Below, in pieces: positions 1 to 27,408 of a DNA stretch of 27,408 nucleotides; positions within the stretch are counted from its first letter, which is position 1; each line of letters begins with the position of its first letter. This DNA comes from Cyanophora paradoxa CCMP329 (Eukaryota; Plantae; Glaucophyta). The notes beneath the pieces were generated by a model. The model had not been told where the DNA came from. It saw nothing but the letters and a program-made list of their open reading frames with translations, and made no database searches. The DNA lies in contig QPMI01000387.1 of assembly GCA_004431415.1 (NCBI GenBank), positions 1 through 27,408 of the forward strand, in the 5' to 3' direction. Both the position numbers and the translations under genes were made by a program.

Positions 1-670
1 GCGCGGGCGGAGCTGCGGGCGGCGGCTGAGGCGGCGGCCGCCGACCGGCAGGAGAGGCACCAGTGGGCCCGGGTGCGACCCAGCGCCGCTGCGGCCCGAG
101 GGGCGCCGCTGAGGCGGGGGCGCAGGCGCGGCTGGAGCTGCTGACGATGCGGGCCGAGGCGGAGCGGAACCTGCGGCAGGCCACCGCCGGCGTCGCCGGG
201 TGCGCGGCGCCCTCCCCCCGGCCCCAAGGCCCTGCGAGCGCCGACGGCCCCTGGCGCAGCGGACCCGGGCCTCGGCCTCGTACGCCCCCGCCGAGTCGGA
301 GGCGGGCGCGTCGCTGCGGAGCCTGCAGCAGCAGCTGCAGGCGGGGGCGGAGGGGGCGTCGCCCGCGGGGGCGGGCCGGGGGGCGACTGCCGGCGAGTCG
401 CGGCTGGGCTCGCGGCGGCCGAGCGGGTCGTCCGCGGGGGGGAGCATCCTGGCGGAGGCGGAGCAGGAGGCGCAGGGCCTGCGGAGCTACCTCGACGACC
501 TCGACCGCACGCTCTTGACCCGCTACGGCGTTTCCTCCCAGGCGCCCCGTGCCCGCCCTACGCCCCAGCGGCCCATCGGCGGCGCCCGCCTAGGCCGCGC
601 CGGCGCCGGCGAGCCCGGGCGCAACCCCTACGACGACCTGCTCAGCGAGCTCGAGCTCTCCGCCCGCTGA
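1..670 (+). CDS. 3' end of a multi-exon coiled-coil protein of unknown function (5' end outside window)
   Basis: Exons read ARAELRAAAEAAAADRQERHQWAR / ARLELLTMRAEAERNLRQATAG / RTRASASY...AEAEQEAQGLRSYLDDLDRTLL...NPYDDLLSELELSAR*. Introns about 73-125 and 192-259 (GT..CAG). Stop TGA 668-670, followed by an AT-rich 3' region (710-760). Confidence 0.6.
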
Positions 671-781
671 CGCCCCGGGTCGACGTCCCCACCCCGCACT
701 CTCCGCAGCTTTCATTGCTTTTTATACATTTCAATATTGATGCACTACGAAACAAGTGCAGCACCCGTGGGAAGGCAGCGC

Positions 782-1727
782 TTAGCGACCTGTCAAAAAG
801 GAAATGAGCGCCGAAGAGGAAAGAGGAAAAGAAGAAGCTCGCACGGTCGCGGCGGTAGTTGTTGTTCGAGGGCGCCTTGGGCTTCGCCTCGCTCACGGAG
901 ACCTCGCGGCCGGCGATCCTGCGCGACGAGGCGATCAGAGCTCGTCCTGTCAAGGAATTCGAGGCCTCGCCGAAGAACAAAACGCACGAGGTGCCGTTCA
1001 GCTCCTCCGCCGCCTTGCGGCCGGCCTCCTTGTCGAGCATCTCGACGAACGCGAAGCCGCGGGACCGGCCCGTCTCCTTGTCGAGGGGGATCGAAACGCG
1101 GTGCACCTCGCCGTAGCGCGAGAACTCCTGCATGAGGTCGTCCTCGTTGGCCTTGAAGGACAGGTTGCCAACGTAAATGTTGAAGATATCCTTCGCGGCG
1201 ACGAAGCGGCGGAAGCGCTGGTTGGTCGCGAGCTCCTGTGTGCCGGTCAGTGCCGATCAGAGGCGAAGGGAGGCCCGAGGCGGGGAGGGACGCGCCTTGA
1301 GCTCCTCGGCCTTCACATACCACTGGTAGTCGCACTTCCCGCACTTGACCTCGCGGCCGTCCACGGGGATCGCGTCCTTGGCGATGGTGTAGCTCGCGCC
1401 GCAGCTCGGGCAAGTAATGTACGTCTTCAAGGGCGCGGCCGCCGCTTCTTCCGGAGCCGCAACTTCCTCAGAAGCGACGATCTGGAACCGCTGGGCTGGC
1501 TGGCTCGTCGCGTGCGCGAGAGGGATCGCACAGCCCGACACGGACGCGAAGAAGCGGGGGAGGGAGGAGGGGGAGGACGCGAAGAACTCGGTCCGCAGAA
1601 TCGAAGACGCCCTGGAGGCTGCGGGGGACGGGGCCGCACTCTGGCTGCACGCGGACGAATATCCAAGACCCGCCGGCACGCGCTGGGCGATCGTCGAGCT
1701 GGAAACTACTGTGGTAAACGCCTGCAT
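782..1727 (-). CDS. Plastid-targeted protein: transit peptide + MJ0042-like C4 zinc ribbon + RRM resembling cyanobacterial Rbp RNA-binding proteins
   Basis: Exons 1727-1296, 1235-988, 918-845, 789-782. Introns 1295-1236 (GC-AG), 987-919, 844-790. Ser/Ala-rich MQAF... leader; CPSCGASY...VKCGKCDYQW zinc ribbon; RNP2 IYVGNLSF; RNP1 RGFAFVEM; ends AKPKAPSNNNYRRDRR*. Confidence 0.88.
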
Positions 1728-1833
1728 CCTTGGGGGGGCTGTTCGAGCTGCGGAGGGCGAACGGGCTGGGCTTTCCGGGCGACTTCGATCTTGACGCACT
1801 GTACCCGTCGCCACCATACAAAGCCTGTCAAAG

Positions 1834-1847
1834 CTGCGCATGCGCAG
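1834..1847. promoter_or_regulatory. 14-bp perfect palindrome CTGCGCATGCGCAG, candidate promoter element
   Basis: About 107 bp upstream of the RRM gene ATG (1727). Related CTGCATGCGCAG at 12655-12666 lies about 107 bp upstream of the F-box gene ATG (12773). Confidence 0.3.
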
Positions 1848-2161
1848 TGCTGGCTAAAGCGGAACGCGTTGATCGCGACTCCGGTGATCGTTGCACTGCG
1901 CACAACGATGCGTACGTGGAGCTGAGCTGTCGCTCGCGCGCTTGCGCGCGCACCACGCGTGCGCATGCATATGTACACGCGTGTGAGTGCGCACTCTGTC
2001 ACGCAGCTAGAATGACAGACTAGTTTTAGCTAGTCTAACTATAGAGACTTGCCGGGACCAGGGCGCCCTACCACTGTACACGGCCCCCGGCCCCGCGCTA
2101 TAGCTAGCCCTAGCTTGCGCTGCAGCTACAGGTTCCACGGTTGCGCATTCGGGGGATCGCC

Positions 2162-5100
2162 TCATATCTTGAGGTTCGCCATCCCCCCCGCGGCGCTGGA
2201 GCCGGAGACGTTCACGACGGGGAGCGCCCCCGTGGAGCTCTGCGGGCGCCCGTCGCGCAGGGACCCGTCGGGGCGCTGCAGCTGCGCGGCCGCGTAGAGC
2301 GGCGCGTTGTGCGCCGCCGCGCTCGCCGCCGCCTGCGTCGCCACCGCCGCCGCCGCCGCCGCCGCCACGGCCGCCTGCACCGGCGCGGGTCAGCCCGGGA
2401 CGGATGGGGTCGAGGGGGCGGGCGGGGCGGGGCGGGCCTGGCGGCCTGCTGTGCGGCGTTGACGGCGGCGTGGGCGGCGGCGGCGGCGGCGGAGGCGTTG
2501 GTGGGGCCGGCGCCAAGCTCGAGGAGGCGGGCGGGGAGCTCGGGGGGGCCCCCGGGGCCCGGGCCGGCGGCGGGCCCCGGACTCGAGGGCTGCTGCCGGT
2601 GCACGATCATGTGCTCGTTGATGAGCGTCTCGTGCCGGAACTTGATCCGGATGTTCGGCACGTTCGTCTTGTGGATGTCTGTCCGCCCGGTCAGGCGGAG
2701 GGGCGGCGGGGCGTCGGGGTGCGGGGGCGGCGGGGCGGCAGGGACCGTTGCCGGCGGCGCCGGGGAGGAAGTAGGTGGGCCCGAGCCAGCAGGCCTTGAC
2801 GGGGTGCTCGAAGCCCGACATGAGCACCGAGTTGCGCGCCATCTCGCAGAGGTCGCACGCCGACAGCTTCCACACCTGCCGCCCCCCAGCCCCCGTTCAG
2901 CGCCCCCCGGCGGGCGGGCGCGCCCGGGGGCCCCGGGAAGGAAGAAGGCGGGCCTGGGCGGCGACGGAGTACTCCTCCACGAGGGGCTCCTTGGTGAAGT
3001 GGATCAGCAGCGGGTCGTCCGTCGAGAGGCACACCTGCGGGGGGGAGGCGCGGCGCCCTCAGCCGCCCGCGGCTGTGCCGTGAGGCGCGCGGCGGCGGGC
3101 GGGCGGGCGGGGACGCGCCCGGAGGCCGCGGGCGAAGTACTTGGGGAAGGGGTTGCGGTGGTAGTCGAGGAAGAGGGAGTTGTTGGAGAGGGGCGACATG
3201 GCGATGGGGATCTGCGCGAGGTAGTAGAGGTAGCACAGCGTCGGCGCCTTGCGCAGCACGATCCCGTGCGAGATGTTCTCCGCCAGCAGGAACGCCCTGC
3301 CAGGGGCGCGGGAGGGGCGGGGTGAGGGGAACGGCGCGGCTGCGGGGCGGGGGCGGCGGGGCGGACGAGGCGAGGTGCTCGGCGTCGCCCGACTCGCCGC
3401 AGTGCGGCCGGAAGGAGAAGGTGGTGAAGCTGCGCGGGCTCAGGCGAGGGGGCGGGGGGAGAAAGCCGGGCTACCGCACGCACCCCTTGGCCTCGCGGAA
3501 GCGGTTGAGGGTGTAGAGGTTGGCGTAGAGGTAGCTGCGGGCACGCCCTCAGGCGGGCCGGGGCGCGGCGGCCCGGCGGCGCGCGGGGCGCGCGCGCACT
3601 AGACGTAGTAGCTGTAGGGGGGGTTGGAGGAGCCCGTCCAGTCGGCGGGGGCGGGGACGGCGTTGGGGTCGATGCGCGGGTCGGGCCGCGACTCGTCGTC
3701 CACGCAGTCGAAGCCGACCACCTGGGGCCCCCTCGGAGGAGATCCAAGGGCGGGCCGGGGGCAGCCGGCGGGGTCAGACCTGCTGGAGGAACATGTGGAC
3801 CTCGGGGTGCGAGGAGGGGTCCTTCGTCGCCTCGAAGAGCGGCTCGAAGATGTCTGCCCCCGGCCCCTCAGCAGGGCGGGGCGGGGCGGGCGGGGCGGGG
3901 CGGGGCAGGCGGGGCGCGCTGTCGAGGAGGTCCTGGAAGCACTTCACGTCCCCCGCCGCCCGGAAGGTCTCGTACAGCCGCGGCACCTGCCCGCCCCCCG
4001 CCCCCGCCTCAGCTGTGGCCCGTAGGGCGGGGGCCGGCGGGCGGGGCGGGGCGGGCGGGCGCCTGGATGAGCCAGCGGACGTTGTCGCAGTAGAGCTTGT
4101 TGGAGCAGATCCAGCGTGCGAGCTTGTCCCACTCGGGGCGCCTGCGCCCGTAGATGGAGATGCGGTACTCGGCCATCTGGTACTTGCTCGAGGCGAGGTC
4201 CGCAAAGACCTCCCGCGAGATCTCCGCCAGGTACCGCCCCTCGATCAGGTTGTCCGTCTTCAGGAAGATCTCGCGGAGGCGCGACTGCCCCGCCGGGTTG
4301 TACTTCAGGTTGAACCGGTCGAACCGGTGGAACGTCCCCTTGTCCGCCTGCCCCGCCCCCCGCCGAGCTTCAGCGGCGAGCGGGCGGGGCGCGGCCGGGC
4401 GGGGCGCGGCCGAGCGCGGCGGGGCGGCCGGCGCGGGAGAGGGCGCACGTGCATGTCGAGGGTGTCGATGGAGAGGTCGTAGGGGGTCAGCCCGAGCGAC
4501 TCGAACACCTGCCGCCCCGCCCCGCCCCGTCCCGTCACGCCGCGCGCAGCGGGCAGCGGCGCGGGGACGGCGCGCCTCCTTGAGGGTCAGGTGCTTCCCG
4601 TCGCGGAAAATGACCACCTCCTGCGCCGGCGTCGGCCGGGCCGGGGCGGGGGCGGGGGAGGGTCGGGGTCGGGAGAGGGGCGGGGGCGGCGCACGTGGGA
4701 GGAGGTCTTCATCTTGTGCTTGATGAAGCGGAGCAGGTGCTTCTGGTTCATGCACGCCGTGTGGTGCACGTGCGTGTCCACCTGCGCCCCCCGGCCCCGG
4801 CCCCGTCTCGCGCCCCGCCCCGCCCCCCGAGGCGGGGACAGCTCTCGCCTTTCGGACGTTGTAGAAGTCGCGGTGGGGCACGCGCTGCGCCGCGGCGTCA
4901 GCGGAGCCGCGGGGCGGGGCGGGGCGGGGCATGGCGGGGCGGGGGTACACGCGCCTTCTGGGCGACGAGCTCCTTGTCGTCGTTGAGGAGGAGGTGGAGG
5001 TTGAAGCGGGCCTCGAGCAGCAGCAGCCGCCGGTAGCTGAACGTCTTCGTCGGGCCGTCGTTGCTGATCTTCATCAGCCGCTGCAGGTCCTTGTAGTACT

Positions 5101-6321
5101 GGCCAACGGAGATTGCCCCGTGAACCGCCTCCTGCCCCTTCTCCGCCGCTGGCCCCGCGCCTCGGCCGGCCGCACGGCGCGGGGCGGGGCGGGGCGGGGC
5201 GGCGCACCCTCGGCGCTCTCGTAGACAGTGAAGACGCCGCCCTTCGCGACGTAGTGGTGCTGCGCAGCCGCCCTCGGGCCCAAGCGGTTGCGGCACGGGA
5301 TTATAACCGGGGCGCACGGAGGAGGGCCCCGGGATGTCGCAGGAGAAGGGCTTGAAGGGGCACCCGATCTGCACCGTCGAGCTGTTCCCGAAGTGCGGGT
5401 TCGTCGGCGGCGGCGGCACAAAGAGGTGGTCCCCATCCTGCGGACCACGAAGGCCGCGCACGACCGTTCGGCAGCGAAGGAAGAAGGAACAAAGAGGAAA
5501 AGGGGGAGCGGCCGGCGCCCGCACGAGCCCTGTGTGTCTAGCGCACCTCCCACGGCTGCTTTTGGTTCTTGAAGAGGTACCGATCGCGCATGTCCATCGC
5601 CTCGCGTAGCGCCGCGCATGCCGCGTACGCATCTTCGCTCATCTCCTGGTCGGCTGCGCACGGCGTGTGACGTCAGCGCTGCCCGGCGCGCTAGACGTGC
5701 TCGAGTTGCGCAGCTAGAGGATCTATTGCGCTACGAAAGACGCCAGCAAGCGCGCTGGGCCGAGACCCGTGGCCGCTCGAAGGGACGCAGCGCACCGCCC
5801 TCAAGGCGCAGGCGCGCGAACTCCTCTGGGTCCACAGAGTCGCGAGAGAACTTCACGGGCCCTTTTGTCGGATCGCTCACAGCGCCCTGCGCGCACGTAC
5901 GCGGTGAGCGCTGCGGGCGCAACCGCGCGGGCCCGGGGGACGAGTCAGAACCACCTTCGGCGACCGGATGCCGGGACTGCGCAGTCCCGGGTGCAAATGC
6001 ATGCTGGTAGTGGTTCCTAAGAACGACGAGGAGTGCAATGGCGTGCTTGGCTCCATCTCATCCCCATCCGCATCTAGATCTGCGTCGTCCTCAGGAGCAT
6101 GGTCGGCATCGATCGGCATAGGCGACCCGCGGAGCGAGGTCAAAATGCGGTCGATCTTTCCCACTTGGTGAGCAATGTTCGCCTGGCCGGACAGATCAGC
6201 CGAGGAACGAACGCAGCGGTCGTGACAGCGCGCGGGACCGCACCGCTTGGGAAACCGCACGAATAGCGCTTTCTCCAGCGCCGTCCAGCGCCGTGTCTAG
6301 CGACCGCCGCGCTCCAGACAT
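2162..6321 (-). CDS. AMPD: AMP deaminase (about 20+ introns)
   Basis: Spliced exons give hallmark motifs: [11 protein letters not shown]|[49 protein letters not shown]|[72 protein letters not shown]|[38 protein letters not shown]. Probable ATG 6321 (MSGARRSLD...); Ala-rich C-terminal tail ending NLKI* at 2162. Confidence 0.96.
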
Positions 6322-6627
6322 TGCGTGTACGTATGCGTCGAGACTCAGTGACTGCGCCGAAAATTGGGGTAGGCGCCGAAAAGAGACCTCCAGGCCTAGG
6401 GCAGCGGCGCTCGCGCGCGCTAGCGCTAGCGCTAGCTGGCCGGCCCTGCAGCAGGCCTAGGTTTTCTGAAGATATCGCGATCGATAGCGATCTGAACTAC
6501 GTATACGCGCCGGGGCGCCGGCGACTAGCGCGCGCGCCGCGGCGCGCTGGTGCCAATTGCAAGGCCCAGCGCCGGCGACATCGACGTCATGTCTCAAGCT
6601 TCTACTTGTGATTACGACTGTGGCATT

Positions 6628-9309
6628 TCAAGCTTCCACAACGGCCTCTACCTTCACGTCGACGCCGGGGACGCCGCTCGAGCTCGGCGGTGGCGCGCAC
6701 GCGTGCGCGGCCTCGCTCGCCGGCGGAGCCGAGGAGGCCGCGACGCCTGCAGCTGCGCATGCGTCGCCGCCGAGGCCGGGGGCACCGGCTGCCGCGGCCT
6801 GGGCCCGGCCGCGGCCGCGCAGGCCCCGCGCCGAGATCTCGGCGGCGAGCTCCGCCTGCAGGGCGTCCCAGCTGCCGGCGACAGAGCGTGAGCCGGGGGC
6901 GGCGAAGCGGGGGAGGGGGGGAGGGGGGAGGGGGTGAGGGGCTGCGGCGCCGGCGCACGCTTGGACGGCCTCGGGCGGGGCTCCGTCGCTGACGGCCGCG
7001 TGCTCGAAGGCGGCGAGCACCTCCCGCCGCCGGATCGGCGCCAGGCGACCCTCCTCCAGCCTGCACGGGGCGAGGGAGGTCTCGGCTGGGGCAGGGGGCG
7101 GACGTCGGGGCGGGGCGGGGGGCGCGGACCCGGCGGCGGCGGCGTGGAGGGAGTGGAGGGCGGCGAGGGCCGCCGCGTACAGCCGGGGGCCCTCCTCCAG
7201 GGGGGTACTCGACCACGGGTCTGCCGCGCTCGCCATGCGCTGCAGCGCCCTGCAGACGGGGCATCTAAGCATTCCCGGAGAGGGCGGGGAGGCCAAGGGA
7301 CGCCGGAGGGGTCCGCACCCCCGCGCTGTCTCGAGTGCCTTTGACCGCCCACCGGCCGCCGCCCGGCCCCGCCGCCGCGATCCGCTGCCGGTCGCCTCCT
7401 CCGCCGCTGGTGCCGGCTCCCGCAGAGCAGCGGCGGCAGCCTCCAGGGTGGGGGCCCACCCCGTCATCTCGAGCCGCCTGCGCTCGCCCAAGTGAGCCTC
7501 GAGCAGGGCACAGCCCCGCCGAGAGGCTTGCAGACCTGTTCCGGACGCTCGCCGGCTCGCCGTGCTCGCGCTTGGCCCGCGGCGCCTTCGGGGCCGACGC
7601 CGCGTCGCTGGAGGCGGCGGTCGTGGCCTGACCGGCCTTGCGGGGTGTGAGACTTTGAGGGCAGGGGCGCGGGAAAGGGGGGTACAGACATCGGGAAGCT
7701 CCACGAGGGAGGACCGGCCGGGGGCGGGCGGCGGCGTCGCCGGTGCCGGCGCCGCGGACGGGGAGGGCGGCGCGGGCGCCTCGGGAGACCCGGGGCCGGC
7801 GCGGGGCCGCGGCGCCCCGCGGATGACGAAGTCGAGCATGCTGCGGCACGGCTTCCGCGGCTGCACCGCCGCCGCCGCAGGCGCAGGCGCGGCTGGCGGG
7901 GCGGTCTGCTGCGGTTCCGGTACGGGAGGGGCCAGAGGGGCGTCGGAGGGCGCGGCCACTGGAGCTGCTGGAGCGGAAGGCGGGGCGGGGCTGAGATCGG
8001 GGGGCGGGGCGGCGGGCGCCAAGTGCGGCACGGGCCCCGGGTCGGGGCGCTCCTGCTGCTGCTCCTGCGGGGCCTGTGCGGAGGGCGCGGCGGCGGTGCC
8101 CGCGGGGCGGCGGGGCTGGCGGGGCGCGGGGCGGGGGCCTCGTCGTCGGAGAGCTCGATGGGAAACTCCTCCGCGGGGTCCGCCCCCTCCTCACCTCCCT
8201 CCCCGTCCCCGTCCTCATCTTCGCTGTCCGAGAGGCCCTCCATGCTCCCCGGTCGCCACGCACCCCGCGAAGAGCGCGGCCCCGCCGGCTGCTGCGCGGC
8301 GCCCGCCGCTCCGGCCGGCGCGGCCGGCGGAGCGCCTGGGGGTGGGGCGGCGTCGCTGGCGAGGACGGCGGCGATGCGGTCGAAGAGCTCGGCCTTGCGC
8401 AGGCCCGAGAAGACCACCCCGCGCGCCTTCAGCCACGCCCGCGCCTTCGCCACCGTCAGCCGCGTCCGCTCCCCGCGCCGCACCAGCACATCGGCTGCCG
8501 ACGGGGGCGCTCAGCGGCGGCGGAGGGCGTTGAGGAGCGCTGAAGGGCCAACCGGGGAGCGTGCGGATGAGCTGCGGGATGGTGCGCACGCCCCTGCACG
8601 AGGGGTACCGCACGCAGCCGAAGAAGTAGCCCCACTCCGACCCCCGCGCCCGCACGTCGGACTGCGGAGGCGAATACGAAGCGCGTGAGGGGCGCGGGGC
8701 TTGGGCTGGGGGTGGTCGAACCCTGCAGCGGGGACACTTCAACTCGGACGGGGCGACGCCCTCCACCTGGGCAGCAGCCGCCGCCAGGCCCGCGGAGTCG
8801 GCGAAAGGGGATTCGTCTGTCGCGCGGTCGTTGGCGGGCAAGCAGCGAGAGCGCGCGCGGGACAGCGATTGCGCACCGTGGCCCCAGAAGCGGTCGTCGT
8901 CTTCCGCGTCGCTCCCAGCGTCCGACCCGCTGTCGCTGTAGCCGATGTCGTGGCCGAAGTCGTCGTAGCACCCGTACCGCCCGTATCCCCGGGCACGTCC
9001 GCCGCCAAAATCGTACGCCTTCTTCTGCTTCGGCTGCTGCTTCTGCTTCTTTTGCTTCGGTTGCTGCTTCTGCTTGCTCCCGTCCGCCTTGCGCTTCTGG
9101 CCCGTCGACGACGAGGCTGCATACGCAGTGCCGCTTGCGGGCGGCCGCGGCGGCGGTGCGTACGCGTACGCGGGCGGCGAGCCGCCCGTCCTCGCGAGGG
9201 CGGCGCGGTGCCTGCGGCCGTTCAGGTGCGCGTGATAGTCTTGCGGGTTCTTGATGGTCGCGGGGCAGATCGTGCACTGCCATGGCAGCGGAGGGACGCC
9301 GCCGGCCAT
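6628..9309 (-). CDS. Putative nucleic-acid-binding protein: U1/matrin-type C2H2 finger, topoisomerase-type C4 zinc ribbon, SAP-like motif, low-complexity linker, uncharacterised C-terminus
   Basis: WQCTICPATIKNPQDYHAHLNGRRH (C2H2); K/Q-rich NLS-like QKRK...KQKK; LKCPRCR|SDVRARGSEWGYFFGCVRYPSCRG (zf-C4_Topoisom-like); LTVAKARAWLKARGVVFSGLRKAELFDRI (SAP-like); acidic SDSEDEDGD tract. Exon structure of the 3' half and the stop (ORF end 6628) are uncertain. Confidence 0.65.
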
Positions 9310-9617
9310 GATATCGATGCGCGATGAAGTTCGTGGTCCAGGGCGATGCGTGTGCTACGCAGGTTCAACTGCAACCGTAGACGACGGGGGGCGATATGGA
9401 CTGCCAACGCGGGACGCGACGTATGCGTCCTTGGAGAATGCCACGAAGGCGCGCCGAGTTTCGAACAACGACGCGCGTACCCGGACCCAGATTCGTCCCC
9501 CAGTAGCCCCAGCCGCACCAGCCATGCCGCCTGTATCTCTCGGTTGCAGCTCATAGATTGCTCGTTGAGACGTTGTTTAAGCGCTGAGGCCCCCCTCCGG
9601 CCGCGCGGAGGCGCGGG

Positions 9618-12310
9618 ATGGCCAGCCTCCTCCAGCGCTTCATCCAGCTGGGCGTGCGCGGCGAGCCCGCGCCGGCGGCCACAGTCGCCGCATCCGCGAG
9701 CGCTGGGACATCTCAGCCTTCCGCGTCGCCCGTCGCCGAGGCTGTGACGACCGCACACTTCGTTCCAGCGTCAGCGGCGTCGGAGTGCGTCGAGGTCGGC
9801 TGCGGGAAAGCATTCGGCCTCACAGATCGCAAAGTCAACTGCAGAAGGTGTCCCGCTGCCGCAGAGCGCATGCGGGCAGTTCAGGTTGCAGCTGACGCGT
9901 ACGCCAGATGTGGGCGGATCTTTTGCGCGGAGCACGCGCAGCTGGAGCGGAAGCTGAACCCGAAGACAGCGCAGCCAGATCCAGATGGCGTGTTTGCCAA
10001 GGTCCGCGGCTCGCGCAGCTCGGCCGGCGCTGCGCGGCATTCCGGCGTGCAGCGACAGACCACCGCACCCGCAGGTCTGCAGCGGCTGCTACTTCGACCC
10101 GCAGGAGATCGGTGCGCGGGACGCGCCGCCGCGCGACATTCCGGACCCACGCCGGCCCACCGCGCGGCTGCAGGGGCGGTGCGGGACCTGACGGAGCCGT
10201 TCCAAGTGCTGCGGGGCGCCCTGCGGGAGCGGGACGCGCAGCTGCTCGCCAGGACCATCACTGCCGCCTTCAGCGAGGTCCCTCCGCAGCCCTCGCCCGC
10301 CGTGCCGGGCGCGCTGAAAGGTCAAGCCGCGCAGTCGAGCGGGGCGGCTGCTTTAGCGAAGGCGCCGGCGGGGAAGGGGAAGGCTGCCGCCGAGGGCCGC
10401 GAGGAGCCGGCGTGTTCCATCTGCAAGTGCGGCCGCCCGCGCCGCGCTCCGCGCCCCGCGCCGCGGGCCGAGGCGGGCGGCAGGGCCTCGTTCGGGATGC
10501 TGAGCCGGAGGCGGCACTGCAAGCTCTGCGGGGCGGCCGTGTGCGCCTCGTGCGGCTCGGAGCGCGTCACGACCGCCGTCGTCCTCGCCGCCGCCCCGGC
10601 CGCCGACCCCGCCGGCCTCCCCCACGGCTCCCGGACCCCCGAAGGAGGGCAAGCCCGCCGGTGCGCCCCGCCGCCCCCGCCGGCCCTGCTCCTCCTCGAC
10701 GCGGCGGCGGCGCTGGCAGCGGGGGCGGGACGGGGGCGCGCGGGCGTGCAAGCGGTGCTGGGGCCGGCTGGAGTGGGGCGCGCGGCGGCGGCGTTCCCCG
10801 CGGAGCGGACGGCGGCGCTGGAGGGCCCCTCGCACACCGCCTACACCGACGTGCAGGCCGCCTGGTGCCCCGCCCCGCCGCCCCGGCCCGCCGCGGCGCG
10901 CCCGACGCGGGGCGGGGGACGTGGCCGGGCTGGCTCAGGCGGGCGGTGGAGCGGGAGCTGCCGCTGTACGGGCGGCACGTGGACTGGCTGGAGGAGGCGG
11001 CGCGGGCTCCGCCGCCTGCCCCGGGGAAGCGGGAGGCGGAGCCGGGGCCCGGCGGCACGCCCCGCCTCGAGTACGTCAAGTACGAGGTCCGCCCCCCCCC
11101 CCCCCCCCCCCCCCGCCCTCCGCCCCCGAAGAGGCGCCGGCGGGGCGGCGGTGCGACGGGGGCGCAGCGGTACCGGGAGAGCGAGGAGCGGCTGCTGGGG
11201 GCGTACAAGGAGCTGCAGGCCGCCATGCTCCGCGTCAAGGCCCTCGCCCACGACCCGCCGCCCACCAGGCCCGCCCCGCCCCGCCCCGCCCTGGCCCGCC
11301 CCGGCGCCCCGCGATCGCCGCTGAGGCGGGGCGGGGCGGGCGGGGTGCAGGGAGTGGCGCGGAGCGTGGGGGCGGCGGTGGTGCAGTTCCTGCAGGAGAC
11401 CACCTCCCGCTTCCGCGCCCTCCAGATCGTGCCCTCCGCCCCCCGCCCCGCCCCCCGCCCTTCTTCCCCTGAGGGCCGTGCCCGCCGCAGCGCGTCAAGG
11501 GCCTGCCTCTCACCACGCACCCCCTCTTCCAGCGGCTCGAGGCCCGCCTTGCCGCGCCGCGCCCCTCCCCCGGGGCTGGGGCGAGGCGGGGGGGCAGGTG
11601 GCGTACGCGCAGAAGCGGCAGGAGCGGGAGGAGGCGGGGGCGATCCGCGAGGTCTACGTCGCCCTCGCCCGCATGCAGGCCGAGGCCGCCCGGTCCCGCC
11701 CCGCCCTCCCCGCCCTCCCCGCACTCCCCCCGGCCGCGTGGCGTCGAGCGGGCCGGGCGGGGCCAGGCACCGGCTTTTTCGGCACCTGGCGGCTGACTTC
11801 CACGAGCTCCTCCCCGCCGTCCGCTCCGAGCTCAGGGCCCGCCCTTCCCCCGCCTTCGCCGCCCCGCGCCGCCCCCGCCCTCACATCGGGAGCAGGAGGC
11901 GGCGGCGGCGACGGGGGGCGACCCCGCGGGGGCGGTGCACGCGGCAGAGGCGGAGGTGCTGGGGTACGAGGCCCGCCGCGGCCGCACGCTCCTCGGGCCC
12001 GCCGCCGAGGCCCTCGACGCCGACCAGCGCGCGGCGCGTCCACCCCTCTGAGCGCCCTGTACCCCCGTCCCGGCGGGCTGACTCGCTGGGGCGCAGGTGC
12101 TGATGGCGATGGCGGAGGTGCTGGTAGGCTGCCTCGCCCGCCTGGACGGCCGCCCTCGCTCCCTCGACCGGTGCCCCGCGCCCCCCGCCGGGCCTTGGGC
12201 GGAGCTCGAGGCCGACGGGGCGGGGGTACATGTACAGGTTCCACTGCACGCGCTACTGGCTCATCACGCTGCGCGAGAAGATCAAGTCGCACATCGAGCC
12301 CCTCCTCTAG
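9618..12310 (+). CDS. Double-FYVE zinc-finger protein, Vac1/Pep7/rabenosyn-like
   Basis: FYVE1: CVEVGCGKAFGLTDRKVNCRR|CGRIFCAEH...KLNPKTAQPDPDGVFAK|VCSGCYF...GAVRDLTEPF, matching the Pep7/Vac1 pattern. FYVE2: CSICK|ASFGMLSRRRHCKLCGAAVCASC. Helical/coiled C-terminus; last exon YMYRFHCTRYWLITLREKIKSHIEPLL*, TAG 12308-12310. Confidence 0.8.
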
Positions 12311-12727
12311 ATCTGAGGGGCCCCAAGCTCCGGGCGCAGGCGTCGGCCACGTGTCGGCCGCTGTACGATACATAGGCTTAGCACCGAGGTTTACTTTCAA
12401 GCAGGAATCGGAAGGTTTACTCTACATCTAGCTCTCGTCCCCGCATGCGGCTCCGTCCTTCGATCCAATGATCCTAGTCCAAGCCTAGTAGGTTTAATTT
12501 CAAGCAGCTGCAGGAATCAAAACGTTATTTAACAAGCCGCTGGGCCGCCGGCCGGCGCGCGGGGCTTGCAACTTGCTTTCGAATTCATGATCAGGCAGGA
12601 ATCAGGTCCAGCCGCTGCGCTCGCAACAGGTATACGTAGCAGCGCGTGAACGGTCTGCATGCGCAGCGCTGGGGGCCGGGCCGGGGGAGGCCGAGGGGAA
12701 GCGCTAGCTAGGTTCTAGCTATAGCCA

Positions 12728-12746
12728 GGGGGGGGGGGGGGGGGGG
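12728..12746 (+). repeat. G19 homopolymer just upstream of the F-box-like gene
   Basis: Directly visible. Other tracts: C23 at 11092-11114 and G36 at 26602-26637, both intronic. Confidence 0.85.
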
Positions 12747-12772
12747 TAGGCAGGCTCATTTTTTGCAAGGCC

Positions 12773-14289
12773 ATGGTGATGGGTCAGAACACGCAGGCCG
12801 CGAAACGCCGAAGGCTGCAAGAGGAGGAAAGGGACGGCAGGGATGTAGAGAACGAGAGCCAGGATCCGGAGCCCGCCGCTGGCGCGAGTCAATCCTGTTC
12901 ACGCGCGCAGCACCCCGTCGCCGCGTACGCGCTGCGGGAGATGTCGTGCGTCCCCCTGAGCGCTTCTTCGCCTGTGGGAGTGAGTTCCGCGCGCTCCGCA
13001 TGCGCAGTGAACTGCTCGAGCTGGTTCGGACTCGACCGGGGCTCGTGTGCCACACCGGGGACGTCAGCTTCCTGCTGGACCGCATGCGCAGTATTCTGGC
13101 AGGTTGGAACCTCTCCTTTTCACCTTGTGCGCTTCTTGCCTCGCGCTCCTTTTGAGACGAGTGCAGCATCGTCCCGCATCCAGCATCGGAGAGTTCGCGG
13201 GCACGCCGCAGCTCCAGTGCCAGCGCTTCCGCGTGAAATCTGGTGCGAGCCTACCTGCGAGCCACGCCCGCGCTCGTTGGTGTTCAATTGAGTGCGCGTC
13301 AGCTCGCATATTTTCGAGCATTTGTGTGCCAACGTCCGCATCGGCAAGGACGCACTGCCTCGGCTCCAGGCCAGCACGAGGGCCCTCATCAAGTGCGCCT
13401 CCCCCGCCCGGCCTACGTCTCGCTCGCGCGTCTCAGCGTGCGCTCGCCGGCAGCGTGTGCCACGCCTCCAAAGAGTTCCGCGCGCTGGCGCTGCCGCTGG
13501 CGCTGCGGGCGGCGCGGCTCTGGCTCCTCGCGGCACTCGCCGTGCGCCTCGGGGCCTTCGCGGAGCCGCTCGAGCACGACGCCGCCGAGGGCCGCTCCCT
13601 GGTCCTCATCCTGAGCGCGTCCCCGGGGCCATCGCCCCCGGCCCCGCCCCGCGCCTCGCTTCTGACGCCGCCGCGCCTCTGACCAGAGCTCCTCCGAGAG
13701 CGCATGTCCGAGCACGAGACGCTCGTCGTCAGATGGGCACGCGCCGCCGCCGCCCACGCGCCCGCCCTCGCATCCCGCTCCGGCTTCGGCCGCTGAGGCG
13801 CCCCGCGCAGGCGCTCCCGGAGTCGTTCCCCCTCTCGGGCGCGCCCGTGCTGACGTACATTGCGTCGGACGTGTTCGAGGCGCGCCCCGCCCCCGCCCCC
13901 GCCCGCCCCCTCGCCGCTTCCCCGAGGCGGCTTCCGCGCAGGTGCGGGAGGAGGTGGGGGAGGACGGGCGGCCGCGCTGCGCCTACGCGCAGGAGACGAT
14001 GGACGTCGTCCCGAAGCGCCGCCTCGACTGGCGCGGCGGCGCCGCCTGGCCCGCCGGCCGCCCCCCCGGCCCCTGGCGCGCGGCGGGGTACCTCGCCAAC
14101 GCCACTGTCCACTACCGCGCCGCCTTCGCCAAGGTCCTCCCCCGCGCAACCGCACCGGCACCCCGCGGCTTTCTTTTATGATCAGAGCTCGGCCTGACTG
14201 GGGTACCTCCGCGGCCGCGCCAGTTCCTGGAGGCGAAGCGGATGGTCAACTCGCGGCCTCTCATCGGGCCCGAGGGGCCAGTGCTCTAG
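12773..14289 (+). CDS. F-box-like protein of unknown function
   Basis: MVMGQNTQAAKRRRLQEEE (NLS-like); F-box-like VPALPREIW|SHIFEHL...ALIK...VCHASKEFRALAL; multiple short introns. Preferred last intron 14134-14223 (CTGAC branch, CCAG acceptor) gives ...YRAAFAK|FLEAKRMVNSRPLIGPEGPVL*, TAG 14287-14289. Unspliced alternative stops at 14181. Confidence 0.62.
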
Positions 14290-14377
14290 CTTGAGCCCGG
14301 GCCCGGCAGCGCCGCGAGTGCTGCTGTTCGCACGCGCACGCGCACAACCTCTATGCTTGTACTGTATTCTCGTAGTA
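14190..14377 (+). repeat. Direct repeat copy 1 (branch point + last exon + 3' UTR of the F-box-like gene)
   Basis: 14215-14307 is identical (93 bp) to 18742-18834; 14349-14371 is identical to 18906-18928; indels lie between the two blocks. Confidence 0.93.
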
Positions 14378-14511
14378 TATGTCGACGCGTACGTGCGCAA
14401 GAGCGCGCGCGCGCGCCCTGCGGGGCAAGGCCGGAGCCGGCCGGCGCGCGTTGGCCGCGGGGCAGCGCTTGCTATAGCCGCAGCTAGCAGCTGCAGCTGC
14501 AGCCGTCGCTC

Positions 14512-14879
14512 AACCGTGCGGTCGGGAGAAGCGAGAAGGGAATGACACTGCTGCACCAAGATGCGCATCTCGATCCGAAACGGAGAGATGAGCGGTGCAG
14601 CCGAGCTGGGCGTTGGGGCACGGCCGCCGGCATGCCGCCTCGTGCGCCTGCGAATCACCGTGCACGTGCACCTTGTGTGAAGAGCGAGTGAGGCATAAAT
14701 GGCAGAAGAGAATGCACGCACCGGCAGATCGTCGACCAGAACGCGCGCCCTGCAGCAGCCGCAGGCGCTCCAACCCGCCGCGCAGCGCTCCGCGTGGGTC
14801 GCCGCGCAGCCCTGCATCTGGCAGCACCCCAGCGACGTCGAGACATCGACGTCGACGCCGCAACGTCGGCCGCGTGCCG
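14512..14879 (-). repeat. Inverted duplicate of part of the RING-TRAF gene
   Basis: 14512-14802 is the reverse complement of 16088-16378 (291 bp, one substitution seen). Extra short patches match about 16035-16076, 15817-15833 and 15779-15796. Confidence 0.95.
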
Positions 14880-15277
14880 CAAGGAAGGCCGCCACAGCGT
14901 CCGCGGTCGCTCCCTCCCGCCCGGAGAACTTCAGGTCCTTGACGTCGTGGAGCAGCGCTGGCGGCGCCCGGCAATCAGCCCACGGCGTACGTCGGCCGCC
15001 CGGCGCCCGCACCCGGCATCTCGACAATCTCAAGGCGGTCCTCTGGCAATCCTTCGGCCTTAGCTATGGCCAGCGCCTGGTTAACGCGCACGTTTGCGCA
15101 TTTACAACACAAGCAAGCTAGAACGTGGGAGCTAGAACGTGTGGCGGGCGCGCACATTTGCGACGACTCGCAGAACGTGGGCGTAGTCGTGCCCGGGGTC
15201 GTGTGATCCCATCCCCGCCTGCACGAAGCGCCAGGCCTGGACGAGCGCCGTCGAGCTGGGCAGGTCACCTCCGACAT
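14512..15277 (-). pseudogene. Truncated HD-domain phosphohydrolase (YedJ/YpgQ-like N-half) fused in frame to duplicated TRAF-type zinc-finger exons; pseudogene or newborn chimeric gene
   Basis: Spliced: AWRFVQAGMGSHDPGHDYAHVLRVVAN|ALAIAKAEGLPEDRLEIVEMP|ALLHDVKDLKFSGREGATADAVAAFLAARG (H...HD motif). The C-terminal half of the HD domain is missing; from about 14879 downward it reads TSLGCCQMQGCAATHAERCAAGWSACGCC. ATG 15277 is out of frame unless a tiny intron is spliced; in-frame ATG at 15212. Confidence 0.75.
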
Positions 15278-15291
15278 TGTTCAACGCGCGT

Positions 15292-15512
15292 GCTGTGCGC
15301 AGTAAGCTTAAGCGGGATGCGCGGTTCTTGGTACGGGATTGTAAGCTGTGCGCAGTAAGCTTAAGCGGGATGCGCTTAAGCGGGATGCGGGGTACGGGTA
15401 TACCCGGGATTCTTGGTACGGGTACTCTGCAGATGTGGTACGGGTATACCCTTGCCTGCCGCGTCAGCCTCCGCGTCGGCCTCCGTGTACCTGAGGCCTG
15501 CCGCGTCAGCCT
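15292..15512. repeat. Patchwork of short direct repeats and palindromes in the divergent intergenic region
   Basis: GCTGTGCGCAGTAAGCTTAAGCGGGATGCGC x2 plus a third GCTTAAGCGGGATGCG; GGTACGGG x4; GGGTATACCC palindrome x2; GCCTGCCGCGTCAGCCTC x2. Confidence 0.85.
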
Positions 15513-15620
15513 CGCGTGTCCCTGCGCTTGATCTTCCGCCTCAATTCGCCCAACCTGAGCGCGCCATCGGCTTCTGCGGGCCGCGGCTCGCGTATCATTG
15601 AGCATTTTCTCAACCAGGGC

Positions 15621-18480
15621 ATGGCAACAAGCTTAAATTCGCGCGCTGGAGACGAGCTCGGTGGCTGGCCTCCAGAGATTTTCGAGCCTGGCGAGGAAGC
15701 GAAGGCGAAGGCGCTTGAGTTCACCTGCGCCATCTGTTGCCTCGTCATGCGGGAGCCGGTGCGGCTCTCCGAGAATTACGGCACGCGGCCGACGTTTCGC
15801 CCCACCCCGGCCCGCAGACGTCGCTGGGGTGCTCGAGCGACCACGCGCTATGCCGGACTTGTGCGGAGCGCCTGGCGCAGCAAGCGGGCGTGCTCAAGTG
15901 TCCCATTGACCGCGAGGTCGTCGACCGCGTGCGCTTTCAGCCGTCGCGCCGCGACGGCCGCCGCATCGACGATCTTAAAGTGCAGTGCGTGCCTTACGGA
16001 TTCATAGCGCTCCTGTCCTAATGCCACCTGCGCAGCTGCCGGTTCCAGATGCAGGGCTGCGAGTGGCGCGGCGACCTGGGCTCCCTCGCGACCCACGCGG
16101 AGCGCTGTGCGGCGGGTTGGAGCGCCTGCGGCTGCTGCAGGGCGCGCGTTCTGGTCGACGATCTGCCGGTGCGTGCATTCTCTTCTGCCATTTATGCCTC
16201 ACTCGCTCTTCACACAAGGTGCACGTGCACGGTGATTCGCAGGCGCACGAGGCGGCATGCCGGCGGCCGTGCCCCAACGCCCAGCTCGGCTGCACCGCTC
16301 ATCTCTCCGTTTCGGATCGAGATGCGCATCTTGGTGCAGCAGTGTCATTCCCTTCTCGCTTCTCCCGACCGCACGGTTTAATCACGCAATGCTGTTGCAG
16401 GCACCTGCCTGCGGGATCTAGTCGTGCGCCTCACTCGAGACCACGCGTGCGAGAAGGGTGCGCGCTGCATTCCGAGTTTCCCGGCCCGAGTACATCCACT
16501 GGCTAATTATGGGGTCATCCGCACAGGCGCGCTGGAGCGGCGGGTGGCGGACCTGTCAGAGCAGCTTGCTGAAATGCAGCGCCGGGTCGAGGCGGCCGAG
16601 CGCGAGAAGCGCGAGCTTGCCTGTGGGAAAGGTGCTCGGGGCTACTTATACGGCTGCGGCACCGCATTCGCTGATTGATTCTGGGGGGCCATCCGCACAG
16701 GCGCGCTGGAGCGGCGGGTGGCGGACCTGTCAGAGCAGCTTGCTGAAATGCAGCGCCGGGTCGAGGCGGCCGAGCGCGAGAAGCGCGAGCTTGCCTGTGG
16801 GAAAGGTGCTCGGAGCTACGGCTGCGGCACCGCATTCGCTGATTGATTCTGGGGGGTCATCCGCACAGGCGCGCTGGAGCAGCGGGTGGCGGACCTGTCA
16901 GAGCAGCATGCTGAAATGCAGCGCCGGGTCGAGGCGGCCGAGCGCGAGAAGCGCGAGCTCGCCCGTGGGAAAGGTGCGCGGAGCTACGGCTGCAGCACCG
17001 CATTCGCTGATTGATTCTGGGGGTTCATCCGCACAGGCACGCTGGAGCAGCGGGTGGCGGACCTGTCAGAGCAGCTTGCTGAAATGCAGCGCCGGGTCGA
17101 GGCGGCCGAGCGCGAGAAGCGCGAGCTTGCCTGTGGGAAAGGTGCTCGGAGCTACGGCTGCGGCACCGCATTCGTTGATTGCTTCTGGGGGGTCATCCGC
17201 ACAGGCACGCTGGAGCAGCGGGTGGCGGACCTGTCAGAGCAGCTTGCTGAAATGCAGCGCCGGGTCGAGGCGGCCGAGCGCGAGAAGCGCGAGCTCGCCC
17301 GTGGGAAAGGTGCGCGGAGCTACGGCTGCAGCACCGCATTCGCTGATTGATTCTGGGGTCGCCGGCCCGTGAGCAGGCGCGCTGCAGGAGCGGTTCGAGG
17401 ACCTGATGGAGCTTCGCCCAGTCGAGGACATGCCGGAGTTTCGCGCAGTCAAGGGCATGCCGCAGCTTCGCGTAGTGCGACACCGCCCTGCACTGCCAGT
17501 GCCGGAGTGGCTTCCCTTAAACGCCCTGGCGTGGTCTGAGCCGTCCGAGAAGTCCAGCGCAAGCCCTGCTGCTGCGACGGCGTCGATCGCGAGCGGCGCA
17601 GCAACAGGCGGCGACACTGCTCCGCCCACAGGGCCCAGCGAGCTCCAGGTCGCGCCGGGGGAGAGCATCTCGGCCGCCGTGAGGCGGGCCGCCCCTGGAC
17701 AGACCATCCGGCTCGCCCCCGGATTGTACGTGCGACGCCCGCCTGTCCGATTTCTCGCCCAGTTTCCTGTCTGAGCTGCTTCGCGTGCAGGTACCGGGAG
17801 AAGGTGGTCCTAAGCCGCGATGTGCACCTCGTGGGCTCGCGGGAGGCCGTCCTCGAGCTGGGGGAGGCTCCCGCGCTGACTTGCGCTGGCACCGCGGCGC
17901 CCAGCGTGCGGGGCATCTCGATCCGGAACACCGGCCACTGGAAGAACTTCACCGCCGTGGAGATCTACGGCGGGAGCCGGGCACTCGTGGAGGGCTGCGA
18001 CGTGTCCAGCGCTGGAGTCGGCATCCAAGTCAAGGGCGAGGAGACCGCGCCGACACTGCGTGGTGAGCCTAGGCCTCGGCCTAGGTCTGCCCCCACTCTT
18101 GTGCTAACGTTTTAGCGCGCAGGGAACACGGTGCACAGCTGCTGTGTGGGCATCAACTTCTCGAGTTCGGCAAAGGGCGTCGCGGAGGGCAACGACGTGC
18201 ACGGCAACAGCGAAGTTGGCATCTCCATCGGGGATCTCGCCGATCCCGTCGTTCGCGGCAACCGGTGCGCCCGCTTCCAGCTCTGCTCATCGTCATGTTT
18301 ATCTTCTCTCAAGCAGCTCACACGTCGCTCCGTTTGCAGAATTCACGACCAGAAAGAAGGCGTCGCCGTGTACAGGAACGGCAAGGGGACCATCGAGGGC
18401 AACACTTACGAGCGCATCTCGGTCCAGTCCTTCTGCCGCGATCCGGTGTGAAATTCGCCACTGACAAGTTCCGACAGTGA
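15621..18480 (+). CDS. RING-HC + TRAF-type zinc fingers + repeated coiled coil + right-handed parallel beta-helix (PbH1) protein; putative E3 ubiquitin ligase
   Basis: FTCAICCLVMREP|TSLGCSSDHALCRTC...KCPIDR (RING); LKVQ|CRFQMQGCEWRGDLGSLATHAERC and HEAACRRPCPNAQLGC...RDAHL (TRAF/SIAH-type fingers); five 32-aa coiled-coil exons; VAPGESISAAVRRAAPGQTIRLAPGL|YREKVVL followed by GNTVH/GNDVHGN/GNRIHD/GNTY beta-helix repeats. Stop at 18451 if unspliced, or 18480 if intron 18422-18477 is removed. Confidence 0.85.
16510..17376 (+). repeat. Five tandem ~168-bp units, each a 96-nt phase-1 exon plus a 72-78-nt intron
   Basis: Exons 16527-16622, 16701-16796, 16869-16964, 17037-17132 and 17205-17300 (ALERRVADLSEQLAEMQRRVEAAEREKRELA). 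Introns GTGGGAAAGG...CTGATTGATT...CCGCACAG. Confidence 0.95.
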
Positions 18481-18726
18481 GCCCCCGCGGCCGCGCGCGG
18501 CCTATCCGAGCCCGAGCTCCCTCTCCACCTTGCCTTCGTGCCCGAAGCGATCCCCGCCCCCTTCTCTACGATCACAAACCAGTCCCACTAGCATCTCGAG
18601 CTCGCTGGTGCGCGCCTGGCCATGCCAGGGCTGCTCTAGCTCGCGGCCGAGGGGTCCAGATGCATGCAAACAGCCTGGGCAGAAGAAGAGAAGTGGGCTC
18701 GCGATCGAGCGCTGGCGAGGCCTCGC

Positions 18727-18934
18727 GGCCCGACTGGGGTTCCGCGCCAGTTCCTGGAGGCGAAGCGGATGGTCAACTCGCGGCCTCTCATCGGGCCCGA
18801 GGGGCCAGTGCTCTAGCTTGAGCCCGGGCCCGGCCCGGCGGGCCCGGCAGCGCCGCAACTGGCCGGGCCCGCAAGCGCTGCTGTTTGCACGTGCACGTAC
18901 ACGGTCTCTATGCTTGTACTGTATTCTCTTAGTA
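18727..18934 (+). repeat. Direct repeat copy 2: orphan copy of the F-box-like gene's last exon and 3' UTR
   Basis: Contains the CCAG acceptor and an intact FLEAKRMVNSRPLIGPEGPVL* (18751-18816), identical to 14224-14289. Confidence 0.92.
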
Positions 18935-19242
18935 GAAGGACACTGTGACAGCGAATATAATGCAGGCAGCGCCCGGTAAACTACGCTGAAAGGGGAAATT
19001 GAGAGCGGCTAGCACATAAACTCCCGACATGAGAGGACTCGAACATCAATAGAAATGGAAATACAGTTCTCAAAACGGCCTCGCTTAGCGCTTGAAAAGA
19101 AGCCGGCTCCGCCGGCTAATTAACCTAGTCCTGCGTAAATGGAACGTGCAGCACCCACGCCTACAGCTACGTGAAACGCCCAGTAACCCCCTGGCTGAAG
19201 CTACGAGGTGGAGAAGGAAGGCGGCCGGGGCGGCGGGGGGCC

Positions 19243-21003
19243 TCAGAGGGCGATGGAAGCCGGGGAGGGGGCGGGCTGGGCCCCCCGGAGGGCGGCGTCG
19301 GTGAACCAGGCGAGCATGCGGTCGCCCATCGCCCGCGAGCTGTACTCCGCCTCGGCCCGCGCCCGGCAGGCCGCCCGGTCGATCTCCCCGAGCCGCGCGA
19401 CGGCCCCCGCGAGGGCGTCGACGTCGTCGGCGGGGACGAGGAAGCCGGAGACGCCGTCCTCGACGATCTCCTGCGGGCCGCCCCGCCGGTACGCGATGGC
19501 CGGGCAGCCGGCGGCGAGCGCCTCCACGACGACGTTGCCGAAGGCCTCCTCCCACTTGGGCGTCACGAGGAGGCCCCGGCCGCGCCCGAGGCGCTCGGCG
19601 AGCTCCTCGGTGGGGAGGAAGCCGGCGTAGGTGACCTGGGCCCCCGGGAACTGCTTGAGGATGGCGTCGAAGTAGGCCTGGTCCTGCATCGCCCCGAAGA
19701 CCTCAAGCGGCAGGCCCACCTGCGCGGCAGCGGCGGCTCGCGTCAGGAGGCCGCCGGGCGGGAGGCGCAGGGCCCGGGAGGGGCGGGGCGGGGCCGGGGG
19801 CGGGCCTTGACGGCGGCTTCGACGGCGTCCTCGAGGCCCTTCTCCTGCGCGATGCGGCCGACCCAGACAAGCGGGCCGTCCCCGCCCGCCGCGTTGAACT
19901 TGTACTTGCTCAGGTCGAACCCGTTCCCCACCGTCCGCATCGCACCCGCCTCTGCGCCCCCGCCGCCGCGTCGGCCGCGGCGCGGGGCCGGGAGAAGGGC
20001 GCGCACTGATGGGGAAGGTCTTGGCCTGGGCCTGCGTGTGGAAGGCGAGGGTCCAGGGGGCCACGTCGGCGATCTGCGGGGCCGGGGGCGTCGGGGTGCG
20101 GCGGGCGGGCGGGCGGGGCGGGGCGGGGCGGGCGGACGCGGGTGACGGCGAGGTCCATGGCCTCGTTGATGGAGCCCATGGAGATGAGGTGGCAGACGGG
20201 GACGCGGAGGAAGGGGGAGAGGTAGAGGGGCAGCCAGTCGAAGGCGAAGTTGACGACGAGGTCGGCCTCCTCCTGCCGCGCCAGCACGTACTCCCACATC
20301 CGCCCCAGCAGCGGGTCCGCCGGCATGCTGATCGGCTCGCTGTAGCCCAGCGCCTGCGCGTGCACCTGCGGCTGCCCGCCGATCTGCACGATGCTCTCGA
20401 TCCCCGGCAGCTCCGAGCCGGCCGCCGCCACGATCTCGACGTCCACGCCCCGCGCGATCAGCTCCTTGGCGATGTTGTAGAGGGTCAGCTCAACGCCCCC
20501 GCACATGCCCGAGCCGAACGCCCCGACCGGCTGCGGATCGGCCACATCGGCGGGGGATCCGGGCAGATTCGATCGGGCCGGGTTCAAACCGTGGAGACGA
20601 AGAGGACCTTGCGCCCCCGCCAGAACTCGGTGTGATCGGTCGGCGCTTTCGTCTGGGACTTCAGCGGCGGGCTCGCGATGGCGACCTGCGGGAGCCGTCA
20701 GCTTCTGATCCGGCTTATCATTGAGCGTAAGCGCATGCGGACCACGTGCGTGCGCTGGCCCGCGAATCTCCGAGTAGTGGCGGAAGCATTGAGCTTGGGA
20801 TCGACGTGGAAAGAGCGCGAGCCGGACAGGAAGCCGCCACGGAGACCTTGGTCCTGAATCGTGCGAACACGCTGGACGGCGATCCTGACGGGTGCGGAGC
20901 TCGAGGCCTGGCTAGCAGCAGAATGTTTGCAGTTGTGTGTAATGCTGGCCGCCCGGCTGGCCGCTCGGACGGGGGCGGGGGAGATTCCGGCGAAGGCGGC
21001 CAT
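19243..21003 (-). CDS. pgtA: Plastid-targeted GT4/GT-B glycosyltransferase, cyanobacterial pteridine glycosyltransferase type (UDP-glucose:tetrahydrobiopterin glucosyltransferase-like)
   Basis: Transit peptide MAAFAGISPAPVRAASRAAS...; mature part VLFVST|PVGAFGSGMCGGVELTL, DLVVNFAFDWLPLYLSPFLRVPVCHLISMGS, LAFHTQAQAKTFP, WVGRIAQEKGLEDA, GLLVTPKWEEAFGNVVVEALAAGCPAIAYRRGGP.EI, IDRAACRARAEAEYS. These match, from recall, Synechococcus BGluT along its whole length. About 5 introns. Confidence 0.88.
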
Positions 21004-21126
21004 ATCGGCTGCAGTGCAAGGGCGTGTGCAACTGTACCGATGCTGCAGCACGTGCCCTGCTCGCTGGATCGCTCTTCGGACGAACTGTTGGCTCGAACGG
21101 GGGGTACGCGTGCGTGGAGCTCAAAG
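21004..21126. promoter_or_regulatory. Compact bidirectional promoter/5' UTR region (123 bp between divergent ATGs)
   Basis: Glycosyltransferase ATG at 21003 (-) and ARP8 ATG at 21127 (+). Confidence 0.6.
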
Positions 21127-23553
21127 ATGGAGGACGGCGAGAGCGTCGTGGTGATCCACCCGGGCTCGCGCTTCCTCCGCATTGGATTAGCCAACCAGCT
21201 CCTGCCGCTCGAGCTGCCGCACTGGTAGCTTAAACCCGCCACCGCGCGTCCCCGCCTCACCCGGCGCGCTCCCGGCAGCATCGCGCGGCGTCGCTACGAT
21301 GGCAAGCCAATGGTGCGCCGCACAGCTAACGTCGCGCGGTCCCGATGGTCCGTCGCCACCGACGACGACGACCGGGGCGCAGCACGAGCTGTACGAGAAG
21401 GAGACGGCGCTGAGCGAGAAGGAGACGCACGCTCGGGAGCGCGAGGTGCGCGGCTCGCCCTGCAGCAACGCCCGCGCCGCCCGCGGCAGCGGCCGAGGAC
21501 GCTGCGGGCCCGTATCACCCGATGCGCGGCTGAGGCGGGGCACGGCGGCGCAGTGGAAGAAAACAGAGGAGGAGCTCGAGTCGATCCGACAGGCGGCGGC
21601 GGCGCAGGCGGCGGGGGCGGCGGCGGCGCAGCCGACGGGGGGCCGCAAGCGCGCGCGGACGGCGCAGAAGGTCGCCTCGTCGGCCGCGGAGGTGCGCCAC
21701 GCCCGCGTGCGCGCCGCCGCCTCACCTACGCCGCCGCGGACGGGGCGGGCGGGGCGCAGGCGGTGGCGCCGTGCCCGCCGCGGGTGGCGGAGGCCGGGGA
21801 CGACCCGACGTGGTGGACGCCGACGGCGCTGCCGGGGCGCAAGGCCCCGCCCTTCTTCGTCGGCCACGACGCCCTCCAGATCGCCGACGAGGACGCCTAG
21901 TCCGCCCCGCCCCGCCCCGCCCCGCCCCGCCCCAGAGCCGGGCCGGGGCGGCTGAGGCGCTGGGGCAGCGAGCTGCACTGGCCGATGCGGGGCGGCTTCT
22001 TCAACGTGGGGCAGGCCTCGGGCAACGCCGACCCCGCCGACGAGCTCCAGGCCCGCCCCGCCCGCCCCGCCCGCCCCCGCGTGGCCCCGGGCCGCGGCCG
22101 AGGCGGGGTGCGTGGGCGCAGCGGGTGCTGGACGACCTGCAGGAGATCTGGACCTTCGCGCTGCTGCAGATAAAGGCCCGGCCCTTCCGCGACCCGCACC
22201 CGGCGAGCCGCGAGATCTCCCACCGCGCCACGCCCGTCTTCCCGCACCTGCGCGCCGTCCTCGCCGTCCCGGACAGCTTCGAGCGGCGGGAGGTCAAGGA
22301 GCTGATGGGCCTGCTGCTGGTGCGGCTGGGCTTCGCGGGGGCGCTGGTGCAGCAGGAGGCGGTGTGCGCGTGCTACGGCGTCGGCCTCTCCACCGCCTGC
22401 GTCGTCGACCTCGGCCACGAGAAGACCTCCGTCGCCGTCGTCGACGAGGGCGCCGTCGCCCCCGCCGCCCGCCTCCACATGCCCTACGGCGGCGCCGACC
22501 TCGCCCGCCTCATGCTCTGGCTCTGGCGGAGCCCCGCGCTCAACCCCGCCTACCCCTGGGACGCCCCCGACTTCGACCTCGCCCGGCCCCTCGACGCCCT
22601 CGCCCTCGACCGGGTCCGCGCCCCCCTCGCCCCCGCTCCGCCGCCTCCTCCGCCGCCGAGGCCTGGCCTCAGGTGAAGGAGGCGGTGGCGACGGTCGGCT
22701 CGCAGCGGGAGGCGGCCGAGTACAGCCTCACCCTCCGCCGCCGCGGGCGGCCCACGCGCACCGTCACCGGCAAGGCACGCCCCATCGACCCCTCCCCCGC
22801 CTCCTCCTCCCTCGCCGGCGGGGCCTGAGGCGCGGCGCCGCGCAGGTGGGCCACCCCGTGACGGCGGTGGGCGTCGCCTACTTCCACCCGGCGCTCCTCG
22901 AGCCCCTCCCCGCCCGCGGCCCCGCCACCTACTCCGAAACCGGTCCGCCCCGCCCCGCCCCGCCCCGGCATCCCGCCCCGGCCGCCCTTCCGAGCGCCCC
23001 GCAGACGCCTTCCCCGACGACCCGTCGTTGCCGGCGCCGGCGGCGGCGGAGGCGGCGCCGGCGCTCGTCGGCCCCAAGGGCCACCTGCTGCCCGGCGTGC
23101 GGCAGGCGCGGGGCGGGGCCCCCGCCTTCGACCCGCAGGCCCCCCTGCCCCTCGACGAGGCCATCGCCGCCGCCGTCTGCCGCTACGGTGCCGTCCCCGC
23201 CCCCGCGCTGCCGCCCCCGCCGCGCTGACAGGCCCCACCGCGGCGGGGCAGACAAGGCGGAGCGGCGGAAGGTGCTCTTCCAGAACATCCTGCTGGTGGG
23301 GGGCGGGGCGCGCCTCGCGGGCCTCGCGGGGGAGGTCGAGGAGCGCGTCCTGCAGCGCATCCCCTCCCACGAGGAGGCCGAGACGGTGTCGGTGGTCGCC
23401 CCCACGGCGGAGCGGGCGCCCCAGACGACGGTCTGGCGCGGCGCGGCGATCGCGGCGCGGCTGGAGGGGGCGGCGGAGGCCTTCGTGCCCGTCTCCAACT
23501 TCCGCTACTGGGGCGACCGCGCCCTCCGCGAGCGTGCCCTCTTCCCCTTCTAG
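21127..23553 (+). CDS. ARP8: Actin-related protein 8 (INO80 subunit; plant ARP9-like)
   Basis: VVVIHPGSRFLRIG (ARP8 signature); FFVGHDAL; LHWPMRGGFFN; LDDLQEIW; AVLAVPDSFERREVKELMGLLL..LGF...QQEAVCACYGVGLSTACVVDLGHEKTSV.VVDEG; LDEAI; ILLVGGG; WRGAAI; WGDRALRERALFPF*. Confidence 0.92.
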
Positions 23554-23739
23554 CCGCCCCGCCCCGCCCAGCGCCTCCTCGAGCTCGCCGCCCCGAGTCC
23601 CCCATGCGCCCTCTCCCGTACGCGTGTGGCCCGATCACTGTTCCAAAAAAACAACTCAAGGTGCTGGGCTCTAAACATGATTCATGGATTATATTTAGAG
23701 GGCGGACTGGCACTCGGGAGAGGCGGAGGGCCCGGGGTT

Positions 23740-26598
23740 TCATGCGGGGCGAGAGCCGCGGCGGGAGGAGCCCGTAACGGTGGCGACGGCGGCGGCTGCG
23801 GCGGCTGCGGCGGTGGCGGCGGCGGCCTCGGCGATGGGCTGGATGACGCCGGGGCCCTCGCTGCCCTCCAGCTCGGGGCTGGCGCCCGGCGTGGAGAGCA
23901 GCGTGACGGTCATCGTGCTCTGCACCCGCACCTCGTGCTGCACGGCGGCGCCCTCCCCGTGCGAGGCCGGCGCCGCCGCCACCCACGCGCGCGTGACGCT
24001 CGGCTTGCTCCCCAGCAGCGGCTTGCCGCCGGCGCGGAAGCTGGCGGGGAGGAGGGGGAAGAGGCGGGGGACGGGGACCGGGAGGGCCTCCATGAGGGGC
24101 CGCCGGGGCGGCGGGCCCAGGAACTCGTCGGGGATGCCGGCCGCCCGCCCCAGCTCCCGCAGGCCCCCGCCCCCGCCCTCCAGCCGCGCCTCCCCGAGGG
24201 CGGGGCCCGGGCCCGGGGCGGGGGCGGGTGCCTCGTCGAGGCGACGCCAGAAGGCGTCGCAGGCGACGGCGCCCTCCACCGCGAACCCGCACGCCGGGAA
24301 CGCGTCCGCGAAGGCCGCCATCAGCCTGCCCGCCCCCCGCTCGGCCCGAGGCGCGGGGGCCGGGGCGGGCGCGAGGGCGGGGGCGGGGGCGGGGGCGGAC
24401 GGGGTGACGATGAAGGCGAGGAAGCCGAGCTGGGACTTGGGGACGGAGGTCGCGGCGCGGTCCATGAAGGGCGAGACATCCATCCCCAGCTCCTTCTCCC
24501 GGTCCCCCTGCGCGAAGAACTCGTGCAGGATCCCTGCCCCCCGGCCCCGGCCCCGCCTCAGCTCCCGCGGGGCGGGCCGGGGCGCAGCGGGGCGGGGCGG
24601 GGCGGGGCGGACGGAGGGTCCAGGGCGCGGCCTGCTTGGGCCCCTTGGCGCTCGCCCCGACGTCCGCGCACTGCGGGCGCCTTAGGATGAGCGCAGGGCG
24701 GAGGGCGGAGGGCGCGGGGGCCGGGGCGGGCCTTGAGGGCGATGCGGAGGGCGAGCTCGACGCCCTCGGCCTCGTCCTCCGAGGGCGGGGCCCCGGGGGT
24801 CCCTGAGGGCAGCTTCCCCTGCGCCTGCGCCCCCCGGAACTCGCCCAGCAGCCGGAAGTGGCTCGCCATCTGACGCCCATGCCCCGCCCCGTCAGAGGGG
24901 CGGGGCGGGAGCAGCGGGGGCGGGGGCGGGGCGGGCGTCGGTGGCGAGGATGAGGGAGACGGCGATGCGGCGGAACTCGCGCCGCTGCGACACCTCCAGC
25001 GCCTGCGCGCGCCCCCGCCCGTCAGATCCCGGCGCTCCCCAGCGTCTTCGAGCCGGCGGGGCGGGGCGGGGCCGGGGGCAGGCGGGCCTGCATGAAGTCG
25101 TTGGCGGGCTGGCGGAGGATGCGGAAGAGGGTCGACGCGTGGTGGTTCTGCGCCCGCGTCAGGGGAGCCGGGGCGGGGCGGGGCGGGGCGGGGGGCGGGC
25201 CTCGAGGACGGCGAGATCGTTGTGCGTGAGGGCGCGCTCGAGCCCGCACGCCACGTGGAAGCCGTTGTTCAGCCCCTGCGCCCCGCCCTCGGGAAAGGAG
25301 GGCGGGGGCCGGGGGGTTGCCCGGGCCCGGGGCGCACGGGGTGGTCGGCGTCGTGGCCGAGGGCGGCGACGAGGGCGGCGAGCAGCTCCAGCTCCGTCAT
25401 CCGCGCCGCCAGCCCCGACGCCGTCAGCAGCACGTGCAGGTTCTGGCCCCTCCGTCAGCCCTGCCCGGCCCCGCGGAGGGGCCGGCGGCGGCGACCCTCG
25501 GGCGGGGCCGCACCTGCGCTACGTCCGCCGCGTGCGCCCCGCAGTGGTCTGTGCGCGGAGCCGCGGGCGTTGGCCGGCGCGCCGCGAAGGAGAAGGGCGG
25601 GGGCGGGGGCGGGGCGGGCGGACAGGGCACGGGGAGGTAGGAGGCCTCGAGGGCGGCGAGGAAGGAGAGGAGCTTGCCCTGCGCCCAGCCCGGCCCCCCT
25701 CAGAGCAAGCTCCGGACGGGGCCTGGGCCTGGGCGGGGCGGGGCGGGCCTCGTCGAGGGAGAGCTTGTCGACGAGGCCGTGGCGGTGGAGGATGGCCATG
25801 CCGACCGTCTGCAGCGGCCGCCCCGCGAGCTCGTCGAGCCGCAGCGCGTCGACGCCGCCCCACTCGTCCAGGCGCCCCAGCATCGCCCCCACCTCCGCCT
25901 CCACGGGGCCCCCGAGCCCCCGCGGCGTCTCCCCGCCCAGCGAGCCCCGGCCTCCGTTCCCCTGCGCCCCGCCTCGCCTCGGCGCCGCCCGGCGTGCCGC
26001 GGGCGGGCGGGAGGGCGGGGAGGGCGGGGGCGCACGGCGTGGCTGCTGCCCTTGAGGCGGGAGGCCTTGACGCCCGTGGAGGCGGTGCGGCTGGCGCCCG
26101 GCGGGCCGAGCCGGCCGGCAGGAACTGCCCCGCCCCGCGCGGCGCGTGAGAGGCGGCGCGCCAGGCCGGGGCGGGGCGGGGGCGGGGCGGGCGGACGCCG
26201 CGGAGCCACTGGCGGGTGGCGGGGTCGAGGTCGCCGGCGGCGGCGTCGTCGAGGAGGGCCGGGGCGAGCAGGCTCCCCGGGCCCTGCAGCAGGCCCCGCA
26301 GCTCCTCCAGCTCCTCCCGCAGCTGCCCCGCCCGCCCCGCCCCCGGCCGTGAGCGCCCGCGAGGCCGCCGGGGCCGGGGCCGGAGGCGGGGCGCGGGGGC
26401 GGGCACCCGGGGGCGAGGCCGGCCTGGGCGCAGAGCCCGTCCAGGCGCTCCAGGATCCGCTCCAGCGGCGTCTCAGCGAACTCGGCCGCCGCCGTCGCGC
26501 TCCCGGCCTCGCTCCCGCGGCGCGGCGCCTGCCGGGTGGGGAGTCGGGGCCGGGAAGAAGGGACCGGCGGGGCGGGCGGGCGGGCGGGGCGGGCGGGG

Positions 26599-26637
<39 letters not shown>

Positions 26638-27408
26638 CGGGCGGACGAGGGAGGCGGCGTCGGAGCCGGTGCGGGCGGTGCGGGCGGTGCGAATCGAGGC
26701 CGCCGTCCCGTCCCCACCCGCGAAGCGCCGCGCCATCACCGATGCCCGCCGCGCGTGCACGTGCGTTGTCGACGTCTGCAGCGCGTCAGTCGGGGGCCCG
26801 CCGCCCGCCCCGCCCCGCCCGGGCCCGCCCCGGGCCCCGCACCTGCCGCGATCCGGCAACGGAAGCGCCCGAGACGCTCGCCAGCGACTGCCGCCGCCGC
26901 TGCCGCGCCGCTGCCGCCCCCGATCGGCCCGGGGCAGCGCGGGGCGCGAGGGCAGGGAGGGGCGGACCCTCAGAGACGGGACGGACGGGACGGCGACGGC
27001 CTCGACGGGTTCCGCCTGCGACTCGAGGCGCCAGCCGCGCGCCACCAGCCTGCGCCGCGTCGGCCCCGCGCGAAGCGGCGGGGCCCCGGGGCGCGCACCC
27101 GCCGAGGGCGATCTGCGCGGCGGCCAGCAGGATCCCGAGGTACGCGTCCGTCCTGAGAAGCGGCCTCAGCGGCCGGCGGGGCGGCCGGCGGGGCGGGGAG
27201 CGCAGCGCGGGGCGGGGCGCACGCGGGGGCGTCGGAGGGGCGGAGCGGGAGGCCGCCGAGGAGGCCGAGGAAGGCGACGAGGCTGGCGAGGCGGACGAGG
27301 GCGGCCAGAGGCAGCGCCACGCCGGCCGCGCAGCACAGCGGCACCCCGAAGACCGCCGAGAAGGCCTGCCCCGCCCGCGTCGGTGGGCGGCCCGGCGCGG
27401 GACGGGGG
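23740..27408 (-). CDS. Class I 3',5'-cyclic nucleotide phosphodiesterase with an upstream hydrophobic segment (5' end outside window)
   Basis: Spliced catalytic motifs: VPYHCGAHAADVAQ, ALGHDADHP|GLNNGF, HNDLAVLE|NHHASTLF, LILATD|MASHF, ALK|CADVG, EFFAQGDREKELGMDVSPFMDR...PKSQLGFLAFIVTP. Hydrophobic stretch at about 27250-27360. Stop 23740. Confidence 0.92.

Follow-up and report, generated by a model that had tools for sequence, protein, structure and literature searches.

A spliced nuclear gene of the glaucophyte Cyanophora paradoxa whose product is assigned by sequence and fold to the BGluT/PgtA pteridine glycosyltransferase family

Enzymes that transfer a sugar to a pterin have, to our knowledge, been characterised so far in bacteria only, mainly in cyanobacteria, and in the literature that we searched both the pteridine glycosyltransferases and the compounds that they make (biopterin glucoside, cyanopterin and tepidopterin) are treated as prokaryotic. 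A locus of the alga Cyanophora paradoxa raises the question of whether a glaucophyte has kept such an enzyme, and whether it might act inside the muroplast (cyanelle). The locus lies in a stretch of 27,408 nucleotides (contig QPMI01000387.1 of strain CCMP329; hereafter, the window); the gene is not discussed in the literature searched. We have used transcript contigs, homology searches, a predicted structure and trees to ask whether the gene is a genuine part of the algal genome, what its product is, where the gene may have come from, and where and on what the enzyme may act.

The gene runs on the minus strand from 21003 to 19243 of the window and consists of six exons and five introns (Table 1), with the start ATG at 21003..21001 and the stop codon at 19245..19243. 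When the six exons are chained in silico, the translation is that of the database protein P0170 (479 aa), and no residue differs between the product and the public Cyanophora paradoxa model tig00001694_g9573.t1; the same gene is also public in EukProt as EP00741_Cyanophora_paradoxa_P009883. Contigs from three studies (X1, X5 and X8) carry the form from which all five introns have been removed; they align to exactly these six exons and span 21107 to 18850. This is a nuclear, spliced and expressed gene of Cyanophora paradoxa. The earlier note had read a complete, intron-containing nuclear gene from the DNA between 19243 and 21003, with a Phe at position 4 of its product, and the span proves to be exact and residue 4 is indeed Phe. 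Four of the introns are of the GT–AG type and one is GC–AG. A GC donor at 19805 is the sole fit to the spacing of the contigs at intron 5, and only with this donor does the exon chain equal P0170. GT donors at 20745 and 19811 were also considered and ruled out, because the transcripts and P0170 give a 57-nt intron 1 and a GC–AG intron 5. Across intron 3, the contig pieces stop at 20141 and resume at 20073, leaving three unplaced letters at a skipped repeat.

Table 1. Features of the glycosyltransferase gene, in positions of the window
Feature	Position	Strand	Basis
5' UTR, at least 104 nt	21004..21107	-	Reach of spliced contigs; no ATG within 104 nt
Exon 1, residues 1-87, extension with MAAF start (putative transit peptide for the muroplast)	20743..21003	-	Contigs, alignment, pLDDT
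Intron 1, 57 nt, GT-AG	20686..20742	-	57-nt joint in X1, X5 and X8; ends checked
Exon 2, residues 88-119, end of extension and start of GT-B core (KVLFVST)	20590..20685	-	
Intron 2, 59 nt, GT-AG	20531..20589	-	59-nt joint in three runs
Exon 3, residues 120-250, bulk of the acceptor-side (N-terminal) domain	20138..20530	-	PF13439
Intron 3, 64 nt, GT-AG, 94% G+C	20074..20137	-	Contig pieces
Exon 4, 67 nt, inter-domain linker region	20007..20073	-	Contigs, exon chain
Intron 4, 55 nt, GT-AG	19952..20006	-	55-nt joint in three runs
Exon 5, 146 nt, where the C-terminal UDP-sugar domain begins; contains GRIAQEKG	19806..19951	-	
Intron 5, 86 nt, GC-AG donor, 90% G+C	19720..19805	-	Contig spacing, exon chain
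Exon 6, residues 322-479 and stop codon, C-terminal Glycos_transf_1 domain, E-x7-E (EAFGNVVVE)	19243..19719	-	PF00534
3' UTR, about 390 nt	18850..19242	-	Spliced contigs reach 18850-18911

The closest relatives are bacterial, but an origin of the stretch in bacterial contamination or in faulty assembly is refuted as far as the sequence data reach, since five spliceosomal introns are spliced out in transcripts from three studies, a divergent, spliced neighbour gene begins about 100 nt away, the identical DNA, in unspliced form, is present in an independent run of 2012 (X15), and both the GC3 of the coding sequence (93%) and the single GC–AG intron are host-like, as elsewhere in the Cyanophora genome. 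A Pfam search with ten of the long ORFs in the window yielded no useful match; at 73% G+C, long ORFs are expected by chance.

Sequence and fold support placing the product in the BGluT/PgtA pteridine glycosyltransferase family, within GT4 and with a GT-B fold, as the earlier note had proposed, and the four motifs on which it had drawn are all found in the translation. Searches were run exon by exon on the translations, and P0170 was used for the full-length comparisons. The enzyme core, of the GT4/GT-B type, occupies residues ~113-462 and is 47-51% identical to two solved UDP-glucose:tetrahydrobiopterin (BH4) glucosyltransferases. In the full-length search against the PDB, 5ZER (the BH2 complex of BGluT) was matched with an E value of 3.6e-107 and 9V0L with 7e-101, whereas the next solved GT4 was matched with 1e-23. 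Exon 3 (131 aa), which holds the Gly-rich loop, NFAFDWLPLY and HLISMGS, has no PDB matches at E<=0.01 other than BH4 glucosyltransferases (1e-35 and 1e-32), and finds only 165 matches at E<=1e-3 among 1.84 billion representatives; exon 6 matches BGluT with 3e-43 and the next glycosyltransferase with 8e-14. Pfam detects PF13439 on exon 3 and PF00534 on exon 6 (8.5e-20). No model specific to the pteridine glycosyltransferase family was found in NCBIfam, where only generic GT4 models matched, far under their cut-offs. In an alignment of 30 sequences (28 bacterial homologues and two eukaryotic sequences), the invariant residues include E379 and E387 of the E-x7-E motif, R305, K310, and G131 of the Gly-rich loop, and the algal protein carries every one of the invariant residues. 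The AlphaFold model, with a pLDDT >90 across most of the core, shows the two domains of a GT-B fold and can be superposed on solved BGluT (TM 0.89-0.92, rmsd 2.2-2.7 Å and 47-51% identity against 9V0L, 9V0W, 5ZER and 5ZE7); the next fold found with the model after the BGluT structures is 23% identical.

We class the product as a eukaryotic addition to a known enzyme family, encoded by a gene already modelled publicly. With BGluT of Synechococcus sp. PCC 7942 (PDB 5ZE7, 5ZER, 5ZES and 5ZFK), a UDP-glucose:tetrahydrobiopterin alpha-glucosyltransferase, it shares 50-51% identity over residues 113-461 (TM 0.90), together with the Gly-rich loop and the NFA(Y/F)DWLPLY, HLISMGS and E-x7-E motifs. PsBGluT of Pseudanabaena sp. 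Chao 1811 (PDB 9V0L and 9V0W) is 47% identical (TM 0.89-0.92). Unlike both of these enzymes, the algal protein has an N-terminal extension of ~105 residues and is encoded by a six-exon nuclear gene. PgtA of Synechocystis sp. PCC 6803 (slr1166), which acts in cyanopterin synthesis, belongs to the same family as described (PMC3546692), and so do the Arthrospira CY-007 and CY-049 PGTs and CtPGT of Chlorobium tepidum, which move glucose, xylose or GlcNAc onto tetrahydrobiopterin. The next nearest solved GT4 is tll1591 of Thermosynechococcus (PDB 7FG9 and 8X3Q), an alpha-1,2-glucosyltransferase that has the GT-B fold and the C-terminal nucleotide-sugar domain in common with the algal protein, but at only 23% identity, and whose N-terminal domain is not picked up by the algal acceptor-side exon.

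A second eukaryotic homologue, an MMETSP transcript (P0001/P0151; Transcript_20541, JGI samples 3300017104 and 3300017186), has the same architecture, including the N-terminal extension, and is the sister of the Cyanophora protein at 100/100 support. For each of the two eukaryotic proteins, every named match in the top 120 is cyanobacterial, as are all named matches of at least 383 bits; of the 80 best GTDB loci, almost all belong to cyanobacteria. Because all named best matches are cyanobacterial, endosymbiotic gene transfer is the likeliest origin, and the gene probably descends from the cyanobacterial plastid ancestor. The trees (a PMSF quick tree, FastTree, and LG+F+G4 in IQ-TREE with 1000 UFBoot replicates), from which the assayed pteridine glycosyltransferases were left out, place the Cyanophora protein among cyanobacterial homologues named BGluT by JGI, on a weak backbone. 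In IQ-TREE the support along the backbone is low (UFBoot 28-61) and a non-cyanobacterial, Actinomycetota-like clade lies nearby; the trees do not decide on the endosymbiotic transfer that the earlier note had inferred, for which the named best matches speak. It is somewhat unlikely, in our view, that the gene instead reached a glaucophyte ancestor by horizontal transfer from a bacterium of the Actinomycetota-like clade. Such a donor would explain why, under LG+F+G4, the eukaryotic pair and one cyanobacterium form the sister group of that clade (74/61), why each eukaryotic sequence taken alone falls beside it in the same way (SH-aLRT 57 and 85.5), and why one of its members, L074 (an Ilumatobacter MAG), is 53% identical, a value inside the cyanobacterial range. 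These placements are, however, weakly supported and join two groups with long branches, and a composition bias is common to Cyanophora (73% G+C) and Actinomycetota; moreover, in FastTree the eukaryotic pair lies inside a starred (95), cyanobacteria-dominated clade from which the Actinomycetota-like group is excluded, and the high-scoring named matches are cyanobacterial without exception. Two other candidates from the searches, the short proteins P0005 and P0006, each on a long contig, were considered as eukaryotic exons and rejected as frame-shifted bacterial genes.

The first ~105 residues of the algal protein have no counterpart in the 28 bacterial homologues aligned. They must be translated, because there is no ATG upstream of the start and the next Met (residue 128) lies within the catalytic core. 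The extension begins MAAFAGISPA, so that a hydrophobic start is followed by a Phe among the first 10 residues; it has a net charge of +11 (15 Arg+Lys against 4 Asp+Glu), whereas the mature part is net negative, and 37% of it is Ser, Thr or Ala. AlphaFold predicts it to be disordered (pLDDT <50 over residues 1-99, short gaps excepted). Published cyanelle presequences begin MAAFVAGAQA, MAFVAPIVAV and MAAFACGVPV, and an early Phe is found in 145 of 187 nucleus-encoded cyanelle proteins (PMC4510345). The extension thus resembles known cyanelle (muroplast) transit peptides, in keeping with the Phe4-bearing leader recognised beforehand, and a plastid location is predicted. That a real enzyme is instead led by this extension to the mitochondria, to another compartment or no further than the cytosol strikes us as unlikely. 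At ~105 residues the extension exceeds the 61-90 residues listed for cyanelle presequences, 13 of the 53 cleaved proteins that were not classed as cyanelle likewise have an early Phe, and a text search of the supplements of the cyanelle proteome/TAILS paper, in which older gene identifiers are used, did not find the protein (PMC4510345). Against this, the published proteome comprises only 262 proteins and misses those of low abundance (PMC4510345), starts of the MAAF/MAFV type agree with known cyanelle precursors, and this start feature is retained in the second eukaryotic homologue (which begins MAFV), even though the two extensions otherwise differ.

Within the family, the choice of donor sugar depends on one or two positions (residues 218 and 258 in the Arthrospira numbering; PMC4133829), and PgtA can use 6-hydroxymethylpterin instead of biopterin/BH4 as acceptor (PMC3546692); since sugar specificity changes with single residues and one member of the family uses 6-hydroxymethylpterin, neither donor nor acceptor can be read from similarity. 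Nor does gene context lend functional support: no pterin genes lie beside the homologue in 80 bacterial loci, the neighbourhood of which consists of HEAT-repeat, LD-carboxypeptidase, EamA and M24 genes. A protein of the same fold and family could act in the alga on an acceptor other than a pterin, for instance on a small thiol, on a lipid or on a precursor of the peptidoglycan wall of the muroplast: the family is found in at least 571 GTDB species from several phyla, only a handful of its members have been assayed, and the genes next to it in cyanobacteria are not pterin genes but include those for an LD-carboxypeptidase and an EamA transporter. We regard this as quite unlikely, given that the degree of identity to the two solved and assayed BH4 glucosyltransferases holds over the full length, that the acceptor-side domain matches these enzymes and no others in the PDB, and that a pterin is the substrate of every assayed member named in the literature consulted.

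The following sequence of events may be proposed. The mRNA, spliced from six exons, would be translated from the first ATG into a precursor of 479 residues, the first ~100-110 of which would serve as a Phe-type transit peptide for import into the muroplast. There the mature, retaining GT4 enzyme of ~370 residues would use a UDP-sugar to glycosylate a reduced pterin at its side-chain hydroxyl, the pterin being either tetrahydrobiopterin or another, related tetrahydropterin substituted at position 6, and would so form a pterin glycoside in the way known from cyanobacteria. The gene would most likely stem from the cyanobacterial plastid ancestor, and would predate the split between the two eukaryotic lineages in which it is found. 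Of this reading, the gene structure, the expression, the family membership by sequence and fold, and the presence and character of the extension are established by the analysis, and we infer the acceptor, the sugar donor, the location and the origin. Taken as a whole, the reading of the locus as a functional nuclear gene for a muroplast-targeted, pterin-glycosylating enzyme that derives from the plastid ancestor seems to us fairly probable.

A further step, which we take only tentatively, is that glaucophyte plastids may have continued since primary endosymbiosis to make tetrahydropterin glycosides of the cyanobacterial type, as UV-A/blue-light chromophores of the organelle or as redox cofactors. 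If so, glaucophytes would have retained the trait beside their peptidoglycan wall, the red and green lineages would have lost it or never fixed it, and with this enzyme a pterin glycosyltransferase would be known from a eukaryote for the first time. An expressed nuclear copy with a plastid-type leader, together with a sister copy in a second transcriptome, leads to a testable prediction, that pterin glycosides occur in muroplasts. Should it hold, a small-molecule trait would join the ancestral cyanobacterial features of glaucophyte plastids, and a eukaryotic system would be at hand for the still unsettled role of the abundant pterin glycosides; should it fail, the substrate range of the family would be broader than assumed. 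Either way, this is one enzyme gene, with a model already in the public databases, among the many genes of bacterial derivation in Cyanophora.

The minus strand of the window carries, between 21003 and 19243, one glycosyltransferase in pieces spread over three reading frames and separated by short, very G+C-rich spacers. The window as a whole has 73% G+C, and GC3 over the glycosyltransferase coding sequence reaches 93%. A query with P0001, a second eukaryotic homologue (see below), returned from EukProt a 479-residue protein, P0170 (EP00741_Cyanophora_paradoxa_P009883; tig00001694_g9573.t1), and a scripted check showed that the exon chain listed in the table translates exactly into it. Over the 2,701 letters of window DNA compared with sequencing-run contigs, those of three studies (X1, X5 and X8) cover positions 21107 to about 18850 on the minus strand and lack precisely the five introns; for intron 5, only the GC donor agrees with the spacing of the contig pieces. 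The public gene model is correct, and the complete spliced GT-B gene described in the earlier note is confirmed, with all four of the motifs quoted there present in P0170.

Exons and introns of the P0170 gene and of its divergent neighbour
Feature	Position	Strand	Length	Remarks
Exon 1	21003-20743	-		exon chain translates exactly into P0170
Intron 1		-	57 nt	GT-AG
Exon 2	20685-20590	-		
Intron 2		-	59 nt	GT-AG
Exon 3	20530-20138	-	131 aa	Pfam Glyco_transf_4
Intron 3	20074-20137	-	64 nt	GT-AG
Exon 4	20073-20007	-		
Intron 4	19952-20006	-	55 nt	GT-AG
Exon 5	19951-19806	-		
Intron 5	19720-19805	-	86 nt	GC-AG (GCCCGC...GCGCAG); backed by transcripts of three studies
Exon 6	19719-19243	-	158 aa (19719-19246)	Pfam Glycos_transf_1
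Divergent neighbour gene	21098-21500	+		spliced contigs, start 21098-21122
Neighbour-gene intron	21224-21277	+		GT-AG; spliced contigs
Neighbour-gene intron	21312-21381	+		GT-AG; spliced contigs

A further run, X15 (2012), contains the sequence 20141-21500 in unspliced form and therefore represents DNA independent of the window's own assembly. Its short-read contigs are interrupted at 19767-19809 and 20077-20140; introns 3-5 have 89-94% G+C, with CCCGCC-like repeats. Because a second spliced transcript lies on the plus strand, the P0170 gene forms a head-to-head pair with a further spliced eukaryotic gene, the two transcripts overlapping at their 5' ends by about 10 nt. The neighbour's ORF, from the ATG at 21127, begins MEDGESVVVIHPGSRF, a start that we take to be reminiscent of actin-related proteins. 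Contamination is rejected, given the introns removed in transcripts, the unspliced DNA in X15 and the spliced eukaryotic neighbour.

NCBIfam gave nothing beyond generic GT4 matches, all far under their cut-offs. In the PDB, exon 3 retrieved at E ≤ 0.01 only UDP-glucose:tetrahydrobiopterin glucosyltransferases (5ZE7/5ZER, 1.2e-35; 9V0L, 1e-32), and exon 6 matched the same enzymes at about 3e-43, as against 8e-14 for the next glycosyltransferase. Among 1.84 billion representatives, exon 3 found just 165 proteins at E ≤ 1e-3, the first being P0001 (476 residues, aligned from residue 112). BGluT of Synechococcus PCC 7942 aligns through its residues 4-349 with residues 113-461 of P0170 (3.6e-107), and the Pseudanabaena sp. 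Chao 1811 enzyme (9V0L) scores 7e-101 against the full-length protein, whereas tll1591, the next solved GT4, reaches only 1e-23. An AlphaFold model built from an alignment of 30 sequences has pLDDT >90 across most of residues 105-470, and its top Foldseek matches are 9V0L, 5ZER, 9V0W and 5ZE7 (TM 0.89-0.92 by target, 47-51% identity), followed by tll1591 at 23% identity. P0170 keeps all 29 columns that are invariant in the 30-sequence alignment, including the E-x7-E pair E379/E387, R305 and K310 (GRIxxEKG) and a Gly in the N-terminal Gly-rich loop. Taken together, the sequence and fold matches give good support to membership of P0170 in the BGluT/PgtA pteridine glycosyltransferase family, bearing out the earlier assignment.

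In none of the 28 aligned bacterial sequences does the start lie more than about 25 residues from the LFVST strand; at the N-terminus, P0170 is longer by about 105 residues and P0001 by about 100. The extension of P0170 begins MAAFAGISPA, contains 15 Arg+Lys against 4 Asp+Glu and 37% Ser/Thr/Ala, and is modelled at pLDDT <50, while the mature part has a net negative charge. It cannot be skipped, because no ATG occurs anywhere in the 104-nt 5' UTR and the first Met after the initiator, residue 128, falls within the core. According to a TAILS study of Cyanophora cyanelles, Phe among the first residues is the hallmark of cyanelle transit peptides; an early Phe occurs in 145 of the 187 nucleus-encoded proteins of the cyanelle, and the listed precursors start MAAFVAGAQA, MAFVAPIVAV or MAAFACGVPV, with presequences of 61-90 residues (PMC4510345). 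The P0170 extension is somewhat long by comparison, and the protein was not found in the supplementary tables of that paper. These N-terminal features make it likely that P0170 is targeted to the plastid.

The pteridine glycosyltransferases in the literature searched are those of cyanobacteria and Chlorobium; no eukaryotic enzyme of the BGluT/PgtA family and no paper on pterin glycosides in Cyanophora or other glaucophytes was found. Asperopterin of Aspergillus, named in Aspergillus papers, is a pterin glycoside, so that pterin glycosides may have some precedent in eukaryotes. P0170 extends an already known family of enzymes to a eukaryote; its gene was already modelled publicly and has apparently gone undiscussed. 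Similarity to BGluT/PgtA cannot give its sugar or its exact pterin: the choice between glucose and xylose depends on two residues in Arthrospira (PMC4133829), the Chlorobium enzyme uses GlcNAc, and PgtA of Synechocystis, in cyanopterin synthesis, has a 6-hydroxymethylpterin as acceptor (PMC3546692). Pterin glycosylation by P0170 in Cyanophora is plausible, a clear and cheap biochemical prediction on glaucophyte plastids rather than a new kind of system.

The source of P0001, and of P0151 in the same cluster, is MMETSP transcriptome data (Transcript_20541; JGI samples 3300017104 and 3300017186), where they lie on contigs of 1.8 kb with 50% G+C and an uninterrupted ORF. P0001 begins MAFVQVIL, is 62% identical to mature P0170 and groups with it at 100/100 (LG+F+G4); from the MAFV start and this sister position we infer a glaucophyte source. 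Among the best 120 matches to P0170 or P0001, no other eukaryotes appear, only one Cyanophora protein is listed, and all named proteins are cyanobacterial. Relatives are encoded in at least 571 GTDB species, and the best 80 loci are nearly all cyanobacterial (46-55% identity). The trees are mixed. FastTree (132 rows) places the eukaryotic pair within a starred (95) 72-row clade, mostly of cyanobacteria, with an Actinomycetota-like group outside; a quick PMSF tree is a polytomy. In the LG+F+G4 tree (60 rows, 361 columns), the eukaryotes group weakly with Pannus brasiliensis (46/78), and together they adjoin the non-cyanobacterial, Actinomycetota-like clade (74/61), on a backbone with UFBoot of 28-61. 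When either eukaryote is dropped, the other adjoins that clade (SH-aLRT 57 and 85.5). The eukaryotic pair and the clade are both long branches, and Cyanophora and Actinomycetota share a high-G+C amino-acid bias; we do not read this adjacency as evidence for a non-cyanobacterial donor. Descent of the gene from the plastid ancestor is moderately probable; the endosymbiotic transfer proposed in the earlier note agrees with the cyanobacterial best matches but was over-confident in view of the trees.

Around the bacterial gene, the best 80 loci show a HEAT-repeat protein immediately upstream (37/80), an LD-carboxypeptidase downstream (36/80), an EamA transporter upstream (23/80) and an M24 peptidase downstream (20/80), counts inflated by close relatives (about 17 loci are Microcoleus); these neighbours are uninformative on pterins. 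Two of the loci, on contigs labelled as Alcaligenaceae and Chloroflexaceae MAGs (L004, L017), carry copies that are sisters (100/100) nested among cyanobacterial sequences, a position pointing to mis-binning of cyanobacterial contigs or to recent transfer. The bacterial relative P0037 (647 aa) matches from residue 295 with a pteridine-glycosyltransferase-like domain, preceded by an N-terminal region of about 290 residues which, by eye, looks like a family 2 glycosyltransferase. On two long metagenome contigs (L081, 4001-5343; L082, 4001-5067), gene calling splits the bacterial gene into two adjoining ORFs, one for the N-domain and one for the C-domain, a split probably due to frameshift errors of long-read assembly.
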